Positions 1-64,000 of a stretch of DNA of 64,000 nt are shown here, piece by piece. Within the stretch, counting starts at the first letter, position 1; every line of letters starts with the position of its first letter. The position numbers were made by a program, and so were the translations under genes. The stretch lies in contig JBHLLT010000012.1 in NCBI GenBank assembly GCA_048938855.1, positions 1 through 64,000 on the forward strand, written 5' to 3'. This DNA is from Promethearchaeota archaeon. GTDB lineage: Archaea > Asgardarchaeota > Lokiarchaeia > Sigyniarchaeales > SOKP01. The notes below the pieces were generated by a model. The model was not told the DNA's origin. It did not search any database and worked only from the letters and a program-made list of their open reading frames with translations.

Positions 1-156
1 ACATGGGAAAGTTGGCAGAAAATGGGTTTTAAGCATTACTTAGACTGGTTTTATACTAGATGGTCACGAGAAATACCTCAAGAAAAATTAAAGGAATTTC
101 ACTTAATACTAAAGAAAACGGGATTTATAGATGCAAGATGGTATAATGAACAATAA
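1..156 (+). CDS. C-terminal fragment of a gene running in from the left edge (function unknown)
   Basis: Frame 1 is open from base 1 (TWESWQKMGFKHYLDWFYTRWSREIP...WYNEQ) to TAA at 154-156, followed by an AT-rich intergenic region. Confidence 0.6.
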   Translation, partial: TWESWQKMGFKHYLDWFYTRWSREIPQEKLKEFHLILKKTGFIDARWYNEQ

Positions 157-241
157 TATTTACAATATTATCATTTCTATTAGTTTAAAGATAAGTAATT
201 ATATCCTTTATTGATGTTTTAGTAATTTAGATTATAGAGGA

Positions 242-1165
242 TTAAGACTCTGACAACTTTTTAAATTCAAATGTAATAACCGCAGTATCTTGAATACCTA
301 ACTTTTTGCTTATCTTTCTAATGTAACTCATCCTATTTCTTCTTAATAAATCATTAATGATTACAGTAGGTGTTAAAGATATTGTTAAATAAAGTGGCAT
401 TCCCAACCATAGGATTAGACTGGGAATGTTAAAAACATTTCCAGGTGATCCATAATTATCAACAAATCTAGTAATAAAATCATTCACAGCTAAAATATAA
501 GTGATTATAGCACCAATACCTGCATAACTCTTGAGAATTGTTTGAAACCAATCACCTATAGACCGCAAAACAATTGGTTCAGTTGAATTATCTATTTTTT
601 GTTTATTCGTATAAATTATTCCTGAGTCTTTTAAAAACCAGACTGCCGAAAAAAACATCGCAGATATTCCAAAAGTTAGAATTAATAATATTGCATCTGC
701 AAAAAATCTTGTTAGCATAGGAATTTTAGAAACATTATCAAAAATGTTTGTTACATCAGCAGATAATATAAATTCAGCTACAGTAGGAGTCAATAGGATA
801 GAAGAAAGATTAATGGCCATTAATATTGGAAAAAAACTTTGAGAAAACAGCAATATTCTTTTTGGTTTTTGGGCTGTCTGAATTCCATAATGCAAATTTG
901 AACCATAAAATTTCTTATGTAAATATAGTATAATTGGACTTATAAGATAACCACCAATAACAAAGCCAACTAACGCTGAAATGGGAAAAAAAATTATAAA
1001 TATAATTCCAAGCGTTAAAATAATATCATCTAAAGGTATAAAACGAGTTAAGGCTATTGAAATCACTGGTCTAAACAATATTTCCAAAATACTTATAATT
1101 ATTATCCAAAAGACTATATAAATAAAATATAATATTAGTAATTTTTTATACTTGGAAATATACAT
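242..1165 (-). CDS. Hypothetical multi-pass membrane protein
   Basis: 307-aa ORF with about 6 hydrophobic segments; no recognisable catalytic motif. Confidence 0.75.
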   Translation of the reverse strand: MYISKYKKLLILYFIYIVFWIIIISILEILFRPVISIALTRFIPLDDIILTLGIIFIIFFPISALVGFVIGGYLISPIILYLHKKFYGSNLHYGIQTAQKPKRILLFSQSFFPILMAINLSSILLTPTVAEFILSADVTNIFDNVSKIPMLTRFFADAILLILTFGISAMFFSAVWFLKDSGIIYTNKQKIDNSTEPIVLRSIGDWFQTILKSYAGIGAIITYILAVNDFITRFVDNYGSPGNVFNIPSLILWLGMPLYLTISLTPTVIINDLLRRNRMSYIRKISKKLGIQDTAVITFEFKKLSES

Positions 1166-1256
1166 GAGATCTAAAGACTTGGATAATTTTTAAGAGCTTA
1201 TTAATAAATATTTATGTTTATAGATAATTTAATTATAGTATTTTAGATTGAAAAAA

Positions 1257-1970
1257 TTAAGTTATTTTCCACCAATAGGGAAATTCTATATTGATAAACT
1301 TATTAGTATCATACAGTAAAATTTCGTCGTTTATAAAGGAAAATGCAAATCCCCCAAGATAATTAATCCAATTTTTACTTGGGGGTATTCCAAACCATCC
1401 AAATTTTAAAGCCAATAAATGTAAGTCATGAGTTATATGAATATCTAATGTATTTTTAGGAGCATTTTCAATTTTTTCCCACATGATTCTGGCTGCCTTT
1501 TGAGAATATGTTGGTAAAGGAGTCCAAATTTCAGGTGAATAAAGACCTGCAATCCACCGATTAAAAATTTGCAATATATCATATTTCTTGTTTTCTTCTA
1601 AAAAGAAATTTAAATCAATACCTATATGATATAACGGTCGTAAAACCCCTATTAGAACAGCTTCTCCACCAATTTCTTCAAAACCTTTTAAAATTTCTTT
1701 AGCTGTATCCTCACATCTATCAGCTTTACTATGAAATAAACGAATTGGCTTATCTTTTGGTAAATTTTTACCGAAAAGATTAGCTACTTTTCGTCCTTGA
1801 TGTGTTAGATTCAAATCTGCATCAATAATAAAGTCTTTCGGCTCATTCCTTTGAGAATGCCTTAAAAGAAGTGCCATTTTTGACTTTTCTGGAAATTTCT
1901 TAAGACCTTCAATTACTTGTTGAGCTTCAGATGACCAATCAGCTTGTTGCCAGATTTTATCAATTTCCAT
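1257..1970 (-). CDS. Histidine phosphatase superfamily protein
   Basis: RHS catalytic motif (LLRHSQR), LTHQG, S-x3-RC-x2-TA and distal His (ITHD). Confidence 0.8.
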   Translation of the reverse strand: MEIDKIWQQADWSSEAQQVIEGLKKFPEKSKMALLLRHSQRNEPKDFIIDADLNLTHQGRKVANLFGKNLPKDKPIRLFHSKADRCEDTAKEILKGFEEIGGEAVLIGVLRPLYHIGIDLNFFLEENKKYDILQIFNRWIAGLYSPEIWTPLPTYSQKAARIMWEKIENAPKNTLDIHITHDLHLLALKFGWFGIPPSKNWINYLGGFAFSFINDEILLYDTNKFINIEFPYWWKIT

Positions 1971-2050
1971 ATATTTTTAAATAATATATAACATTAGAAA
2001 ATTTTCTTCTTTAGATGCAAAAATAATTAAGATTAACAAATCAATAAAAA

Positions 2051-2386
2051 TTATTTTTCACTCAGTCCTGTAAAAATTTTTTCCATTTTCTTCCGATACA
2101 CTTCAAAAGCTTCCCTTCCTTGTTTACTTAACTTTAAAATTGTTTGAGGGCGTTTACCTTTAAATTTTTTTTCCACTTCCACATATCCAACGGACTCTAA
2201 CTTGTTTAGATGAGAAGATAAATTTCCATCAGTTAATCCTGTTTGATTTCTTAAGAAAACAAAATCAGCGCTCTCAACGACATATAAATATGACATTATC
2301 ATCAACCTAGCTGGCTCATGAATAACTTTGTCAATATCTGTAAGAGGTTGTAAAATATCATCTGATTCTGCTCTCTTTTTTGCCGT
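2051..2386 (-). CDS. Winged-helix transcriptional regulator (ArsR/MarR-like, HTH_34 type), probable ACG start
   Basis: DIDKVIHEPARLMIMSYL...LTDGNLSSHLNKLE..GYV..EK.F.GKRPQT. The family N-terminal motif lies upstream of the ORF-track TTG (2305); SD AGGTGA sits 6 nt before ACG at 2386. Confidence 0.85.
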   Translation of the reverse strand, partial: TAKKRAESDDILQPLTDIDKVIHEPARLMIMSYLYVVESADFVFLRNQTGLTDGNLSSHLNKLESVGYVEVEKKFKGKRPQTILKLSKQGREAFEVYRKKMEKIFTGLSEK

Positions 2387-2396
2387 GATTACTCAC

Positions 2397-3032
2397 CTAC
2401 TTCGATAGGGGATATTTTTTTAAGAAGCGAATAAAATAATAAAGACCTATCACTACTATTAACCCTCCAATTGAACCAAAAATAAGAAGAGCATTCATTG
2501 GAGATCCCACAATAGGGTTAATTAAAACTGTTAAAAATAATCCTATTCCCGCAAGAAAAGCATAATAATATAATCTTGTAAAGTCAAGAAAAAAAGCTAC
2601 CACACAAAAGGGCAAAGTGAAAAATCCTAGTCCTAAAAATAGTGATATAAAAAGGGGCTCAAGCGGAATACTACTGATAAACCCTGTAAAGGGTAAAATA
2701 AATAATATTAAATTTAAGATGAAGAAGGCAATTAAAAAAAGTTTCAGTTTTAGATGTTTTGACTTGCGTTTTGGTCCAAATTTTACAAATCCTATCCTTG
2801 GGATTGTTATAAACTTCTTTCCTAAGTAGAATATTAAGAACGCAATCGTATACCAAATAACAATAGGAATGAAAGTAATCCAAATATCTGGTAAATTGAA
2901 GACTGAGCCTAATGATGTACTTGCTCCCATACCTAAAATTATCATTCCCATAAATAAATCCCATAAACCATCATCGAATATAGATCTATATGCTTTTTTC
3001 TCAAGTGACTTTAAATCCAATTCTTCTGACAT
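2397..3032 (-). CDS. Membrane protein, paralog 3 of a tandem triplet
   Basis: DLKSLEKKAYRSIFDDGLWDL N-terminus, ITIPRIGFVK, C-terminal RFLKKYP; about 6 TM segments. Confidence 0.85.
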   Translation of the reverse strand: MSEELDLKSLEKKAYRSIFDDGLWDLFMGMIILGMGASTSLGSVFNLPDIWITFIPIVIWYTIAFLIFYLGKKFITIPRIGFVKFGPKRKSKHLKLKLFLIAFFILNLILFILPFTGFISSIPLEPLFISLFLGLGFFTLPFCVVAFFLDFTRLYYYAFLAGIGLFLTVLINPIVGSPMNALLIFGSIGGLIVVIGLYYFIRFLKKYPLSK

Positions 3033-3034
3033 TT

Positions 3035-3673
3035 CTAAACCATCTCTATCTTTGGTTTTGGATATTTTTTAAGAAATCGAATAAAAATTATCGATCCCAT
3101 TAAAAGAATGATACCTCCCATAACCCCATATGACAAAAGCCATCTAATTCTATAATCTATGAAATCATATAATAACTCATTAATGAATATAGCTAGCCAT
3201 ATAAGCATTCCAATGAAATATAATCTAGGAAATTTCATTAAATAAGCTATGATGGCAAAAAAAGGTATGAAAAACAAACCAATAATTAAAATAAAAGTAA
3301 TACCTTCTACTTGTATTCCTGGACCATTGCCAATAATTAATAAAATAAAAATAGTTAATTGGATTACAAATTGAATTAAAACTACAATAAATAACTTTTT
3401 TCTCATTGATTTGATGGAAGGACCAGGTTTAACAATTCCAATCCTGGGTTGAATGACATATTTGAGGGTGATAAATATAAATATAGTTGCGATAATGATA
3501 AGAATTAGTGGCCATGTGAAATAATTATAAGGTGGAGGTAGACTTTCACGGAAGATTGGTCCAAAGGCCATTCCTGTAACAATAAAACCTAACATCAAAT
3601 CAAAAAGACCATGTTGATGAGCTGACTTTAGGATTTTTTTCTCAATCTCTTTCAGATCAATGTTGTTTGCCAT
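3035..3673 (-). CDS. Membrane protein, paralog 2 of a tandem triplet
   Basis: DLKEIEKK...GLFDL, IQPRIGIVK, RFLKKYP. Confidence 0.85.
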   Translation of the reverse strand: MANNIDLKEIEKKILKSAHQHGLFDLMLGFIVTGMAFGPIFRESLPPPYNYFTWPLILIIIATIFIFITLKYVIQPRIGIVKPGPSIKSMRKKLFIVVLIQFVIQLTIFILLIIGNGPGIQVEGITFILIIGLFFIPFFAIIAYLMKFPRLYFIGMLIWLAIFINELLYDFIDYRIRWLLSYGVMGGIILLMGSIIFIRFLKKYPKPKIEMV

Positions 3674-3676
3674 ATT

Positions 3677-4324
3677 TTAGCTACTCTCCTCTTTAGATCT
3701 TGGATATTTTCGAATGAATTTAATTAAGAATGTCATTCCTATAAAAATAATAACAGAACTTATAATACCAAATGCGATTAATGCATCAAAAGGCTCTGGA
3801 ATAAAAATTGAAAATAAATCTGATAAAAAGAAGCTTATTCCTACTAAAATAGAAATAAAATATAATCGGGGATGTTGTAGAAAATATGCTGCAAAACATA
3901 ATGGAACTGTTATAAATAATAATCCAGTTATTAATCCTTGTATATATACGGGAAAAATTGACCATAAGGCGGGATTTATTAATCGCATAATATAGACAAT
4001 CAATAGAATAATCGCATTTATAGACAAAACAATCACAGTCTTCAATTTTCGAGATTTTTGTTTAAAGCCAAATTTTACTTTTCCCAAACGAGGTTGTGTA
4101 ATAAATTTCTTTCCGAGTAGAAACAAGATTAATCCTATTATCATAAGCATTATTGGTAATAAACTATCAAACGGCTCAGGTAGATAATCAACAAGAGTTA
4201 TTCCTATACCAATACTTAAAACTAATATCCCAAAATAAATATCTAAAAGTCCATCTTCAAGGGTAGATCTCCACGTTTTCTTCTCAATTTCCTTTAAATC
4301 AAAATTTTTAGCTATTTTTTTCAC
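3677..4324 (-). CDS. Membrane protein, paralog 1 of a tandem triplet (start GTG 4324 or ATA 4315)
   Basis: DLKEIEKK...EDGLLDI, ITQPRLGKVK, KFIRKYP. Confidence 0.85.
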   Translation of the reverse strand: MKKIAKNFDLKEIEKKTWRSTLEDGLLDIYFGILVLSIGIGITLVDYLPEPFDSLLPIMLMIIGLILFLLGKKFITQPRLGKVKFGFKQKSRKLKTVIVLSINAIILLIVYIMRLINPALWSIFPVYIQGLITGLLFITVPLCFAAYFLQHPRLYFISILVGISFFLSDLFSIFIPEPFDALIAFGIISSVIIFIGMTFLIKFIRKYPRSKEESS

Positions 4325-4338
4325 CTTAGTATTAAAAA

Positions 4339-4440
4339 TTAAAAGATCTTACTTAACGACATCATAAGACCCACAATAAGAGTAAAAACACATACAAGGG
4401 TCAAAATGATCCATAAAAATAATATTCTTTTTCTTTTCAT
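4339..4440 (-). CDS. 33-aa single-TM / signal-peptide-like small protein (not in ORF track)
   Basis: GGAGG SD 8 nt before ATG; MKRKRILFLWIILTLVCVFTLIVGLMMSLSKIF*; fills the gap between the permease and paralog 1. Confidence 0.65.
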   Translation of the reverse strand: MKRKRILFLWIILTLVCVFTLIVGLMMSLSKIF

Positions 4441-4522
4441 TTATTTTTCCTCCTTTATTTTTTTTTATTATTACTAAATTGATAAATTGAAAAAAAAGAA
4501 AAGTGAATGATTTTTTGTATAA

Positions 4523-6199
4523 CTACTCAAGTTTATTCAATTTTCGCATACCAAAATAAAGCAGTGGAAGGCTAATTCCAATATTATAAAGAAATACAGG
4601 TACCTGCATTAAAATTCTCGTCATTTCAACAGTCTCAGGATGAATTACAAGCAATAACATAATAGGTAAAAACATCATTGGTTGGAGTAAAAGCATTGAT
4701 ATCATTGCATTTGATCTCATGTTAGAGTCTTTCTCTCCAAAGGCAGGGGATGTACATTGGAGCCCCATAGCTTGACACATTGATATCTCCGCAAAAAGTA
4801 GAAATTCAACGAAAAAGATAATAGTGTTTAGAATATCAATGCTTGTGAATATTACAAACAAAGTAGTTATAAATATTGATATTAAAATATTTATAATCAG
4901 CATTGTAAGTAAATATGAATACACTAAGGATTTTATTCCTCTTGGAGATCGTTTGTAAATCCAAATAACGTCCTTTGAATCAACAAAAGCAAGATGCCCT
5001 ATTATTATACTACCTATACCACCACCAATAGCAATTAAAATGGTTGAGGAAAATACAGTCCCGAATGCATCTTCACTCATTCTTGAGATAAACCAACTCA
5101 TAAAACCTAAAAGGCCTACAATATATGCAATTCTCGCGATATTTGCTTTTTTTCTGAAGAATCTTTTCAATTGCACGATAATTAAACCTCCCCAACTCCT
5201 TCCAGAAACATTCCTTATTAACCTATAGAACATGTTTTCATGTTTAACAATTGTAATATTGCTCTTCTCAATTCCCGTTTCTAAGGTATAGAATGATTCC
5301 GCTTTTTTGTAAGCAATATATAAGACTGATGTGGGAATAGCAACGACTAACAGAAGATTTATCCATATATTTAAGATAAATGAATTAAGTAATGTTGGGT
5401 CAATAATATACAAAATTATGTTTGAAAACCAAAGTGACGGGTAAAAGGCTAACCAATTTTTTAATTCTGGATGTGTTAGCAGATTGTTAAGAAAAAAGAT
5501 TATGGCATACATTATTGCAACCATAATTATTGTAAAAATCCAGATTAATGCTTTTCCTAAATCTCGTGCTTTTTCATTCTTTGAAATTTTATGCTCTAGC
5601 CAACTTGCTACAATTGAGCCTACTAAGTTAGCAAAATAAACAAGCCCAAAGACCGAACTGTATATAATAAGATACTGAGGAAACGTAAAATTTATGATTG
5701 GATTTATCATACCAATTACGATTGGGGATATTAATAAGACTATCATAGTGTAAATGGGAGCCTTGCCCAAAAATTCTCCCAAGAAGATATCATTTGGTCT
5801 AACTGGCGTCGCTAATAATGATTCTTTTACTCCTGTCTCACCTTCTCTATACACATTATTTAAAGGATAAATTAAAAGCATTAGAAATAACATCATCATT
5901 ATAGATTCAATAATAACTATAACAGCTGGTTTAAAAACACTTGAAAACTGATCAGCTAACGTAGGCATAAAGAGATCAAATAATATAGGTGCAAAAATAA
6001 ACGCCCAAAGAAATAACAACGAATATAGAGTTATAAAGAACCATTTACGATAGTTTCGAAAACTACTTGTTCTTAATAAAATTTCATTTTTGGCAATTAC
6101 TCTCCATAGCGTTTTTTTTGGAACCACTACTTCAGCTGGTTCTTTACGTATTTTATTATCCTTTGAATCTAATATTTTTTCAGTTGTAAGAACTGTCAT
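4523..6199 (-). CDS. ABC exporter permease (large multi-TM, ABC-2-like)
   Basis: LLATPVRPNDIFLGEFLGK ABC-2-type motif, 12 or more TM segments, adjacent to the ABC ATPase. Confidence 0.8.
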   Translation of the reverse strand: MTVLTTEKILDSKDNKIRKEPAEVVVPKKTLWRVIAKNEILLRTSSFRNYRKWFFITLYSLLFLWAFIFAPILFDLFMPTLADQFSSVFKPAVIVIIESIMMMLFLMLLIYPLNNVYREGETGVKESLLATPVRPNDIFLGEFLGKAPIYTMIVLLISPIVIGMINPIINFTFPQYLIIYSSVFGLVYFANLVGSIVASWLEHKISKNEKARDLGKALIWIFTIIMVAIMYAIIFFLNNLLTHPELKNWLAFYPSLWFSNIILYIIDPTLLNSFILNIWINLLLVVAIPTSVLYIAYKKAESFYTLETGIEKSNITIVKHENMFYRLIRNVSGRSWGGLIIVQLKRFFRKKANIARIAYIVGLLGFMSWFISRMSEDAFGTVFSSTILIAIGGGIGSIIIGHLAFVDSKDVIWIYKRSPRGIKSLVYSYLLTMLIINILISIFITTLFVIFTSIDILNTIIFFVEFLLFAEISMCQAMGLQCTSPAFGEKDSNMRSNAMISMLLLQPMMFLPIMLLLVIHPETVEMTRILMQVPVFLYNIGISLPLLYFGMRKLNKLE

Positions 6200-6211
6200 C
6201 TTAAAATTACC

Positions 6212-7048
6212 TCATCTAAGTCTCTTATTTTTTCTTTTTTTTCTATGTTTTTTATTATCTTTTTTGAAATTTTCAGGATTTTGATCTCTCCAAGCTAACA
6301 AATCCTCAATATGGGAAGCTCCAGTTATTTTTAAATATGCCCCTTCTAAGTTTTTAGCACCTGTTGATTCAATGATCTCTTTTGGAGTACCTTCAATTTT
6401 TAACTGCCCATCAACTATTATACCAATTATATCACATAGCTCTTCAGCTGTATCGAGAAGATGAGTACATATAAATACTGTTTTGTCTGCTTTTTCTGCA
6501 AGTTCCGAAATAAGGTTCTTAACAATTCTTGCTGCTGCGGGATCGAGATTTGATGTGGGCTCATCTAGAAAAATTATTTCGGGGTCTTGAATTAGAGCTG
6601 CACATAAACAGACTTTTTGTTTCATTCCTCTAGAATATCCTTCTAATAAATCATTTTCACGACCTTCTAAATCAAATAATTCTAATAACTCATTAATGCG
6701 ATTGGATATTACTTCTCTTGGCATGTAATACAATTCACCAATAAATTCTAAGAACTCTCTCGCAGATAATTTCGAATATAATCCAGGAGATTCTGGTAAA
6801 AATCCACAAATCATTTTTACTTTCTGACTTTCTGATACAATATCAAAACCTCCTACAGTTGCCTTTCCAGAAGTCTTAGAAATAATCGCATTGAGAATTC
6901 TAACTGTTGTAGTTTTCCCTGCTCCATTTGGACCTAATAATCCATATGTTTTTCCATAGGGTATCTTTAAATTAATGTTGTTGATTGCTCGGATATTACC
7001 AAAATTCTTAGTAAGGTCATGAGTCATAATTGCATGAGTTTCTACTAT
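6212..7048 (-). CDS. ABC transporter ATP-binding protein (probable ATA start 7048; first ATG 7027)
   Basis: Walker A GPNGAGKTT, signature YSRGMKQK, Walker B IIFLDEPT, H-loop CTH. Confidence 0.95.
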   Translation of the reverse strand: MVETHAIMTHDLTKNFGNIRAINNINLKIPYGKTYGLLGPNGAGKTTTVRILNAIISKTSGKATVGGFDIVSESQKVKMICGFLPESPGLYSKLSAREFLEFIGELYYMPREVISNRINELLELFDLEGRENDLLEGYSRGMKQKVCLCAALIQDPEIIFLDEPTSNLDPAAARIVKNLISELAEKADKTVFICTHLLDTAEELCDIIGIIVDGQLKIEGTPKEIIESTGAKNLEGAYLKITGASHIEDLLAWRDQNPENFKKDNKKHRKKRKNKRLR

Positions 7049-7096
7049 TTTTTTTCACCTCTTGATTATTATTTTTACTTTTTTTTAATTTTGAAT

Positions 7097-8218
7097 TTAA
7101 ATTAGGTTAACATCAGATTCGTATCTTGTTCTGGTTCCTAACCATGAATAGAGTATGAGAATAGCACTGAAACTTATAATAATCACAATTAAGTATAATA
7201 TAATATTATAAGCAGCTATTCCTAACCCGACAAATGTCAATTCTAAGATTACAGGAATAAATATTAATATAATCCCCATGGATTTAAACCCAAATAATCC
7301 TAGTAATGAATTTTTAGGAGTCTTTTTCCTAACAATTACAACCCATTCTACAGTTTGCTTCTTAAAGAATTGCCATAATCCATAAAACAATACTCCCAAT
7401 CCAGCAATAAAAATAGTCCAATAAATAATGCTATAACTTAAAGCCAATGTACTATTTCCTGCCATTATTATTAATGGTCCTGAAAATGAAATGAAATTTA
7501 ATATTCCATGAATTATAATTGGATATAGCACATTCCGAGTAAGGATATAAATTAATCCTAAAGAAAATCCAATTAAAAATACAGCAGTTATGTGTATAAC
7601 GCCTCCAGAAAGATTGCCGTTTAACAAATCAGCTGGTAGATGTGCCATAGCAAACAGAAGGCTGGATGATGTGATTGCAGTTAGTGGTTTCATTCCTCTA
7701 TTTTCCAATAATGGAATTAATAACCTACGATAAACTAATTCCTCATATATAGGCGCTCCGACTGTAAGTGGAAGATAATAAATTAAAATATTTAAAGGAT
7801 TAGCTAAATGTCCGGGAGTTAATAGTATATCTGAATAACCCGACTGAGGATTTAGATTAAAAATTCCAACTATATATACTAAAAGTAAATTAACAATAAC
7901 AATAGCAGAAAAAGTGCCACAAATGAGTACTATTGTCCTTATAGCATTTAAAATAGTGAGCTTATGATATTGCACTTTTTTTGCGTTGAATAAAGGGATG
8001 AAAACAAAATAGACTATGAAAATCCCTATAATTTGAGAAATTAGCAGTACTAAAAGATTTGTAATGATAAGATCTAAAGGAAAAGCAGGACCAATAATAA
8101 CGATAATCAATGTGGTTATTAAGGAAATTAGCTCTAATAGAATTCCACTTATTCCAATTACCATTAATGGAGTAAAATAATTTAAAAATTTTCCGTTCCT
8201 CTCATTGATTATAACCAT
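7097..8218 (-). CDS. CPBP/Abi (CAAX type II) intramembrane glutamic endopeptidase
   Basis: Intact motifs EELVYR (EExxxR), FAMAH (FxxxH) and HGILN (HxxxN). Confidence 0.9.
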   Translation of the reverse strand: MVIINERNGKFLNYFTPLMVIGISGILLELISLITTLIIVIIGPAFPLDLIITNLLVLLISQIIGIFIVYFVFIPLFNAKKVQYHKLTILNAIRTIVLICGTFSAIVIVNLLLVYIVGIFNLNPQSGYSDILLTPGHLANPLNILIYYLPLTVGAPIYEELVYRRLLIPLLENRGMKPLTAITSSSLLFAMAHLPADLLNGNLSGGVIHITAVFLIGFSLGLIYILTRNVLYPIIIHGILNFISFSGPLIIMAGNSTLALSYSIIYWTIFIAGLGVLFYGLWQFFKKQTVEWVVIVRKKTPKNSLLGLFGFKSMGIILIFIPVILELTFVGLGIAAYNIILYLIVIIISFSAILILYSWLGTRTRYESDVNLI

Positions 8219-8438
8219 TTTGTGAACCCTCTTCTAATTTTTGTTTATTTATATTGTCATCAATATGATTTTTTTCAATGCGATAATTAAATAAGAAACC
8301 AATATTCGTTACCAAAGATAATCCAGAAAATACACCTTCAAAAAAATCCAATAATGCTATATCTTTTGGGATTCTTCCTAAAATCAATACAATACTTATA
8401 GAAAACATTCCAATTATCAGCATAGACTCTTTCTTCAT
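8202..8438 (-). CDS. Small 2-TM membrane protein, first gene of the operon
   Basis: 78-aa ORF with AGGT SD-like motif; overlaps the start of the CPBP gene. Confidence 0.7.
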   Translation of the reverse strand: MKKESMLIIGMFSISIVLILGRIPKDIALLDFFEGVFSGLSLVTNIGFLFNYRIEKNHIDDNINKQKLEEGSQNGYNQ

Positions 8439-8540
8439 ATTTAACTTAACCTAAATTGAATTAATTTATAATTTATGATTTTACTTATTTTTCTTCAATC
8501 AGGACTTCCTTAAGTCCTAATTATTTTATATGAATTTAAG

Positions 8541-8599
8541 TATTTAAAGCTTTGTATCACAGAGTGGTATTCAATATAGAGTATAATCTGTAACAAAGT
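8541..8599 (-). promoter_or_regulatory. Putative TATA box plus three tandem 17-bp operator-like units
   Basis: Minus-strand TTTAAATA at 8541-8548. Adjacent imperfect palindrome CTTTG-n5-CAGAG at 8550-8564. A(G/A)AGT ends recur at 8565, 8582 and 8599 (17-bp period). Confidence 0.45.
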
Positions 8600-8735
8600 A
8601 TAGTTTTTTGGATGAAAATATATTAACCATCTATCTTAAAAACACTATTAAGTTCATGAAGGCTTTAAAAAGTTGGAAATATGAAAAGGAACTACTTATT
8701 CGTTCAAAAAAACACAATTTATTAAAAAAAAGAGA

Positions 8736-9734
8736 TTATAAATGAAATTCAGTGCCGGTTACTCCTATTGTGTGAGATGGATGACGAGCCATTATTTTAT
8801 TAAAATTAAAGCCAGTACAATGCATACCACATACGATTTCTGGATTTAGCTGTTCAATGAACTCTACTTTTTTCTCGATCAACTCTTCTGAATTCCACTC
8901 TTCATGAAAACCTCCTATTACACCATAAACTTGATTAATTCCTGTTATTTTTTGAGCATGTTTAATTGTATTGATTATACCACAATGGCCACATCCTGTG
9001 ATTATTACTAATCCCTTATCTTTTATGTTAATATAGACTGAAGTTTCATCTCTAAAGGTATGTTCTTTAAACTCCTTCCTACTTTTCATTATGTAGATTC
9101 CTTTTGTTATTTCTGCAGGATCAGCTAATTCAATTTCCCCACTGGTCATAATTCCATCATATAATTTAACTGGTTCGCTAGTTTCAATAATTTTTACTCC
9201 ATTTTGATCTGCAAGATTTGTGATTACGGTTTTATTCAGAGCTGGCATCTTTCTATTCATATAAAAATCTTCTTTACGAATTTTCAAAGCCATTGCTAGC
9301 TGTTCAGCAGGAATTACTTCTCCTGATTTTGTTATAGCACCATAATACTGTTCATAGCATAGAGGATTAATGTAAAATTCAGTACCTTCTTTTAATAAAG
9401 GCATTACGTTTGGTAAGCTCCCAAAATGATCAAAATGACCATGAGTCAAAATAATTTTATCAACGCTACTCAAATCAATGTTAAACTGTTTACTATTTTC
9501 AATAACTGTACCCACTAACCCCCCCGTGTCGATTAAAATATTATGGCTGTTTTCTCCCTCCTTAATTTTAATAATCATTGCTAAACCATGTTCTCCAGCA
9601 GCTCTATTTGCTGCGGCTCCAGGATACTTAACTTTATCTATTAAATTCATCTTCGGTAAAATTGTAAGGTTAACTTCATTTGTAGTGAGGACCTTTATCA
9701 TCAATTTACCTGATTCAATACTTCCTATATCCAT
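8736..9734 (-). CDS. MBL-fold metallohydrolase (EHGL / GCxH / GGFH / HCTG subfamily)
   Basis: GEHGL, LIDTG, THGHFDHFG, TGCGHCG, GGFH, GMHCTG. Confidence 0.85.
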   Translation of the reverse strand: MDIGSIESGKLMIKVLTTNEVNLTILPKMNLIDKVKYPGAAANRAAGEHGLAMIIKIKEGENSHNILIDTGGLVGTVIENSKQFNIDLSSVDKIILTHGHFDHFGSLPNVMPLLKEGTEFYINPLCYEQYYGAITKSGEVIPAEQLAMALKIRKEDFYMNRKMPALNKTVITNLADQNGVKIIETSEPVKLYDGIMTSGEIELADPAEITKGIYIMKSRKEFKEHTFRDETSVYINIKDKGLVIITGCGHCGIINTIKHAQKITGINQVYGVIGGFHEEWNSEELIEKKVEFIEQLNPEIVCGMHCTGFNFNKIMARHPSHTIGVTGTEFHL

Positions 9735-9910
9735 ATTGATTTCTTGCCTCTTTAAATTAGTTAAAAAAAATCATATTCAGTTGAATATATGTGAATGATT
9801 ATTCTTAAAATTTATATTGATAAATCTATCTTAAGAAATAAAAATAACAGAAAATTATAAATAGACCAAAAAAAAAATAATATTACCAAATGTAAAATAG
9901 GAGTGATTAA

Positions 9911-10792
9911 ATGACTGCTATTAGAGAAGAAGGGAAAATTAATGATGATACAACCCTAATAGACATTAAAATGTTTAGTGTTCCTAAAATTACTGCGATA
10001 TATCTGATTGAAAGCGGCAAAAAATGCTTAATTGATGCAGGAACTCATACCGAAGCTCGAAAAATCCTTAGACAACTAAAAGAATTGAATGCATTCCCTC
10101 CAGACGTGATTGTATTAACTCATTCGCACTGGGATCATTGCCAAGCCATCCCTTTTTTAAGTCAAAGGGCAAAGAAAGAGGGAAAAGAAATAAAAATATA
10201 TGCCTCGGCAGAAGCAATTCCAAATTTAAGAGATCAATCATTTAATGAAATTTTTGGAACAGGACCCTTTAATAATATTGAGGAAGAAATAATAGCTCTT
10301 AAGGATGGAGATATAATAGAACTTAATGGGATAACTTTAAAGATTATTGAAACTGTAGGCCATATGAGTGATCATATCGCAATTTTGGATGAAAAAAATA
10401 GAAATCTTTTTGTAGGAGATGCCCTTGGAGATAAAGTCTCAGATATAGTTTTCGTGCCTCCTTTTGTACCTCCACATTGGGATAAAGAGAATTATCTTAA
10501 ATCTATTGATAAACTTAAAAGTCTGAATTATAAAACAATAAGTTTGGCCCATTTTGGGTTCATATATGGAGATGAGGCTAAAACTATTTTAGATGAATCT
10601 ATCACAAATCTCGATAAATGGTGGAATCTATTTGAGGAAAATATTGAGCAATTAGATAACATAGATTATATGATTGATGAAGCGTTTGCAAAATTAATCC
10701 CTAAAACAGAATTAGAGAAATATCCTCAAAAACTAAAAGAAGCGATTGCCTTTTGGCTTAGTGAAGGATTTAAAATTTCAAGAGGAATTTAA
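9911..10792 (+). CDS. MBL-fold metallohydrolase
   Basis: LIDAG, THSHWDH (HxHxDH), GHMSDH, VGDA, LAHFG. Confidence 0.9.
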   Translation: MTAIREEGKINDDTTLIDIKMFSVPKITAIYLIESGKKCLIDAGTHTEARKILRQLKELNAFPPDVIVLTHSHWDHCQAIPFLSQRAKKEGKEIKIYASAEAIPNLRDQSFNEIFGTGPFNNIEEEIIALKDGDIIELNGITLKIIETVGHMSDHIAILDEKNRNLFVGDALGDKVSDIVFVPPFVPPHWDKENYLKSIDKLKSLNYKTISLAHFGFIYGDEAKTILDESITNLDKWWNLFEENIEQLDNIDYMIDEAFAKLIPKTELEKYPQKLKEAIAFWLSEGFKISRGI

Positions 10793-10801
10793 ATATTATC
10801 T

Positions 10802-11392
10802 TTAAATTTTTCTGCAAACTAATTCTCCTTTTCCAATAGGAACTATTAAAGCATCTACCCGCTCATCAGCTAATGCTTTATCCAGCATTGGTTTTAATGT
10901 CTTAAAATGATTGATTGCATTATCTGCAACAAGAATTCCACCCTTAACCATGTTTGGTATAATAAGATCATAACATTCATCATACACTTCCTTCTCTGCA
11001 TCTAAAAAACAAAAGGAAATATTTTTATAGTTGTTAATATAATCTCTCGCATCTCCTTCTATTAATTCAACCACATCTCTTAGATTTGTGATTTTGAATG
11101 TCTCTTCCGCTAATTTTACTTTTTCCTTTAAAATTTCAAATGTAATTATTTTGTTACCAATCAATCTACATACAAGAGCGATCCATAAAGTAGAATATCC
11201 TGCACTCGTACCTATTTCTAAAAACTCTCCCTTTGGAGCACTGGCAGCTAGAATTGATAGAAATTTTCCAGTTTCTGGAGGAATTTGACGAAGTCTTTCC
11301 ATTCTAGGAGTTCCATCTACTCTATCCTGAGTGTCAATTTCTTCTAAATATTGCATTCTCTTTTTTATGGATTCCGGAATCGAATGAAACAT
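10802..11392 (-). CDS. SAM-dependent O-methyltransferase
   Basis: [31 protein letters not shown]. Confidence 0.9.
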
Positions 11393-11465
11393 TTTCTATT
11401 AAGTATTAAAATATAGAAATTTAGATTTAATTTTAAAAAAGTAGAAAAATTAATAAATAAAATTA

Positions 11466-12305
11466 TTAAGATTTTAATCCTGTCATTTCTTCGCAAATCT
11501 TCCATAACCTTTCAGCATTTTCTTCGTTGTAAGATTCTATTGAAGATTCTCTCGGTTCTTTATTTATAAAATATTTCCCTGTTATCCCTTCTACTTCTGA
11601 GGAAGAAGCTAAATAAATTGATGTTTGGGCTCCTTCTTCTGGACTTTTGAAAAATTTCTTAGCAAACCATTGGCTAAATTTAGATTGATCCCTACCCAAA
11701 TTTGTAGCGACAACACCTGGATGCACTGCATTAGCAGTTACTTTAGTCCCTTCTAATCTTCTACTTAATTCATACGTGAATAATATTTCTGCCAATTTTG
11801 AAATACCATAAGCGGAAAATAAACGATATTTTTTATTCTCACTCTGAAGATCTTCAAAATCTATCTTAGCTCTTTTATGTGCTGCCGAAGCAACAACGAT
11901 TATACGGCTGGGAGCACTTTTTTTTAAAATATCAAGTAACAAATTGGTTAATAAGAAAGGACCAAGAACATGTACAGCAAAATTCATTTCAAAACCATCA
12001 AGGGAGATTATTCGATTTTTAAGCATAACTCCGGCGTTGTTTATTAAGACATGTAATTTTTCATACTTATTCTTGAATTCCGATATCAAATTTTTGATAT
12101 CCTTTAGAGACGATAAATCACATAAAAGTAAATCTACATTTTTATTCTTTGATTGCTCGATAATCTCCTTTTGAGCTTTTTCTCCGCGTTGTTTGTTACG
12201 GCAAAGCATTACAACTGTAGCATTCATCTTTGCTAAAGCTAATGCAGTTTCTTTACCAATACCGGAATTTGCACCCGTTATTATACAAACTTTTCCTTCC
12301 ATCAT
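11466..12305 (-). CDS. SDR oxidoreductase (retinol dehydrogenase-like)
   Basis: TGANSGIG, INNAG, YGISK (YxxxK), HPGVV. Confidence 0.92.
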   Translation of the reverse strand: MMEGKVCIITGANSGIGKETALALAKMNATVVMLCRNKQRGEKAQKEIIEQSKNKNVDLLLCDLSSLKDIKNLISEFKNKYEKLHVLINNAGVMLKNRIISLDGFEMNFAVHVLGPFLLTNLLLDILKKSAPSRIIVVASAAHKRAKIDFEDLQSENKKYRLFSAYGISKLAEILFTYELSRRLEGTKVTANAVHPGVVATNLGRDQSKFSQWFAKKFFKSPEEGAQTSIYLASSSEVEGITGKYFINKEPRESSIESYNEENAERLWKICEEMTGLKS

Positions 12306-12459
12306 AATTTAAAATTCCATTGAATAGATTGAATATTTTATGTATCTGAAATGAAAAAACTATAATAAATATAAAGTAAATATAAAATAAGTCGAAATAG
12401 TTGAACTTAAAATTATGAAAATTATAATCCCAAAATAGAAAAAAAGGAAAAACTAAGTC

Positions 12460-14478
12460 TTAATTTTCAAATTCTCCTTCAATAAATCTTCTCCAAACAT
12501 TTTCAAACCATCCAAATTCAATCGGAATTTCTCTAACGTTCTCCCAGTCAATTAAAATTTGACCACTATTCCATTGGAGGGTCTGAATTTTTTTAGTTAA
12601 ATCCAAATTATTATATATAAATTTATGTTCTTTAAGATAATCTGGAGGAATTATATGCATTTCAGATAATGCAGGGTTTAGATTTTCTCGTAAAATTAGA
12701 TAAGATCCTCTGCTTCTACCGTATGAAAGATGATAATCTAATATTGCTTTTAAAAAGAAAAATTGAGTTACAAGTGCATCCTTGACTTGAAAGTATTCTA
12801 TAATTTCCAAATTACGATTTAATCTAATTAAATTGACTAAATCTTTCATCTGATTTCGAATGGATATTATTTCCTTTTCAAGATCCTTTAAAGGACGAAT
12901 AATCGTTGCATATTGAGACATTCTTTTTTGTATTTGCCTTAAAAAGTCATTAGGAAATAAAAGATTCTCACTGGAATTCTCTAATAATGTAGAAATTTGT
13001 TTTTTAAGTTCTATTAAATCTCTTAAAACGCTTTCTTTAAATCTATTATTTCCATTCGTACCATGTTTATATTTTGAATGAGCTATTCTTTGTGATACTC
13101 TTAAACCTCCAACCTGTCCTGCATTTAATGCTGCACCTCCAGGTCTATAAATACCATGACTTCCATTTATTTCACCAATAGCAAATAGATTTTTGACTGT
13201 TGTTGATTCCCACCATTTATCACAAGAGATTCCTCCGTTGAGATGCTGATTGCATACTGAAATTTCTAATGGTTCTGACGTTATATCGATTCCTTGATTA
13301 TTATAAACTTCAATTGCTTTTTTATTCAATTTCATTAATCTTTCAATGGGAGAATCTCCTAAGGCATTAGATTTTACTAAATAGTCTTTCGCTATTGGAT
13401 GTAAATTATCAATATCAAAATTTAATGGATTTTTTGTATAATCTAAGAAGACATGTTTGTTTAAAACTTGAGTTTCATGAAAAACAGCCAAGTCGATTAG
13501 AGATGATCCATATCCTTCTATTAATGTTGTATTAAATGGCCATTGATATCCTTTCAAGAAAATGGCTTTTGAAAGTTCCTTAAACGTAGGAAAAACGCTA
13601 TTTAAAAATTCTATTTCAATATTCATATTATCTTTAGAATAATATCTCGGAATAACTTGTTGATAAGAACCGGATAGATTCCATCGAAACTTTGTTGAAG
13701 CTATTCCAAATTGGGATTCAGTTAAATTTTGTAGTTTACATCCTGCTTCAATTGCTAAACTTGTTGTCCCCTTTTGAGATTTTGGGTATACGGTATTCTT
13801 ATATAAAATAGCAGGCCCTCCAGTAGCGAGTATTATATTTCTTGCTTTAAAAATTCTAATTGAGCTTATAATGGGTTGAATATTCTTTTCACTCGATAAA
13901 TTTTCTGTGTTAATACAAATAAGCCCAATAGCTTCAGGTATTTTACCCTCATTAGTTATAATTACCTTCAAAGCATAATACTTATCATATATCTTTATTT
14001 TTTTTTCTCGTACTGCATTTAATAAGCATTCTCCCATCTTTTGTGAAGTAAATGGTCCAATTGATGTTGCTCTTTGTCTAGGGTCGTTGTCAGTTTTGTA
14101 ACCTACAAAACCTCCATATTTATCATATGGAAAAGGAACACCAAGGTGAACTAAATGAAAAAATTCTCTTATAGAATTTGTTGCCTCGATTAAAGCGATA
14201 TCACCGTGCATTGCCCCTCCCTTACATAGATCCTTTGCCATTTGATAAGGAGAATCTGCCTGGTCTCCATAAAGTGCCATTTTATAATAAGTTTGCTTGT
14301 CAGAACCAGCATTAAAAGAAGTTCCACCACCTAAATTATCAGTAACAATCGCCACCTCATCTGAAGATATACCCTCCATTACTAAATGAAGAGCACAATT
14401 TAATCCGGCAGCACCCGATCCTACTATAATTGAATTGTATTCTTTTATTTCATATTGGTCTAAGTCTAATTTTTCCAT
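12460..14478 (-). CDS. FAD-binding oxidoreductase (SdhA/FrdA/NadB flavoprotein-like superfamily)
   Basis: IVGSGAAG, LATGG, QHLNGGI, LFAIGE, HGIYRPGGAAL; GAGG SD precedes ATG 14478 (MEKLDL). Confidence 0.85.
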   Translation of the reverse strand: MEKLDLDQYEIKEYNSIIVGSGAAGLNCALHLVMEGISSDEVAIVTDNLGGGTSFNAGSDKQTYYKMALYGDQADSPYQMAKDLCKGGAMHGDIALIEATNSIREFFHLVHLGVPFPYDKYGGFVGYKTDNDPRQRATSIGPFTSQKMGECLLNAVREKKIKIYDKYYALKVIITNEGKIPEAIGLICINTENLSSEKNIQPIISSIRIFKARNIILATGGPAILYKNTVYPKSQKGTTSLAIEAGCKLQNLTESQFGIASTKFRWNLSGSYQQVIPRYYSKDNMNIEIEFLNSVFPTFKELSKAIFLKGYQWPFNTTLIEGYGSSLIDLAVFHETQVLNKHVFLDYTKNPLNFDIDNLHPIAKDYLVKSNALGDSPIERLMKLNKKAIEVYNNQGIDITSEPLEISVCNQHLNGGISCDKWWESTTVKNLFAIGEINGSHGIYRPGGAALNAGQVGGLRVSQRIAHSKYKHGTNGNNRFKESVLRDLIELKKQISTLLENSSENLLFPNDFLRQIQKRMSQYATIIRPLKDLEKEIISIRNQMKDLVNLIRLNRNLEIIEYFQVKDALVTQFFFLKAILDYHLSYGRSRGSYLILRENLNPALSEMHIIPPDYLKEHKFIYNNLDLTKKIQTLQWNSGQILIDWENVREIPIEFGWFENVWRRFIEGEFEN

Positions 14479-14494
14479 AATTATCCTCATTAAA

Positions 14495-15295
14495 TTAAAG
14501 ACGATGCATATGAAATCCCCCATCAATATCCAAAACTGTTCCTGTTGAAAAGGGGATTAACCCACTTACAATCGCAACAATTGGTTTGGCAATATCAATT
14601 GGTTTACCCCATCTTTTAATCGGAATTATACCTTCATTAATGAGTTTATCATAGCTTTCGAATCTTGGTTTAGTTAATGGTGTATCTATAATTCCAGGTG
14701 ATATTTCAAACACAGGAATTTCGTACTCTGCCAGTCTTGATGCAAATAATTTAGTCATCATCGTCATCCCTGCTTTAGATATACAATATTCACCTCTATT
14801 CAGGGATGGCGTATATCTATTAATAGAAGATATATTTATTATATAGGGTTGATAATTTTCTTTTAAAACATGCTTAAGCTCAATCATCCATTTAGCAATT
14901 GTTTGAGTTAAGAAAAATGGGCCTTTAAGATTAATACCCATTACTCTATCATAGGATTCTTCTGTCATTTCTAAGAGTTCTCCCCTTTTAATAGGCCCTA
15001 CTCCTGCATTATTTACTAAAACATCTATTCGATTGAATTTTTTCTTAATTTCACCTACTAATCTCTCTCTATCTTCCTTTTCTCCTACACTAGCTTGAAC
15101 ATAAATGCACTTATCTTCTAAATTCTCGTTAAAGATGTTTTTTAATTTATTTATATAGTCTTCTGGTAGTTCTTTAGTTGATGCGCCGTTTATAACAACT
15201 GAAAAACCAATTTTAGCGAGTTCTAAAACGATTCCTTCTCCGATTCCATAAGTACTACCAGTCACTAATGCTACTTTTTTATTTTTATTACTCAT
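14495..15295 (-). CDS. SDR oxidoreductase (classical, FabG-like fold)
   Basis: TGSTYGIG, VNNAG, YCISK, IDGG. Confidence 0.9.
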   Translation of the reverse strand: MSNKNKKVALVTGSTYGIGEGIVLELAKIGFSVVINGASTKELPEDYINKLKNIFNENLEDKCIYVQASVGEKEDRERLVGEIKKKFNRIDVLVNNAGVGPIKRGELLEMTEESYDRVMGINLKGPFFLTQTIAKWMIELKHVLKENYQPYIINISSINRYTPSLNRGEYCISKAGMTMMTKLFASRLAEYEIPVFEISPGIIDTPLTKPRFESYDKLINEGIIPIKRWGKPIDIAKPIVAIVSGLIPFSTGTVLDIDGGFHMHRL

Positions 15296-15435
15296 AAAAT
15301 ACTATTTATTCGATTTTATTAAAAATATTTTCAAATAGATATTGAGAATCCAAGTTTAAAAGAATAAATATAAGAACATCTCTATCTTTCTATAACGATT
15401 TAATCAATAATAAAAAAATCATGAAATGATTCAAA

Positions 15436-17139
15436 ATGAGACGATTTGCTAGTATTGATTTTTTACGAGGTATAGCAATTGTATTAATGATTTTCTTGCA
15501 TACAATTCTTCATGTTCTAGATATTGAGGGATTAGAAGCTCAAATGGATAACATAGGACTAATTAATATAGTAGCTTTTATCGTTTTACCTTTCTTAGGA
15601 GGATTAGCAGGATTTTTTTTAATGGTCTCCGCAATAGGAAATATGATTAGCATGTACAGACACTTACAAGCCGGTAGAAGTGTAAGAGATTTAGTAATTA
15701 GACAAATTATGGGGGGAGTTTTGCTTTTAATTTTTGCTATGATTTCTGAGAGTATATTAGGTATTCATGGTGCGATCGCAAATTTAATGCAATCCTTAAA
15801 TGATGTGTCTGCATGGGATTGGTCACCAATCCTTTATCGGTCATACCATTTTGAAACGATCCATACGATAGCATGGTGTATTATCCTTAACGGCATTATA
15901 CAAGGTATTCTTTCAAGAAAAGATGGTTGGAAGAACCCTAAAAAAGTAATTAAAATCTATTTAATATTGATTATAGCAGTAGTAGTTCTTACTCCTCTTA
16001 TGTGGTGGCTAGTTGATTTGGCAATTCCTGGATATCCATTTGCTGTTGGGGTATTAAATCCTATAACTGGAGATAATCTTTCTGTTCAATACCCTTTCCT
16101 TGGTATATCAGAATGGTGGAAATTTATAACTGATTTCTTTTTTAGTGCTATTGCTGGGAGAGAAGAACCTATATTCCCATATTTGGCAGTATCATTTATG
16201 GGGAGTATCATTGGTGTTGTTTTAGCTCAAAATAGAGAAGATGTTCAAAAGAAATGGTCGTTTCTACCAAAAAGAACTATGCAAATAGGATTTATAATGT
16301 TTGTAATCGGTGCAATAGGTCTTACAGTCAATTTACTTCTCATGTTAGATACAATGGATGTTCCAGGGACTATGGCCTTTTATACACGTCTTTCTGCACA
16401 TCGTGATTGGGTTCCTGAAAATGGTGTGCCGATATTAGGCTGGTTTTTCCAATTTATGTGTTTAAATGGAGCTGCAATTTGTCTTATAATTGTTATAGTT
16501 CGGGTAGTTGAATTTCGAGGACGTGGTAAAAAATTTGCTGATAAAACACGCTTTTTTCGGAGATTTGGATTTGTGGCTTTTACAATGTATAATCTGCAAT
16601 GGATATATTATGTAGTGTGGTTTTTTGTTTCAACATTTATATATGGTAACTCATATCTACACCTTGATTGGGCTGGTACATTTTTAACAATGATCATAAC
16701 ATTTCTAATTCTGCATGGACTTTTACTACTTTGGGAAAAAGCAAAATACACAGGAAGTTTAGAATGGATTATGGGAACCATTTCAGCAAAGATCATTCCT
16801 GCTAGAAAAGTAGAAGGTAAGTGGTGGCAAACTGGACAATTAAATGTCGAAGAAGCATTCTATAATGCAGAATGGTTGAATGTTCTTGAGATAAATGAGA
16901 TAAATTATGAGAGAAAGGCAGATTCTAGATTTGCGTATAAGATGTCTTTCTTTGGGTTTCTTTTTTTCCCCATATCATTCATTACGTTTATCATAGCAAG
17001 AAATTCTATAAAACAAGAACATGAAAATAAATATAATAAGAGAGGAAAATTAATATCACTGATAGGAATAATCTTCTTCTTAGCATGGGTAGTTTTAACA
17101 ATAATTTTTAGTTTATCGGATCTTGGAATATCACTATAG
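15436..17139 (+). CDS. Membrane protein of the HGSNAT/DUF1624-like transmembrane acyltransferase family
   Basis: N-terminal RFASIDFLRGIAIVLMIFLH; more than 10 TM segments. Confidence 0.7.
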   Translation: MRRFASIDFLRGIAIVLMIFLHTILHVLDIEGLEAQMDNIGLINIVAFIVLPFLGGLAGFFLMVSAIGNMISMYRHLQAGRSVRDLVIRQIMGGVLLLIFAMISESILGIHGAIANLMQSLNDVSAWDWSPILYRSYHFETIHTIAWCIILNGIIQGILSRKDGWKNPKKVIKIYLILIIAVVVLTPLMWWLVDLAIPGYPFAVGVLNPITGDNLSVQYPFLGISEWWKFITDFFFSAIAGREEPIFPYLAVSFMGSIIGVVLAQNREDVQKKWSFLPKRTMQIGFIMFVIGAIGLTVNLLLMLDTMDVPGTMAFYTRLSAHRDWVPENGVPILGWFFQFMCLNGAAICLIIVIVRVVEFRGRGKKFADKTRFFRRFGFVAFTMYNLQWIYYVVWFFVSTFIYGNSYLHLDWAGTFLTMIITFLILHGLLLLWEKAKYTGSLEWIMGTISAKIIPARKVEGKWWQTGQLNVEEAFYNAEWLNVLEINEINYERKADSRFAYKMSFFGFLFFPISFITFIIARNSIKQEHENKYNKRGKLISLIGIIFFLAWVVLTIIFSLSDLGISL

Positions 17140-17245
17140 AAACCCTAAAAAGAAAAATTTACTATTAATCCTATTTTTTTTTTATCATAATTTTAAATTT
17201 ACTATTTTAATTAGGGTATTTCTATTGAGTGTTATTAAGAAAAAC

Positions 17246-19261
17246 ATGAGTAATAAAGAAATTGAAGATTATGTCGGTGATGTGCTAGATCAAATGACTT
17301 TAGAAGAAAAAGTTGAACAAATGATAGGTAATGGAATGTATCTCAAGGTGATAATAGACGGAGGTTTTGGTAAACGAGTCTATGATGCTGCTGGTTCTGA
17401 AAAATTCAAAATTCCTCCACTCAAGTTCACTGATGGACCGCGGGGCGTAATAATTCCAGGCTCTACTTGTTTTCCAGTATCAATGGCACGTGGAGCGTCT
17501 TGGGATATAAATTTGGAGGAAAAAATTGGAGATGTTATAGGAAAGGAAGTTAGAGCACATGGAGGTAATCTTTTTGGAGGTGTTTGCATTAATAATTTAC
17601 GACATCCCTCCTGGGGAAGAGCTCAAGAAACATATGGAGAAGATGCTTTTTTAATAGGAGAATTTGGTGCTGCTTTAACACGTGGGGTGCAAAAGCATAA
17701 TGTTATGGCAACTGCAAAACATTTCACTGCGAACAGCATTGAAAATGCTCGTTTCAAGGTTAATGTGAAAATGGACGAGCGGACTCTTCGTGAAGTTTAT
17801 CTTGCTCAATTCAAGCGGTGTGTAGAAGAAGGTTGTGCCACTATTATGAGTGCTTATAATAAAGTACGAGGCAAATACTGTGGTCATAATGATTATTTAT
17901 TAAGGAAGATTTTGAAAGAACAGTGGAATTTTAAGGGATTTGTTCATTCTGATTGGACTTTTGGTTTGAGAAATACTGTTGGTGGTATAACTGGAGGATT
18001 GGATGTTGAAATGCCTCGTGCGAAATATTATAGAATTAGAAGAGTAAAAAGCGCACTCCAAAAAGGTATGATCTCAGAAGAGATGATTAATGATGCAGCT
18101 GGAAGAGTTATGCGAACGGTTCTTCATTATACTACTAAAGACGACCCCCAAACTTATGATCAAAGTTTAATTGGGTGTAACGAACATCGTATAGTTGCAT
18201 TAGAAGCCGCAGAAAAGAGTATGGTTCTCTTAAAGAATGAAAATAATATATTACCCTTGAATAGGAATATAATCAAAAAGTTAGGAATCTTTGGAAGATT
18301 GGCTAAAATAAAAAATACTGGTGATCATGGGAGTAGCAACGTTAATATCAAAAATATAATTACTCCTTTGAAAGGAATTGAAGATTATTTAGGAGATTCA
18401 ATTGAATTACTTTATAATGACGGTCGAGATAACAAAACTGTGAAAGAAACTGCTAAGGAAGTAGAAGCTGCGATTATAGTTGTAGGATTAACATATAAAA
18501 ATGAAGGAGAATTTATTCGTGAATTACGAACAGGAGGTGATCGCGAGAATTTATCCTTAAACGATGATCATATAGAATTAATTAAAGATGTAGCCTCTCA
18601 AAATAAAAACTGCATTGTTATTTTAATTGGAGGCAGTGCAATTATGATGGAAGAGTGGAAGAATGAAGTTCCTGCAATATTGATGGCATGGTATTCTGGT
18701 ATGGAAGGAGGAAAGGCTTTAGCAAAAATTATTTTTGGTGAAGTTAATCCCGGTGGAAAATTACCTTTTACAATTCCTAAAGATTCAAGTGATTTACCCT
18801 TTTTTGATAAGAATGCTGATGAAATTGAATATGGATATTATCATGGTTATACGCTATTCGACAAAAAAGGCTTGGAACCTGCTTTTCCATTCGGTTTTGG
18901 TTTAAGTTATACAACTTTTAATTATAGTAATTTAGAAGTGAATGTTAAAGATGACATGGTTTTTGCTACAATAGATATAAAAAATACTGGAAAAGTAGCT
19001 GGAGATGAGATTGTTCAATTATATATTGGACTTGAAAATTCGAATGTTGACCGTCCTAAAAAGCTCTTGAGAGGATTTAAACGGATTCATCTGATACCAA
19101 ATGAAGTTCAAAATGTAAGGATTGAAGTCCCTATTAAAAATCTCGCATGGTATAATCCTGACTTAAAATCTTGGGAGATTGAAAAAATACAATATACTTT
19201 ATTTATAGGAACATCATCACGAAAGGAAGATCTTCTATCTACTCAATTTCAATTGAGTTAG
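17246..19261 (+). CDS. Glycoside hydrolase family 3 beta-glucosidase (with C-terminal Fn3-like domain)
   Basis: TDGPRG, WGRAQETYGED, KHF, SDW nucleophile, GLDVEMP, FPFGFGLSYT; probable ATG 17246 (MSNKEIED). Confidence 0.95.
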   Translation: MSNKEIEDYVGDVLDQMTLEEKVEQMIGNGMYLKVIIDGGFGKRVYDAAGSEKFKIPPLKFTDGPRGVIIPGSTCFPVSMARGASWDINLEEKIGDVIGKEVRAHGGNLFGGVCINNLRHPSWGRAQETYGEDAFLIGEFGAALTRGVQKHNVMATAKHFTANSIENARFKVNVKMDERTLREVYLAQFKRCVEEGCATIMSAYNKVRGKYCGHNDYLLRKILKEQWNFKGFVHSDWTFGLRNTVGGITGGLDVEMPRAKYYRIRRVKSALQKGMISEEMINDAAGRVMRTVLHYTTKDDPQTYDQSLIGCNEHRIVALEAAEKSMVLLKNENNILPLNRNIIKKLGIFGRLAKIKNTGDHGSSNVNIKNIITPLKGIEDYLGDSIELLYNDGRDNKTVKETAKEVEAAIIVVGLTYKNEGEFIRELRTGGDRENLSLNDDHIELIKDVASQNKNCIVILIGGSAIMMEEWKNEVPAILMAWYSGMEGGKALAKIIFGEVNPGGKLPFTIPKDSSDLPFFDKNADEIEYGYYHGYTLFDKKGLEPAFPFGFGLSYTTFNYSNLEVNVKDDMVFATIDIKNTGKVAGDEIVQLYIGLENSNVDRPKKLLRGFKRIHLIPNEVQNVRIEVPIKNLAWYNPDLKSWEIEKIQYTLFIGTSSRKEDLLSTQFQLS

Positions 19262-19277
19262 ATATAAATGAGGTTAA

Positions 19278-20303
19278 CTATAATTTTTCTATAATTTCTT
19301 TTTTACCACTTTCTGATGATTTGTACAAGCTAAATATTAAACTTAGAACTTTAAAACTTTCTTCAATGGTATTAAAATAAGGTTTGTCATAAAGAATCCA
19401 TTCCCCAAATGCTTTTACTGATCGACCAAAATGTGAAAATCCTTTAATTTCTTTTTTAATTTTATATTTTTTTACTCCTTTCCAGGATAATGATGATTTT
19501 GGCCATGGTCCTCTATAATAACATCTTCCCTTTTCCCCAAATACTCCCAATTCTACTTTTTCTTTAAGAAATCCATATGGTGGCTTAACGAATGTTGAAT
19601 CATTAATTTGGGCATAAACTCCATTTTCAAATTCAATAACACCTAAACCAAAATCTTCAACATCGATATTTTTAAATCTCAGAGTATCAGTCTTTCCCAT
19701 TATTGCTTTAGGGTTACCAAAAGCCCATATCATAATATCAAGAATATGGGAGCCATGAATTAAAAGAGTTCCTCCTCCAGCAGTTTCTTTTTTCGTTCGC
19801 CATAGACCTTTTTCAAAGTATGATTCATTTCTACTAAAGAATACATTACAATTAGCATAATATATTTCACCTAATTGATTATTATGAAGAGCTTTAACTA
19901 AACGATAGCAATTATGGTCATATCTATAATTATAATTAAATCCTAACTTTAGATTTTGATATTGCTTATCTAGATTCTGTATTTCCCGAGCATCCTCTAT
20001 TGAAATAGAAACTGGCTTTTCACACAGTGCGTGTTTTCCATTTTCAAACGCTTGTTTTATCATTGGTTTATGGAGGTGATGAGGTGTGGCGATATATACT
20101 GCATCGATATCCTCATTCTTATACATTTCATCAGACTCTGTATATGCATGGTTTTTTCCTCCAATCTTAATTGCTTTGTTTATATCTAAATCAACTGCTG
20201 CTTGGATTTTTGTGTTCTTTATGAGTCTCGTTATGAGTTTATACATTTTAGCAATCCCACCACAGCCGATAACCCCAATTTTTATACAATTACCATTTGT
20301 AAT
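19278..20303 (-). CDS. Gfo/Idh/MocA family NAD(P)-dependent oxidoreductase (probable ATT start)
   Basis: In-frame KIGVIGCGGIA upstream of the first ATG (20246); IATPHHLH, CEKP, GGGTLLIHGSH. Confidence 0.9.
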   Translation of the reverse strand: MTNGNCIKIGVIGCGGIAKMYKLITRLIKNTKIQAAVDLDINKAIKIGGKNHAYTESDEMYKNEDIDAVYIATPHHLHKPMIKQAFENGKHALCEKPVSISIEDAREIQNLDKQYQNLKLGFNYNYRYDHNCYRLVKALHNNQLGEIYYANCNVFFSRNESYFEKGLWRTKKETAGGGTLLIHGSHILDIMIWAFGNPKAIMGKTDTLRFKNIDVEDFGLGVIEFENGVYAQINDSTFVKPPYGFLKEKVELGVFGEKGRCYYRGPWPKSSLSWKGVKKYKIKKEIKGFSHFGRSVKAFGEWILYDKPYFNTIEESFKVLSLIFSLYKSSESGKKEIIEKL

Positions 20304-20318
20304 CTTTTTACACCACTT

Positions 20319-20954
20319 CTATTGTCCTTCGAGTACCCATTCTAGTGATCTTCTAATAATTTTTCGATATATTGGATTCTTTAAAGACTTTGCTTGATGA
20401 CCTAACGCGCAAAAAGCTACTCTCCCTTTTCCATAATTTTTCACCCAAATAATTGGTTCAGGTTCTGGATCTTTCACATCATGGTAATCTGCTTCTGCTA
20501 ATACTCTCATATCACCTTTCATCGAGAAGTCGTGTCTGTATGGTTCATCAAAAAAAGAAAAGTCATCTAGCTCCTTTGTAATTGGATGAGATTTATCTAA
20601 TATTTTGATAGCTATATTAGTTTTCTTTTTATGATTTAAAAATCTCCCTCCAATCATTTCATAATATTTAGGATGCATTTTAAAAGATGCTGAAGCTCCA
20701 TGTAATCCTACAAATCCTTTTCCGCTAGCAATAAAATCTAACAAATTCTTTTCTTGATCTTCAGTAAATTTACCAAACTGAGTAAAAAAAATAGTCGTAT
20801 CATATTCAAAGAAATCTCTGTTATTAAAGATCTCTACATCATCATAAATAGCGATGTTATAATCATTCAGAAGCTCCTTGAAATAAGAAGCAGTCTTACT
20901 CTTCAGAAAATGCCGACCCCTTTGACAAATTAATACTTTTCTTTTAACATCCAT
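20319..20954 (-). CDS. ThuA-like (trehalose utilisation) domain protein
   Basis: GKGFVGLHGA, MIGGRF, HPIT, DEPY, YGKGRVAFCALGH. Confidence 0.88.
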   Translation of the reverse strand: MDVKRKVLICQRGRHFLKSKTASYFKELLNDYNIAIYDDVEIFNNRDFFEYDTTIFFTQFGKFTEDQEKNLLDFIASGKGFVGLHGASASFKMHPKYYEMIGGRFLNHKKKTNIAIKILDKSHPITKELDDFSFFDEPYRHDFSMKGDMRVLAEADYHDVKDPEPEPIIWVKNYGKGRVAFCALGHQAKSLKNPIYRKIIRRSLEWVLEGQ

Positions 20955-21012
20955 ATAACATCATAGGAAAAAATGAAAAGTTCTTTATTAAGGGTTCTCT
21001 AATTATTATGTA

Positions 21013-22407
21013 ATGAGTTTGAATCCTTCAACAACGGAATTTGAGGAATTTAATTACAAATCCTTAAACCAATTAGAAAAGAAGATTTCTGAATTAGGTT
21101 TAGATATTCCCGTATATCACCGGCAAGAAATTCTACAGCAAAGAGTGCATATTCATAATTTATTTATACCAAATAGATTAGCAATTCAGCCTATGGAAGG
21201 ATTCGATGCAGATATAAGGGGTTCTCCTGGAGCCCTCACATGTAGAAGGTATGAACGATATGCTAAAGGTGGAGCAGGATTAATATGGTTTGAAGCAACT
21301 GCTATTAACTATAATTGTCGCTCTAATTCTCATCAGTTAGTATTATCTGAAGAAAATTCTGAAAATTTAGAGAAATTAGTCTCTTTTACTAGAAAAATTG
21401 GTAACAAGGCTCTGAAAAAGTTAGGATTTACAAACAAGTGTATCTTAATTATCCAATTAAATCACTCTGGAAGATATTCAGTAAAGGACGGAAAAAAATA
21501 TCCAATAAGAGCTTATCATAATAAAGATTTAGATCAAGCAAGTAACCTTTCAATTAAAGAGGGTGTAGTGATTTCTGATGAAGAATTAGAAAAACTAGAA
21601 GATGAATGGGTTCATAAAGCAATTCTTGCAAAAAAAGTTGGATTTGATGGGGTTGATATTAAAGCATGCCATGGTTATTTAATCCATGAGTTATTTGCTT
21701 CACGGTTTCGAAAAGATTCAATATATGGAGGAGAATCTCTCAAATCTAGAACTCGCTTTTTTCTTAATATAATTAGAAAACTGAATGAAAACCTGAAAAA
21801 TGAAAGAAATTTCATAATAACATCTCGAATAAGTGTTTATGATGGAATACCTTATCCTCGTGGATTTGGAGTTAAGCCAATCGAAAACGAGACTTTTCCA
21901 GCAACAATAGATCTAAGTGAGCCAATTGAACTCATTAATAAGCTTTATAAACTTGGAGTAAGATTGATAAATATAACCGCGGGAAATCCCCATTACAAGC
22001 CCCAAATTACACGACCATTTGATCAGCCGGTAAAAGGAGGAATCTTACCAGATGAGCATCCTTTATATGGAGTAAATAGACTTTTAAATCTTGCTACTTT
22101 AATTAAAAATCATTTACCTGAAGATATGGTGATTGTAGGTTCTGGTTATTCATATTTACGTCAATTTGCTGGATATATCGCATCAGGAATGGTGCATGAA
22201 AAAAGAGTGGACATTTGTGCATTTGGAAGAATGGCATTAGCAAATCCTAATTTTCCAAAACAGATTTTCCAAGAAGGTGTTATTAATAAAAAACAAGTTT
22301 GTATTAGCTGCTCCAAATGTTCTGAATTTATGAAACTAGGGCAAAATGTAGGTTGTGCCATAAGAGATCCTCAATATAAAGAAACAGAAACTTATTTTAA
22401 CATTTAG
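21013..22407 (+). CDS. NADH:flavin oxidoreductase (old yellow enzyme family) with C-terminal Cys cluster
   Basis: NRLAIQPMEG, GGAGLIWFEA, QLNHSGR, GFDGVDIKACHGYL, CISCSKC...GC. Confidence 0.9.
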   Translation: MSLNPSTTEFEEFNYKSLNQLEKKISELGLDIPVYHRQEILQQRVHIHNLFIPNRLAIQPMEGFDADIRGSPGALTCRRYERYAKGGAGLIWFEATAINYNCRSNSHQLVLSEENSENLEKLVSFTRKIGNKALKKLGFTNKCILIIQLNHSGRYSVKDGKKYPIRAYHNKDLDQASNLSIKEGVVISDEELEKLEDEWVHKAILAKKVGFDGVDIKACHGYLIHELFASRFRKDSIYGGESLKSRTRFFLNIIRKLNENLKNERNFIITSRISVYDGIPYPRGFGVKPIENETFPATIDLSEPIELINKLYKLGVRLINITAGNPHYKPQITRPFDQPVKGGILPDEHPLYGVNRLLNLATLIKNHLPEDMVIVGSGYSYLRQFAGYIASGMVHEKRVDICAFGRMALANPNFPKQIFQEGVINKKQVCISCSKCSEFMKLGQNVGCAIRDPQYKETETYFNI

Positions 22408-22453
22408 ATTGAATTTAAAATATCAGAAAAGTAATAACTCTGTAGAATTCATT

Positions 22454-24793
22454 ATGAAAAGATTTAGGAATCGAAGTAAAACTCTAAAATATTTTTTTTT
22501 AATCTTCCTATTCATTTTGATCTTTATCCCATTTTTGAAAATCGTCTTATCGAGCAGTATTGGTGGAATTGTTATATTTTTCACTTTTGGATTGTACTAC
22601 TTATCAACTAATATCGTTTTTAATCAAATTATAATAATTTTATTCGTTATTTATATACTTTCCATAATTTATCGCCTAAGTTCGAAGAGTAATAAGAACA
22701 TTAAGAAATTTCCAAAATTATTGTTTTTATTTATTATTCTAATTTGTCCTCAATTTTTTATAACGAATTATAATTCTCTAGAACCAAAAATAAGTCAAGA
22801 ACAATGGGAATTCTCAATGAGAACTAATTTTAATCGTTCATTCGATTTATTTAATACCTTTAATGCAACTCCAGGCTATCGAAATCGACAAAATATATAT
22901 TTGAATGATAGTAAATATAGTGATCATGTATATGCTCAAGCTTCTCGAGTTTATTTAGGTTTAAATGTGTCTGAAGCTAGTATAGAAGCTTCTCTATATA
23001 AAATTTATAACTTAAAGGATACTTTGGATTTTACTCTAAATAATCTTCTACGCTTGATATATCTTGATATTAATAGAAATATACTAAGTCCCTATATAAG
23101 GAATAAGGTTATTGATGCTTTTGGTAAAACAAAATATTGGTATACTGAACCAACCAGAGATAGCATGATATATTATACAGAAAATCACCAAATTCTATAT
23201 CACACCGCAGAATTATTAATTGGTCAACTTTTTCCTAATGATACATTTGTTATATCAAATATGACTGGCCTTGAACATGTTAATCACGCTATTCCCCTTG
23301 TAAAGAAATGGCTTGATTGGCGCGCACAATTTGGTTTTGCTGAATGGCATTCAAACACATACTTTACAGAAGATATAACGGCTCTTGTTAATCTTGTTGA
23401 TTTTGCGGAAGACCAGGAAATTGTCTATAAAGCAGCGATGGTTTTAGATATAATGGCTTTTGATTTTGCAAATAATTATTATAAAGGGAGATATGCCACC
23501 ACACACGGCCGTTGTTATGATCGAACAAAAGTAGGGACTAGTATTGTATCACCACCTTCTCGAGACAGCACATCTGAATCTGCTTGGATAATGCTGGGTA
23601 TTGGATATCATAACCCAATTGATAGGAGCAATCTTGCTGCTATCGCGCTAGCTACCAGTGATTATTATGCTCCTCCCCCGATCTTAGAGGATATTGCTAA
23701 TAATGCAACTTTATATAATGAACTAAAGGAGCGTAATAGTATCAATATGAATGATGGAGATTTATATAATATAAGTTATTTAGAAGATGATCTTATGTTC
23801 TGGTTGGGAATGTCTGCTGTTCTACCTCCACAAACTATAAAGCAAGTCTTCAACTTAGTGAAAAAGTATAATATAGATTCAAATAATGTCTATGGCCCAG
23901 AATTGATTTCAGATTTCTTTAAAATTTCTGCTTTTTTACATGGAATCTCTCTTAGTCAATATTCTGAGAAAATGAAATTAATAACTGAAGGTATAAGTCT
24001 TGAAACTTCAAATACTTACACCTATAGAACACCATATTATCAATTGTCTGGTTCTCAAGATCATCAGAAAGGGATGAATAGTTATCAAGAACACATTTGG
24101 CAAGCAAGTTTAGATGACAATGCTTTCATTTATACAAATTCACCGGGAGGGTTGACTAAAGATTTTGAGCAGGAATATGTTGGTGGTTGGAATCCAAGGG
24201 CTACTTTATATAAAAATGTTGGGATAATCCAATATGACCGCGAGACATTACCTATAGAAGGAGAACTTTTGCTTTACTTTCTTAATCTCTTTACAGGTAA
24301 TAAATTTTATCAACATGCTTATTTTCCTCAGTGGGCTTTTGATGATGTAGAGGAGCAAGGTCATTGGATTTTTGGTGCAAGAGGAGGGGGATATGTTGCT
24401 CTTTATTCTTTCTATAACACTAGATGGGTTTCTGATTATGAATTACGTGTTGATGGATTTAAAAATCTATGGATCGTAGAATTAGGCAGTGTTAATGAAT
24501 ATGGTTCATTTAATCAATTTGTTTCTGATATTCAACAATCTCAAATACAAGTTGTACCACAAGCATTAGGTTTTAATGTCCAATATTCATCTCCCTCTCA
24601 AGGTCTTGTAAGTGTGTCATGGGACGATCATATGGTCGTTGGTGGCAGTGAAATTGATTTAGGTCCATATGCTCGTTTTGATAATGATTATTGTTATCAA
24701 AATTTTGGCACTAAATCGACTTTAATTCAATTTGGAAATCAGAGTTTAGAGTTGAATTTCATTAATGCTTCAAGAATTTATCAAATTACTTAA
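22454..24793 (+). CDS. Membrane-anchored extracellular protein, heparinase II/III- or polysaccharide-lyase-like
   Basis: N-terminal TM segments and many N-x-S/T sequons; TENHQILYHTAE...GFAEWHSNTY...THGRCY motifs of an alpha-toroid lyase-like family. TTG 22409 is an alternative start. Confidence 0.55.
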   Translation: MKRFRNRSKTLKYFFLIFLFILIFIPFLKIVLSSSIGGIVIFFTFGLYYLSTNIVFNQIIIILFVIYILSIIYRLSSKSNKNIKKFPKLLFLFIILICPQFFITNYNSLEPKISQEQWEFSMRTNFNRSFDLFNTFNATPGYRNRQNIYLNDSKYSDHVYAQASRVYLGLNVSEASIEASLYKIYNLKDTLDFTLNNLLRLIYLDINRNILSPYIRNKVIDAFGKTKYWYTEPTRDSMIYYTENHQILYHTAELLIGQLFPNDTFVISNMTGLEHVNHAIPLVKKWLDWRAQFGFAEWHSNTYFTEDITALVNLVDFAEDQEIVYKAAMVLDIMAFDFANNYYKGRYATTHGRCYDRTKVGTSIVSPPSRDSTSESAWIMLGIGYHNPIDRSNLAAIALATSDYYAPPPILEDIANNATLYNELKERNSINMNDGDLYNISYLEDDLMFWLGMSAVLPPQTIKQVFNLVKKYNIDSNNVYGPELISDFFKISAFLHGISLSQYSEKMKLITEGISLETSNTYTYRTPYYQLSGSQDHQKGMNSYQEHIWQASLDDNAFIYTNSPGGLTKDFEQEYVGGWNPRATLYKNVGIIQYDRETLPIEGELLLYFLNLFTGNKFYQHAYFPQWAFDDVEEQGHWIFGARGGGYVALYSFYNTRWVSDYELRVDGFKNLWIVELGSVNEYGSFNQFVSDIQQSQIQVVPQALGFNVQYSSPSQGLVSVSWDDHMVVGGSEIDLGPYARFDNDYCYQNFGTKSTLIQFGNQSLELNFINASRIYQIT

Positions 24794-24813
24794 TCAAATA
24801 TAATATAGATATA

Positions 24814-25677
24814 GTGAGAGTAAAAAAATATTTAAAAATCGGAAAACCTGCTGTAAAGGGTAGTATTTTAGTCATTTTTGGAATTTTAAATTCTCGAATA
24901 GGTATAGGAGTAGAGATTTTTACAAATAATCTTATTTATGGCCCTCTTGCTTATCTTTTCCTAGCCTTTTCAGGACTAATCATCATTTTCCTTCTTCATA
25001 TACTCAATAATCCCTCTGAAAGAAGTAAATTAAATAAAAACAGTTTACTCCTTGCTTTCGGAATTTTAAGTATTATTAGTTTAACACTAATTGCTTTTAA
25101 TATATTTGAGAATTTTATGATTTATTACCTCAATATCCCTATTATTCTTTTTACACTACTTATTCTTGTCTTTTGGATTAGTTTAGGCTATTTAGGTGCT
25201 AAAAATATTATTGAAAACATATCTGTGAGGATCCTGGTTTTAACTCTCTCATTCTCTATTGGTTTGTTCTATGGCGTCTTCTTAAATACCTCTATAGTTC
25301 CGACACAAATCTATTTTTTCTTTTTTTCATTATCTTTCTTACAAATATCAAGAGAATTAACTAAGGGTTTCAATGAAAAAGATAAAATTGAAGAGTATTT
25401 GCTCATTCCTAATAGAATTGATGAGAGAAAGCAACTTAAGTTTTCATTATTCTTCCAATTTGCTGCAATAATTTGCCTTATTATACCAATATTCCTTGAT
25501 ATATATAATAATTTCCTACTTCTTATTCTTATAGTTTTTAATTTAACCGCAATAGGTATTGCTTCTTTTCTAACATTAGCAAGCCTATTGGAAAATGATA
25601 TATACAAAAGGATAAGTTCAATATTGAAAATTGGAATCCTATTGGAATTAATTATGTTTTTAGCTTTTGGAATATAG
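24814..25677 (+). CDS. Degenerate UbiA/DGGGP-synthase-like membrane protein
   Basis: About 9 TM segments; SRELTKG matches the REIxKD motif region and C-terminal ISSILKIG fits the family; Asp-rich motifs absent. Confidence 0.5.
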   Translation: MRVKKYLKIGKPAVKGSILVIFGILNSRIGIGVEIFTNNLIYGPLAYLFLAFSGLIIIFLLHILNNPSERSKLNKNSLLLAFGILSIISLTLIAFNIFENFMIYYLNIPIILFTLLILVFWISLGYLGAKNIIENISVRILVLTLSFSIGLFYGVFLNTSIVPTQIYFFFFSLSFLQISRELTKGFNEKDKIEEYLLIPNRIDERKQLKFSLFFQFAAIICLIIPIFLDIYNNFLLLILIVFNLTAIGIASFLTLASLLENDIYKRISSILKIGILLELIMFLAFGI

Positions 25678-25705
25678 TTATTTCTTAATTAGAGTTGACA
25701 TTCAT

Positions 25706-26602
25706 ATGAAATTATTACGCACCCCAGATAAAAGGTTTGAAAACCTCCCTGATTATCCATTCAAACCTAATTATATAAATGTTGATGGAATAAGAATTCA
25801 CTATATAGATGAAGGCCCTAAAGATGCTGAAATTGTACTTCTTATGCATGGAGAACCCTCATGGTCATATCTATATAGATATATGATTCCAATTTTAGTA
25901 GAAGCAGGATTTAGAACCTTAGCACCAGATTTAGTTGGATTTGGAAGATCTGATAAACCGACTGAGAAAAGTGACCACACATATGGCAAGCATGTAGATT
26001 GGATATCAAAATGGGTTAAATTACTTAATCTCAAAAATATAACATTATTTTGTCAAGATTGGGGATCATTAATAGGATTGAGAGTTGCCATTGAAAACTC
26101 AGAACGATTTAGGAGGATTGTATTATCAAATGGAGGATTACCAACAGGAGAACAAAAGATGAGCAAAGCTTTCTTAGAATGGCAAGAATTCTCTAGAACT
26201 TCTCCCAAATTTTATATTGGAAAGATTATTCAAGGTGCAACAACAACTAAATTACCGAAAAATGTTCTCAAAGCCTATGAAGCACCGTTTCCAGATGATT
26301 CATTTAAAGCAGGAGCCAGAATTATGCCCTCTTTAGTTCCAACCACAAAAGATGATCCCGAACATGAAACAAATAAAAAAGCATGGCTAAAGTTCTTCAA
26401 ATGGGAGAAGCCATTTTTAACAGCGTTCTCAGATAGCGACCTTATTACGAGAGGCGGAGATAAATTTTGGCAAGAGAAAATTCCTGGTGCTCAAGGACAG
26501 AATCATACTACAATTAAAGGTGCTGGACACTTTATTCAAGAAGATAAGGGTCCTGAACTGGCTAATTTAGTGATAGAATTTATTAGGAAGAATCCAATAT
26601 AG
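25706..26602 (+). CDS. Haloalkane dehalogenase family alpha/beta hydrolase
   Basis: LRTPDKRF, HGEPSWSYLYR, APDLVGFGRSDKP, QDWG nucleophile, AGHFIQED; ATG at 25706. Confidence 0.92.
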   Translation: MKLLRTPDKRFENLPDYPFKPNYINVDGIRIHYIDEGPKDAEIVLLMHGEPSWSYLYRYMIPILVEAGFRTLAPDLVGFGRSDKPTEKSDHTYGKHVDWISKWVKLLNLKNITLFCQDWGSLIGLRVAIENSERFRRIVLSNGGLPTGEQKMSKAFLEWQEFSRTSPKFYIGKIIQGATTTKLPKNVLKAYEAPFPDDSFKAGARIMPSLVPTTKDDPEHETNKKAWLKFFKWEKPFLTAFSDSDLITRGGDKFWQEKIPGAQGQNHTTIKGAGHFIQEDKGPELANLVIEFIRKNPI

Positions 26603-26741
26603 TTTGTAGTTCAGATTTAGAAATTTGGATTTTGGTTTGATATGAAAAAATTATAAATAAGTATGAAAATTGGACTATATAAGAATTATATAATAAGGTT
26701 TGAATTTACAATATAACAATCCTTTTGATTGGCATAAAACT

Positions 26742-27245
26742 ATGAATATAAACAGGCACAAAGGTCATGAAAGAGAAGCTCCAAATTCACACATAATTCA
26801 AGGAGTATCACCAATCGTTTTTATCATAATTTGGTTTTTAGACTCGCAGGTATTTAGATTTTCTACATATTTGAATATTTTTGTTCTATTTCCGATTAGA
26901 CTTATCTTATTTATAATTGTGTTCGCAATTTCTATTACTTTTATAATGTTTTCTCATCGTACACTTTTTAAAAGTCATGAGCCATCCAATAAATTAATTA
27001 CTGGTGGGGTCCTTCGCTATGTAAGGAACCCGATGTATTTTGGAATTTTATTAATATATGTAGCCTTTTTAGTTTTATCCATTTCATTAATTGGAATTGG
27101 TTTATTTATTATTATATTCTTAGTATATAATTGGATGGTTAATTATGAAGAAAAGATTCTCGAAGATATATTTGGTGATGAATATAGAGAATATAAAAGC
27201 AAAGTATCGAAATGGATTCCAAACCCATTCAGAAAATTAAAATAA
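26742..27245 (+). CDS. Isoprenylcysteine carboxyl methyltransferase (ICMT/PEMT) family protein
   Basis: LITGGVLRYVRNPMYFG, EEKIL..FGDEYREY...V.KWIP. Confidence 0.88.
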   Translation: MNINRHKGHEREAPNSHIIQGVSPIVFIIIWFLDSQVFRFSTYLNIFVLFPIRLILFIIVFAISITFIMFSHRTLFKSHEPSNKLITGGVLRYVRNPMYFGILLIYVAFLVLSISLIGIGLFIIIFLVYNWMVNYEEKILEDIFGDEYREYKSKVSKWIPNPFRKLK

Positions 27246-27265
27246 TCAAAATCCAAGCGTTAATT

Positions 27266-27895
27266 TTAATCTGTTACTTTTTTTAATAGTTCTTGATTTG
27301 ATTCTGGATAATATTGAGCATAATCTAAGATTTTTGTTTTGGAAATTCCACCTAATAACTTAGAGATATCAATTAAGATTCTATTTTCATTAATATGATT
27401 TGATTTCCATAAATAAAGTAAATCTAAAATGGTTTTCTCATGATCCGAATATTTAATTTTATTAATTACTATACCAAAATTGAATAAAGTATTTTTAAAT
27501 CTCAAAAACCTAAACTTTTTCCCCACAATTGTTATAGGAGAATTGCTCATTATCATATCATTAATTATGTAAAAATATTCATCTGGTTGGCTAAATTTAA
27601 CTTTATTGAGATTTAATGCTGTATAAAGTCCAAAATACCAATTTTTAACATTTTTTAGTTTTAAACTCATTCCAACAAGCTCTAATAGTGAAAGGTTTAT
27701 CCTTTTTTCCTTGAATTCTTCAAAAGATTTCACATAATATATATCTTCAAAAATATTTACTAAATATCCACGGGAGTTCAAGTAATCACGAGTGAGTCTG
27801 TAATTGCTATAAATTTCATCACAGTATTGCTTTAATTCATCAGAAGTGATAAATTTCCTATTATCTTTCCTAATATTTTTTAAAACTTGCCTCAT
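27266..27895 (-). CDS. AbiEi-like (type IV TA antitoxin) domain protein
   Basis: N-terminal wHTH (YL..RGYL...IYYV), WYFGLYTAL, YSDHEKTILDLLY. Confidence 0.65.
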   Translation of the reverse strand: MRQVLKNIRKDNRKFITSDELKQYCDEIYSNYRLTRDYLNSRGYLVNIFEDIYYVKSFEEFKEKRINLSLLELVGMSLKLKNVKNWYFGLYTALNLNKVKFSQPDEYFYIINDMIMSNSPITIVGKKFRFLRFKNTLFNFGIVINKIKYSDHEKTILDLLYLWKSNHINENRILIDISKLLGGISKTKILDYAQYYPESNQELLKKVTD

Positions 27896-28046
27896 AAATC
27901 TACTTTTGAAATATGATGAAATTTAATAAATTTGGAAAAGAATTTCATCATTATTGTATTATAAGAATGCTTAATTTTTATGTTTTTTATATTAAACTAA
28001 GCAAAAAAAATTCATCTGAATAAATCTTATTCAATAATTAGAGAGG

Positions 28047-28240
28047 CTACATATCTATACCATACATTATCACGATTAGTGATGCAATCAAAATAATAGC
28101 AATAGTTAGCTGAACTGCCCTTCTATACTTTAATGCCCCGTTTTTTTTAAGAACTCATTTCTTAATTCTTCTAGATTGGATTCAAACATTTTAATCTGGT
28201 TTTCCAATTCGCCAATTGAAAGATCTTTTATTTTAGACAT
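28047..28240 (-). pseudogene. Frameshifted small coiled-coil + C-terminal TM (tail-anchored) protein
   Basis: ATG 28240 gives MSKIKDLSIGELENQIKMFESNLEELRNEFLKK. One extra base at the A8 run (28141-28148) continues NGALKYRRAVQLTIAIILIASLIVIMYGIDM* to TAG at 28047. Confidence 0.55.
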
Positions 28241-28460
28241 TAAATTTCATTTCCGTTTTTGATTTCTTATAGAATTCAAAATTAACCATAGATTATTATA
28301 AATTTTATCACTTTGAAGCGAATAATCCGCACTAGACTTATATTATTAAAACATATTTACTGATTTTCAAAAATATCTCTCCGAAAACATTTATATATTA
28401 ACTCAAACTAAGTACTATAGAAAGTTGCGACATTATAGCTAAGAATGAGGTGGAAGAAAT

Positions 28461-28922
28461 TTGATGTATAACAATGCAGAGGAACCTATCTCGGAATATG
28501 AAAAAACGATCAATAAGCTAACAGATCAGATTACAGAATTGTTTTCCAAAATTCATTTTTATCAAGCGCTTATTGCCGAAAAGGATCATAAAATAAATCA
28601 ATTAATTAATGAGAATAATCAACTCAAAGCTCAAATTCAAGATATATTAAATCCTTCTAATCTAGAATCATATACACCACTCCCTCCACCAGCTCCAGCT
28701 TTTAAACCAAAAACAAGCCCTACACCAACTTTAAATCAGCAAACAATCTCGAATTTTTCAGCTAGTACCGATCCTAGAGTTAACAAGAGGCAATGCCCGA
28801 ATTGTGGAGCGACGGGATTTGCTATAAGAGAAATTGATGATAAATCAACTATAATTAGTTACGTACCAAGACGAATTTATGCTAAAAAGAAATCTTGTAC
28901 AAAATGTAGATATGAATGGTAA
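28461..28922 (+). CDS. Coiled-coil / proline-rich / C-terminal zinc-ribbon protein
   Basis: Heptad N-terminus, PLPPPAP linker, CPNCG...CTKC; GAGGTG SD. Confidence 0.8.
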   Translation: MMYNNAEEPISEYEKTINKLTDQITELFSKIHFYQALIAEKDHKINQLINENNQLKAQIQDILNPSNLESYTPLPPPAPAFKPKTSPTPTLNQQTISNFSASTDPRVNKRQCPNCGATGFAIREIDDKSTIISYVPRRIYAKKKSCTKCRYEW

Positions 28923-28936
28923 AAAAAGGGATTAGC

Positions 28937-29866
28937 CTATTTTTCAAAAAATGGAGCCAAATTGCGAGGTAGAACTTCAAAATAATCAACTAAATCATAT
29001 TGTACTATTTTCTCTCGAGTTTCTTCTTGGAGTTGATCAAAATTCTTCCCTTCTAATATGAATTTTGTTTCTTTTTCGCTGAATTCAGGACCTCTTTCAG
29101 TCCAATTTTTAACCTTCTTATTTGCAGGACATATTTTCTGGCAATGAAGACATCCTACTAAACAATTATGCCATGATGAATCTATCCAATTTGGAAAAGA
29201 AACTTCTGGAGGTTGTTCATTATGGTATGTAAGACAACGTTCGGCTCGTAAGAGAAAACGATCAGTGGGAATAGCCCCTGTTGGGCATTTGTTTGTACAA
29301 GCGGAACAGTCTTTACACAGATCCATCATCTGTAATTCTCGCCAATTATCCTCATTAGTAGGAAAATCTGAATATAATGTTGTTAGGCGATGAAAACTTC
29401 CCATTCCATCTACATAACTAATATTATTTCTTCCATAGTCGGCCAATCCACAGCGAACTGCTAACGTTTTTTGAGGAAGACGAGCATACGCTGCTTTGTA
29501 TCCACTAGGTTTTAAAATATTATTTACAAGTTCTGCCATTTCGTCAATAATTTTGCTACCATATAAGTATGTAGGTGGAATAAGCAAAGAGATTTCCTTG
29601 TTATCCCAGTGGAAAATAGCTTTGAATTGTGGAACAGGAACTGATATAATAAAAAGTGAATTAACCGGAAACTCATATTCTTGTTCAATTTCAAAATAGG
29701 ATTTATACTCTTCATAGAATTCTGTATGGAAAAGATTTTGTTCATAATATTTTTTAATATCATTTCTTAAGTCTGGAATGTGTTCTCCAGACACAATTTT
29801 TCCCTTATACCCTTTCAAATTTAGGGTTTTATAAAAATTCTGTATAATATCATCATTATTATCCAT
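28937..29866 (-). CDS. QueG-like double 4Fe-4S cluster protein
   Basis: GLADYGRNN, CKDCSACTNKCPTGAI, CLTY, GCLHCQKICP. Confidence 0.8.
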   Translation of the reverse strand: MDNNDDIIQNFYKTLNLKGYKGKIVSGEHIPDLRNDIKKYYEQNLFHTEFYEEYKSYFEIEQEYEFPVNSLFIISVPVPQFKAIFHWDNKEISLLIPPTYLYGSKIIDEMAELVNNILKPSGYKAAYARLPQKTLAVRCGLADYGRNNISYVDGMGSFHRLTTLYSDFPTNEDNWRELQMMDLCKDCSACTNKCPTGAIPTDRFLLRAERCLTYHNEQPPEVSFPNWIDSSWHNCLVGCLHCQKICPANKKVKNWTERGPEFSEKETKFILEGKNFDQLQEETREKIVQYDLVDYFEVLPRNLAPFFEK

Positions 29867-29960
29867 AATTATCACTCTCTTTAACTAATCCAAAATTTCT
29901 TTTTAGATTATTCTAACCATGATTTATTAAACCTAATATCTTGACTTGACTTACTTTTTC

Positions 29961-30407
29961 CTATAGATTAAGTCGAGGATCCTCCTTTACGGTACAAAAG
30001 GCAATAAGGGATTCCATGTTTTTAATACCTGGCATTTTACTTATTTCCTTTGTAAGATCATGCAACGCTAGATTATCTTTGACTTTCACTTTTATAAGTA
30101 TATCCCATTCGCCGGCAATTTCGTGAACTTCCATCGCATTTTCATTTTGTGCTACTTTTTCGGCAAATTCACAGCAATCTGTTTCAATAGTAAGACTTAT
30201 CTTAATCCAAGCTGTAGTAGGTTTACCCAATGCATCAGGATCAACTAGTGGCACTATATCTTTTATAACTTTATCCTTCTTCATTTGTTTAATTCTTGAA
30301 AAAACGGTTGAGGGAGATTCACCTACTTTCAGTGCCAATTTTCTATAGGTTATACTAGCATCTTTTTGATATTCTCTTAAGATGTTCTTATTTAGGTCAT
30401 CAATCAT
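29961..30407 (-). CDS. Lrp/AsnC family transcriptional regulator
   Basis: IDDLNKNILREYQKDA HTH; VHEIAGEWDILIKV RAM domain. Confidence 0.92.
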   Translation of the reverse strand: MIDDLNKNILREYQKDASITYRKLALKVGESPSTVFSRIKQMKKDKVIKDIVPLVDPDALGKPTTAWIKISLTIETDCCEFAEKVAQNENAMEVHEIAGEWDILIKVKVKDNLALHDLTKEISKMPGIKNMESLIAFCTVKEDPRLNL

Positions 30408-30471
30408 ATTTTCATATAATTATTTTTTGTATTAATTTCTAGATATTATTCAATATATTTAAATCTTTCTG

Positions 30472-30515
30472 GACAATATGCAAAAGATTTATATATTAAT
30501 AGACAATATACAAAA
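30472..30515. promoter_or_regulatory. 14-bp direct repeat flanking a TATA-like box (candidate Lrp operator)
   Basis: GACAATATGCAAAA (30472-30485) and GACAATATACAAAA (30502-30515) are 30 bp apart, with TTTATATA between them. Confidence 0.45.
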
Positions 30516-30603
30516 ATAGAACATAAAAAATAAACAAAGTTAAATTATCAATATAAAATAAATGTTAGAAAATTATTTTATAACAAGTTGGAGTATTAAT
30601 AGA

Positions 30604-30714
30604 ATGTCTGATGTGATAAAAGAAACAAGTTATAATTGTATAAAATGTGGAAATCAATTATTTCATGGGGCAAAGACATGTGAAAAATGTGGTAGTAATG
30701 TATATTTATATTAA
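30604..30714 (+). CDS. 36-aa zinc-ribbon micro-protein (not in ORF track)
   Basis: GGAG SD; MSDVIKETSYNCIKCGNQLFHGAKTCEKCGSNVYLY* with two CxxCG knuckles. Confidence 0.7.
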   Translation: MSDVIKETSYNCIKCGNQLFHGAKTCEKCGSNVYLY

Positions 30715-30830
30715 TTTATCATAACAGAATAATCACAGCTAGGCAATACTGTTAACCTTAAATAATTTTGAATTTTACTTATTGTTACCGGAAATCTAAA
30801 TAATTAATTGAAATAGTTAAGTGGTTAAAT

Positions 30831-31157
30831 ATGGTTTTACTTGTAGCGACAGTTGTATTTCCTCATGCAAAATCAAGTAAAGTGGCAAAAAAAAATATAG
30901 AGATGATTAAAAAATATCCTACTGATGCTTCCATTGGAGAAGGAATAGCATTAGGAGTTAAAGCAACAACAGAAGGAATGCAAGTCTTGTTCGTAGGAGA
31001 TGTTAAAAAAGGTAAAGTCGAGGAGTACATGTTTAGAATGGCAAAACAATATCAAGAATATGCTTTAGAGATAGATGGATTAACATATCAAATAGAAACC
31101 TATTTTGATGTTACAGAAGCATATAAAATCTTAGGTATGGAGCCTCCTCCAGATTAG
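30831..31157 (+). CDS. Hypothetical protein
   Basis: 108-aa ORF with SD-like AGTGGT, followed by a T-tract. Confidence 0.75.
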   Translation: MVLLVATVVFPHAKSSKVAKKNIEMIKKYPTDASIGEGIALGVKATTEGMQVLFVGDVKKGKVEEYMFRMAKQYQEYALEIDGLTYQIETYFDVTEAYKILGMEPPPD

Positions 31158-31175
31158 TGAATAATACTAAATTCC

Positions 31176-31192
31176 CTTTTTTTTTTATTTTT
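31176..31192 (+). terminator. Oligo-T archaeal-type terminator
   Basis: Long T run about 20 nt after the stop of 30831..31157. Confidence 0.45.
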
Positions 31193-31346
31193 AATTAAAG
31201 AAATTATTAATTGTGATTATTACATATTTCCTTCTAGATCAAATTGATTTCAAGCGTTCTCTAATGAATATAGTTCAAATTTCAAATGAAGAAATTACTT
31301 AATTTTAATTCTATATGAATAGAAAAAAAGGAAAATATCTTTATTA

Positions 31347-32501
31347 TTATATTTTTGGAGCAATAGCAGAATCTGGGTTAACTACTTTTTGAAGCATTTT
31401 AAATGCTTTTTGAGATGTTGAAAAAGTTTTAGCATTGTATTTTTTTATTATATCCTTGATTTCTTCATCAAAAATTCTTACGAACAACTCAATATGGGGA
31501 TAACGTAGATTCAATTTATAAGTAAGATAAATTGCCTCGTCAAATTCTGATTCTCGTTTCCAACAAATAAAAACTTGAGTCACTTCCTCTAAGTTTACAT
31601 GGGCTCGTAAATCACTTAAAAAACGGGCAAACTCATTGTACAAGTGTAATTTTTCATTTTTTACAAATTCAATACCACTATTAACATCATCAAAAAGATA
31701 GACTTCTCGATCTAGTTCTTGAGAAATATGATGCGCTATTCGATGAGTCAAACTATCTCTCCCAATTACAATTGCTTTACCTGCTTTATTTTTTGTCCAT
31801 TCGTGAATATTATCCATAGCCCATTTAGACGTTGAGAACGAATATGCTTTTAATGGGGGATTCTTAAGGTATTCTTGTACATGATCTTCAAACGCTCTAA
31901 CATAAATAGCACAATCTGGATTAATTTTGCGAATTTTTTCAGTACATATTATTGCGGTTCTTACATCATTAATATTAATAAAAACTTCCTTAGCATTTTT
32001 AGCATTTGCCCAATTGAGGTTCACTGTCTCAGTGGCATCTCCAATCACTATTGGACGCCCTGCATTAATTAAATCTTCTACTGCTTCTTCGTCATCCTCA
32101 ATAAGGCAAAATTGCTTTTTATTTTCAATACAATATTCTAAAATTCTCTCAGATAGATGATGATATCCAATTATTACAGCATGATTTCTTTTATGCGAAG
32201 CGAGAATTCTGCAAGTTACAACAGGATTATACTTTTCTAATAATTCTCCAATGATAAAACCAAAAACAATTACCTCTAATAATATCGGCCAAAGTAAAGC
32301 ATATAAATTTGCAAAATCACTTGCATCTGTGGGAGAACGTACAGTTAAAGAATATAAGAAAATGATCCCTATATTTTGACCAGATTCTGTAATAAAAAAG
32401 AATAGAAATCCACAAAACCAAAAAAGAAAGAGAAATATAAAAGCTAACTTGTATTGTTTGAGTTTGAGTCGGAATTCAATGAAAAAGTTTACTAATTTCA
32501 T
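31347..32501 (-). CDS. 2-TM channel-like protein with TrkA-N/RCK domains
   Basis: TM1 - pore-helix-like - TM2, then HAVIIGY, IGDATE, VRAF (RCK1) and a second RCK (AIVIGRD). Confidence 0.8.
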   Translation of the reverse strand: MKLVNFFIEFRLKLKQYKLAFIFLFLFWFCGFLFFFITESGQNIGIIFLYSLTVRSPTDASDFANLYALLWPILLEVIVFGFIIGELLEKYNPVVTCRILASHKRNHAVIIGYHHLSERILEYCIENKKQFCLIEDDEEAVEDLINAGRPIVIGDATETVNLNWANAKNAKEVFININDVRTAIICTEKIRKINPDCAIYVRAFEDHVQEYLKNPPLKAYSFSTSKWAMDNIHEWTKNKAGKAIVIGRDSLTHRIAHHISQELDREVYLFDDVNSGIEFVKNEKLHLYNEFARFLSDLRAHVNLEEVTQVFICWKRESEFDEAIYLTYKLNLRYPHIELFVRIFDEEIKDIIKKYNAKTFSTSQKAFKMLQKVVNPDSAIAPKI

Positions 32502-32553
32502 AACTTAAGATAAAACAATCTTGTATAAAAAAGATTTGATCTATTATTATAGT

Positions 32554-34398
32554 CTAACGAGAGTTATCAGTTTCTACAGTTACTTCTCCGTCAATTTCAA
32601 GTAATTTTGAGCCACATACCTCGCAATAAGCTGGTGTTCCCCCCATTATTTTTCTAACAAGTTCTACTGGCAAGTTTCCTTGACATTCAGGGCAATTTTG
32701 CGGATTAATTGAATTTTCAAATTCAGACATAATAGAGGGAGTCATATCCTCATCCTCAGCAAAGATATCCACTTTTAAAACAGTTAATTGCTCATCTTTA
32801 TTGCCAGTTAGAGTCAATAATAACCCTACAGAATGTTTACTAAAAGTCCCTTCGGCATAACCTTTGATGAATCCATGGAAGTTTCCCTCTGATACTTGTT
32901 TTTTAGTATCTATGATTGCAAAATTCTTCCTTTTTAAAAGTATAGATAACCTCTGATATAATTGATCAGCATTGTATGGAATTGTAAATTCTTGCCCAAT
33001 TTTTTTGAATGTAAGAAGATCTTTGGTGAGATTTTCAAAATCTTCATTTGACACTTTTTTTGGCCTTAATAGCCCACATATCATTCTAATCTCGTGTGGT
33101 TCTACATTGATGGTATCGATCTGATCTTTTTCATTAATAAAATTAACTACAGCATGAACAGTTCCCTTTATACAATCTTTTTTTGGCTTAAATACAAAAG
33201 TGGGACTTACAAATCCTCCACCTTTTGAAATTTTATGAAATTTTGCACTGTCAGGGGAAAATTGTGGATGTCCATCTACACGTGATAAAATCAGACTTTC
33301 CTCTGGATATGAAAGTATATTTATATTGATATTAGTGATATTAAATTTTCTGTTATTAATAACCTTGATTTTAAAGAAGTATTCACCTCCCTCAATCTGC
33401 CCGCCCCTAAGAACACGAATATCTTGGGATTTCATTTCTGGTTTAATGTGAAGTATTTTTGAATCTGAACTAATCTCCACTTGAGTTTTATTTGAAGTTT
33501 CAATAATTCTTTCTGTTTTGAGAGTTTGGGGTTCTGGTTTTGGAGTTACTTTACTTGGCATTTCAATGATATCTCCTTTATCACCTTTAACTAATTTGAA
33601 AAGAGTGATTTTATTTTTAGAAGCGGCAACTAAAAACATATTGTTTTCTTGTTCTGTAGAGATAGTGTATGCATCAAGACATTGTGTTTTTATCCCAATT
33701 TTATGGTTACCAATAACTTCTTTATTTAAATTAATAGCATTTAGGAAACCGTTTTTATCTCCCACAATTAAAATTGGTTGGTTATAAATGTTACAAAAAG
33801 TTAAGCATGTAGGTTGATACTCTAATTCAAAAACTAATTCTGAATCTATATCGTTTATTACATTAAGAATTTTCCCTGATTTAAGTAATATAAAGATTTT
33901 TTTTGTTATCTTATCAGAAAAATAGCCAATAGTGCAATCCATAATGGGTTCTGGGGCTTTAAATTCGAGAAATTTTTCTCCTTCATTATCCAGTCCAATT
34001 AATCGTTGATTTTCTAAACCAACTATTATTTCATCTCTAATATCATCTTTTAAATCCCCAGTTTCCATACAAATTACTGGAGAATTTAAGTTTGTCGACC
34101 AAATTGGATTTCCATTATTATCCATTACATAGATACTCCCATCTAATGAACCTGAGATTAATTCAATATTATTTTGTCTGCTAACAGATGCTATTTTAAA
34201 ACTTGTTATGGTCGAGGAAAATTCCGTAATAAAAACTTCATTTCCTTCAAGATCAAAAGCTTTTATTTCTGCACTAAATGAACAACCAATTATTTCAGGT
34301 TCTTGATCGCCTAAAAGATTTGCAATTATACAGGAATAGACATTTTTTTGAAATTGACGAACCCAAAGTGGTTGTAGTTTAATATATTGCAGTGTCAT
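32554..34398 (-). CDS. Beta-propeller (FG-GAP-like) + Ig/adaptin-ear-like + platform-like + Zn-ribbon protein
   Basis: Repeats ANLLGDQEPEIIGCS, ELISGSLDGSIYV, GDLKDDIRDEIIVG; beta-sandwich FKIKVINNRKFNITNI; LRPKKVSNEDF; CPEC...CEVC. Confidence 0.7.
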   Translation of the reverse strand: MTLQYIKLQPLWVRQFQKNVYSCIIANLLGDQEPEIIGCSFSAEIKAFDLEGNEVFITEFSSTITSFKIASVSRQNNIELISGSLDGSIYVMDNNGNPIWSTNLNSPVICMETGDLKDDIRDEIIVGLENQRLIGLDNEGEKFLEFKAPEPIMDCTIGYFSDKITKKIFILLKSGKILNVINDIDSELVFELEYQPTCLTFCNIYNQPILIVGDKNGFLNAINLNKEVIGNHKIGIKTQCLDAYTISTEQENNMFLVAASKNKITLFKLVKGDKGDIIEMPSKVTPKPEPQTLKTERIIETSNKTQVEISSDSKILHIKPEMKSQDIRVLRGGQIEGGEYFFKIKVINNRKFNITNININILSYPEESLILSRVDGHPQFSPDSAKFHKISKGGGFVSPTFVFKPKKDCIKGTVHAVVNFINEKDQIDTINVEPHEIRMICGLLRPKKVSNEDFENLTKDLLTFKKIGQEFTIPYNADQLYQRLSILLKRKNFAIIDTKKQVSEGNFHGFIKGYAEGTFSKHSVGLLLTLTGNKDEQLTVLKVDIFAEDEDMTPSIMSEFENSINPQNCPECQGNLPVELVRKIMGGTPAYCEVCGSKLLEIDGEVTVETDNSR

Positions 34399-34549
34399 GT
34401 CAGATCTTAATTTGAAAAATTCGATTTAATTTCAATATTATATAAATTGATTTTATCATAAAAATAAATCTCATAGATTAAATTACTATCCTATTACATC
34501 AATAATAAAAAAAAGAGAATTTAGAATAATTTTTTCAGTTTTCATATTA

Positions 34550-35011
34550 TTAAGGCTTTTCTTCGGCGTCTTCTTTGACTTTCTTTACTAATTTTTTAAA
34601 AGCTTGCGTTAAATTTCCTAATTCAGGGTCTTGTTCCTCCAATTCTTTATCAAAATCCGTATCTATCTCTTTAAAAGATACAGTTTTAAGATCATGGGTA
34701 CATAATTTTAATGCTATGTTTGTTAATTTATGGATCGGATTTACTATTGAATCAGCAAGTTTCAAGCCCACAAAAAGACTTATTACAATAATTTGCCATA
34801 GTGAGATAAATATAATTGCTATTTCTATCTCAAGAGTTTCAGTGATTATTGTCTGATCCTCCGGTGTAGCGCCAACAATATTGGCACCAATAATCTCATT
34901 AAATATTGCAGCTGTAATTGCAATACTCCCTAATGCAATAAAACAAACTACAACGAAGCTCAGAAGAATTTCTTGCCTAATTCCGAATTTTCTTTTTTTT
35001 TGTTGAGCCAT
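34550..35011 (-). CDS. 2-TM + HAMP domain protein with no output domain
   Basis: Two TM helices, IVNPIHKLTNIA...ELGNLTQAFKKLV HAMP pattern, then stop. Confidence 0.8.
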   Translation of the reverse strand: MAQQKKRKFGIRQEILLSFVVVCFIALGSIAITAAIFNEIIGANIVGATPEDQTIITETLEIEIAIIFISLWQIIVISLFVGLKLADSIVNPIHKLTNIALKLCTHDLKTVSFKEIDTDFDKELEEQDPELGNLTQAFKKLVKKVKEDAEEKP

Positions 35012-35013
35012 CT

Positions 35014-36738
35014 TTATCCCTCCTCCGGTACAAAACCTTCAATTTCTGATGAAGCCATAATTTCCTTCACTTTTGTAAAAGCTTCTGCAATTCGTTTTGA
35101 AACATTTTTTATAGAATAGATAGTAATATATTTACCATGTGGAGTTGCAGCAACCATTTGTGTCATTGTTCGATGAACTTTTTTTAGTTCTGGTCCAACA
35201 CCAATTAATATAAAATTGATGGGAGGTTCTATTTTTTCGATGTATTTTGCAACTTTGCGAGAATTATACTTTGTACTTTTATTATCTTCACCATCAGTAA
35301 GAGTTACAACCCATCTCTGACGTTCTTGAGATTCTTGCTCTGAGCGAGGTGATTTTTCCAATAAAATATCTATCGCATTGCCTATCGCATCATATAAACA
35401 AGTCTGATAAGGACTAGCCTCCATCGTTTTAAATATATTTGTAATTTGCGAAACATTGCCTTTTTTCTCTGTCAAATCAAGAAGTATATTTATCATAGAA
35501 TTAAAACCAAGGATTGCAATTCGATCTCCAATATTTATTGTTTCATTAAAAACTCCCAAAGCTCCTGTTCGAGCCGCTCCCATTTTATCAAATTGAGTCA
35601 TGCTTCCAGATTGATCAATTACAAAAACTACATCTTTTTTACGTACTAGTATTTCGTCTACTTTGGAAAGTTCAAGCTCTGCTTTATGGTATAGAGTTGT
35701 ATTATCTTGACTTTCATATAATTGTACCATTGCTTCAAGGATATTTTTCATTAAAGGATAATTTCCAAGGTTTTCTGCTAATTTCAAAGCATTTTTTAAA
35801 TGATCTTCTGCAATCTCAGGATTATTTTTTAACAAAGTTAGTCTCCCTAATTGAAACTCATCTTCTGCTAAACCTGAATTATTTTCCCATTTACTATCAA
35901 GTTTAAATGCCTCATCAAGTTGTTCTTGAGCAAGATTTAATTCATTTTTTAACATATATAATACTCCTATATTTCTATTTCTTGAAGCAATTCCCACTTC
36001 ATCTCCCAACTCATTATCTATTTCAAGAGCTTTGTTAAAATCCTCCATTGCTTCTTGCCATTGTTCTTCTGAAAGAAAAAGAAGAGCACGATTATTATAC
36101 CTAGAACTTAATGATCCAATATCTTCCTGTTCTTCACCAATTTTAATTGACTTATTATAACTTTCCTTTGCTTTATCATAATCTCCCCAATTGCGATAAA
36201 TGTTTCCAAGGTTATTTAAACACATTCCCTCCCCATGAAGATTTTTTGTTGTTTGAAATAACTCTAATGCAGCATTATAATTTCTGAATGCAAGGGTCAT
36301 ATTACCTTGATAATAACTTTTGTTTCCCAAACGCATTGTAACCAATAAACTCTGAAAAGATTGAGCAAGTACACCGATTTCATTTCTTCTCATTCTTCCA
36401 CTCATAGGAATTTCTTGAGTGAGATCTCCTTGAGATATTTGTTCTATTGAATTTGTTAAATCAATAATAGGAGATGTAATTCTTCGAGAGATGCCATTTA
36501 CAGCAAAAAAAATCACAATAGTGGTAATTATAGCAACAATAATAATTGTAATGATCAACGGGCTTTTTAATGTTTCAAGTGAGGTATACCCTAATCCAAT
36601 AAAATAGTCAATATTTGTTAATAATTGAAATGCTAAGAAAACTGTTAAAAGCATGAATGGAATTAAGATGCATGCAATCATAATTATAAAGAGCCTTTGT
36701 CGCAATGACCTTTTTTTTCTTATTTCTCTAACTTCCAT
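35014..36738 (-). CDS. 2-TM - HAMP - TPR repeats - vWA domain protein
   Basis: ITSPIIDLT...NEIGVLAQSF (HAMP); NNLGNIY/NNRALL/RNIGVLY TPRs; VFVIDQSGSM, TCLYDAI and LTDGEDN (complete MIDAS). Confidence 0.88.
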   Translation of the reverse strand: MEVREIRKKRSLRQRLFIIMIACILIPFMLLTVFLAFQLLTNIDYFIGLGYTSLETLKSPLIITIIIVAIITTIVIFFAVNGISRRITSPIIDLTNSIEQISQGDLTQEIPMSGRMRRNEIGVLAQSFQSLLVTMRLGNKSYYQGNMTLAFRNYNAALELFQTTKNLHGEGMCLNNLGNIYRNWGDYDKAKESYNKSIKIGEEQEDIGSLSSRYNNRALLFLSEEQWQEAMEDFNKALEIDNELGDEVGIASRNRNIGVLYMLKNELNLAQEQLDEAFKLDSKWENNSGLAEDEFQLGRLTLLKNNPEIAEDHLKNALKLAENLGNYPLMKNILEAMVQLYESQDNTTLYHKAELELSKVDEILVRKKDVVFVIDQSGSMTQFDKMGAARTGALGVFNETINIGDRIAILGFNSMINILLDLTEKKGNVSQITNIFKTMEASPYQTCLYDAIGNAIDILLEKSPRSEQESQERQRWVVTLTDGEDNKSTKYNSRKVAKYIEKIEPPINFILIGVGPELKKVHRTMTQMVAATPHGKYITIYSIKNVSKRIAEAFTKVKEIMASSEIEGFVPEEG

Positions 36739-36771
36739 TTTCTTCTTTCCCTCTTATTTTTCTTATAAAAA

Positions 36772-37491
36772 TCAAATTCCTTTATCAATACCTTCATATA
36801 TCAGAAATATTGATGTAAAAATAGAAGCTTTAACTATAGCTAAACCAATCAGTGGGAGATTAGAAACACCTGCATCAATAATTCCGAAAAGAGAGACAAA
36901 CATTACTCCAATACCCATTGAATATCTCCTCCATTTCACACTTTTGTTCTCTAAAGTTATTCCTGAATGAAGAATAGCAGGTCCCAGAATTACCATCATA
37001 ATTACCAACACCACCCCTAATAATGCTAATGCTGCCCCTTTAATTCCTGTTGACGGCAAACCTCCGGGTGATGCTTCCCAAGAAGTAAAAGCTGATGGAT
37101 TGGAATAAATCAAAACAGCGAAAATTAAACTCAATATTGCTACTATACTCGTAATTGGGATTTTATAACGACCGCTTTTAAATAAATCTGAGGCAATATA
37201 TGCCCAAATTGTTCCACCCAAAGCAGGCCCCCAAGCATATCCTAAAACCGCTATATTCGGACCTAATGGGGGAAATCCGAATACCATAAGTAAAAAACTT
37301 GCAGAGACCCCAAACCATGCATGAAAAACTGATAATAAACCAATTCCACTTAATATTAATCTTTTTTTAACTTTTATATCAGTTGCTTTTCTAGCATATT
37401 TAAAAATTAGGATAAAAGCTAAAATATAACCAGCAACAGTAATTTCTAGACCTGTAAGTCCATTTATTATATCAATATTTGGAAGAGCCAT
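36772..37491 (-). CDS. Seven-TM membrane protein of unknown function
   Basis: 239 aa with about 7 hydrophobic helices; GGGGTG SD; 33 nt upstream of the HAMP-TPR-vWA gene. Confidence 0.75.
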   Translation of the reverse strand: MALPNIDIINGLTGLEITVAGYILAFILIFKYARKATDIKVKKRLILSGIGLLSVFHAWFGVSASFLLMVFGFPPLGPNIAVLGYAWGPALGGTIWAYIASDLFKSGRYKIPITSIVAILSLIFAVLIYSNPSAFTSWEASPGGLPSTGIKGAALALLGVVLVIMMVILGPAILHSGITLENKSVKWRRYSMGIGVMFVSLFGIIDAGVSNLPLIGLAIVKASIFTSIFLIYEGIDKGI

Positions 37492-37601
37492 TTATGTTAA
37501 CACCCCTTATTTACATGAACATCTATAATTAAAATTTTTTTATTAATAATTTTTTTAAACTGCAACCTATATTTTGAAGAATTATTATATAAATTTGGTA
37601 C

Positions 37602-37830
37602 ATAGGTATTAGTGGCAAAGCAGAATATTTTGGTGGCAAAGTTCCCACAATTATGGCTAATTCTCCATTTTGGATGCAGAAAGTACTTAGAGATTATCAT
37701 CATAAAAAAAAAAATTTTGATCTAAGTGACAGTTTACATATTATTAATGGAGGTGGTGGCTGGGATGGCACTTAAAGTCGTATTAAGTTGGGACATCATG
37801 TAAATAAGTCAGATTTTGCTGAACATTTGA
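37602..37830 (+). pseudogene. Decayed partial copy of the LuxE-like gene (matches about 41483-41731)
   Basis: TTCCCACAATTATGGCTAATTCTCCATT, TTTTGATCTAAGTGA, TGGAGGTGGTGG.TGGGATGGCA and TTAAGTTGGGACATCATGTAAATAAG are shared with 41541-41710, with indels. Confidence 0.85.
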
Positions 37831-38124
37831 GCCAAATCGTATTCTGGTTCAGTGATAAGAAAGAAAATGAAGCTAATAAACCAAAATAGAAAGAAAAAAG
37901 TAAACTGTAGCATATATTAATTGAGTTTAAGATAGATTCTGATAAATAAATTTAGGAGATTCATACATAAATAAAACACATCAATATAAAAAGATATAAT
38001 CAGATAAACTTTTCTAAAATAATTATTATGGAACTCTTTATTCATTAATTGTAATACATTTCCCATGCTCAAATCGAGATATAAAAATAAAGATTTGAAT
38101 AAAACAAAAATATAAATTCATATA

Positions 38125-39069
38125 ATGGTATTTTTTGAAGAAAACAGATCGGCTGATATTTCTAAAGATGAAATAGTCGAATCATTGTATTGCTTTTTCC
38201 CTGATATACAAGAAACTGATATTAGATTTTTTTATCATGGAACTTATAATGTTTATGAGGTGAAGAATCAATATATCTTTCGTATTCCAGATAAACACTT
38301 CAGAAACATTAAAGGGATCAGACTTATTCAAAATGAGATTAAAATGCTAGATCATATCCAAAAATATGTATCCGTACCCATCCCGGAGCCAATATATATC
38401 TCGTTAGACCCAGATTGCCCAATTATGGGATATGAGAAAATTGAAGGAGTTCCCTTATCAAGATGTTTTTATAAAGTATCTCAAAATCAAAAGTTAAGAA
38501 TAGCAAGAGAAATAGGTGAATTCCTCTCTGAACTCCACTCGGATGACCTCTATCAATCAGCTGTAAAAAATCAAATAGTTGACGATATTTTTTCTTGTGA
38601 CAAATATAAATCTGAATGGGAAGACTATTTTGAAAGAGCTCAAAAGAAAATTTTTCAAATGTTAACTCCAAATCAAAAAGATTGGATAAATAATCTTTTT
38701 AATACTTTTTTAAATAAGGATGTTAATTTTAATTTTAGATATTCAATAATTCATGGCGATTTTGATATAACAAATATTGTTGTGGATCCTCATAATCTTA
38801 AAATTAATGGAATAGTTGACTTTGAAGAATCACGGATTTATGATCCTGCTGCTGATTTTCTGTTTTTTGATGAAGGAGATATATTCCTCAGTAATATTTT
38901 TTTATCTTATAAGAGAAAAATTGATTCACAGTTCCAAGAACGTATGAAATTTCTGTATGGATGGTCTTGTTTAGCGTATATTGAATTTGGTATGGAAAAT
39001 AACCTTCCTGATATGATAGAAGCAGGGATTAAATTGCTTAAAAATAAAATGAATAGATTTCCTTCTTAG
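38125..39069 (+). CDS. Aminoglycoside phosphotransferase (APH) family kinase
   Basis: YIFRIP, VPIPEP, IHGDF..TNI (Brenner motif), GIVDFEE, DPAADF. Confidence 0.88.
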   Translation: MVFFEENRSADISKDEIVESLYCFFPDIQETDIRFFYHGTYNVYEVKNQYIFRIPDKHFRNIKGIRLIQNEIKMLDHIQKYVSVPIPEPIYISLDPDCPIMGYEKIEGVPLSRCFYKVSQNQKLRIAREIGEFLSELHSDDLYQSAVKNQIVDDIFSCDKYKSEWEDYFERAQKKIFQMLTPNQKDWINNLFNTFLNKDVNFNFRYSIIHGDFDITNIVVDPHNLKINGIVDFEESRIYDPAADFLFFDEGDIFLSNIFLSYKRKIDSQFQERMKFLYGWSCLAYIEFGMENNLPDMIEAGIKLLKNKMNRFPS

Positions 39070-39083
39070 AATTCAATTTAATT

Positions 39084-39716
39084 TCAAGGTCTCTTTTTTC
39101 TAACAATATAATCAATGTAGCTATCTCTCATTACACGATCTTCCAGTTGTTTATGGAGGATTCTCTTTTCTTTAAATAATATTTCGATCTCTAAATTATC
39201 AAAAAATCCGTCAGATTCTTCATCAGTAAAAAATGTATGAAGAATTTCCCCTTCCCCTTCAAGTTGTAAATATTCTCCAGAATTTTGTTCTTTACCTACG
39301 CCATAAAACTCTGAATGTATTGAGAGAAAATTAACAAAACAGAGACCTCCCGGTTTTAAAACTCTGATCATCTCGCCTAGAGCTTTCTTAATATCAATTT
39401 TTTTCATATGAAATATTGTATTCCAAGAGTATACGTATCCAAAATAATTAGATTCAAATGGCATTGACCGCATATCACCTACCTGCATTGGTAAATTTAA
39501 TTTTTGCTTTTTAGCATAATCTTGTGCTTTTTCTAGTCTCTCTTCTGAAAATTCAATGCCAATAGAATCAAATCCCAATTGAACAAAAAGTGCCTGTTTA
39601 GGATTAGGACCACCTGAACCACAATCGAGCATTGGGCCATGTATGTCAGATTTTGAAATATATGAAAGAAAATTGTAAAATGGAGCAGGATATAATAACT
39701 CTTTTGCTATTTTCAT
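39084..39716 (-). CDS. Class I SAM-dependent methyltransferase
   Basis: LDCGSGG, GDMRSMPF, RVLKPGG. Confidence 0.9.
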   Translation of the reverse strand: MKIAKELLYPAPFYNFLSYISKSDIHGPMLDCGSGGPNPKQALFVQLGFDSIGIEFSEERLEKAQDYAKKQKLNLPMQVGDMRSMPFESNYFGYVYSWNTIFHMKKIDIKKALGEMIRVLKPGGLCFVNFLSIHSEFYGVGKEQNSGEYLQLEGEGEILHTFFTDEESDGFFDNLEIEILFKEKRILHKQLEDRVMRDSYIDYIVRKKRP

Positions 39717-39764
39717 AACCCTATAAAACCCTAATCCTTAAAAAAGCCATCCATTTTTACCATT

Positions 39765-40760
39765 TTAATCAAGTTTTTCAAATACGATGAGATCTCCATT
39801 ATAATCTGGAATAAACAATTCTTTATTATAATAATCCATACTGCAAATTTTGGGGAGATTTATTTTAAAAGGATCAGTCTCATCGACAGAATTTCTTAAA
39901 GAAGGAGTATATTCTGTATTACCTAGGATTGTAGATATAATTCTCTTTTTTTTCTTTTTTTCAACCATTCTGACAACATGATTATGAGTGTCACCAATAA
40001 AAATAACTCCGTCTTCGTCTAGAGCCATCGCCCAAGGTCCATCAAACTGTTCATTTTTATCTGAGCCAAGAGTGGCTTTTTTAGCATCCTTACCATCTCC
40101 TAGATAACCGGGCTCACCAGTACCAACAATAAGTTCAACGGTTTCCTCGCTAATATCAATCATTCTGACTGTATAATTACCACTGTCTAGAACATATACA
40201 TAATTATCTGGCCCAATTCGAAGGTCGTAAATCCAATTAAATTGGGCATCATTAAAACTTACTGTATCTAATTGAAATCCAGGTTTTCCATCACCTAAAA
40301 CATTTTTTTTCTTCCCGTGTGAGTCAAATTGCCATATCTTACATCCTGTGACTTCATTAATCCATACATTACCTTCCTTATCGAATACACAGTTTCCAAT
40401 ATCATTTGCACCTACTTCTTCCATATCAATGAATAACTCAAATTTTTTCTCGTCTGGAAGTAATTTATATATCCTCTTATTACCTTTACTGGCAATAATT
40501 AATGTATCATCTGTAGGGGATCTTGAAACAAAAGTAGGTTTTTTTAAATCAAAAAACATATGAGTATTACAAAGATTCGGATTCTTTGAACCTGCAGTCC
40601 AGAGAAATTCATTGTTTTTATTAAATTCTCCAAACCAATGTTGTTCATGTCTCAAGACGTAAAAATTTCCTTTATAATCATGAAATCCAAAATGGGCATA
40701 CCCATTATGCCATGTAATATCTTCTGGAAAATTAAAAATATATTTTACTCTCCATTCCAT
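39765..40760 (-). CDS. NHL-repeat beta-propeller protein
   Basis: VLDSGNYTVRMI, GTGEPGYLGDG, GPWAMALD, IGDTHNHVVRMV; GAGG SD before ATG 40760. Confidence 0.85.
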   Translation of the reverse strand: MEWRVKYIFNFPEDITWHNGYAHFGFHDYKGNFYVLRHEQHWFGEFNKNNEFLWTAGSKNPNLCNTHMFFDLKKPTFVSRSPTDDTLIIASKGNKRIYKLLPDEKKFELFIDMEEVGANDIGNCVFDKEGNVWINEVTGCKIWQFDSHGKKKNVLGDGKPGFQLDTVSFNDAQFNWIYDLRIGPDNYVYVLDSGNYTVRMIDISEETVELIVGTGEPGYLGDGKDAKKATLGSDKNEQFDGPWAMALDEDGVIFIGDTHNHVVRMVEKKKKKRIISTILGNTEYTPSLRNSVDETDPFKINLPKICSMDYYNKELFIPDYNGDLIVFEKLD

Positions 40761-40948
40761 TGAGAATCCTCTAGAAAAATATAATCCTATATTCAATTCA
40801 ATTAATCAAGTAATATAAATAAGTATCACATTTTTTCTCCTAGGACTTTCAAATTTGTCTATAAATGAGAAGAATAAAATATTAAATCCTTTAGTGTTTA
40901 ATAATAACTTGAAATTAGAAATTTAACATTTATTGATTGCTCTTACTA

Positions 40949-42127
40949 ATGGTTCTAGACGATATTTCTCATATTATAAAAGAAACTGCAGAAGATTGCC
41001 CAATTTATAAAAAGTTATGCGAAAAGGTTGAGTATGACTTTGATACAACATTAAAAGAATCTAATTTAGGTGAAATTCCATATATACCTTGGAATTTCTT
41101 TAAACTTTCAAATTATAAATTTAGAGACCTATTAAGAGGTAATTCTTTCGAAAATTTAAAATATTGGATGGAGTCTTCCTCTACATGTGGAGATCCTAGT
41201 ATTGTTGGAAGACTTGAAGGTGATATTGAAGTTTTAAAGGCTAATTATAACATAGTTTTCAATTCTTTTTCATGTAAAGAAGAAGTTAATAATCTTATTT
41301 TATTTGCCCCCGGAATGCGAATCATTAATAAAATAAGACACAATTTTTACAAAAAGGACGCATTTCTCCTATATAAAAGTATAGTTGATATATGGGAAGG
41401 GAAGCATATCAATTATCTATTACAATTTTTTTTGGGGAGAACAATTTGGAAAATGATGACAACCTTTAAAGCTCGAGCAGTGATTGGTATAAATGGTAAA
41501 TTGTTAAAAGACGAATTAAATCGAGTTGAAAGAGACAAACTTCCCACAATTATGGCTAATTCTCCATTGTGGATGCACAAAATACTCAAAGATTATCATA
41601 TTAAAGAAAAAAGAACTTTTGATCTAAGTGATAGTCTATATATCATTACTGGAGGTGGTGGTTGGGATGGCATTAAAGGTCGTGTTAAGTTGGGACATCA
41701 TGTAAATAAGCCAGATTTTGTTAAACAAATGTGTGATATGTTTAATATAACTCCAGATAAATTTTGTGATAATTTTGCAGCTACAGAAAGCCCAATGGCA
41801 TGCGGGGGTCATTGGTCAAAGTACTATAATGATTTCTTACTTCATGTTAATAAGGATCAAGGTCGGATTGTGGTCCGAGATATTCAAACATCAGAGCCTA
41901 TTAAAAAAACAGGAGAACCTGGTCTCTTAGAATTGATTACGCCTTATGGAGTAGAAAGTTATGCTGGAGTATCGGTTCTGCTAGATGATATTGTTCAAGT
42001 AGAAAATTGGGAAAGATGCCCTGAATGTGGTCGTGAAGGGACGATTTTTAGGGTATTAGGTCGTTTAACTCCATCTATTGGAAAGGGGTGCAGTTCATTA
42101 TTTTCACTTGATGCATATAATTTGTAA
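40949..42127 (+). CDS. LuxE-like acyl-protein synthetase (LuxE/PaaK-type adenylating family)
   Basis: SSSTCGDPS P-loop, TGGGGWDG, PGLLELITPY, SVLLDD, FRVLGR and C-terminal KGCS. TTG 40937 is an alternative start. Confidence 0.75.
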   Translation: MVLDDISHIIKETAEDCPIYKKLCEKVEYDFDTTLKESNLGEIPYIPWNFFKLSNYKFRDLLRGNSFENLKYWMESSSTCGDPSIVGRLEGDIEVLKANYNIVFNSFSCKEEVNNLILFAPGMRIINKIRHNFYKKDAFLLYKSIVDIWEGKHINYLLQFFLGRTIWKMMTTFKARAVIGINGKLLKDELNRVERDKLPTIMANSPLWMHKILKDYHIKEKRTFDLSDSLYIITGGGGWDGIKGRVKLGHHVNKPDFVKQMCDMFNITPDKFCDNFAATESPMACGGHWSKYYNDFLLHVNKDQGRIVVRDIQTSEPIKKTGEPGLLELITPYGVESYAGVSVLLDDIVQVENWERCPECGREGTIFRVLGRLTPSIGKGCSSLFSLDAYNL

Positions 42128-42454
42128 AGCAAAAATCAAAATAGTATTAAGTACCAGTATTTATTTTAAAAAAATGTTCTTAGATTTATTATTTGATTTA
42201 TTAAACATTCTTTAATGAATTGAAAATCGATTATTCAAAATATTATCTTTTTTTTATTTACTATATATATCCAGTTTTAATTCCTATAAGACTAAAAATA
42301 TTTTTCATTTTTTAGGTTAAATTTGTAAAAGAATGATCTATTTGAAGAAAATTATAGTTCATCTTTATACCATTTACCTATTAATAGCCAGTCTATACTC
42401 CGGTTACATAGGGAATATTATTCTACAATTTAATTATAAAGACGAGTTGATTTT

Positions 42455-43480
42455 ATGAGAAATAATAATATAAAAATGTTAGCTTTGGTTTTCCTAGGAT
42501 TTTTGTTCTTTACTATAAGTTCGGGAACAGTAGCAGCGGTTACTGATGATGATTCAGATGGTATTGATGATGGATTCGAAGATAAACATGAACGAGACAT
42601 CACAACCGAAATAGATGAAAATACAATAACTATAGAGTCAATTTTGCGATCTGCAGATGGAAAAAACAAGATACAATTTGAAATTAGCAATGAATCGGAT
42701 GGTCTTAGCATTAGAGTTGAATTTACACCTAATTACGTCTCAGATTCAAATACTTCACAGATTAAATTAGAATTTGGAGTGACTTTTAGAGAAATCGTCG
42801 AATATGTTGATTTTAACGCAGATGGGGTATTTACTGAATCAATTGATGAGAAAATTGATAGTTATTCTTTAGATGACTTTAAAGTGCCTATATATTCTAT
42901 TCATGATATTTCATTAGACACTAAAATGCATCATATTGTTTTTACAACTTCTGATGAGGTATTTACTGCTCACATCTATTTTGTTGAGGAATTTGAAATA
43001 ATCAATGATACACTAATTACTCCAAGTGAAACTAAAATCGATATTGAGATCAAGAATTACAATTATCTTAATGATACTTCCCAATTAGCATTATACACGA
43101 AATTAGATTCGGAAGTAAATTATGAGATGAAAGATAGCACTGAAGATGAGGAATTGGGATATGCTGAAGATGAAAGCAGTACTTATACTACAATGAATTC
43201 ATTTAAAGGGTTTTTTAGTTGGAAAGAAAATGCTACTGTTGATGGTTTGGTTAAAGATGTATTAGTTAGTCAAATCGAAGACGATGATTTTGAACCTAAT
43301 GAACAAAAAATTTATCTAAATTATCCAAGAGGTACTCTAATTTATCATGATCCAAAAATTGGGATAGGTTTGCCTTTAGCATCTCAAATTCCTGGTTATT
43401 CAGTTTTAATCATTGGATTAGTAGGTGCCCTAGGAATTACCGGAATTATTTATGCCATAAAGAAGAAACAAAGAATTTGA
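42455..43480 (+). CDS. Secreted Asp-rich surface protein with IPGY-type C-terminal sorting signal
   Basis: Signal peptide; DDDSDGIDD and DFNADG Ca-binding-like loops; YHDPKIG; IPGYS + TM + KKKQR. Confidence 0.8.
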   Translation: MRNNNIKMLALVFLGFLFFTISSGTVAAVTDDDSDGIDDGFEDKHERDITTEIDENTITIESILRSADGKNKIQFEISNESDGLSIRVEFTPNYVSDSNTSQIKLEFGVTFREIVEYVDFNADGVFTESIDEKIDSYSLDDFKVPIYSIHDISLDTKMHHIVFTTSDEVFTAHIYFVEEFEIINDTLITPSETKIDIEIKNYNYLNDTSQLALYTKLDSEVNYEMKDSTEDEELGYAEDESSTYTTMNSFKGFFSWKENATVDGLVKDVLVSQIEDDDFEPNEQKIYLNYPRGTLIYHDPKIGIGLPLASQIPGYSVLIIGLVGALGITGIIYAIKKKQRI

Positions 43481-43627
43481 TTAATAAATAATTTTTTTTT
43501 TATTTTTTAAGTATGATTTTTAACGTTTTCAACCGATATCGACAAATATCTATTTAAATATATCTTTTAATAAAATATAAAGAAAATTCTTAAAAAAAAA
43601 CAAAAATGCTATAATGTGAAGTTTAAA

Positions 43628-44908
43628 ATGAAAAAGAGAAGACTTTTCTTTAGTATCTTTTTTCTAGGAATAATCTTATTCAATTTAAGTGTTGCTACAG
43701 TTATAGCATCAGATGATGATTTTGATGGAATCGATGATAAATATGAAGCTGTGAATAAAAGAAATATAACAATAAATTTCTCAAGTGACGAATTCAAATT
43801 GGATTCACTTTTAAGAACTGGAAACCATAGAGATAAAATTAGCATTGGTGTCAATTATGATAATAATGGAATTGAAATAGAACTCCAGTATAATCCAAAA
43901 ACTGAAGGAGGTAATAATGAATTAAATTTCTCTATCTCCTTTCAAAAATTGATAGAATTTGTTGATATGGATAGCGATGGTATTTATGATAATTCAACGG
44001 ACCAAACACTTAAAGAAGTTGATATCCAAGATTTTAACAAAATCAACTATTCTCAATTTGTATTATCGCCAAATACAATATTACATTATATCAAACTAAG
44101 TACAAAGGATGGAATTTTTAAAACACATTTCTTCTTTTCTGAAGAATTCACAACCATTAATAACAGTCTAATTACACCCACTGAATCAAAAATAGGTATA
44201 GAGATTAATGACTTCAATTATACAAATGGATCATCCCAACTGGCACTCTATGTTAAGTTGGAATCTGAAGCAAAATATGAAGAGAAGGAGGAAACTGAAG
44301 ATGAGAGTCTAGGTTTTGCCTTTAATGAGACTTCAGTTTTCACATCAAATGCAAGTAGAGTTGGATTTTTATCATGGAAAAAATCAGCTATAGTTGATGG
44401 GAATGAGAGTCAGATATTAGTTTCACCCATTCAGGTTGATGACGACGATGAATCTGAACAAAAAATTTATGTTAATTATCCGAGAGGTCAAAATATTTAC
44501 CACGACCCAAAATTAGGAGTCCAAGGAATACTACAATCAATTCTTAATCCCCCCTTTCCTTTTGCTTTAACTATAATAATTGTTATTAGTCTTGCATTAA
44601 GCATTGGTGTTAGTTACGCTGTATATCACTATACAAAAACAAATGTTGCTAGTGTATTTCTCTCAAATGAGAAAAAGAAACAACTTGAAAAAAATCGACG
44701 AAAGAATTTTGGATATCCTAAGGATAAAATTGAACAAATGTTATCTAATCCTCAATTAACATCTGTTTCGCCTGACTTCTTTAAACAAGTGGATCTTTTG
44801 GAATTAGACATTAAGGACAAAGATGAATTTATTAAAGAAATGTTAGCTCTTAATCCTTTTGAACGTAAATTGATAATGAGAGAAATGATTAAAAAATCTA
44901 AGAAATAG
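43628..44908 (+). CDS. Paralog of 42455..43480 with a TM helix and a cytoplasmic C-terminal domain
   Basis: DDDFDGIDD, DMDSDG, EQKIYVNYPRG, YHDPKLG; TM followed by a tail of about 90 aa. Confidence 0.8.
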   Translation: MKKRRLFFSIFFLGIILFNLSVATVIASDDDFDGIDDKYEAVNKRNITINFSSDEFKLDSLLRTGNHRDKISIGVNYDNNGIEIELQYNPKTEGGNNELNFSISFQKLIEFVDMDSDGIYDNSTDQTLKEVDIQDFNKINYSQFVLSPNTILHYIKLSTKDGIFKTHFFFSEEFTTINNSLITPTESKIGIEINDFNYTNGSSQLALYVKLESEAKYEEKEETEDESLGFAFNETSVFTSNASRVGFLSWKKSAIVDGNESQILVSPIQVDDDDESEQKIYVNYPRGQNIYHDPKLGVQGILQSILNPPFPFALTIIIVISLALSIGVSYAVYHYTKTNVASVFLSNEKKKQLEKNRRKNFGYPKDKIEQMLSNPQLTSVSPDFFKQVDLLELDIKDKDEFIKEMLALNPFERKLIMREMIKKSKK

Positions 44909-44934
44909 CAGATATAAACTTCGGTTAGGAAAAC

Positions 44935-45603
44935 ATGTCGGTTGATTTACTCCCACAAGAGAGAGTGGTTTTAGAGATTGTACAAAACTATTTAAGTAAA
45001 AACCGGCAGTTTGACATTGATGATATAATTCCTTATATTAGTTATTATCTTAGAAGAACTTCTAATAAACTTAATTATAAAGGAATTAAATCAGTCTTAA
45101 AGTCTTTAGTTAAAAAAAATTTCCTTGTTGAGGGTTCTAAATTAACTAATGATGATGTCTTAAAAAATGAAAAGCGTAAAAAAATATATCATCATATTTT
45201 AACAAAACCTGGAATTTATTTTTCTAGACTTGTTAATGATTTAGGCTTTAGCACTCATGTGGTAGTATGGCATCTCAATATTTTAATTAAGTTTAACTTT
45301 ATAAAGAAGAGAATATTCAACAAACACGAAATATACTTTGATTCTAATGTTGATATAACAGATGCCAAATTTAGTTTTTACATCTCTCATGATAAAAGTC
45401 AAAATATTATTCAATATCTCCACCAAAATAATATCGGATTAACAAAAACTAAACTTTCAAAAGCTCTTAAAATGCATCCTAATACACTTTCAAAATATTT
45501 GCTAATTCTTGAAAGATTAGAAGTAATATTAAAAGAAAAAATAGATAATAAAATTTTATTTTTTGTAAATGAAAAATTGTTACCACAAATTATTCATCAT
45601 TAA
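44935..45603 (+). CDS. Multi winged-helix transcriptional regulator
   Basis: VLKNEKRKKIYHHILTKPGIYFSRL...VVWHLNIL and a second HTH, LSKALKMHPNTLSKYL. Confidence 0.82.
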   Translation: MSVDLLPQERVVLEIVQNYLSKNRQFDIDDIIPYISYYLRRTSNKLNYKGIKSVLKSLVKKNFLVEGSKLTNDDVLKNEKRKKIYHHILTKPGIYFSRLVNDLGFSTHVVVWHLNILIKFNFIKKRIFNKHEIYFDSNVDITDAKFSFYISHDKSQNIIQYLHQNNIGLTKTKLSKALKMHPNTLSKYLLILERLEVILKEKIDNKILFFVNEKLLPQIIHH

Positions 45604-45789
45604 AGCCCTAAGAATTATTTTACATCATTAATTGTCTTTATAAGTATGGAATAAATCAACACCATACATTATTAGAGATCTTGTCAAAATATTACATATT
45701 AAAAAATGGGCTCCATTTTTTTCTTAAACAATTTCAAATATTTTTTAGTATAGATATAATCTTATTACATTTTTCTATAAATGTCTTAA

Positions 45790-46869
45790 ATGGCTAGAAC
45801 GAATAAATCTGCACTTAGAAAAGTAGGATTTCCTCTTTTAATTGTAGTTTTTGGAATAGCAGGAGTTTTCCCTGGAGCTCTACTAATACTGAGAATAAAC
45901 TCTAATGAATATTGGACGAATATAGCTCCGGAACTTGCACGAATGGATTCAAGCGTGTTAGATAATATGATCTATGATGTTGAAAATAATTATTATGGAG
46001 TTTATAGTATTCTTGTAATAAGAAATGGTTTTATCGTAAAAGAATGGTATGATACATTCGCTAGTCGTGATTATCTATTTCGTTTATACTCCGTTTCAAA
46101 GAGTGTGACCTCAATTTTAGTAGGAATTGCACTCGATAAGGGGTATATTAGTAGTCTTGATGAGTTAGTTCTCGACTATTTTCCTGATAAAGACATTGCG
46201 AATGTCGATGCTCGAAAGGAGGCGATAACAATTGAGCATTTATTAACTATGACTACAGGACTATATTGGCCTGAGTATTATCCTTATGAAGATCATAGAA
46301 ATCCATATAACACTTGGAAAGCAAGCGAAGATCATGTAGAATTTGTACTTAATAGAACAATGATTGCTGCTCCCGGTGAAACTTTTAATTACAATACTGG
46401 TGCTACTCATTTACTATCAGCAATAATACAAAGAGCTACTAACATGTCTACATCTGATTTCGCAGATCAATATTTATTTGGACCATTAGGTATTGAGCAT
46501 TCGAATTGGTTGCAAGATCCGCAAGGAGTATCATGTGGTGGTGATGGATTATTTCTAAGAACTCGAGATATGGCTAAATTGGGTTATCTTTTCCTTAAAG
46601 GAGGGATATGGGGAGATAGACAGATTGTTTCAGATAGTTGGGTTAGAAAGTCAACCAGTCCTTTAATATATTTAGATATAAATAGTGGATATGGCTATCA
46701 ATGGTGGGTCAATCCTTATAGTAACTGTTATCGGGCATTAGGTTATGGGGGCCAGCAAATTAATGTATATTATACCAGAGACTTGCTCATAATGTTCACT
46801 GGTATGAATCTAAGTTTTGATTTTAACTCGTATTTAATTTATAATTATATTTTACCAGCTTTGTTATAA
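45790..46869 (+). CDS. Serine hydrolase, beta-lactamase class C-like, membrane-anchored
   Basis: SVSK (SxxK), HLLTMTTG, FNYNT, YGYQWW, ALGYGGQ. Confidence 0.9.
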   Translation: MARTNKSALRKVGFPLLIVVFGIAGVFPGALLILRINSNEYWTNIAPELARMDSSVLDNMIYDVENNYYGVYSILVIRNGFIVKEWYDTFASRDYLFRLYSVSKSVTSILVGIALDKGYISSLDELVLDYFPDKDIANVDARKEAITIEHLLTMTTGLYWPEYYPYEDHRNPYNTWKASEDHVEFVLNRTMIAAPGETFNYNTGATHLLSAIIQRATNMSTSDFADQYLFGPLGIEHSNWLQDPQGVSCGGDGLFLRTRDMAKLGYLFLKGGIWGDRQIVSDSWVRKSTSPLIYLDINSGYGYQWWVNPYSNCYRALGYGGQQINVYYTRDLLIMFTGMNLSFDFNSYLIYNYILPALL

Positions 46870-46887
46870 ATAAAGGGTGTTATAAAA

Positions 46888-47280
46888 ATGGTAGAAATGA
46901 CAAAAAACTTGAAAATATTGTTACTAATTAACGCCATTATAGGTTTAGGTTTTGCTTTCTTTTACTTGGCTATTCCATTTTGGTACCTCTCTCTGATTCA
47001 ATGGCCTTTTTTCGATCCATACTATTCATGGGCATTTGGGGGAGTATTTTTAATAATTTCTAGCTTTATCCTTTTCGTATTAAAAAAGGATGATTGGCAC
47101 AGGGGGAAAACCGTATTTGAAATTACGATAGCTTGGGAAATACTAATTTTAGTCCTAAATGTTATATCTTTGATTTTTATCCCCGCACCACTAGATTCTA
47201 TAATTACTACTTGGATCTACAATATAGTATTTATCATATTAATTGTTATCAATCTTAAATTTTATAGTAAAAAACTGTAA
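46888..47280 (+). CDS. Hypothetical 4-TM membrane protein
   Basis: 130-aa hydrophobic ORF with GGGTG SD. Confidence 0.75.
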   Translation: MVEMTKNLKILLLINAIIGLGFAFFYLAIPFWYLSLIQWPFFDPYYSWAFGGVFLIISSFILFVLKKDDWHRGKTVFEITIAWEILILVLNVISLIFIPAPLDSIITTWIYNIVFIILIVINLKFYSKKL

Positions 47281-47340
47281 AACTGTTATAACTTTTTTAG
47301 GATAACATATAGTATAGTACGCTAGTTTTTAGTGGGAAAA

Positions 47341-48222
47341 ATGAGATGGAACACAAAAATAACAAGGATGACTGGAATTCAATATCCCATAATTATGGGT
47401 GCTTTTATGGCAATAGGGAGAGCGGAATTTGCAGCATCATTTTCAAATGCAGGAGGATTGGGAATCCTCACAGCGATCAATTTTAAAACTGTTAATGATT
47501 TTCAAGAAGAAATTGCAAAGATGAAAAAATTGACAAATAAGCCTTATGCTGTCAATTTTTCAATTATGCCTACTCAAATTATTGAAAAAACTGGAAGAGG
47601 AAGAACAGAAGAATCCTATCTTGATTATGTAGACATTGCTATTGATGCAAGCGTTAAAGTTTGTACTACTTCTGCCTATAAAGTTGCGAAAATTGGGAAA
47701 AAATTACATGATGCTGGTTGTTATTGGTTTCACAAGTGTGCCACAATTAAGCATGCGATATCCGCTGAAAAAGCAGGTGCAGATGCTATAACAATTGTAG
47801 GCCTTGAAGGAACCGGATTTAAAAATCCAACGCAAAATACTACTCTCGTTAATATAACTATGGCAAAAAAGATGTTGAAGATCCCTATTATAGCAGCGGG
47901 AGGAATAGGAGATGCTAGAGGCTTTCTAGCAGCTCTTGCTATGGGCGCTGATGCTGTATGTTTTGGAACTGCGATTATACCCACATTTGAAAGTCTCGCT
48001 TCAAATAATTGGAAGAAAGCTATAATTAAACAAGATATATTTGATGAAAAATTCTATAAAAAAATCTTTCATTTCCAATTAAAAGATTCTCCAATAGGAT
48101 CTATGGCTGCGGGCCATTGTGATAAAATAATGTCTTTGAAAGAATTTATTGAACGTATCACATCAAACGCTGAAAAAATCCTTCAAAAATGGGGTTTTCA
48201 GGGAAATGAGTTTTCTACATAA
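47341..48222 (+). CDS. Nitronate monooxygenase / FabK-like FMN enzyme
   Basis: YPIIMGA, NAGGLG, GADA, IPIIAAGGIGD, GADAVCFGT. Confidence 0.88.
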   Translation: MRWNTKITRMTGIQYPIIMGAFMAIGRAEFAASFSNAGGLGILTAINFKTVNDFQEEIAKMKKLTNKPYAVNFSIMPTQIIEKTGRGRTEESYLDYVDIAIDASVKVCTTSAYKVAKIGKKLHDAGCYWFHKCATIKHAISAEKAGADAITIVGLEGTGFKNPTQNTTLVNITMAKKMLKIPIIAAGGIGDARGFLAALAMGADAVCFGTAIIPTFESLASNNWKKAIIKQDIFDEKFYKKIFHFQLKDSPIGSMAAGHCDKIMSLKEFIERITSNAEKILQKWGFQGNEFST

Positions 48223-48277
48223 TAAAAATATGGATTCTTTTAAATTTAGAGTCTTTTTAATCTCTAATAAATTACCG

Positions 48278-49099
48278 TTAGATAAAAAAATCTTGATAAA
48301 GTTCAGCTTTAGGATCAACCGAATATTTTTTTAAATCAGTAATTCCGTGTTCAATAAGAATATCTTCATCAATAAAGAAATTTCCTGTACATTCTGTGCT
48401 TTTCTTTGTAAGGATAAAGTAAGCAGCATCAGCTACAATCTCTGGTTTTCTTGAGTGTTTAATTGCTGAATGCCCTCCTAGTAAATTTTTAACTGCTGCC
48501 GTAGCTATTGGAGTACGAGGCCATAAAGCATTTACTGCAATCCTGTTTTTTTTGAATTCTTCTGCCATACCAAGTACGCACATACTCATTCCATATTTAG
48601 CAATTGTGTAGCCCACATTATTTTTAAACCATTTTGAATCTAAGTTTAGGGGTGGGGAGAGATTTAAAATATGAGGATTGTTAGATTTCTTTAAATAAGG
48701 GATACATAATTTTGAGCATAAAAAGGTTCCCCGTACATTAACATTAATCATTAGATCAAATCGTTTCAGTTCGAGTTCTAAAGTAGGGGACAAATTTATC
48801 GCACTAGCATTATTTATAAGGATATCAATACCCCCGAATTCTTTGATTGTCATATCAACAGCTCTTTTGACTTGTTTTTCAAATCTAATATCTGTAATAC
48901 AAGGGAGGGCATTACCTCCAGCAGAGATAATTTCTTCTACGGCAGTAAACACAGTTCCAGGTAATTTTGGATGTGGTTCTTTGGTTTTTGCGACCACAGC
49001 TATATTAGCTCCATCTTGAGCAGCTTTTATGGCAATAGCTTTTCCAATCCCTCTACTAGCACCAGTTATGAAAAGAGTTTTGTTTTTTAATGATGTCAT
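48278..49099 (-). CDS. SDR oxidoreductase, HSDL2-like
   Basis: TGASRGIG, HPKLPGT, INNASAI, NPHILNLSPPL, YTIAKYGMS, NALWP. Confidence 0.92.
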   Translation of the reverse strand: MTSLKNKTLFITGASRGIGKAIAIKAAQDGANIAVVAKTKEPHPKLPGTVFTAVEEIISAGGNALPCITDIRFEKQVKRAVDMTIKEFGGIDILINNASAINLSPTLELELKRFDLMINVNVRGTFLCSKLCIPYLKKSNNPHILNLSPPLNLDSKWFKNNVGYTIAKYGMSMCVLGMAEEFKKNRIAVNALWPRTPIATAAVKNLLGGHSAIKHSRKPEIVADAAYFILTKKSTECTGNFFIDEDILIEHGITDLKKYSVDPKAELYQDFFI

Positions 49100-49229
49100 T
49101 TCATATCGTCTAATTTTATTTATAAAGTCTTGATTTATTACCTTGTATTTTTACCAATCTTTTATATTTTATAGTAATAAAACATAAGAAAAAGCTTTAA
49201 AGTCATTTCATAATCTTTGATTAATAAGA

Positions 49230-49694
49230 ATGGCAGATTTAAATCCCGAGAAATTGCATGTTGTTTATCAAGACTCGGTTGATGCTGATAAATTAGTTTT
49301 ACCTCGGAAATATACGTTAACTCATTCAGATTCTACAGGAGATCTTTTCCTTACAATAGGTTCCGAATATGATCTCGAGCAAACTTCAAAACGTTACACT
49401 AAGTTTATGAGAGATGAAGTATTAGCTGAGTGGCAAAAAAAGAATGATCATTATGAATTACATTTTTATCTGCATGTTAGTGGAGGTTTTTGTTTTGGTT
49501 GGGCGGGATTACGAGATAGAATTTTCCGATATCATCTGCCACTTGTTTTTCAAGCCATTAGATATGGAGATAAAGAATTAATTGACTCTTTGCCAGTAAT
49601 TCAAAATTCACCAATTTTTGTTCACTTTCAGTCTAAGAATAAAAAGTATAATAAAATTGAAAATTTTGGAATAGTTAGAGACATTAATTATTAG
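49230..49694 (+). CDS. Staygreen (SGR) family protein, Mg-dechelatase homolog
   Basis: LPRKYTLTHSDSTGDLFLTIG, RDEVLAEW, HVSGG, IF...LPL, YGD, VHFQS. Confidence 0.92.
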   Translation: MADLNPEKLHVVYQDSVDADKLVLPRKYTLTHSDSTGDLFLTIGSEYDLEQTSKRYTKFMRDEVLAEWQKKNDHYELHFYLHVSGGFCFGWAGLRDRIFRYHLPLVFQAIRYGDKELIDSLPVIQNSPIFVHFQSKNKKYNKIENFGIVRDINY

Positions 49695-49805
49695 AAATTA
49701 TAAATTCAAGCTGCTCTAAATTTAATTTTTATAACTACAAGCAATAAGCTTTTTGATAAAATATTAACAGAGCGTACATAAGCTTTAATTTTTATAATAA
49801 GTTAT

Positions 49806-50414
49806 ATGGATGAAATAAGTAATTTGGTAGAGCAAGGATATAATAAAATCGCTGAAGATTATTATAACCACAGGGATTTAAATAAATTTAATAATGAGTT
49901 AGAAGAATTTGCTTCGCTACTCCCAAAAAATGCTCACGTATTGGATGTGGGATGTGGTGCGGGAATTCCAACTGCAAAATTCTTAATTAATAGAGGAATT
50001 AAAGTAACTGGGATTGATTTATCTGATAAAATGTTAAGTCTCGCACGAGTGAATGTCCCTAGTGCTGAATTTATCAAAATGGATATAAACCAATTAAAAT
50101 TTGAAGAGAATACTTATGATGGGATAGTAAGTGTATATACTCTGTTTCATGTGCCCAGAAATAACCATATACAGATCTTTAAAAAGTTCTTTGAAATATT
50201 GAAACCAGGAGGGATATTATTGATAAATACAGGTATTTCAGAATCAGAAGGAAAAAGCTACTTTTTTGGAGTACCTATGTTTTGGAGTAACTATAATCCA
50301 AAAACAACTCTAGAACTTGTAAAAAAAGCTGGGTTCTCAATTATATTTGAAGGTGTTCTGGAAAGAGGTGGAGAATATCAATATTGGATTTTTGGTAAAA
50401 AGATAAAATCATAA
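49806..50414 (+). CDS. Class I SAM-dependent methyltransferase
   Basis: VLDVGCGAGIP, GIDLS, LKPGG. Confidence 0.9.
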   Translation: MDEISNLVEQGYNKIAEDYYNHRDLNKFNNELEEFASLLPKNAHVLDVGCGAGIPTAKFLINRGIKVTGIDLSDKMLSLARVNVPSAEFIKMDINQLKFEENTYDGIVSVYTLFHVPRNNHIQIFKKFFEILKPGGILLINTGISESEGKSYFFGVPMFWSNYNPKTTLELVKKAGFSIIFEGVLERGGEYQYWIFGKKIKS

Positions 50415-50627
50415 TTTTCCTTTAGCAATTAAAATGTTTTCAGATTTTTGTTGTACACATTGAAGAAATCCAATAATTGCTTTAAAAATTTCAAGTTTTC
50501 CTCTTATTAAAGTGAAAAATCTAGGAATGACTAATTATTAATTTAAAAATCTTAAACTAATAAAATATATAGAAAATAATTTAATGATAGTCTTTATGAA
50601 TAAAATCTAAAATAAAAACATAAAATA

Positions 50628-51434
50628 ATGATTATAATGGAAGATAGAATTGATTCTGAAATAACATTTCCTTATTTACGACGATTCAATTTAATTATGG
50701 GCATCTTACACCTTATTCAAGCAAGTCTAATGTTGACCTTAGCATTAGTAATTCCTCAAATCAGAGATTTTGAGCTCCCAATTACCACTGCATTTTTGGA
50801 ATATATTGATCCTCCTGGTATCTTAGCTCCAAATTATACTCAATTAACTACTATTCCTATAGGTCCAATTGTTTCCTCATTTCTGTTTATTTCGTCAATT
50901 GCTCATTTCCTAATCGTATTGCCACGCGTGAATGATTTTTATAACGAAAAACTGAAACAAGGAATCAATTATTTCCGGTGGTTTGAATACGCTTTAAGTT
51001 CATCTGTAATGATTGTATTAATTTCAATGTTTTTTGGTGTGTATGACTTAGGAAGTTTAATTGTAATTTTTGCTATCAATGCTACTATGAATTTAATGGG
51101 ATTAATGATGGAAATACACAATCAAACAACTGAAAAAACAAGATGGACTGCTTTTTACATTGGGGTTTTTGCAGGGATTATCCCTTGGGTGATAATTTTA
51201 GTATATTTATTCGGTAATGGGAGTTTTGGTGAAATTCCGTGGTTTGTTTGGGCAATTTTTGGCTCTTATTTCTTTTTCTTTAATACATTTCCAATTAATA
51301 TGATCTTGCAATATAAAAAGAAAGGGAAATGGCGAGATTATTTATATGGAGAAAGAGGATATATCCTTCTTAGCTTAATTTCAAAAACTCTGTTAGCATG
51401 GCTAGTATTTGCTGGAGTATTACAGCCAGCATAA
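50628..51434 (+). CDS. Heliorhodopsin
   Basis: LRRFNL..GILHLIQ, NYFRWFEYALSSSVM, FPINMILQY, GERGYILLSLISKTLLAW (retinal-binding Lys). Confidence 0.95.
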   Translation: MIIMEDRIDSEITFPYLRRFNLIMGILHLIQASLMLTLALVIPQIRDFELPITTAFLEYIDPPGILAPNYTQLTTIPIGPIVSSFLFISSIAHFLIVLPRVNDFYNEKLKQGINYFRWFEYALSSSVMIVLISMFFGVYDLGSLIVIFAINATMNLMGLMMEIHNQTTEKTRWTAFYIGVFAGIIPWVIILVYLFGNGSFGEIPWFVWAIFGSYFFFFNTFPINMILQYKKKGKWRDYLYGERGYILLSLISKTLLAWLVFAGVLQPA

Positions 51435-51515
51435 TTTTGTTAATTTTCAATAATCTTTTTTTTTATATATTTCTACACAGCAAAGTTTTAATTTAAAGTA
51501 CTAAATCAAAAAATC

Positions 51516-52124
51516 ATGATTATATTTCAGATTTTGGCAATTTGTGGTATGCTTAGTCCAATTATTTACACAGCAATGTGGATTATTATTGGTAGCTTTC
51601 AATCAGGTTATAACCATATTCGAGATGATATCAGTTCATTATTCGCAGTGGGCGCCCCTAATAGACGTTTAGCACAAGCATTCGTCATTACAGAAAGTGT
51701 TCTGTTGTTTATTTTTTTCATTGGATTACATTGGGGTATTACCGACGGAGGAGGTTCGATTCTTGGACCAATTTTCCTTTTAATAAGTTCTATATTAGGA
51801 ATAGCAGTTGCTTTTTTCTTTCCTCTTGATGAAGGCGGTGAATTCACAACTTATAAAGGAAAAATGCATATTGCCCTTGTAGTTTTAATGGGGATATTTG
51901 CAATTGCTGGGATGGTAACACTGTGGCTTCGCTTACAGAATATCCCTGCATGGAGTGGTTTTGCTATATTTTCACTTATCTCAGCGATTCTTTCATTAAT
52001 AGGTGTAATTATTTCAGCTAGATTTGCCTCAGGAAAGTATAGAGGTATAATTGAGCGTATAATGGTTACTCCCTTTCAGCTCTTTTACTTTATTCTTAGT
52101 CTAATGGTATTTCTGAATAATTAG
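51516..52124 (+). CDS. DUF998-like membrane protein
   Basis: GYNHIRDDISSLFAVGAP, FPLD, MH, GIIERI. Confidence 0.8.
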   Translation: MIIFQILAICGMLSPIIYTAMWIIIGSFQSGYNHIRDDISSLFAVGAPNRRLAQAFVITESVLLFIFFIGLHWGITDGGGSILGPIFLLISSILGIAVAFFFPLDEGGEFTTYKGKMHIALVVLMGIFAIAGMVTLWLRLQNIPAWSGFAIFSLISAILSLIGVIISARFASGKYRGIIERIMVTPFQLFYFILSLMVFLNN

Positions 52125-52179
52125 ACTTAAAAGATCTATTACAAATATATTTTTTATTATTAAAGGAATGTAAAACCTC

Positions 52180-52959
52180 ATGCCAGAACTTCCAGAAGTA
52201 GAAACATTTAAACGTTATTTTGACAAAACCTCATTAAATCAAATAATTAAATCAATAAAAGTAATAGATAATAGAGTCCTAGATATTGATGAGGAAAATC
52301 TGAAAAAATTAGTAAATAATAATCATTTCCAATCATCCATAAGACATGGGAAATATCTCCTAATTAATCTTGAAAAAGGAGTCTTAGTCATGCATTTTGG
52401 AATGACCGGAGATTTAGAATATTATGATTCAAAAGAAGAAGATCCTAGTTATAGTAAAGTAATCTTTCATTTTAGTAATGGCTTTAATTTAGCATACATA
52501 TCACTTAGAATGTTTGGAAGGTTGTATATTGCGAATTCTATAGAAGAATTTATTGAAAGAAAGAAACTTGGACCTGATGCTTTTAAAATGAGTCTTGAAG
52601 AATTTAAAGGTGCTTTAAAAAAAAGGACAGCAATCCTCAAAAATGCTTTACTAAATCAGAGTTTTGTTGCGGGTATAGGTAATATCTATTCAGATGAAAT
52701 TATGTTTAGAACAAAATTAAATCCTAAATTTAAATTAAATACATTAGATGATAGTAAGGTTAAAGAGCTTTTTACTAATATTAAAGATATTCTCCAATTC
52801 GGAATTGATAAAGAAGGCGATCTAAGTTCTTATCCAGATATTTTTCTAATTCCTCATCGTAAAAAGGAAGAAATATGCCCCATTTGTCAGAATGAGATTA
52901 AAAGTATAGATTTATCAGGACGACGTGGTTATTATTGTCCAAATTGTCAGGCAGAATGA
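52180..52959 (+). CDS. mutM: Fpg/Nei family DNA glycosylase (formamidopyrimidine-DNA glycosylase)
   Basis: MPELPEVE, RHGKYL, HFGMTG, LGPDA, GIGNIYSDE (H2TH), CPIC...CPNCQ Zn finger. Confidence 0.9.
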   Translation: MPELPEVETFKRYFDKTSLNQIIKSIKVIDNRVLDIDEENLKKLVNNNHFQSSIRHGKYLLINLEKGVLVMHFGMTGDLEYYDSKEEDPSYSKVIFHFSNGFNLAYISLRMFGRLYIANSIEEFIERKKLGPDAFKMSLEEFKGALKKRTAILKNALLNQSFVAGIGNIYSDEIMFRTKLNPKFKLNTLDDSKVKELFTNIKDILQFGIDKEGDLSSYPDIFLIPHRKKEEICPICQNEIKSIDLSGRRGYYCPNCQAE

Positions 52960-53095
52960 TCAAAAGAAGGGGGCTATATTTAAAAAATTGCATTTCAATC
53001 TTTTATAAATTATTAAGATAATTTTTTTTTATGACAGTACTTAATAATTATTTCTAATATAACGCTTGTTATATAACAAAATATAAAATAAAAAA

Positions 53096-53629
53096 ATGAT
53101 GTTAAAAATGGAAGTAAGAAAACTTTTAACTATACTTGGTGGGATTATAGCTCTTGTTGCAACATACATATTTTCTTGGTTTGTCGTTGATGATGCAGGT
53201 ACTTTATATTATGGACATGGTTTGGGTGTGCTATTTAGCCTTCCTTATACTTTTGCAAATGCAGAAACAATTGCTGCTAGTTGGGGAGCAGGAGTACCTT
53301 TCTTTGTTCTATATATTGTGGGTGGATGTTTAATATTATTCTTATTCTCAGGTGTGTTGATATTACTTGGAGTGAAAAGTCGTGTTGTTTCGATCATCGG
53401 AGCACTTATGCCAATTGGAATTGCACTTGCAATTTTCTCAGGACCTTTCAGTGTTCCTCCAAATGTTATAGACTATATACAACCTTTTTCCAGTGAAGCC
53501 TTAGGAGCATTTCCTATACATCTTGCAGTTTGGCCATCAGGATTTGGGGCTTCTGTAGCATTAGGGAATTATTTACTACTTGTTGGAGGAATCTTAGGAT
53601 TAGTGGGAGGAATACTACCAAGAAAATAA
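53096..53629 (+). CDS. Hypothetical 4-TM membrane protein
   Basis: 177-aa hydrophobic ORF. Confidence 0.75.
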   Translation: MMLKMEVRKLLTILGGIIALVATYIFSWFVVDDAGTLYYGHGLGVLFSLPYTFANAETIAASWGAGVPFFVLYIVGGCLILFLFSGVLILLGVKSRVVSIIGALMPIGIALAIFSGPFSVPPNVIDYIQPFSSEALGAFPIHLAVWPSGFGASVALGNYLLLVGGILGLVGGILPRK

Positions 53630-53788
53630 ATGGAAATTATAATTTTTTTTATATTATTTTATTCTTAATTATTAAAATTTAGGGGTGATATGAAGCATAC
53701 CTCCTAAGAAAAAATATTTTCTAACTAGAAAAAGAATTAAAAAGAAATTGTCTTTTATATTTTGGACTAACTTTTGAGCCTTTAAGAT

Positions 53789-54337
53789 TTAATCTCTCGA
53801 TTCAAATAGATTCACCGATATATCAAGGAGATCTCTACTCGTTTTTCCTTCCTTTATCATTTTTTCAATTTTTTTATTAACTTTATCTTTATCTCCGTTG
53901 GCAAGTGTAATTAAATTCTTCACATTCCAATTTTGATATCTTTTAGAAAGCCCTTGGAAAAAAACCGGAGCGGGGGACATCATGGGTTTTTGAGGTTGTT
54001 CTGGAACTGCTTTACACATCCCAGCTTCTAAATCCAGAAATTCACATTCACTACAAGAATTAATGTTTTTTTGTTTAGCACATTGATTAATTGGACAATC
54101 CATTCTTTCTTGACAACCTGGGCAGGTGGGATAGTCTTTTAAAAGATCTAAAGTGTTTAAAAATCCCGAGAAATTATCTTTATTAAATTCTGGGTTAAAC
54201 ATTAAAACTACTCCTTGGATCATAGGGTCTTCAAAAACTTTAAATAAATATTTTGCTGAATCTTGCATCTTGGTTGTATTACTATCACATAAATCACAAT
54301 TTAAACCGCATGTAGTTATTTCATAATCCTTTGTCAT
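53789..54337 (-). CDS. DUF3795-like Cys-rich protein
   Basis: CGLNCDLC, CPGC, CPINQCA...CSEC. Confidence 0.8.
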   Translation of the reverse strand: MTKDYEITTCGLNCDLCDSNTTKMQDSAKYLFKVFEDPMIQGVVLMFNPEFNKDNFSGFLNTLDLLKDYPTCPGCQERMDCPINQCAKQKNINSCSECEFLDLEAGMCKAVPEQPQKPMMSPAPVFFQGLSKRYQNWNVKNLITLANGDKDKVNKKIEKMIKEGKTSRDLLDISVNLFESRD

Positions 54338-54529
54338 TTTAACTCACAATTTACTCTATTTTTTAAATTTTTATTAACTTAATAAAACAAATTAAGATTT
54401 CTTTATATTAGTATTTCTCATTAACTAATACAAAATATTGCTTATTAAAACAAATCAAAATTTCTCAATAGTGTCTCTCTAATTTTACATTTGGTTTTTT
54501 ATTAAAATAAAAAGAAAATGATTTTGTTT

Positions 54530-54772
54530 TTATTTATATAATTTTTTATATAATTTATTAACTTGAGGACACCCAGTATTACTTCCGTTTTCAGCATTTG
54601 CAAAACATCTTTTCTCGGGAGCACTTGTAAATTTCGTACAGCCCCAACACCACATTTTATTAAAAGAAATCGTTTTTTTCTTATTTATAGCACGGACTTG
54701 CTCACATAATTCTAACGCTTCATCAACAGTTAATCTTATTGTATCTTTAATTCTTAACACCTCTTTTTCCAA
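54530..54772 (-). CDS. Small Cys-rich hypothetical protein
   Basis: 80 aa with C...CWGC...C...GC; TTG immediately follows the upstream stop. Confidence 0.65.
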   Translation of the reverse strand: MEKEVLRIKDTIRLTVDEALELCEQVRAINKKKTISFNKMWCWGCTKFTSAPEKRCFANAENGSNTGCPQVNKLYKKLYK

Positions 54773-55450
54773 TTATTTTGAATTAAATTTTTTATATAAA
54801 TTTTCATTATGGTTGGTTTTTCCAAGTAAATAATTAGCAAGATACCATCCTATCAAAGCCCCCATTACCCCTTGAATGATTGAATAAGGTATCATAAAGT
54901 AAGCGTATGTAAGAAAATCATCAATACCAGGTATCGATAATCCAGATTTATAGAATGTCCCCCCAGCTAAAATACTTAGTAAAATGAAGCTAATTGAAGA
55001 GATTAGTGAGGATATTAATACAGCCTTTCTTTCATTTTTGGCAGGTTTTAACACCCATAGTGAAAGATCTATTGACAAACCATAAGCTATATAGATTAAA
55101 GCCCAGTATAACGCACCCCAAGGAGATTGCAAGGTATTCTCTATTTGCCATTCTATAACAAGCTCAATTGGGATTCCAATAAGCCCACATATTCCGAAAA
55201 AGAATACAGCTGTACCTTTAGTCTTCAAATATACAATGAAAAAATAAGTTGTCATCATTAGAAAAATCATTACAAAATAGAGATAAATATAACCAATTTC
55301 TATCATTACAATGTCAAAAAACACAGTAAACACTGCATTTAATACCGCTATAATCATAAAGCCAATTAGATTTAAACCTAAAGCTCGTTTATTCCACGGT
55401 TTATACCAATTTAAGGTATTAGATTGATTTAATATAATTATTTCTTTCAT
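54773..55450 (-). CDS. 6-TM membrane protein (possibly ECF S-component-like)
   Basis: 225 aa hydrophobic; YGLSIDL; GALIGWYLA C-terminal helix. Confidence 0.65.
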   Translation of the reverse strand: MKEIIILNQSNTLNWYKPWNKRALGLNLIGFMIIAVLNAVFTVFFDIVMIEIGYIYLYFVMIFLMMTTYFFIVYLKTKGTAVFFFGICGLIGIPIELVIEWQIENTLQSPWGALYWALIYIAYGLSIDLSLWVLKPAKNERKAVLISSLISSISFILLSILAGGTFYKSGLSIPGIDDFLTYAYFMIPYSIIQGVMGALIGWYLANYLLGKTNHNENLYKKFNSK

Positions 55451-55672
55451 TTAATTGCCTCCATTTAATAATTTGTAATTTTTATAAGAATATTATGATA
55501 AAACTACTCATATTTTCTTAATTATCATGAACCAATTGAAATATTTAAAGAATATGGTGATTTCAATCTCTATAAATGGACATTTAATTTGGTGAAAATG
55601 TTCAGTTTCATAAAAATTCTTAAGCAAATTAGACATTATTTGGTATAATAAAAAAGTATATCTATCAATAAG

Positions 55673-56566
55673 ATGGATGATAAAGACTTAGAACTTCTAA
55701 AGTTATTGTTGTTTGATGGCCGAATGACTTATGAATTAATTGCAAAAAAGCTTAAACTAACTCCCTATCTAGTTAAGAAAAAAATCCAAAATTTAGTTGA
55801 TATGGGAGTAATCATGAAATTTACAACTAATCTCAATTTCTTGATATTTCAAAAATCAGTTTGTTATACTCTTGCTGAGGTAAAACAAGGAACAGATCAG
55901 CAAGAACTTATTGAACAATTAGGGAAGTTGGATGAGGTTACGGGCGGAGCGATTTCTCTTCAAAATAAGATGCAGATAATTCATATCTATTCTGATGATT
56001 ATGAGTTTAAAAAAAATCTTGAGAAATTCATGCAGCATGATGAAGTATTAAACACTGAAAATTTTATTCTCCTTATCCCTCCAAATTTAGGCTTTAAAAA
56101 TACTAGGTTAATTAAAACTGATTGGAAAATTATCAATTCTATAAAAGATAATTGCAGAAAAACTGATATTGAAATTGCGAATGAGTTAGGAATTTCTTCT
56201 AAAACAGTCAAGCGAAGGTTAGATTATCTGAGAGAAAATAATATAATTATTTTTATGATAGACCTTGATACTAGTGCAGCGGATTTCTTATCGTATCTTT
56301 TAATCGTTAATTTTCAAAAAATTGCATCAGAATCACTAAATAAAGTTGGGAAAATTGTAAAAAATTATTTCTACATGTGGAAAGTTGCAAATCAAGAAGC
56401 ATTTATTTATACAGTATTCATAGAAAAATTAAGAGATATAGATGAACAAGTTAAGGAAATTGAAAAAGTTCCCTATGTGAAAGAAGTTATTAGTTACGTT
56501 CCAACTAAAATGTTCTATTTTAAGAATTGGATTGATATACTAATTGAAAATAATGTTATTGATTAA
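55673..56566 (+). CDS. Tandem (double) Lrp/AsnC-type regulator
   Basis: MDDKDLELLKLL..DGRMTY and DWKIINSIKDNCRKTDIEIANELGIS.KTV.RR HTHs. Confidence 0.88.
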   Translation: MDDKDLELLKLLLFDGRMTYELIAKKLKLTPYLVKKKIQNLVDMGVIMKFTTNLNFLIFQKSVCYTLAEVKQGTDQQELIEQLGKLDEVTGGAISLQNKMQIIHIYSDDYEFKKNLEKFMQHDEVLNTENFILLIPPNLGFKNTRLIKTDWKIINSIKDNCRKTDIEIANELGISSKTVKRRLDYLRENNIIIFMIDLDTSAADFLSYLLIVNFQKIASESLNKVGKIVKNYFYMWKVANQEAFIYTVFIEKLRDIDEQVKEIEKVPYVKEVISYVPTKMFYFKNWIDILIENNVID

Positions 56567-56590
56567 ATCAATAATTAGATTATTTAAGTT

Positions 56591-59500
56591 TTAAGCTTCA
56601 GGTATTAAGATCACAAATGAATCTCCTTCAACCCATATCTTTCCATCATATATATTTAATACCCGCTCAACCAAAAGGAAACCTAGAATTATTTCCTTTA
56701 TTTTGCTGTCCTTTTCCCATTCTTTCTTAAATATCAGTTTTTTCCCAATATTGGAAATCTCTTTTTGATAATCAATAAATTTTATTTTAATAAAGTTCAA
56801 GCCATCTTCTAGACTTCTAATTATAATAATTTTAATTTCTATTGTTGGATTTCTATTATATCTTATCGAACTGATTAAGATATTGACAAGAACATCGACC
56901 AAAAATTTATCCGCTTTAACATACAATTCTTCATGTGGTTGTTCAACGGATATATTTATTTTTTTATTAGAATAGCTATTTGTAATAAATTCTATGACGT
57001 TTTGAATTACACTATTTAAATTTACTGATTCAATTATTACATTGGTTTCATTAATTTGTCTTAATTTTTGAATGATATATATTAATAATTTCGCATTAAT
57101 GCATTGATCTTTAACATATTCTAATAAATCGCTTTTAGATTTTAATAAAATTTGATTTTCTTGTTTATCAAATGCGTCTATATGAGATTGCATGCTTTTT
57201 ATTATATTATTTATATCATTTACAAATAATTCCTTGTAAAAATATTCTCTATCAAAATCTTGGTGTATATTTTCTAGACTCAGACGTAAATTCTCTTCAG
57301 CTTGTCTACGTAAAATCACATTTTTTAGAATATCAGAAATAATGCTTAGCAATTCTAGATTATCATCTAACCAATGGTTCTCAGGTGTAATATTATCAAA
57401 CCAAATTAAAGCTTCTAATTCTCCATTAATCTTTATTGAAAAAGTTAAAAGATTTTTAATTTTATGAATTTCCAGAAATGTCTTTAACTTAATTGCAGAT
57501 TTAGAAAGATTACGTATATTTTTAACATATAAATAATCGATATTTTTTAATTCTTCAATCAAATATGGAAAATTACTAATTTTAATCTCTTCAGGTAAAC
57601 TAACTTGAGGGTACAACAGTTTACCGTACCACATATAGCCAGGTTTTGGGAAATTGAGATTATTGTTAAAGATATAAAGACAGGCTCGTGCAGCATTAAC
57701 AAATTCACCGATATCTCTAAGAGAATCTATCATTGCTTGATCAAAATCTGTTATTCCTACAAATCTAGATACAATTTTGGTAATGACTGCTTTTAACCTA
57801 GATATTTTCATCAATTCCTGTTCAATTCTTTTTTCTTCCGTTATATTTTGATATATTATTTGATAAAATGTTTCATCTCCAATATCAACAACAGAGGTTT
57901 GCATATTTACCCAGATGAGATTACCGTTTTTTTGATAAAGTTGAATTTCAAATGGAGGATACATTTTACCTCTCTCTTCACTCTTAAATCTTTTAAGAAC
58001 TTCTACTACATAATCTTCGTGGATAATTGAGAGATCAACAAATTTTCTTCCCAATAAGTCTTCTCTTGAGTAACCTAACATAGTTTCCAATGCTGGATTT
58101 AAATCGACCAATGATCCTTTAGGATCAATTAAAAGTATGGAAAATGGCGATTCTTTAAAAAGATGCCGGAATTTTATTTCGGAATGCTTAAGTTTTATTT
58201 CCGCTTCTATTCTCTTACTAATATTACGAATAATATATTGAATAAGAATTTGTCCTCCCATTTGAACTTCATTTACACTAATTTCTACCGGAATGAGGTT
58301 TCCTGAATTGTCAATAACTTCTAATCTAAATGGAAATGGAGAGTCAAGTTGCTCAAACACTTCCTCATTAAAATCTATATTAATAATGCCACTCAAAATT
58401 TGACTAGAATGCAATCCAATAAAGTCTTCAAAAGGGCGGTGAAACAATTTTTCAGCTTCTTCATTCACATCCATTATTATTCCTGAATTTTTATCAATTA
58501 TCAAAATTGCATCTCTAGCAGCTTTAAATAATGCCTCATACCGTAATTCAGCTATTTTAAGAGCTTCAATTGATGGTTGATATAAACTTAATTGATGAAT
58601 TAATGTGTTATGAACAGTTTCAAGGCAATCTAATACATGCTTTTTATCTAAATAATTTTTTTTAATATCATCAAAATAGTTGAGTATTATTGAGCTAAAT
58701 TGGTTTATAATATTTTTAGGAAATTTTTCATTGTAATATACAATTAATGATAAAGGTAATAATCCTCCTCTAGTACTCTCATTTTCAATATAATCAAAAT
58801 AGATTGCTGCGTTTGAATTTAAATGGGGAAATGGTAGGATTACTGATGCAGGCTTGAGTTCACCTCCTCCAAAAATAAACTGTGATACAGAGATGCTTTT
58901 TATTGATATTAATTCCGGATTTTCAAAAGCATTTTTAGGATGGACTGCTTCGACTTTAACCCCTAAATTTTCATCCCATCGACAGAAAATTATCCCAACT
59001 TCACTTTTTGGGATATATTTATCAACTCTCTCCGCAATTTTAAGTGAAAGCCAATTAAATGCTTCATCTATATTAATGTTTTTCACCGCACTAGTCAAAA
59101 AGGATTTTATTGGTCTTTTGCTAAGTTTCTTTATTCCCATTGCGTCTTCAAGTTCTTTTATATCTGGTTGTGTTAAATCAGCCTTATTGAAAAGGATAAG
59201 AAGAGGTAATTCACTTAACTCTGGCTTACCCGCAATTTCATGTAATAATTCGCGTGCAAATGAGAACTTAATTTTATCAGTAATATCCAATACAAAAATT
59301 AATCCATCTTGATTTTTAAGATAAGGTTTCCATACTTCTTTAACTTTATATTTTCCTGGAATATCATATGTTAATAAAGATACATTATTAACGAGGATTC
59401 TCGATATATCTACATTTAGTGTTGGAAATAACGTTTTTGACACAGATTTTCTTCGGGTTCGAATTATCGTTGTCTTACCTGCTAGCGAAAGTCCAAAAAT

Positions 59501-59962
59501 TAATATCTTTGCTTCTTTTTGTTCAAAAATGACTTTCTCTTCTGGAAAAGATGCATGAAACGAATTTAAAAGCTGCATAATTTCCGTTAATTTCTTTGGA
59601 TCTCCTTTATAAATTCTGGAATTTACATAAAAAGCTTTGAAACCTTCATCAATTTTTTTGAAATCTTCAATAAATCCCTCCAAAAACTTTTGAGCTAAAT
59701 TTGTATTTATTCTGGATTTGCTATCAATAACGAGTGAAATTAAAAGATGCTCATGTCCTGTATTTGAATATTCGCTGGGAATATCGAAGATTAAATTAGC
59801 AGTTTTGAAAGTTCCAAATGTATGCTTGAAAAAACCAGTATCATATAGATCAATCAATAATGGAACTTGTTTAATATCCTCTCTTTCAATTGTATCCGGT
59901 GTTTTTAAAAATATATATGGAGGAAAATATGGATTACGATGACTTAAAACTAGAAACCTCAT
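56591..59962 (-). CDS. Longin-like - Arf-like GTPase - longin-like - PAS - PAS - GAF - degenerate histidine kinase fusion
   Basis: G1 GLSLAGKTT, G2 PTLN, G3 DIPGK, G4 NKAD, G5 SAV; PAS starts YEALFKAARDAI and FRHLFKESPFSI; GAF; degenerate H-, N- and G-boxes. GTG 59974 is an alternative start. Confidence 0.85.
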   Translation of the reverse strand: MRFLVLSHRNPYFPPYIFLKTPDTIEREDIKQVPLLIDLYDTGFFKHTFGTFKTANLIFDIPSEYSNTGHEHLLISLVIDSKSRINTNLAQKFLEGFIEDFKKIDEGFKAFYVNSRIYKGDPKKLTEIMQLLNSFHASFPEEKVIFEQKEAKILIFGLSLAGKTTIIRTRRKSVSKTLFPTLNVDISRILVNNVSLLTYDIPGKYKVKEVWKPYLKNQDGLIFVLDITDKIKFSFARELLHEIAGKPELSELPLLILFNKADLTQPDIKELEDAMGIKKLSKRPIKSFLTSAVKNINIDEAFNWLSLKIAERVDKYIPKSEVGIIFCRWDENLGVKVEAVHPKNAFENPELISIKSISVSQFIFGGGELKPASVILPFPHLNSNAAIYFDYIENESTRGGLLPLSLIVYYNEKFPKNIINQFSSIILNYFDDIKKNYLDKKHVLDCLETVHNTLIHQLSLYQPSIEALKIAELRYEALFKAARDAILIIDKNSGIIMDVNEEAEKLFHRPFEDFIGLHSSQILSGIINIDFNEEVFEQLDSPFPFRLEVIDNSGNLIPVEISVNEVQMGGQILIQYIIRNISKRIEAEIKLKHSEIKFRHLFKESPFSILLIDPKGSLVDLNPALETMLGYSREDLLGRKFVDLSIIHEDYVVEVLKRFKSEERGKMYPPFEIQLYQKNGNLIWVNMQTSVVDIGDETFYQIIYQNITEEKRIEQELMKISRLKAVITKIVSRFVGITDFDQAMIDSLRDIGEFVNAARACLYIFNNNLNFPKPGYMWYGKLLYPQVSLPEEIKISNFPYLIEELKNIDYLYVKNIRNLSKSAIKLKTFLEIHKIKNLLTFSIKINGELEALIWFDNITPENHWLDDNLELLSIISDILKNVILRRQAEENLRLSLENIHQDFDREYFYKELFVNDINNIIKSMQSHIDAFDKQENQILLKSKSDLLEYVKDQCINAKLLIYIIQKLRQINETNVIIESVNLNSVIQNVIEFITNSYSNKKINISVEQPHEELYVKADKFLVDVLVNILISSIRYNRNPTIEIKIIIIRSLEDGLNFIKIKFIDYQKEISNIGKKLIFKKEWEKDSKIKEIILGFLLVERVLNIYDGKIWVEGDSFVILIPEA

Positions 59963-60248
59963 TTTGATATTCACTTATTTTTTTTTAAAATATTCTTTCC
60001 TAATACTAACTTACTGAATTATTGTATTAAAATTTATATCATAAGATTATAATCTATGTTATATTGAAGAGAACAATAAAATCAGATCATATTATTAAAT
60101 TTTTTTGTAAATGAAAAAAATGAACTCATAGTCAATATCAAAAGGATAGAGGAAAAAATCCTTATTACAAACAAAAGTTACTAAAAATTTTAAAGATTAT
60201 CTGGTGAAAAGATTCAAAATTTGATTCTAGGTCTCAAGATAGTGAGTA

Positions 60249-60473
60249 TTAATACCCTTCATTCAATTGATAATAAAATCCTTCATTTTTGAGAATTTTC
60301 AAGATACCATTCTTTCTATATATATTGAAGAGCTTTTTGACCTCAGAAGGAGGTATACCATTATTTTCAGCTATAATTTCGATCATAAATTTAGGAAATT
60401 TCTTATAGCTTTTTTGCAGAGAGTGAAGTGCTTCTAAAAACCTTGCTGAATAGTCTATTTCTGATATAACCAT
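60249..60473 (-). CDS. Small winged-helix-like protein
   Basis: AGGTGAGG SD before ATG 60473; EIIAENNGIPPSEVKKLFNIYRKNGIL...GFYYQL. Confidence 0.65.
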   Translation of the reverse strand: MVISEIDYSARFLEALHSLQKSYKKFPKFMIEIIAENNGIPPSEVKKLFNIYRKNGILKILKNEGFYYQLNEGY

Positions 60474-60661
60474 TCTCCTCACCTTAACTCGTTAGAAAAT
60501 AATTTTATTTTAATACTTATAATACTCTTAATTCTATTAAGAGTATGATATATCGGATATATAAAGATTAGCATTAACAATAGTTAATGTAGTGATAATT
60601 TGTCATATCACAATATAAATTCATCAATATAATATTTCAAAACAAAATTAATTCAACCAAA

Positions 60662-61117
60662 CTAATCATCAGCAAACCAATAACGCTTGCCTTTTTTCAT
60701 CCAATTATCTAAACCCATCTCTTTAATACCTTCAAAGTTTTTTAAATAAGAATCTCCATATAGCTCTTGCTTATTTGTAATTCGAAGTGTTTCACAATTC
60801 TCATATATCTCACATTCATAACAAGCAAAGTACCTTTTACTACGACAACATTTTCTAACCTTACAACTATGTTCAGTATCTTCCTTTTCTCTGCATATCT
60901 TTTCACATTTCAATTCTGTAATGAACTGGAGCATTTCATGAAATTTATCATATTCTTTTAGTTTTTCTGTAAATAAATTCTTCGCGGTTTTTTCAAATTT
61001 GTACTGATTTAATTTGTTTTCTAATTTAATTGCGGCATCAGAAATTTCACCTAAATAACCAGCACAATCTCCACAATAGAGTCCACAATAGGCGAGTAAT
61101 TTTTTACTATCTTTCAT
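60662..61117 (-). CDS. DUF3795-like Cys-rich protein
   Basis: YCGLYCGDC, CEKICR, CKVRKCC, CYEC...C. Confidence 0.82.
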   Translation of the reverse strand: MKDSKKLLAYCGLYCGDCAGYLGEISDAAIKLENKLNQYKFEKTAKNLFTEKLKEYDKFHEMLQFITELKCEKICREKEDTEHSCKVRKCCRSKRYFACYECEIYENCETLRITNKQELYGDSYLKNFEGIKEMGLDNWMKKGKRYWFADD

Positions 61118-61166
61118 TATTTTTCGTTAATATAAATGAAATCTTAACTTAAAATTGTTTTACCAT

Positions 61167-62060
61167 CTATGTAAGATTTAGTTCATTTATAACATAACTC
61201 ACCCATAAACCTGGCTTTTTAGGTATGTCAAAATCTATCCATGAACTTTTCATATAAGAAGTATCAACTTGCCAATATCCGTCAGATCGTTGCTTTCTTT
61301 TTAATATTTCTTTAGCACCATTACAACGTTCATCGTCTAACAAGTGATTTGCTTTAAGTAGAGTTAAGATTTCAATAATATTTGATCTATATGGATAAGG
61401 GTAAAAGTTTAGGATGATAGAATCCTCGATTGGTTTATCTGAAGAAAATTTTTTAAATATTCTATGTTGAAGAATATATTCTAAACCCTGATTCAATTTA
61501 TCATCAAGTTCCTCTGAAGTTTCAAATTGTTTCTTATACTCAGTAAGTGTGATCATGGATTTTACAACACCGTAATAGCATGGAACTTTTTTCATACAAC
61601 CACCAAACCTAGTATAGAGATCTTTTCCAGGCCATGCACATTCTTTACCTCTCTCCACTAATTGGTATTTTAATATCCAATCAATACCCGCATCAATCTT
61701 TTTTTTATCCTCAAATCTCATCTTTAATAAAAGTGTAGTAATCATGGAATTGTGACAAGCAAGTAAATTATCCTTGGTTCCTTCTAAAGAATAGCCTTCT
61801 TTGATATATGATTTGTCAACCAGGATCTTAATCCAATTCTGGACTTTTTCTAATGTATTTGTAAAGGGAATCTCTGAAAGTTCTAACAGGCGCCATTCAA
61901 GGGCTCGAATACCGACAAAAGTAGTTGGAGCGCGTTTAGGAAGTTCTAATAATTTTGTCATAAGTTTTGAATCTGTTAGCATTTCCTGAGCTTCTTCTAT
62001 TGTTATATTCTCCCCTTTTTCATAAGCCTTCTTCAATCCTAATGCGGAATCTTCAATCAT
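61167..62060 (-). CDS. Alpha/alpha-toroid (prenyltransferase/squalene cyclase repeat-like) hypothetical protein
   Basis: GIDWILKYQ, GLEYILQH, YPYPYRSNIIE, KQRSDGYW QW-like repeats. Confidence 0.65.
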   Translation of the reverse strand: MIEDSALGLKKAYEKGENITIEEAQEMLTDSKLMTKLLELPKRAPTTFVGIRALEWRLLELSEIPFTNTLEKVQNWIKILVDKSYIKEGYSLEGTKDNLLACHNSMITTLLLKMRFEDKKKIDAGIDWILKYQLVERGKECAWPGKDLYTRFGGCMKKVPCYYGVVKSMITLTEYKKQFETSEELDDKLNQGLEYILQHRIFKKFSSDKPIEDSIILNFYPYPYRSNIIEILTLLKANHLLDDERCNGAKEILKRKQRSDGYWQVDTSYMKSSWIDFDIPKKPGLWVSYVINELNLT

Positions 62061-62208
62061 ATTACTTAATATTTTGAAGTTATCTATTAAAGTTTTAATA
62101 TTAATTTGGTAAAAATGGCAAGAGTCTATTTTTTTTTATTACCAATATAATTTATTATAATTGGAAATGTTAAAATACTAATGAAATTGTATTTTTATCA
62201 ATACTTAC

Positions 62209-63174
62209 TTAATTATAATCGATTTTTTTTAATATTTCTTTGATGGTTTTTGCTGAAAATTTAAAATTTTTTATCTCTTCCTCACTTAGCTCAATATTAA
62301 GAGTTTCCTGTATACCATTCTTATTAATAATACTTGGTAAACTCAAAAATAAATCGTTTATACCATAGAAATCTTCAATTAATGTTGATACTGGTAAGAT
62401 CGAATTTTCATCATTAATAATAGCTTGAGAGATTCTAGCTAATGTCAAACCAATACCGTAAGAAGTTTCTCCTTTTCTTTCTATTATTTTATATGCTGAA
62501 TCTCTTACTTCTTCGAAAATTGTCTGAAAATTTTTATTAGCATCATTTGGATTAACAAAATTACTCATGTCACAATAATTCTTTATATAGGCTCCACCAA
62601 CCATGGCACTACTCCACACAGCAAATTCACTATCACCATGTTCTCCTAAAATGTAAGCATGAATATTACTAGCGTTGACTTTACAATATTTTGCGAGTAA
62701 ATATCTAAATCTCGCAGTATCTAATGTTGTTCCCGAACCCATAACTTTATTTTTCGGTTTACCGGAGACTTTATAAGTAACATAAGATAGAATATCAACT
62801 GGATTTGAAACAATTAGATAAACTGCATCTGAATCATATTTTTGAATTTTTGGAATAATAGATTTAAACAGATCTACATTTTTATTTACTAAATCAAGTC
62901 TTGTTTCACCAGGTTCTTGATTCTTACCCGCTGTAATTACAACTATGTCAGACTCTATTATATCTTCATAATCTCCGGGAATTATATTCACTGGACTTGT
63001 ATATGGTGCAGTATGAGATAAATCCATAACTTCTCCTTCTAATCTCTTACGATCTATGTCTACCATTACAATTTCTCGGGCAATTCCTTTGATTATCAGA
63101 GCATAGGCATATCTCACTCCAACATTTCCACATCCAATTATAGAAATTTTAGGATGTAATCTTTCTTTTTTCAT
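62209..63174 (-). CDS. ldh: L-lactate dehydrogenase
   Basis: IIGCGNVG, TAGKNQEPGETRLDL (Gln at the specificity position), SNPVD, GTTLDTARF, GEHGDS. Confidence 0.9.
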   Translation of the reverse strand: MKKERLHPKISIIGCGNVGVRYAYALIIKGIAREIVMVDIDRKRLEGEVMDLSHTAPYTSPVNIIPGDYEDIIESDIVVITAGKNQEPGETRLDLVNKNVDLFKSIIPKIQKYDSDAVYLIVSNPVDILSYVTYKVSGKPKNKVMGSGTTLDTARFRYLLAKYCKVNASNIHAYILGEHGDSEFAVWSSAMVGGAYIKNYCDMSNFVNPNDANKNFQTIFEEVRDSAYKIIERKGETSYGIGLTLARISQAIINDENSILPVSTLIEDFYGINDLFLSLPSIINKNGIQETLNIELSEEEIKNFKFSAKTIKEILKKIDYN

Positions 63175-63319
63175 GGTTAAATTAACACCTAAAGAAGTAA
63201 ACTAGTAATTTAATATAAAAGTCTTATGCTTAGGAAAAATAGGCTTTTCGTTTAAAGACTGAAAAAATTAGTTCTTATATTAGAAAAAAGTTCGATGGAG
63301 GGAGTTTTATCTTAAATAA

Positions 63320-64000
63320 TTAATTATCTTCATCCTTGATTTTTGATGGTATTTCTTTAATCTGGATGGCTAATTCCTGTCCTAATTTTTCACCTTTATC
63401 AAGTTGATCTCCTGTAGGATGACCATTGAATGTTAAGGGTTCTTGGATATCCCAATGCATAGCTTCAGATAAATTATTAAAATCTTTTAAAGCTCCACCA
63501 CTCCAACCATAAGAACCAAAATATAATGCCTTCTTATACCATATATGCTTTTTCTTTAAAAGTTCCATTAGATATTTCATAGGGGGAAACATGCTATATT
63601 CGTAGGTTGGGCATCCTATAACCAAACCAGCAGATTTGTATGCATCTGCAAGAATATAAGACGCATCTTCATTTGGGACTCGATGAACATTTATTGGTAC
63701 ACCTGTAGAAGCTATTCCTTTTAAAACTGCGTTTAACATAGCTTCTGTATTTCCATACATACTACCCCAAATCACGCAAATTTCAGGTTCAGCATAATCT
63801 TTATTATAGTTAGCATATCGAAGATACTTGTTAATAACTACTTTTGGTTTTCTCCAGATAAGACCATGAGAGGGGGCAATCATCTTAATATCTAGTGAAG
63901 ATAATGAATCAATAGCCTTTGAAACATTGGGAGAAAACATTGCAATAATATTTGCGTAATATCTTAACATTTCTTTTTCCCAATATGGTTTATTTACATC
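63320..64000 (-). CDS. Flavodiiron protein (FprA family), partial; N-terminus lies beyond the window
   Basis: RYYANI, IAPSHGLIWR, flavodoxin SMYGNT, GCPTY, FGSYGWSG; frame open to base 64000. Confidence 0.9.
   Translation of the reverse strand, partial: DVNKPYWEKEMLRYYANIIAMFSPNVSKAIDSLSSLDIKMIAPSHGLIWRKPKVVINKYLRYANYNKDYAEPEICVIWGSMYGNTEAMLNAVLKGIASTGVPINVHRVPNEDASYILADAYKSAGLVIGCPTYEYSMFPPMKYLMELLKKKHIWYKKALYFGSYGWSGGALKDFNNLSEAMHWDIQEPLTFNGHPTGDQLDKGEKLGQELAIQIKEIPSKIKDEDN

Follow-up and report, generated by a model that had tools for sequence, protein, structure and literature searches.

The window, a stretch of 64,000 nucleotides from the draft genome (93 contigs, 7% estimated contamination) of an uncultured Loki-type (Promethearchaeota) Asgard archaeon, carries on its minus strand a gene cluster in which 8 of 8 genes are intact and whose operon is syntenic across the genus. 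The same-strand upstream neighbour encodes an Rce1-like (CPBP) membrane protease (7097..8218; Pfam Rce1-like, E=1.9e-19) and starts with ATG. It is followed by the ATPase of an ABC transporter (6212..7048; Pfam ABC_tran, E=7.6e-27), read as 278 codons from ATA 7048, and by an ABC-2 type permease of 558 aa (4523..6199; Pfam ABC2_membrane_3), whose ATG start is kept in all orthologs. A small hydrophobic ORF of 33 codons (4340..4440), preceded by AAAGGAGG and weakly conserved at the equivalent place in a few congeners, lies just upstream of the first of three paralogous membrane proteins of about 212 aa. These are P1 (3677..4315, read from ATA 4315) and the ATG-started P2 (3035..3673) and P3 (2397..3032); P2 matched no Pfam family, and its nearest Atlas clusters are hypothetical proteins. 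The last gene encodes a winged-helix regulator (2051..2386; Pfam HTH_34, E=2.9e-30), read as 111 codons from ACG 2386. The 3' end of 16S rRNA in this genome was found to be ...GGATCACCTCCT, an anti-Shine-Dalgarno (anti-SD) sequence complementary to GAGGTGA, and most genes of the genome are without any SD.

Probable start codons of the ATPase, P1 and regulator genes

A first-pass annotation had proposed that the ATPase, P1 and the regulator are initiated at near-cognate codons behind strong SD motifs, and every coordinate that it gave was correct. We aligned the start codons with those of 13-17 orthologous operons from the same genus and found that all three codons coincide with the start codons of the orthologs, so that the comparative data support SD-led non-canonical initiation at each of them, to different degrees.

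Support is strongest for P1. Here a 5-nt spacer separates AGGTGA (4326-4321) from ATA 4315-4313, from which the protein would read IAKNFDLKEIEKK, matching the N-terminus of its paralog (MANNIDLKEIEKK); the N-terminal DLKEIEKK motif is conserved across orthologs and paralogs. The SD contains a GTG (4324) in frame, and the next canonical start lies 55 codons downstream. ATA is kept in 13 of 13 close congeners, as is the SD, 5 or 6 nt before it, and two more distant homologs (L034, L038) have ATG at this position. Owing to a spacer indel, 4 congeners have the GTG out of frame, and with 4 of 14 genomes so affected it cannot be the common start. In L026, L027 and L030 the TGA of the SD falls in frame, L031 has no canonical start in frame, and four congeners are without one for about 55 codons.

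For the regulator the support is good. Its AGGTGA (2398-2393) overlaps the TAG stop of P3 and is followed by a 6-nt spacer and ACG 2386-2384. As first annotated, the frame is closed by a TGA (2395-2393) inside the SD, and between this TGA and the ACG there are just GTA and ATC, the latter at 2389, one codon upstream of the ACG. The first canonical start is TTG 2305, 27 codons downstream, with ATG 2302 as another candidate. Where this genome has ACG, 11 orthologs carry ATG, one more has it offset by a codon, 3 carry TTG and 2 carry ATC; the two with ATC also have a TAA in frame two codons before it. Across 12 congeners, identity over residues 2-27 is 78.5%, compared with 84% in the remainder of the protein; a start at TTG 2305 would drop 27 residues (78% conserved), including the IHEPARL motif of the family. 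This ACG is known from one assembly only: a scan of metagenomes gave no match for its context in any independent assembly, and in the sister genome G007 the contig ends inside P1, before the regulator gene.

For the ATPase we grade the support as moderate. GAGGTGA (7061-7055), with an in-frame stop inside it (TGA 7057-7055), is followed by a 6-nt spacer and ATA 7048-7046. The next canonical start comes 7 codons downstream, at ATG 7027, so a canonical start is only partly absent from where the protein must begin. Twelve congeners have ATG (5) or TTG (7) at the position of the ATA and no start codon at that of 7027, while in G007 an identical SD and spacer lead to ATA, with TTG aligned to 7027; a canonical codon 7 codons into the gene is found only in the source genome (ATG) and in G007 (TTG). 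The stretch between ATA 7048 and ATG 7027 retains the conserved H-A-I residues, and ATG 7027, at 27 nt from the strong SD, is out of its reach. Nevertheless, an extension of 7 codons is too short for proof of coding, and the ATPase could still start at ATG 7027. We also considered that TGA might be read as sense, but a TAA 10 codons further up would be met before any upstream start; an alternative genetic code or TGA readthrough was dropped, given the plain start codons of the orthologs at the aligned positions.

The expectation that standard gene callers would truncate these genes proved right for the ATPase, which loses 7 residues, and for the regulator, which loses 27. P1 is on the contrary lengthened by 3 residues, the in-frame GTG being picked.

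Near-cognate codons across the genome

Bare-motif counts in the window alone are not significant, with 11 matches to GGTGA-N5-7-ATA (6.2 expected) and 2 to GGTGA-N5-7-ACG (0.5 expected). It is the placement of the three sites, not the motif count, that exceeds chance: of all such sites in the window, only those at 7048, 4315 and 2386 begin a long frame immediately behind an in-frame stop, and each matches the start-codon position of the orthologs in the alignment.

A genome-wide tally of codons behind the SD, one of the checks suggested at first annotation, points the same way. The count covers in-frame codons that precede the first canonical start and have an SD before them at a normalised spacing of 4-8; the GTG and TGA within GGTGA gate the reading frames. 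An SD was found before 8 of 130 ACG (6.2%; Fisher p against controls 1e-5), 69 of 2056 ATT (3.4%; 1e-17), 11 of 549 ATC (2.0%; 4e-3) and 30 of 1596 ATA codons (1.9%; 5e-5), compared with 0.74% of AT-rich control codons, so that the SD stands at start spacing before these four codons at 2.6-8.8 times the control rate. The enrichment of ATA is modest when set against all codons (odds 1.4, p=0.04). The spacing profiles of ATT and ATA peak at 5-6 nt, the range of the three operon sites, and ATG genes of this genome have spacings of 4-9 nt. For CTG, 3 of the 8 matches are copies of one internal repeat and were rejected as starts. ARAGORN found 13-24 tRNAs in the genome, with one intron-bearing tRNA-Met(CAT).

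Three further genes of the genome have ACG at the start defined by their orthologs. In a Gtr1/RagA-Arf-like GTPase, GGTGA-N6-ACG lies just ahead of the P-loop, and a canonical start is not reached until 48 codons in; congeners have ATT (11), ATA (10) or ATC (1) at this position, and G007 has ACG. In a TFB paralog, ACG stands at the position at which 15 orthologs show ATG, TTG, GTG, CTG or ATA. A protein of 297 aa has, behind a perfect AGGTGAT, ACG in 6 species (the source genome and five others) and ATC in 6 species, and its orthologs with ATG at the start position have a degenerate SD. The TFB and 297-aa cases are not clean, because in the source genome the GTG of their SD is in frame. The gene for aIF1 has no canonical start ahead of its zinc knuckle. 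Non-canonical starts are thus a genome- and genus-wide trait and no peculiarity of the transporter operon.

Proposed mechanism and alternative explanations

The comparative evidence makes it highly probable that translation of the three genes begins at ATA 7048, ATA 4315 and ACG 2386, positioned by the SD. An SD of 6-7 nt (AGGTGA or GAGGTGA) would pair with the 3' end of 16S rRNA and set the ATA or ACG, 5-6 nt downstream, in the P site, where the ordinary initiator Met-tRNA would tolerate one mismatch, at the third base of AUA or the second base of ACG. We infer that ribosomes initiate at these codons and insert Met, and that output is reduced; the proteins would still begin with Met, probably at a lower yield than from AUG. 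Such a relaxed rule in the genus would make ATT, ATA, ATC, ACG and probably CTG minor starts, almost always behind a strong SD.

It is unlikely that the canonical codons (ATG 7027, GTG 4324, TTG 2305 or ATG 2302) are used and that ATA and ACG are untranslated or internal. Such codons do exist in frame, an SD-less or leaderless ATG would not be unusual in a genome where SDs are in the minority, and the gain of ATG or TTG only in the two genomes with an ATA-bearing ATPase resembles a replacement start. Against this, in P1 the ATA is invariant across genomes in which the GTG shifts out of frame, the regulator would lose a conserved N-terminus and in two congeners has ATC shortly after a stop, and the ATPase has a strong SD out of reach of ATG 7027 and an extension that keeps H-A-I. 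The codons might also be reached by termination-reinitiation coupling and not by de novo SD-led initiation, given that the regulator SD overlaps the P3 stop, with the ACG 11 nt after that stop, and that the P1 ATA lies 24 nt past the stop of the small ORF. We consider this quite unlikely, since 46 nt separate the ATPase ATA from the stop upstream, non-coding DNA precedes the GTPase and other ACG, ATT and ATA cases, and the element conserved everywhere is an SD at fixed spacing.

For the regulator, a start at ATC 2389 would use the first table-11 start codon after the in-frame TGA, and ATC is the aligned start in two orthologs; but it lies 3 nt from the SD, outside both the range of ATG genes and the ATT/ATA peak, and it is the ACG, at 6 nt, that aligns with the start of every ortholog, which makes ATC 2389 very unlikely. 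For a draft genome with some estimated contamination, and a regulator ACG that is seen in a single assembly and lies one transition away from ATG, one could also entertain that the unusual codons come from mistakes in the assembly or consensus, or from recent start-codon mutations in an operon on its way to loss. With the P1 ATA recurring in 13 other species, the ATPase ATA in G007, other start-position ACGs shared with G007 and with five other species, and an intact cluster in genus-wide synteny, we hold this explanation to be highly improbable. Editing of ACG to AUG in the mRNA has nothing more than the analogy with plant organelles in its favour and would leave the ATA, ATT and ATC starts unexplained, and we give it almost no credence. 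We know of no C-to-U mRNA editing in archaea; a search of the genome for the DYW deaminase (PF14432) gave no match, with the controls equally silent.

Implications and comparison with known systems

To our knowledge, archaeal initiation is held to accept AUG, GUG and UUG only. The probable SD-positioned initiation at near-cognate codons in this genus raises the possibility, which we put forward tentatively and not as the likelier outcome, that the genus and probably a larger Loki-type clade have relaxed, eukaryote-like starts (AUU, AUA, AUC, ACG, CUG) selected by the SD instead of by scanning, some of these weak starts being under purifying selection. Candidate examples of such selection are the P1 ATA (14 genomes) and the ATT/ATA of the Rag/Arf-like GTPase (22). 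At first annotation such starts were suggested perhaps to tune stoichiometry; the one point that speaks for a selected low output is that ATA is fixed in P1 in its 14 genomes and ATG is used in P2 and P3. Gene callers restricted to ATG, GTG and TTG, and even table 11, which lacks ACG, would mis-start a few per cent of genes in these much-studied genomes, and the annotated proteins would lack motifs at the N-terminus or entire domains, among them the GTPase P-loop, the TFB zinc ribbon and the first helix of the regulator. Conserved Asgard ATA and ACG starts behind an SD would also make testable the interplay of aIF1-type proofreading, shared with eukaryotes, with SD positioning, as well as a possible use of weak starts in setting protein ratios within operons.

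In bacteria, E. coli infC and pcnB have AUU starts. The starts of NCBI table 11 include ATT, ATC, ATA and CTG; ACG is absent. In an E. coli reporter study of all 64 codons, AUA, AUC, AUU and CUG initiated at 1-2% of AUG, and ACG fell in the 0.1-1% class, yet gave a Met-initiated product by mass spectrometry (10.1101/063800). ACG is no natural start in E. coli, whereas here it occupies ortholog-aligned starts. In Staphylococcus aureus, SD-directed non-canonical starts are found in infC, ccpN and citZ (AUA) and in cvfC1 (AUU); codon and SD are conserved between species, and the measured output of about 10-30% of AUG indicates a tuning role (PMC13009471). The likeness lies in a strong, extended SD with AUA or AUU properly spaced downstream of it. 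The S. aureus system, however, is bacterial, IF3-proofread and confined to a handful of genes, whereas the present one, known from sequence, belongs to an archaeon with eukaryote-type aIF1/aIF1A/aIF2, concerns about 2% or more of genes and includes ACG. An autoregulated weak start of the infC type was not found among the three genes, whose products are an ABC ATPase, a membrane protein and an HTH_34 regulator. Elsewhere in the genome, aIF1 has the infC-type feature of a weak start in the discriminating factor's own gene.

Plant organelles restore AUG from ACG by C-to-U editing. Chloroplasts, whose non-AUG starts are treated in a published account (PMC9845219), resemble the present genome in that ACG occupies the genomic start of conserved genes that are intact; the other near-cognate codons seen here, unlike those ACGs, could not be repaired by such editing. 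Within the library searched, we found no relevant paper on ACG or other near-cognate starts in archaea, Asgard or otherwise; a ribosome-profiling paper on Haloferax only mentions that near-cognate codons made up about 30% of its putative alternative sites, and then sets them aside.

The AAV VP2 and Sendai C' proteins have ACG starts. In eukaryotes more broadly, near-cognate initiation occurs at ACG, CUG and AUU, according to a review (PMC5666671). The tolerated codons are the same here, one mismatch from AUG and with ACG included, and the fidelity factor is homologous (eIF1/aIF1); by analogy, the aIF1 gene without a canonical start is reminiscent of eIF1 autoregulation. Eukaryotes rely on scanning and Kozak context, whereas here the SD would position the codon. 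Most of the eukaryotic examples concern uORFs or alternative isoforms; here the near-cognate codon would be the only start of ordinary genes.

Probable near-cognate start codons in the ABC transporter operon

A tight gene cluster on the minus strand of the window (G+C 30%) runs from 8218 to 2051 and comprises an Rce1-like protease (8218-7097), an ABC ATPase (candidate start ATA 7048, to 6212), an ABC-2 permease (6199-4523), a hydrophobic ORF of 33 codons (4440-4340), three paralogous membrane proteins of about 212 aa, namely P1 (candidate start ATA 4315, to 3677), P2 (3673-3035) and P3 (3032-2397), and an HTH_34 winged-helix regulator (candidate start ACG 2386, to 2051). The first-pass annotation had placed the starts of the ABC ATPase, P1 and the regulator at these ATA, ATA and ACG codons, and on re-reading the sequence all of its coordinates were borne out. 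For the ABC ATPase, GAGGTGA (7061-7055) is followed after 6 nt by ATA 7048; the motif's TGA is in frame, and downstream of the ATA the first canonical start (ATG, GTG or TTG) to follow is ATG 7027. In P1, AGGTGA (4326-4321) lies 5 nt ahead of ATA 4315, with its GTG (4324) in frame. For the regulator, AGGTGA (2398-2393) overlaps the TAG stop of P3 and precedes ACG 2386 by 6 nt; the frame is closed by TGA 2395-2393, and its first canonical start, TTG 2305, lies 27 codons downstream of the ACG. Since the 3' end of the 16S rRNA in this genome is ...GGATCACCTCCT, the operon motifs are true Shine-Dalgarno (SD) sequences.

The 33-codon ORF, which starts MKRKRILFLW and has a strong AAAGGAGG SD, shows only weak conservation in a few congeners, one of which has a stop interrupting it. 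P1, P2 and P3 (4315-2397) are tandem multi-pass proteins with a mutual identity of 34-40% and a common N-terminal motif, x-D-L-K-x-[IL]-E-K-K; no Pfam family matched them, and the closest clusters in the ESM Atlas consist of hypothetical proteins, the majority of them from Chloroflexota. The regulator always comes after paralogs of this type, whose copy number varies, with four in one congener (G024) and two in some genomes.

Bare motif counts alone are unremarkable, with 11 occurrences of GGTGA-N5-7-ATA in the window against 6.2 expected and 2 of GGTGA-N5-7-ACG against 0.5; only the three operon sites, window-wide, open a long frame directly after an in-frame stop. Just past the window end on the same contig, at 69038 and 79480 (plus strand), two frames start with ATT 6 nt after GGTGA, each with an in-frame stop two codons before; the first canonical codon comes 56 codons later in the former and 17 in the latter.

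Ortholog starts align with the proposed codons

We compared start regions codon by codon across the genus, in which 13-17 genomes share the operon in syntenic arrangement, and all three proposed codons matched the start positions of orthologs. P1 has ATA in 13/13 close congeners, in register with the ATG found at this place in P2, in P3 and in more distant homologs (L034, L038). The GTG of the SD, in frame in the 10 genomes with a 5-nt spacer, is out of frame in the four with a 6-nt spacer and is therefore not the common start of P1; three of these four (L026, L027, L030) have a TGA in frame, and the fourth (L031) has no canonical codon in frame. We consider it very probable that P1 starts at ATA 4315. 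As this ATA is fixed in 14 genomes (protein identity 62-91%) while P2 and P3 keep ATG, the comparison argues that at least the weak start of P1 is under selection, in line with a putative role in tuning output.

Regulator orthologs carry ATG (11, and one more shifted by a codon), TTG (3) or ATC (2) at the ACG position, both ATC orthologs having an in-frame TAA two codons upstream, and in all of them the start is followed by A/T-K-K-K-x-E-S-D/E-D. Residues 2-27, which include the DKVIHEPARL motif and would be dropped by a start at TTG 2305, show 78.5% identity across 12 congeners compared with 84% for the remaining protein. Just one assembly shows the regulator's ACG, and there is also an ATC at 3 nt from the SD. 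Termination-reinitiation may contribute here, as the SD overlaps the stop of the upstream gene. Initiation at ACG 2386 is likely for the regulator.

For the ABC ATPase, 12 congeners have ATG (5) or TTG (7) exactly at the position of ATA 7048, followed by M-S-K-A-x-A-I-K-T-Q-N-L-T-K, with no start codon at the 7027 position in any of the 12. In the sister genome G007 (95% aa identity), SD, spacer and ATA are the same, and TTG occupies the 7027 position. The start may thus have moved to that position, since ATG 7027 (TTG in G007) is present only in the two genomes with ATA at the 7048 position. Between the two, we lean towards a start at ATA 7048.

An excess of SD sequences at near-cognate codons genome-wide

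GGTGA lies 3-10 nt upstream of only ~3% of 1435 clear ATG genes in this genome, so SD-led initiation is a minority mode. In frames no shorter than 100 codons, we tallied the in-frame codons preceding the first canonical start, scoring a 5-mer SD at a normalised spacing of 4-8. Such an SD preceded 430/32108 of all tallied codons (1.3%) and 67/9097 AT-rich control codons (0.74%), against which ACG (8/130, 6.2%; Fisher p 1e-5), ATT (69/2056, 3.4%; p 1e-17), ATC (11/549, 2.0%; p 4e-3) and ATA (30/1596, 1.9%; p 5e-5) were all in excess. The spacing profiles of ATT and ATA peak sharply at 5-6 nt, and with the strict SD definition the excess over background is ~80 genes. An SD-like motif plus CTG occurs three times in identical context, at 51-nt intervals, within one long frame (contig C34:224141-224243, plus strand); these are not starts but a protein-internal tandem repeat, which inflates the CTG count in such tallies.

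ACG, which is absent from the NCBI table 11 start codons, also appears at other genes. A Gtr1/RagA-Arf-like GTPase (C74:20621-21553, plus strand; L039/L044) reads GGTGA-TTTTTT-ACG-T-K-K-I-C-V-I-G-L-D-N-A-G-K-T, and its next canonical start, 48 codons in, would remove the P-loop. Among its orthologs (L045-L073, L104), the aligned codon in 29 congeners is ATT (11), ATA (10), ATC (1) or canonical (~4); most of the genus has no canonical start before the P-loop, and the start position stands behind TGGTGA-N6. The sister genome has ACG too, so that two assemblies attest this codon as real DNA. In a TFB (TFIIB-repeat) paralog (C62:80481-81389, minus strand; L040/L074), ACG lies 8 nt after GGGTGA and the next canonical start would remove the zinc ribbon; 15 orthologs have ATG (8), TTG (5), GTG, CTG or ATA there, with a stop just upstream in most. 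This case is not clean, because the GTG of the SD is in frame in this genome. A 297-aa protein without a Pfam match (C74:45096-45989, plus strand; L041/L114), compared with orthologs L115-L138, has ACG in 6 species and ATC in 6 behind a perfect AGGTGAT; orthologs that carry ATG there or close by have a degenerate AGATGA or AGATGT instead. SD strength thus looks compensatory, which is what a need of weak codons for strong SDs would predict; the GTG of the SD is in frame here as well. At its N-terminus the protein comes in two sequence types (NVLEGGV, DARPGGE), whose distribution does not match the relationships among the species. The aIF1/SUI1 gene (C31:6347-6670; L139:1420-1743, plus strand) is an open frame without ATG, GTG or TTG before its Cys-rich zinc knuckle, and its candidate start is an ATT 9 nt after GGTTGTGA.

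Possible mechanism and known parallels

The ortholog alignment and the genome-wide SD excess together support the original suggestion of SD-led initiation at non-canonical codons, as far as sequence comparison can speak to it. Most likely, SD-anti-SD pairing would fix which codon occupies the P site, and the ordinary initiator Met-tRNA would then accept one mismatch. This mechanism is supported by the fixed spacing, by SDs that are strong at near-cognate starts and variable or weak at ATG orthologs, and by the way ATG, TTG, ATC, ATA and ACG freely replace one another where homologous starts align.

Within the literature library searched, no paper on such near-cognate or ACG starts in Asgard or other archaea came up. 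In S. aureus, infC, ccpN and citZ (AUA) and cvfC1 (AUU) have extended SDs and an output of 10-30% of AUG (PMC13009471), and in E. coli reporters AUA, AUC, AUU and CUG gave 1-2% of AUG, and ACG 0.1-1% with a Met N-terminus (10.1101/063800). Eukaryotic near-cognate initiation includes ACG, like the putative starts described here. What would set the present case apart from all three is its setting in an archaeon with aIF1/aIF2, its scale, the inclusion of ACG and the conservation across species.

Follow-up and report, generated by a model that had tools for sequence, protein, structure and literature searches.

Genes A to D of a Promethearchaeota contig: a conserved membrane sensing unit of Asgard archaea, probably derived from a receptor system without enzymatic output

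In the window (the whole stretch of 64,000 nucleotides that was analysed), five adjacent genes between positions 31347 and 37491 encode a 7TM protein, two HAMP proteins, a propeller protein and an RCK channel-like protein, which raises the question of whether they form one signalling pathway and, if so, what its output would be. ORF calling recovered the five ORFs (A to E) at the positions given below, all on the minus strand, as are all features described here, with intergenic distances of 33 (A-B), 2 (B-C), 151 (C-D) and 52 nt (D-E); the layout and all domain calls of the preliminary description were thereby reproduced. Five co-directional genes are expected by chance in about 1 case in 16, which is not significant alone, and the significance of the cassette comes from its conservation across genomes rather than from the shared strand. 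The locus had been called kinase-free, and no kinase, cyclase, MCP or response-regulator domain, nor any other enzymatic or MCP output domain, was detected in any of the five genes using Pfam; searches for HisKA/HATPase, GGDEF, cyclase, MCPsignal and PP2C domains (Pfam and NCBIfam) were likewise negative for B, C and all five genes. Genes A to D constitute a conserved membrane sensing unit found only in Asgard archaea, the cytoplasmic side of which bears protein-docking domains alone, and there is a slightly better than even chance, in our estimation, that the four genes represent a derived form of a transmembrane receptor system that is specific to Asgard archaea and lacks an enzymatic output. 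No paper describing the module was found in the literature.

Gene B (35014-36738, 574 aa) encodes two TM helices predicted from hydropathy (TM1, residues 17-39, 36622-36690; TM2, residues 59-80, 36499-36564), a HAMP domain directly after TM2 (residues 83-132, 36343-36492, Pfam E 3e-9), a TPR array (residues 137 to about 350, 35683-36330, Pfam E 7e-22) and a vWA domain (residues 369-538, 35125-35634, Pfam VWA E 1e-12). This is the arrangement of a HAMP receptor, with TPR and vWA as output instead of an enzyme or MCP domain. The TPRs are closest to those of LGN/Pins and kinesin light chain. As had been claimed, the MIDAS of the vWA domain is intact: in an alignment of 28 orthologs with identities down to 33%, the DxSxS motif (35602-35616) and all five metal-site residues (D375, S377, S379, T446 and D482) are unchanged, and an acidic C-terminal tail (IMASSEIEGFxPEE, 35017-35061) is also invariant, which makes the two candidate docking surfaces of B.

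Gene C (34550-35011, 153 aa) encodes a 2TM-HAMP-only protein (TM1, residues 15-37, 34901-34969; TM2, residues 64-85, 34757-34822; both from hydropathy) whose HAMP domain (34574-34756) is followed by no further domain, the protein stopping after AS2. Its Pfam HAMP match is weak (E 0.25), NCBIfam sensor-kinase N-terminal models match at 2e-6, the canonical AS1 Pro and AS2 E-L-G-x-L-x-x-A-F motif are present, and long relatives of C match HAMP at 1e-4. The outer loops of B and C comprise about 20-25 residues each by hydropathy, so that the two HAMP proteins do nearly lack an extracellular loop and one of them does end right at its HAMP domain, as first described. C starts 2 nt past the B stop, with a Shine-Dalgarno-like run (GGAGGAGGG) within the 3' end of B. 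Long-form C proteins and the sensor half of B are paralogs that align collinearly (22% identity, E 2e-17), and B and C are adjacent in 12/12 distant Asgard loci, with a spacing of 2-14 nt everywhere; from this paralogy and invariably tight adjacency we infer that the two proteins would form a hetero-oligomer.

Synteny across Asgard genomes, which had been proposed as a check, was examined using B orthologs (E<1e-50) in 121 genomes of the Lokiarchaeales order. B was found in 22/121 genomes, with a same-strand D within 3 kb in 20 of the 22, the other two loci being cut by contig ends; across the phylum, B was found in 95/301 genomes. For A to D, co-occurrence and adjacency held across divergent genomes and flanks: gene order and spacing are kept over identities of 33% to 87% and across families, and the B-C-D trio was found again on metagenome contigs amid unrelated flanking genes. 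The side on which D lies relative to B-C depends on the lineage (downstream, upstream or convergent), and D was not seen beside 7 of 12 distant phylum loci, nor adjacent in L032 or in a locus carrying an A-B fusion (L030, described below).

Could such a cluster be accidental or structural, for instance a set of Bat-like vWA/TPR membrane scaffolds or a mobile cassette whose cargo genes have nothing to do with one another, with no dedicated signalling at all? The cassette behaves as an indel and is patchily distributed (22/121 genomes, related genomes being non-independent samples), B has a weak NCBIfam BatC TPR match, below threshold (21.9 bits versus a cutoff of 175), and scans for sigma-70 promoters and terminators gave results no better than chance. 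This reading is nonetheless scarcely credible given the conserved order and spacing amid unrelated flanks and the existence of the A-B fusion; MoxR and DUF58, the typical Bat operon partners, were not found nearby, and the PADLOC defence matches concern generic TPRs only. As to transcription, the gap between C and D is larger than that between B and C across all loci seen (53-159 nt versus 2-14 nt), and the AT-rich 151-nt spacer of the window (34399..34549) carries a T-run right past the C stop and a TATA-like box (TTTATATA) about 40-47 nt ahead of the D ATG; given this gap and these motifs, D may have its own promoter and be transcribed separately.

The widespread form of the system, which comprises up to four genes, is predicted to be a dCache-HAMP-TPR-vWA receptor with a paralogous, output-less dCache-HAMP co-receptor, often accompanied by a propeller/zinc-ribbon protein and often by an arginine decarboxylase gene; dCache_1 is present in both B and C of the long forms. 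A tree built on the TPR-vWA region groups short B with the 7TM-fused form in one clade (support 99/96) nested among the dCache forms, which indicates that, in the clade of the window, both dCache domains were lost once and the 7TM gene A gained, in one evolutionary event.

Gene A (36772-37491, 239 aa) encodes about 7 TM segments by hydropathy, with the N-terminus predicted outside and the C-terminus inside. It has no Pfam family (nothing at E<=1); its own family alignment displays a conserved outer-loop GGLPD, an Asp that is invariant in TM6 and, in TM7, either Arg or Lys. Orthologs of A (E<1e-60) were confined to genomes with a short B, where they invariably lie immediately upstream of it, and are restricted to loci in which B and C lack dCache, which fits A as a substitute input module. 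A natural A-B fusion occurs on a metagenome contig (L030), where one ORF of 806 aa spans both genes, and in a second cluster (808 aa), and is compatible with the predicted topologies, the C-terminus of A and the N-terminus of B both lying inside. We read A as a membrane-embedded input module. The earlier proposal that the 7TM protein is the receptor is favoured by the fusion and by the restriction of A to dCache-less B/C. The A family is a large one: a genome can carry as many as 22 members, and most members lie away from HAMP genes, so A may have a more general membrane role. Two known classes were considered for A and rejected. A microbial rhodopsin is contradicted by the lack of a Bac_rhodopsin match and by TM7, in which Lys occurs in close orthologs only and Arg in most family members. 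For HisKA_7TM/7TMR-DISM (PF16927, PF07695), no match exceeded the curated threshold, and none was found genome-wide at E<=1; HisKA_7TM matched 1 of 18 A-family members (E 0.0045), and an Atlas neighbour of A scoring 0.88 is a lead only, just 10% of its members having a HisKA_7TM/7TMR-DISM family.

Gene E (31347-32501, 384 aa) encodes 2 TM segments, a pore-like segment and an RCK domain (Pfam TrkA_N, E 1e-18). It was rightly called atypical: the RCK domain is present and a TVGYG-type selectivity filter is not, TVRSP standing where K+ channels have TVGYG, with the third and fourth positions varying among 9 orthologs; both its selectivity for ions and its very ability to conduct them are doubtful. 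The preliminary description had included E in a five-gene pathway, in which E, by itself or along with D, would be an output of the HAMP and vWA proteins. E is a same-strand neighbour of the cassette in the window, G044 and G021, adjoins it convergently in G112 and is divergent from A in G016, and the D-E gap is just 52 nt. However, E orthologs occur in 81/121 genomes of the order versus 22/121 for the module, and E is flanked by the same genes in two cassette-less genomes of the same genus (G008, G017), from which it follows that the cassette was inserted next to a gene that was already there. A single inversion with the neighbours retained can account for each of the three orientations. In G056, E and the cassette are on different contigs, in G013 no E was found within the 20 kb analysed around the locus, and E is never beside the dCache forms. 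We consequently judge E to be a neighbouring backbone gene outside the unit, and regard the five-gene pathway as highly improbable; of the two partners then put forward, D stands as a conserved neighbour (20/22) with an appendage/BBS-like C-terminal fold, and E does not.

What D might contribute was examined from its predicted structure. Gene D (32554-34398, 614 aa) encodes a soluble protein which, in an AF2 model, comprises a beta-propeller (33574-34398), a disordered linker (33427-33558), a GAE-like beta-sandwich (33079-33420, also from Foldseek and VIA-align) and an alpha/beta platform (32758-33051), and which ends in a CxxC...CxxC zinc ribbon (32605-32700) whose four Cys are invariant or nearly so. 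The propeller is most likely six-bladed, given its 24 predicted strands, and its lowest rmsd in VIA-align is to six-bladed NHL propellers. With the whole model as query, the Foldseek top matches were BBS9 (E 1.6e-17), BBS2 and BBS7. The C-terminal half alone matched the AP2 alpha-appendage (E 1.3e-8), then the gamma-COP and beta2 appendages, in an alignment of about 250 columns that covers both sandwich and platform, with low TM-scores (about 0.3) attributable to a differing predicted inter-domain angle. The best VIA-align match of this half was the GAE domain of BBS9, with a Z of 11.9 and an rmsd of 2.2 A for 100 residues; sandwiches of this type stand out poorly from Ig-like folds in general (Z 9-11). 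D thus fits, as modelled, both the domain order of BBS2/7/9 (N-terminal propeller, GAE sandwich, platform) and the adaptin/COPI appendage architecture (Ig-like sandwich and TBP-like platform), and resembles parts of eukaryotic coat adaptors. The BBSome-like character first described accordingly holds for fold and domain order, and not for blade number, C-terminal helical domain or sequence-level membership. A true BBSome subunit was rejected, D having about 6 instead of 7 blades, a zinc-ribbon end, sub-threshold Pfam matches (BBS7, BBS2_Mid and Itfg2 propeller; 22.3 bits versus a cutoff of 27) and no BBSome-like genes nearby.

The zinc ribbon is, apart from the propeller, the most widely retained part of D: short D forms (355-397 aa) drop the appendage and keep the ribbon. 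D could then be a regulator with a zinc ribbon, acting on transcription or on another soluble machine, that the TPR/vWA of B holds inactive at the membrane and the signal releases, as in membrane anti-sigma or ArnA/ArnB-type switches, and not an adaptor building at the membrane; in Sulfolobus, the zinc-ribbon domain of ArnA docks on the vWA protein ArnB (PMC12852372). Recruitment and release by D are indistinguishable from sequence alone. The absence of a DNA-binding domain from D in Pfam and the role of appendage domains as protein-interaction hubs (PMC11188069) nevertheless make a released regulator very unlikely.

The neighbourhood of the dCache forms suggests another output. In most other Asgard lineages, an arginine decarboxylase gene adjoins the module: a gene for a PLP Orn/Arg decarboxylase (606-639 aa) lies directly past C in 7/8 distant loci from three families, arginine decarboxylase is also linked to the module in L031 and L032, and a pyruvoyl arginine decarboxylase gene comes after D in L023-25. 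Amino acids and amines are common ligands of dCache_1 domains. B-C(-D) could accordingly sense amines or amino acids and thereby control arginine decarboxylase and polyamine synthesis, with the enzyme for example docked on or released from the TPR/vWA and with no recruitment of a coat-like adaptor, the 7TM form keeping the output and losing the linkage to the enzyme gene. We hold this to be unlikely: no decarboxylase gene is adjacent in the clade of the window, those of G000 are on other contigs, the f1 and f2 family loci are flanked instead by thiolase, GH2 and ABC transporter genes, and, once dCache is gone, the reasoning on ligands may no longer apply. The decarboxylase neighbourhood points to metabolic sensing rather than to vesicle coats, and archaeal proteins that combine a propeller with an Ig-like appendage, or join a zinc ribbon to an appendage, were already known (Makarova et al. 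2024, PMC11188069), so that the "eukaryote-like scaffold pathway" of the preliminary description was overstated.

For the derived receptor variant that we favour, signal flow may be sketched as follows. With the dCache domains lost, A would take over the input role and sense a membrane or extracellular cue, which would be passed to the 2TM-HAMP proteins B and C via intramembrane helix-helix contacts, a step for which both the A-B fusion and the complementary occurrence of A and dCache speak. B and C would act together, the HAMP switch running directly into the TPR solenoid and MIDAS vWA of B and thereby changing which cytoplasmic partner is held; D would be the most likely partner or adaptor, judging from a neighbourhood kept in three gene orders, and the docking of a zinc-ribbon domain on the vWA protein ArnB in Sulfolobus (PMC12852372) offers a precedent. 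A bolder version, in which the HAMP switch gates a TPR-vWA arm that recruits the propeller/appendage protein to the membrane throughout the phylum, the cassette being its 7TM-coupled version, is distinctly unlikely; if true, it would provide a prokaryotic forerunner of the signal-regulated recruitment of adaptors and coats to 7TM and other receptors (cf. BBSome, AP complexes).

Among known systems, E resembles the MthK/Kch-type RCK-gated K+ channels in its two TM helices, pore-helix-like segment and TrkA_N/RCK domain, and differs in that its family has a TV(R/K/G/N)xP that varies among orthologs in place of TVGYG. Bat (Bacteroides aerotolerance) loci also encode membrane-anchored vWA and TPR proteins in a row, but Bat proteins lack HAMP, no MoxR ATPase or DUF58 gene lies near the cassette, and the sub-threshold TPR match is the sole similarity. 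D shares the order of propeller, linker, GAE-like sandwich and platform with BBS2/BBS7/BBS9 and the adaptin/COPI appendages, its best fold matches, at a sequence identity of just 10-15%; BBS propellers are seven-bladed, D has its zinc ribbon where BBS proteins have a C-terminal helical domain, lacks a coiled coil, can dispense with the appendage (missing from short orthologs), and has neither ESCRT nor Arl6-like nor further BBSome genes in its vicinity. ArnA/ArnB of Sulfolobus (PMC12852372) likewise pairs an archaeal cytoplasmic vWA with a zinc-ribbon partner encoded next door through protein-protein contacts, but ArnB is soluble, with a beta-sandwich and a helical bundle after its vWA, whereas the vWA of B is tethered to a HAMP receptor, and ArnA has an FHA domain and a switch consisting of phosphorylation by ArnC, whereas the window genes lack FHA, kinase and phosphatase. 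Sensory rhodopsin II/HtrII and SRI/HtrI of haloarchaea, like A and B, place a separate 7TM protein beside a 2TM-HAMP transducer nearly without extracellular loop, and in both the signal would travel through intramembrane helix contacts; unlike them, A is no rhodopsin, B ends in TPR-vWA instead of an MCP signalling domain, without CheA/CheW, and the cassette adds C as a second, HAMP-only subunit. The dCache_1-HAMP receptors (PctA/B/C chemoreceptors and Cache sensor kinases) differ in having neither the TPR array and MIDAS vWA of B nor a paired output-less paralog such as C, and in carrying the dCache that the window proteins lack; ancestral B and C would have shared with them the TM-dCache_1-TM-HAMP input half and, as in MCPs, their output would have been a protein-docking module rather than an enzyme.

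Five consecutive genes lie on the minus strand, namely A (7TM protein of 239 aa, 36772-37491), B (HAMP-TPR-vWA protein of 574 aa, 35014-36738), C (HAMP-only protein of 153 aa, 34550-35011), D (propeller protein of 614 aa, 32554-34398) and E (RCK channel-like protein of 384 aa, 31347-32501). This layout, with gaps of 33, 2, 151 and 52 nt, had been given in the preliminary description and was reproduced by ORF listing in a window of about 30% G+C (AT-rich). Profile searches against Pfam and NCBIfam upheld the proposed domain content [HAMP (residues 83-132), a TPR array (137 to about 350) and vWA (369-538) in B, HAMP in C, TrkA_N in E] as well as the absence of a kinase, cyclase or MCP output from the five proteins; a receiver domain was also absent from them. 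The Pfam HAMP match of C was weak, yet its HAMP motifs are clear, and in the same searches it also matched sensor-kinase models, at their N-terminal portions. D gave sub-threshold propeller matches only (including BBS7, BBS2_Mid and Itfg2), and A had no family match in either database. Two transmembrane helices in B, two in C and about seven in A were predicted from hydropathy, and the outer loops of B and C were found to span 20-25 residues, in agreement with the earlier reading of almost no extracellular loop. For A, the positive-inside rule predicts an N-terminus outside and a C-terminus inside. The vWA metal site (MIDAS) of B is intact, as previously read: D375, S377, S379, T446 and D482 are invariant in 28 orthologs, as is the acidic C-terminal tail of the protein.

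A direct repeat of about 190 nt (88% identity) is present at 37637-37825, directly upstream of A, and at 41536-41727, with APH, methyltransferase and NHL genes between the two copies. The copy next to A is a duplicated internal piece of a LuxE-like gene (40937-42127), and a 68-aa ORF (37497-37703) overlaps this remnant; recombination probably left this scar at the cassette edge. A scan for sigma-70 promoters and intrinsic terminators, a type of scan ill-suited to archaea, gave chance-level results. A defence-system reading was rejected, as the PADLOC matches were generic TPR matches only.

Judging from gene order in related genomes, genes A to D are a conserved unit. The co-occurrence of their orthologs across Asgard genomes, suggested earlier as a check, was found at the level of the genus, the sister genus, the order and metagenomes, and the orthologs stay adjacent. 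The order A-B-C-D is kept in the genus and in its sister genus (tblastn searches of related contigs with the window proteins). B is present in 22 of the 121 species genomes of the order, and 20 of these have D within 3 kb of B and in the same direction, the remaining two being interrupted by contig ends. The B-C-D trio is also found on metagenome contigs with unrelated flanks, carrying GH2 and pyruvoyl arginine decarboxylase genes in one case and thiolase and ABC transporter genes in others. Phylum-wide, B was detected in 95 of 301 Asgard genomes (59 of 76 in one other family). In distant loci, C is directly 3' of B in 12 of 12, and a D-like propeller gene is upstream on the same strand in four, convergent in one and not seen in seven; over all loci, the spacing is 2-14 nt between B and C and 53-159 nt between C and D. 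Fused B-D or longer D forms were not found among proteins of 1076-3070 aa, which is weak evidence. Homologs of D and B (the best 120 matches for B) came solely from MAGs labelled Lokiarchaeota, Promethearchaeota or other Asgard names, where they are annotated as "hypothetical" or "TPR repeat protein", and outside Asgard the B and D searches gave generic TPR similarity only (bacteria, eukaryotes). As far as these searches show, the module is restricted to Asgard archaea.

The channel-like gene E had been proposed as part of the pathway, which was not borne out, and the comparative data place it outside the unit. Orthologs of E (44-80% identity) occur in 81 of the 121 genomes of the order, and two members of the window's genus in which A-D are missing (G008 and G017) have E with the flanks known from the window: genes for an Fe-S protein and an Lrp regulator to one side, and a methyltransferase and/or APH-family gene to the other. 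As E keeps its flanks where A-D are missing, the cassette is an insertion beside E. Three orientations of E are seen beside the cassette, each accounted for by one inversion. The putative channel is indeed atypical, with an RCK (TrkA_N) domain and a pore segment without GYG; TV(R/K/G/N)xP stands where the TVGYG filter would be, and the residues there differ between orthologs.

B and C are longer in every more distant relative, at about 850-990 aa and about 470-550 aa respectively, and both carry between their transmembrane helices an extracellular dCache_1 domain that is absent from the short forms of the window. The sensor half of B is a collinear paralog of C, with which it shares 22% identity across about 500 residues (E 2e-17). 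In a maximum likelihood tree of the TPR-vWA region, the short B forms and an A-B fused form make up one clade (support 99/96) nested among the dCache forms. The fusion is a single in-frame ORF of 806 aa on a metagenome contig, followed by a short C, with an A part at 43% identity (residues 1-237) and a B part at 53% identity (residues 7-572). Orthologs of A (threshold E<1e-60) are limited to genomes with short B and are always immediately upstream of it, and genomes with dCache forms have distant A paralogs only. The fusion, this complementary distribution and the compatible predicted topology suggest that A is most likely a replacement input module; since all three trace to one evolutionary event, they are counted as one piece of evidence and not as many.

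A gene for a PLP arginine/ornithine decarboxylase (SpeA-like, 606-639 aa) directly follows C in seven of the eight distant loci tested; loci of other Asgard families with a decarboxylase after B-C are L106, L107, L109, L113, L114, L115, L117, L031 and L032. A pyruvoyl arginine decarboxylase gene follows D in one lineage (L023-L025). Because decarboxylase genes stand beside dCache modules, the dCache forms are probably linked to amine or polyamine metabolism. The window variant has no decarboxylase neighbour, the decarboxylase genes of its genome being on other contigs. A dCache-type B-C-D trio is carried by a closed 6.0-Mb genome of a sister family (G055:C1:2560000-2576000); there, a GTPase-like ORF (358 aa) is encoded on the strand of D about 1.3 kb past it, and an ORF of the opposite strand separates the two.

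The A family, for which there is no Pfam model, falls into 22 clusters when a library of 1.8 billion proteins is grouped at 50% identity. It occurs in 116 of the order's 121 genomes, with as many as 22 copies in a genome. Its conserved features are a GGLPD motif in an outer loop, a TM6 Asp that is invariant and a TM7 residue that is Arg or Lys. The length of 239 aa and the TM7 Lys had brought a sensory rhodopsin to mind; this identity was rejected because the rhodopsin signature is absent and the Lys is an Arg in most relatives. Membership of HisKA_7TM or 7TMR-DISM was also rejected, on stray sub-threshold matches only. In the genome that holds the window (G000), three of seven A-family paralogs adjoin Arf/Ras/Roc-type small GTPase genes (C6:18396-19919, C6:113806-115325 and C41:93748-95621), and one such pair is kept in eight genomes of the genus. 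No GTPase gene was found within 3 kb at 20 A-paralog loci in other genera, so that a GTPase partnership was rejected as a trait of A-family genes at large; it reflects either chance or a link limited to one lineage. A-family genes often come in tandem pairs in the other genera of this taxonomic family (L082, L085, L089, L091, L048, L064).

The AF2 model of D (pLDDT 75.6) predicts five parts. A propeller at residues 1-275, whose 24 strands probably make six blades, is followed by a linker that is disordered, by a beta-sandwich at 327-440, by an alpha/beta platform at 450-547 and by a zinc ribbon with four Cys. The top whole-chain Foldseek matches were BBS9, BBS2 and BBS7 (E from 1.6e-17 to 2e-14), and propeller-only matches trailed at E of about 1e-10; the propeller alone is generic (Z of about 23 to WD40 and NHL propellers). 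The C-terminal half, modelled separately, matched the AP2 alpha-appendage over both subdomains (Foldseek, E 1.3e-8), followed by the gamma-COP appendage, the beta2 appendage and BBS9, and a search independent of Foldseek placed the BBS9 GAE domain first (Z 11.9), with generic Ig-like folds close behind. Short D orthologs retain the propeller and zinc ribbon and are missing the appendage; one of about 355 aa (G112:C79), without the appendage pair, has E convergent to it. Archaeal adaptin-appendage domains, including Asgard multidomain proteins, have already been described, as have haloarchaeal propeller+Ig proteins and a methanogen appendage+Zn-ribbon protein (PMC11188069); D is thus a new member of this set, and what is novel about it is the link to a HAMP receptor. 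Many larger proteins of the order (700-1400 aa) contain paralogs of the appendage-like half of D (residues about 310-600); two of these proteins are encoded by tandem genes (G000:C34:335123-338386), and such large proteins may be the Asgard multidomain proteins described with ESCRT components (PMC11188069).

In the mechanism that we propose, A would sense the stimulus and signal laterally to the TM-HAMP proteins, by analogy with sensory rhodopsin and Htr, and B and C would form a hetero-oligomer. Switching of the HAMP domain, continuous with the first TPR helix, would then alter partner binding by the TPR and vWA domains of B. D is the candidate partner of these domains, a precedent for such docking being the binding of the ArnA zinc finger to the vWA protein ArnB (PMC12852372). 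Complex prediction with alignments of B (135-574) and of the propeller-containing part of D (1-290) gave 0.41 against 0.28 for the control, below the required margin, and was counted neither for nor against binding.

Asgard archaea are the closest prokaryotic relatives of eukaryotes, and the propeller plus adaptin-type appendage of D is a fold pair found in eukaryotic cargo adaptors. If the receptor does set the location of D, the module would be a tractable model for the origin of receptor-to-adaptor coupling, and the series of dCache, split 7TM and fused 7TM forms offers natural comparisons for a HAMP domain driven from inside the membrane. Even conservatively, roles can be assigned to two families, one of HAMP-TPR-vWA proteins and the other a large Asgard 7TM family that lacks annotation, and the channel gene E is dropped from the picture. 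Literature searches (Asgard with HAMP and von Willebrand or with BBSome; Lokiarchae with HAMP and TPR) found no description of the module. To our knowledge, the prokaryotic transmembrane signalling systems characterised so far almost all lead to an enzyme (kinase, cyclase, phosphatase) or to the chemotaxis scaffold. Unlike these usual endpoints, the output of the A-D module consists of generic protein-docking domains, and the module is classed as a HAMP receptor whose output is non-enzymatic docking and whose conserved partner is adaptor-like.

Follow-up and report, generated by a model that had tools for sequence, protein, structure and literature searches.

A possible self-GAP Arf module on a sensor kinase, and its decayed descendant in an Asgard archaeon

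What does an Arf-like GTPase do when it shares one polypeptide with two longin domains and a catalytically dead histidine kinase? The question is raised by a single open reading frame of 1127 codons (positions 56591-59974, minus strand), which ORF analysis delineated in the window, that is, the whole stretch of 64,000 nucleotides analyzed here. The start codon is probably the ATG at 59962, because close relatives are 1123 aa long and begin there, and the Atlas record begins at residue 5; residues are numbered throughout from the upstream GTG (59974). The order in the window's protein is longin, Arf-like G domain, longin, PAS, PAS, GAF and pseudo-histidine kinase, with the following features.

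56591..59962 (59974 with the upstream GTG), minus strand: entire gene, encoding 1123 aa if translation begins at the likely ATG (ORF and relatives)
59537..59962, minus strand: N-terminal longin of predicted NPRL2/FLCN/SMCR8 type, aa 5-146 (model with pLDDT 94, fold matches, motifs)
59762..59764, minus strand: codon 71, arginine-finger position in the strand 4-5 loop, Asn here (model and alignment)
59027..59530, minus strand: Arf-like G domain, aa 149-316 (G1, G2, G4 and G5 intact)
59351..59353, minus strand: codon 208, Lys replacing the catalytic switch II Gln (motif and alignment)
58571..59011, minus strand: second longin, aa 322-468 (Trp333-Asp334, Gly338, and Arg402-Gly403 in the strand 4-5 loop)
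58205..58543, minus strand: first PAS domain, aa 478-590 (strong conservation, dN/dS 0.10)
57821..58177, minus strand: second PAS domain, aa 600-718 (Pfam)
57305..57787, minus strand: GAF domain, aa 730-890 (least constrained part, dN/dS 0.29)
57020..57262, minus strand: dimerization (DHp) helices, Asn919 replacing the phospho-His (dN/dS 0.23)
56594..56932, minus strand: pseudo ATP-binding (CA) domain, Asn1031 and Asp1068 kept (dN/dS 0.09)

Pfam recovered both PAS domains and, weakly, GAF (748-883) and HATPase_c (1023-1126); a subfamily of approximately 950 aa lacks the GAF domain. No conserved Cys hinting at flavin or Fe-S chemistry was found in the PAS domains of the family, and no transmembrane segment in the window's protein (best 19-residue hydropathy 1.39). 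No gene neighbor was conserved among the 22 relatives compared, and a promoter and terminator scan of the gene remained at chance level, its consensus being bacterial and unfit for this archaeal gene.

The G domain is nearest to Arf by both profile and fold. The Pfam Arf profile matched residues 149-311 (E 8e-35, 120 bits) far better than did Ras (E 7e-11, 42 bits), and the fold comparison placed Arf6 (Z 22.9) and HodArfR1 (20.4) ahead of Rabs (~18) and a Loki Rag-like protein (17.0). The earlier note had described a full G1-G5 set with an altered switch II, and the motif positions agree: G1 at 161-169, the G2 Thr185, G3 DxxG at 204-208, G4 NKxD at 263-266 and G5 at 294-296, all the hallmarks of a Ras-superfamily GTPase. 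The Arf switch II signature (Gly-Gly-Gln, Arg, Trp) is broken by Pro206, Lys208 and Lys212, with Trp215 and Tyr218 retained; it is complete in 16 of 55 stand-alone longin-G relatives. Biochemical work on Ras Q61 and Arf Q71 has established that replacing this Gln abolishes hydrolysis, and certain GTPases hydrolyze GTP without it. Arf1 Q71L is named GTP-locked (PMC8213707). In the clade that shares the Lys, the nucleotide-binding residues are invariant, and dN/dS in the G domain is 0.09. The G domain has neither an N-terminal amphipathic helix nor a membrane anchor; in the AlphaFold models, the N-terminus is filled by the longin.

The proposal that both flanks of the G domain are longin-like was borne out by the AlphaFold models, in which each shows the longin order (strand-strand-helix-three strands-two helices, with a five-strand sheet). 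In structure comparisons, the predicted first and second domains matched longins with Z values of 13.5 and 16.2 (the latter with an rmsd of 2.3 over 135 residues), and an HHalign comparison of the two found a weak relationship (61%, E 8e-5). By sequence, longin profiles gave chance helical matches to solved structures and nothing else, and Pfam Folliculin matched 2 of 73 members only. We ranked longin types in a separate search made with the first longin: the top 11 Foldseek matches were all GATOR1/SEA, FLCN, Lst4 or a Loki longin, and structure matches to GAP-type longins reached Z 13.5-10.3 (VIA). As modeled, the first longin is thus closer in fold to FLCN, SMCR8 and NPRL2 than to other longins.

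The GAP-type class is defined by a GP motif and an Arg in the strand 4-5 loop (PMC12290439; bioRxiv 10.64898/2026.01.05.697756), and Arf1 GAP activity requires Arg147 of SMCR8 and Trp33-Asp34 of C9orf72 (PMC8213707). AlphaFold models place residues 71 and 402 of the window's protein in this loop. Its GP motifs are decayed (Pro18-Pro19 in the first longin, Gly338-Val339 in the second), and among relatives the motif is found in 46 first and 8 second longins. The arginine finger of the first longin is likewise lost (Asn71), and this position, which we equate with SMCR8 Arg147 by fold, loop position and motif rather than by residue-level superposition, is Arg in 85 of 130 relatives. The second longin retains both the loop Arg (Arg402) and a C9orf72-type Trp-Asp (Trp333-Asp334), with the C9orf72 spacing to Gly338. 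The AlphaFold model of longin, G domain and longin together had a pTM of 0.43, too low to fix how the domains pack, and a complex prediction for the two longins of the relative P0097 with GTP and its G domain scored 0.01, which speaks neither for nor against their pairing around the GTPase.

We then compared the catalytic Gln of the G domain with Arg71 across 130 fused proteins. Both residues were present in 66 and neither in 45; 19 had Arg without Gln, and none had Gln without Arg. Among 19 columns of the first longin that are at least 95% conserved in Gln-bearing proteins, only Arg71 collapses in both Gln-less clades (kept in 20% and 0%), one of which includes the window's protein (Gln to Lys208, Arg to Asn71). 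In the Lys clade, Arg71 changed 14 times over 4.95 branch-length units, compared with no change over 20.8 units in Gln-bearing proteins. Two proteins nested within the Lys clade carry both Gln and Arg, and all four His-bearing proteins keep the Arg. On the tree, loss of the Gln was preceded by changes at two glycines, that of the GP motif and the one following the Arg. When the two losses were compared in independent pairs, no pair ran in the opposite direction, and with only two Gln-loss clades showing Arg loss the sign test cannot reach significance. Arg was also kept in all 21 longin-PAS proteins without a G domain. The search retrieved 66 stand-alone longin-G proteins, and proteins of this kind include 20 with Arg and no Gln and 3 with Gln and no Arg; therefore, the Arg may serve other GTPases or be structural. 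Since all Gln-bearing fused relatives keep Arg71 and its collapse is restricted to Gln-less clades, the family has the appearance of an Arf-like GTPase with a built-in GAP.

The window's protein has also lost the catalytic residues of its kinase. The earlier note had judged the kinase catalytically dead, and we concur: Asn919 replaces the phospho-acceptor His, Ser1035 replaces the second, Mg-binding Asn of the N-box, and the G1 glycines, two of three G2 glycines and approximately nine residues of the last hairpin are gone. The six other kinases of the host genome all retain the His, Asn-Asn, DNGxG and GxGxG, and the His itself is present in 21 of 107 relatives and all six genome paralogs. On the family tree, the motifs grade from near intact to dead. 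Nevertheless, 49 columns are invariant in the dead kinase, and Asp920, next to the lost His, is invariant too. By its sequence, this part is a histidine pseudokinase: it retains the ancestry, has lost the catalytic residues and is under selection. The idea that a kinase scaffold lost phosphotransfer and was rewired to a GTPase switch holds for the dead kinase and for the fusion, but the rewiring needs qualification. In P0123, P0122, P0097 and P0114, the G module is already fused to a kinase with most catalytic residues; moreover, normal switch-like cycling is improbable for the G domain of the window's protein, because in its clade the GTPase lacks both its catalytic Gln and the Arg finger of the first longin.

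We give slightly better than an even chance to an account in which a self-GAP Arf module was placed on a sensor kinase and decayed to a double pseudoenzyme in the window's protein. The ancestor would have been a soluble sensor kinase that received its N-terminal input from an Arf-like GTPase fitted with a GAP. In the manner of SMCR8, the first longin would contribute the arginine finger; in the manner of C9orf72, the second would use its Trp-Asp to help grip the switch regions. The two could act in cis or between the chains of a kinase dimer. Kinase catalysis would then have been lost stepwise and, in the clade of the window's protein, the Gln would also have been lost, and from then on the finger could drift. 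Given the loss of Gln and finger together with the stepwise kinase decay, the present protein is most likely a double pseudoenzyme and looks like a hydrolysis-poor, kinase-dead descendant of the family. We propose that it forms a dimeric rod (as the DHp helices suggest) that binds GTP and splits it slowly or never, that PAS-PAS-GAF shifts its shape, and that it binds other proteins through two surfaces, the G/longin head loaded with nucleotide and the conserved tail formed by the pseudo-CA domain.

The retention of Arg402 despite Gln loss admits another interpretation, namely, that the second longin is a working, sensor-controlled GAP whose Arg402 serves either its own G domain, tolerating Lys208, or one of the many free small GTPases of the host genome. 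Arg402, Trp333 and Asp334 are kept at 96-100% in the Lys clade, in Avl9 one longin Arg can support GAP activity toward Arf on its own (bioRxiv 10.64898/2026.01.05.697756), and approximately 60 ORFs of the host genome match the G domain. However, Arg402 does not follow its own Gln and hence shows no coupling to its own active site, most members have lost the GP-motif Pro from the second longin, and a GTPase gene is never a conserved neighbor. We consider this interpretation unlikely, albeit the strongest of the alternatives.

Less probable still is a reversed flow, in which the dead kinase binds a phosphorylated response regulator, or dephosphorylates one, and the signal passes up to the G/longin head. 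DivL provides a precedent (PMC4211667), the genome encodes six intact kinases of the same lineage as well as 13 receiver domains that exceed the Pfam cut-off, and the Asp beyond the lost His is invariant. However, regulators dock on the DHp region, which is under some of the weakest constraint in the protein, whereas the CA domain is the most constrained; the His+4 phosphatase position varies (Asn, Ser, Thr, Lys, Ala, Leu, Ile); and a receiver gene is never a conserved neighbor.

The earlier note had raised the possibility of a built-in GEF-like longin pair; in such a reading, the G domain cycles as the output switch. Many longin pairs are indeed GEFs, and the longins of DENND1A, Mon1-Ccz1 and TRAPP also fit the fold (Z 8-10). 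However, both fold searches ranked GAP-type longins higher, the motifs favor the NPRL2, FLCN, SMCR8 and C9orf72 type, the GP motif is reported missing from GEF-type longins (PMC12290439), and Arg71 follows the catalytic Gln, a residue that a GEF does not need. A GEF pair is accordingly very unlikely.

The protein, which is conserved in Loki-type Asgard archaea, is a real fusion between a prokaryotic sensor and GTPase components of eukaryotic type, given the intact ORF and approximately 100 full-length relatives from independent assemblies. An assembly chimera or a decaying gene with functionless parts, suggested by two degenerate enzyme sites and by matches in only 53 of 126 genomes of the host's own family, is refuted as far as sequence can show by these relatives, by dN/dS values of 0.09-0.29 across every domain and by the invariant columns of the dead kinase. 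An architecture search retrieved 79 proteins with the identical full domain order, and contigs from other studies cross the domain junctions as overlapping pieces with no indel listed within the ORF; among contigs from sequencing runs, none covers the entire gene, and some bins are uncovered in single runs. The kinase-bearing form is confined to the host's own family among the genomes searched, and Thor-, Hod- and Heimdallarchaeota labels on some 70-75% identical matches were not counted as range.

Returning to the self-GAP account, the closest counterparts are C9orf72-SMCR8-Arf1 (PMC8213707), FLCN-FNIP2 and NPRL2-NPRL3, which likewise set two longins beside an Arf-type G domain. With C9orf72-SMCR8, the family shares the loop Arg, a Trp-Asp three residues ahead of the GP glycine, and the fold match. 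However, the family forms one chain without DENN C-lobes, both of its longins carry Arg, and PAS-GAF-kinase parts are fused; the window's protein has neither finger nor Gln, and the GAP role is a candidate one. At somewhat less than an even chance, the Gln-bearing members could do in one archaeal chain what the C9orf72-SMCR8-Arf1 GAP complex does, their arginine finger working under PAS/GAF sensor control. If so, an Asgard Arf-related GTPase would for the first time have a native GAP assigned to it, and the GAP action of longins on Arf would be older than eukaryotes and wired into a two-component scaffold. The regulators of Asgard Arf-like GTPases were left open in one study (PMC11914678), and the GTPase served by Asgard GP/Arg-finger longins in another (PMC12290439); this family places candidates for both missing halves on one soluble chain. 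It also supplies natural controls, since some members have both Gln and Arg and others lack both, and since its kinases range from nearly intact to dead. The window's protein, at the decayed end of the series, is of use mainly as a negative control and as an example of selection maintaining two likely pseudoenzymes at once.

Compared with ArfR/AArf (bioRxiv 10.1101/2024.02.28.582541; PMC11914678), the G domain has its best sequence and fold matches in the same group (Arf, Arl and Hodarchaeal ArfR1), but it lacks the amphipathic helix, has Pro for the first G3 Gly and Lys for Gln, and resides in a soluble multidomain protein. DivL similarly joins PAS to a dead kinase core but contains no GTPase. 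Actinobacterial conservons (PMC13343842) also combine a kinase, a roadblock-family regulator and a small GTPase in one pathway, but as separate genes, with roadblock and an active kinase. In the paper on Asgard kinases, a single kinase without the His is named, and no GTPase fusion.

Longin-sensor and longin-GTPase fusions in Asgard archaea are already published. Tran et al. described longin-GTPase fusions as 'Rag-like but close to Arf' (PMC10933270); these and the GP/Arg-finger longins (PMC12290439) share with our family the longin-small GTPase fusion and the motifs, and both papers left the GTPase partner open. In our family, by contrast, the GTPase is flanked by a longin on each side, and a sensor-kinase body follows. 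Our literature searches found no paper with the full architecture, although a figure of Liu et al. (bioRxiv 10.1101/2020.10.19.343400) may show it. The text of that preprint joins NPRL2-like longins of the same class to PAS and kinase domains and names neither an internal GTPase nor a dead kinase. Longin-PAS-kinase proteins with intact kinases were also found here.

The gene for the fusion protein (56591–59974, minus strand) comprises 1127 codons without a stop, counted here from an upstream GTG, although the start codon is likely the ATG at 59962, because the 1123-aa relatives and the Atlas record begin at Met5. Pfam placed an Arf match at residues 149–311 and identified two PAS domains, together with weak GAF and HATPase_c matches, and each motif quoted in the earlier note was found at its given position. 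By sequence and fold, the nearest relatives of the G domain are Arf, Arl and Hodarchaeal ArfR1. As it has neither the amphipathic helix nor the complete switch II signature, which 16 of 55 stand-alone relatives do have, it is named "Arf-like". Its nucleotide-binding residues are invariant; the catalytic Gln is replaced by Lys (Lys208) in a 53-member clade and by Tyr in another.

The family's first longin carries a GP motif and an Arg in the strand 4–5 loop, and the second carries Trp-Asp and a Gly at the C9orf72 spacing, with Arg402 in the strand 4–5 loop. The window's protein itself lacks the GP motif and the first arginine finger (Asn71). GAP longins have been defined by a GP motif ahead of strand 2 and an arginine finger, both of which were noted in Asgard longins in a study that raised the question of which GTPase they serve (PMC12290439); the finger lies between strands 4 and 5 (Avl9 preprint, bioRxiv 10.64898/2026.01.05.697756). 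In the human complex, the finger comes from SMCR8, and Trp33-Asp34 of C9orf72 is required for Arf1 GAP activity (PMC8213707). The family's layout resembles that of C9orf72–SMCR8–Arf1, but on one chain, and because of the residues found in each longin it may work like the human complex.

We then compared the catalytic Gln with the first Arg (position 71) in 130 fused proteins: 66 contained both, 19 contained the Arg without the Gln, 45 contained neither, and none contained the Gln without the Arg. Of the 19 columns of the first longin that are fixed in rows with the Gln, only Arg71 collapsed in both Gln-less clades. On a quick-method, midpoint-rooted tree with eight long-branch rows excluded, Arg71 underwent 14 changes in the Lys clade (4.95 units of branch length) and none in the Gln rows (20.8 units), whereas Arg402 was kept. 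This is the behaviour expected of a finger acting on its own G domain. However, an independent-pairs test of Gln/Arg co-loss cannot be passed with two origins, and the Arg is also kept in longins without a G domain and in stand-alone proteins whose G domain is degenerate, so it may instead act on other GTPases or be structural.

In ancestral members, the GTP state of the Arf-like domain would feed the sensor kinase and be timed by the built-in finger. With slightly better than even confidence, we propose that the window's protein, derived from such ancestors, is a kinase-dead, hydrolysis-poor, soluble dimer, whose PAS-PAS-GAF core would move two binding surfaces, a GTP-loaded head and a pseudo-CA (ATP-binding domain) tail. 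There is a minor but appreciable chance that the GAP at work is instead the second longin, acting in cis or in trans.

The kinase was previously described as dead, and this held: Asn919 replaces the His and Ser1035 the Mg-binding Asn, the G1 glycines are gone and a single G2 glycine is left, compared with six remaining kinases of the same genome that are all intact. Within the family, kinase motifs form a graded series from near intact to the state of the window's protein; among relatives, P0097 and P0114 keep the His, the two Asn and G1, P0123 keeps His plus G1, and P0122 has a full ATP site with Tyr for His. Intact motifs are ancestral, and thus the G module was fused to a kinase whose catalytic residues were for the most part still in place and decayed afterwards. 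The dN/dS of the pseudo-CA domain was 0.09, equal to that of the G domain, and that of the dimerisation helices was 0.23 (92 non-independent pairs of close relatives). In the dead clade, 49 kinase columns are at least 95% conserved, 17 of them with residues unlike those of intact kinases. The pseudo-CA domain has a role, probably binding; that the dead kinase binds a phosphorylated receiver, as in DivL, seems rather improbable.

The longins had also been suggested as a possible built-in GEF-like pair. The first longin, modelled alone (pLDDT 94), gave 11 Foldseek matches at E 0.001 or better, each to GATOR1/SEA, FLCN, Lst4 or a Loki longin. A wide fold search scored a Loki longin at 13.5, the FLCN complex at 12.8, GATOR1/SEA at 11.8, and Lst4 and C9orf72-SMCR8 at 10.3; the second longin matched the Loki longin at Z 16.2. 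Motifs and models together suggest that both longins are GAP-type, and a built-in GEF is very unlikely, as GEF-type longins scored 10 or lower, under the GAP-type ones.

The homolog search returned 182 matches, the full-length ones spanning 80% to 39% identity, and most named matches were Promethearchaeota (Lokiarchaeota) MAG proteins. The full order longin-G-longin-PAS-PAS-GAF-kinase occurred in 79 retrieved proteins, and the order minus GAF in 25. Contigs from other studies span the domain junctions piece by piece and no indel is listed in the ORF. The fusion is a genuine family, and artefact or gene decay is scarcely credible. Its parts are modular: the retrieved proteins also included 66 stand-alone longin-G proteins, longin-G-longin proteins without a kinase, and longin-PAS-kinase proteins with intact kinases. 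A search covered 151 genomes of the class, and among the 126 from its own family there were 53 with a match; what other families had was mostly just a lone longin-G protein (about 320 aa), and a single family had longin-G-longin lacking a kinase.

NPRL2-like longins joined to two-component domains appear in Liu et al. (bioRxiv 10.1101/2020.10.19.343400), MK-D1 has longin-GTPase fusions (Tran et al., PMC10933270), and Zhu et al. (PMC11914678) describe the regulators of Asgard Arf as still unidentified. No paper with the full architecture was found in the literature searched, which included the text of Liu et al.

Some stand-alone longin-G proteins have a finger-less longin beside a sound GTPase, and in others the finger is sound and the GTPase degenerate (for example, P0139, P0141 and P0144 versus P0146, P0147 and P0149); the two types may work as complementary pairs. 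In the genome that carries the window, a longin-PAS-GAF-PAS protein with GP and Arg intact (contig C43, 96465–99161), whose longin leads directly into a PAS resembling PAS 1 of the window's protein, is encoded tail to tail with another gene, a GTPase fusion whose Gln is retained; the two are candidates for GAP action in trans. At least six further GP/Arg longins lie on contigs C41, C62, C20, C45, C49 and C91, including two with a fused G domain, one of the Rab-like type.

Among other loci, L072 (1861–7916) holds tandem paralogs: P0097, with a near-intact kinase, both Arg residues and the Gln, adjoins a 957-aa copy (apparently P0129) that has lost the Arg of the second longin and whose kinase has decayed further. 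At L040 (6431–11371), a member broken by one stop within the G domain continues into PAS, GAF and more PAS domains without a kinase. L037 (4411–10905), from a genome of another family, clusters four G-domain genes with several longin-like genes. No conserved gene neighbours of family members were found. Other genes in the window are as follows:

50628–51434 (+), heliorhodopsin, with a Pfam match over the full length (326 bits)
53789–54337 (–), Cys-rich DUF3795 protein, flanking the fusion gene
55673–56566 (+), Lrp/AsnC-type regulator containing two HTH domains, in convergent orientation to the fusion gene across a gap of 24 bases and not a conserved neighbour
60249–60473 (–), 74-aa ORF upstream of the fusion gene, which has a clear ribosome-binding site and weakly matches (E 0.001) the N-part of a NuoE-type 2Fe-2S thioredoxin
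60662–61117 (–), Cys-rich DUF3795 protein, on the other flank of the fusion gene
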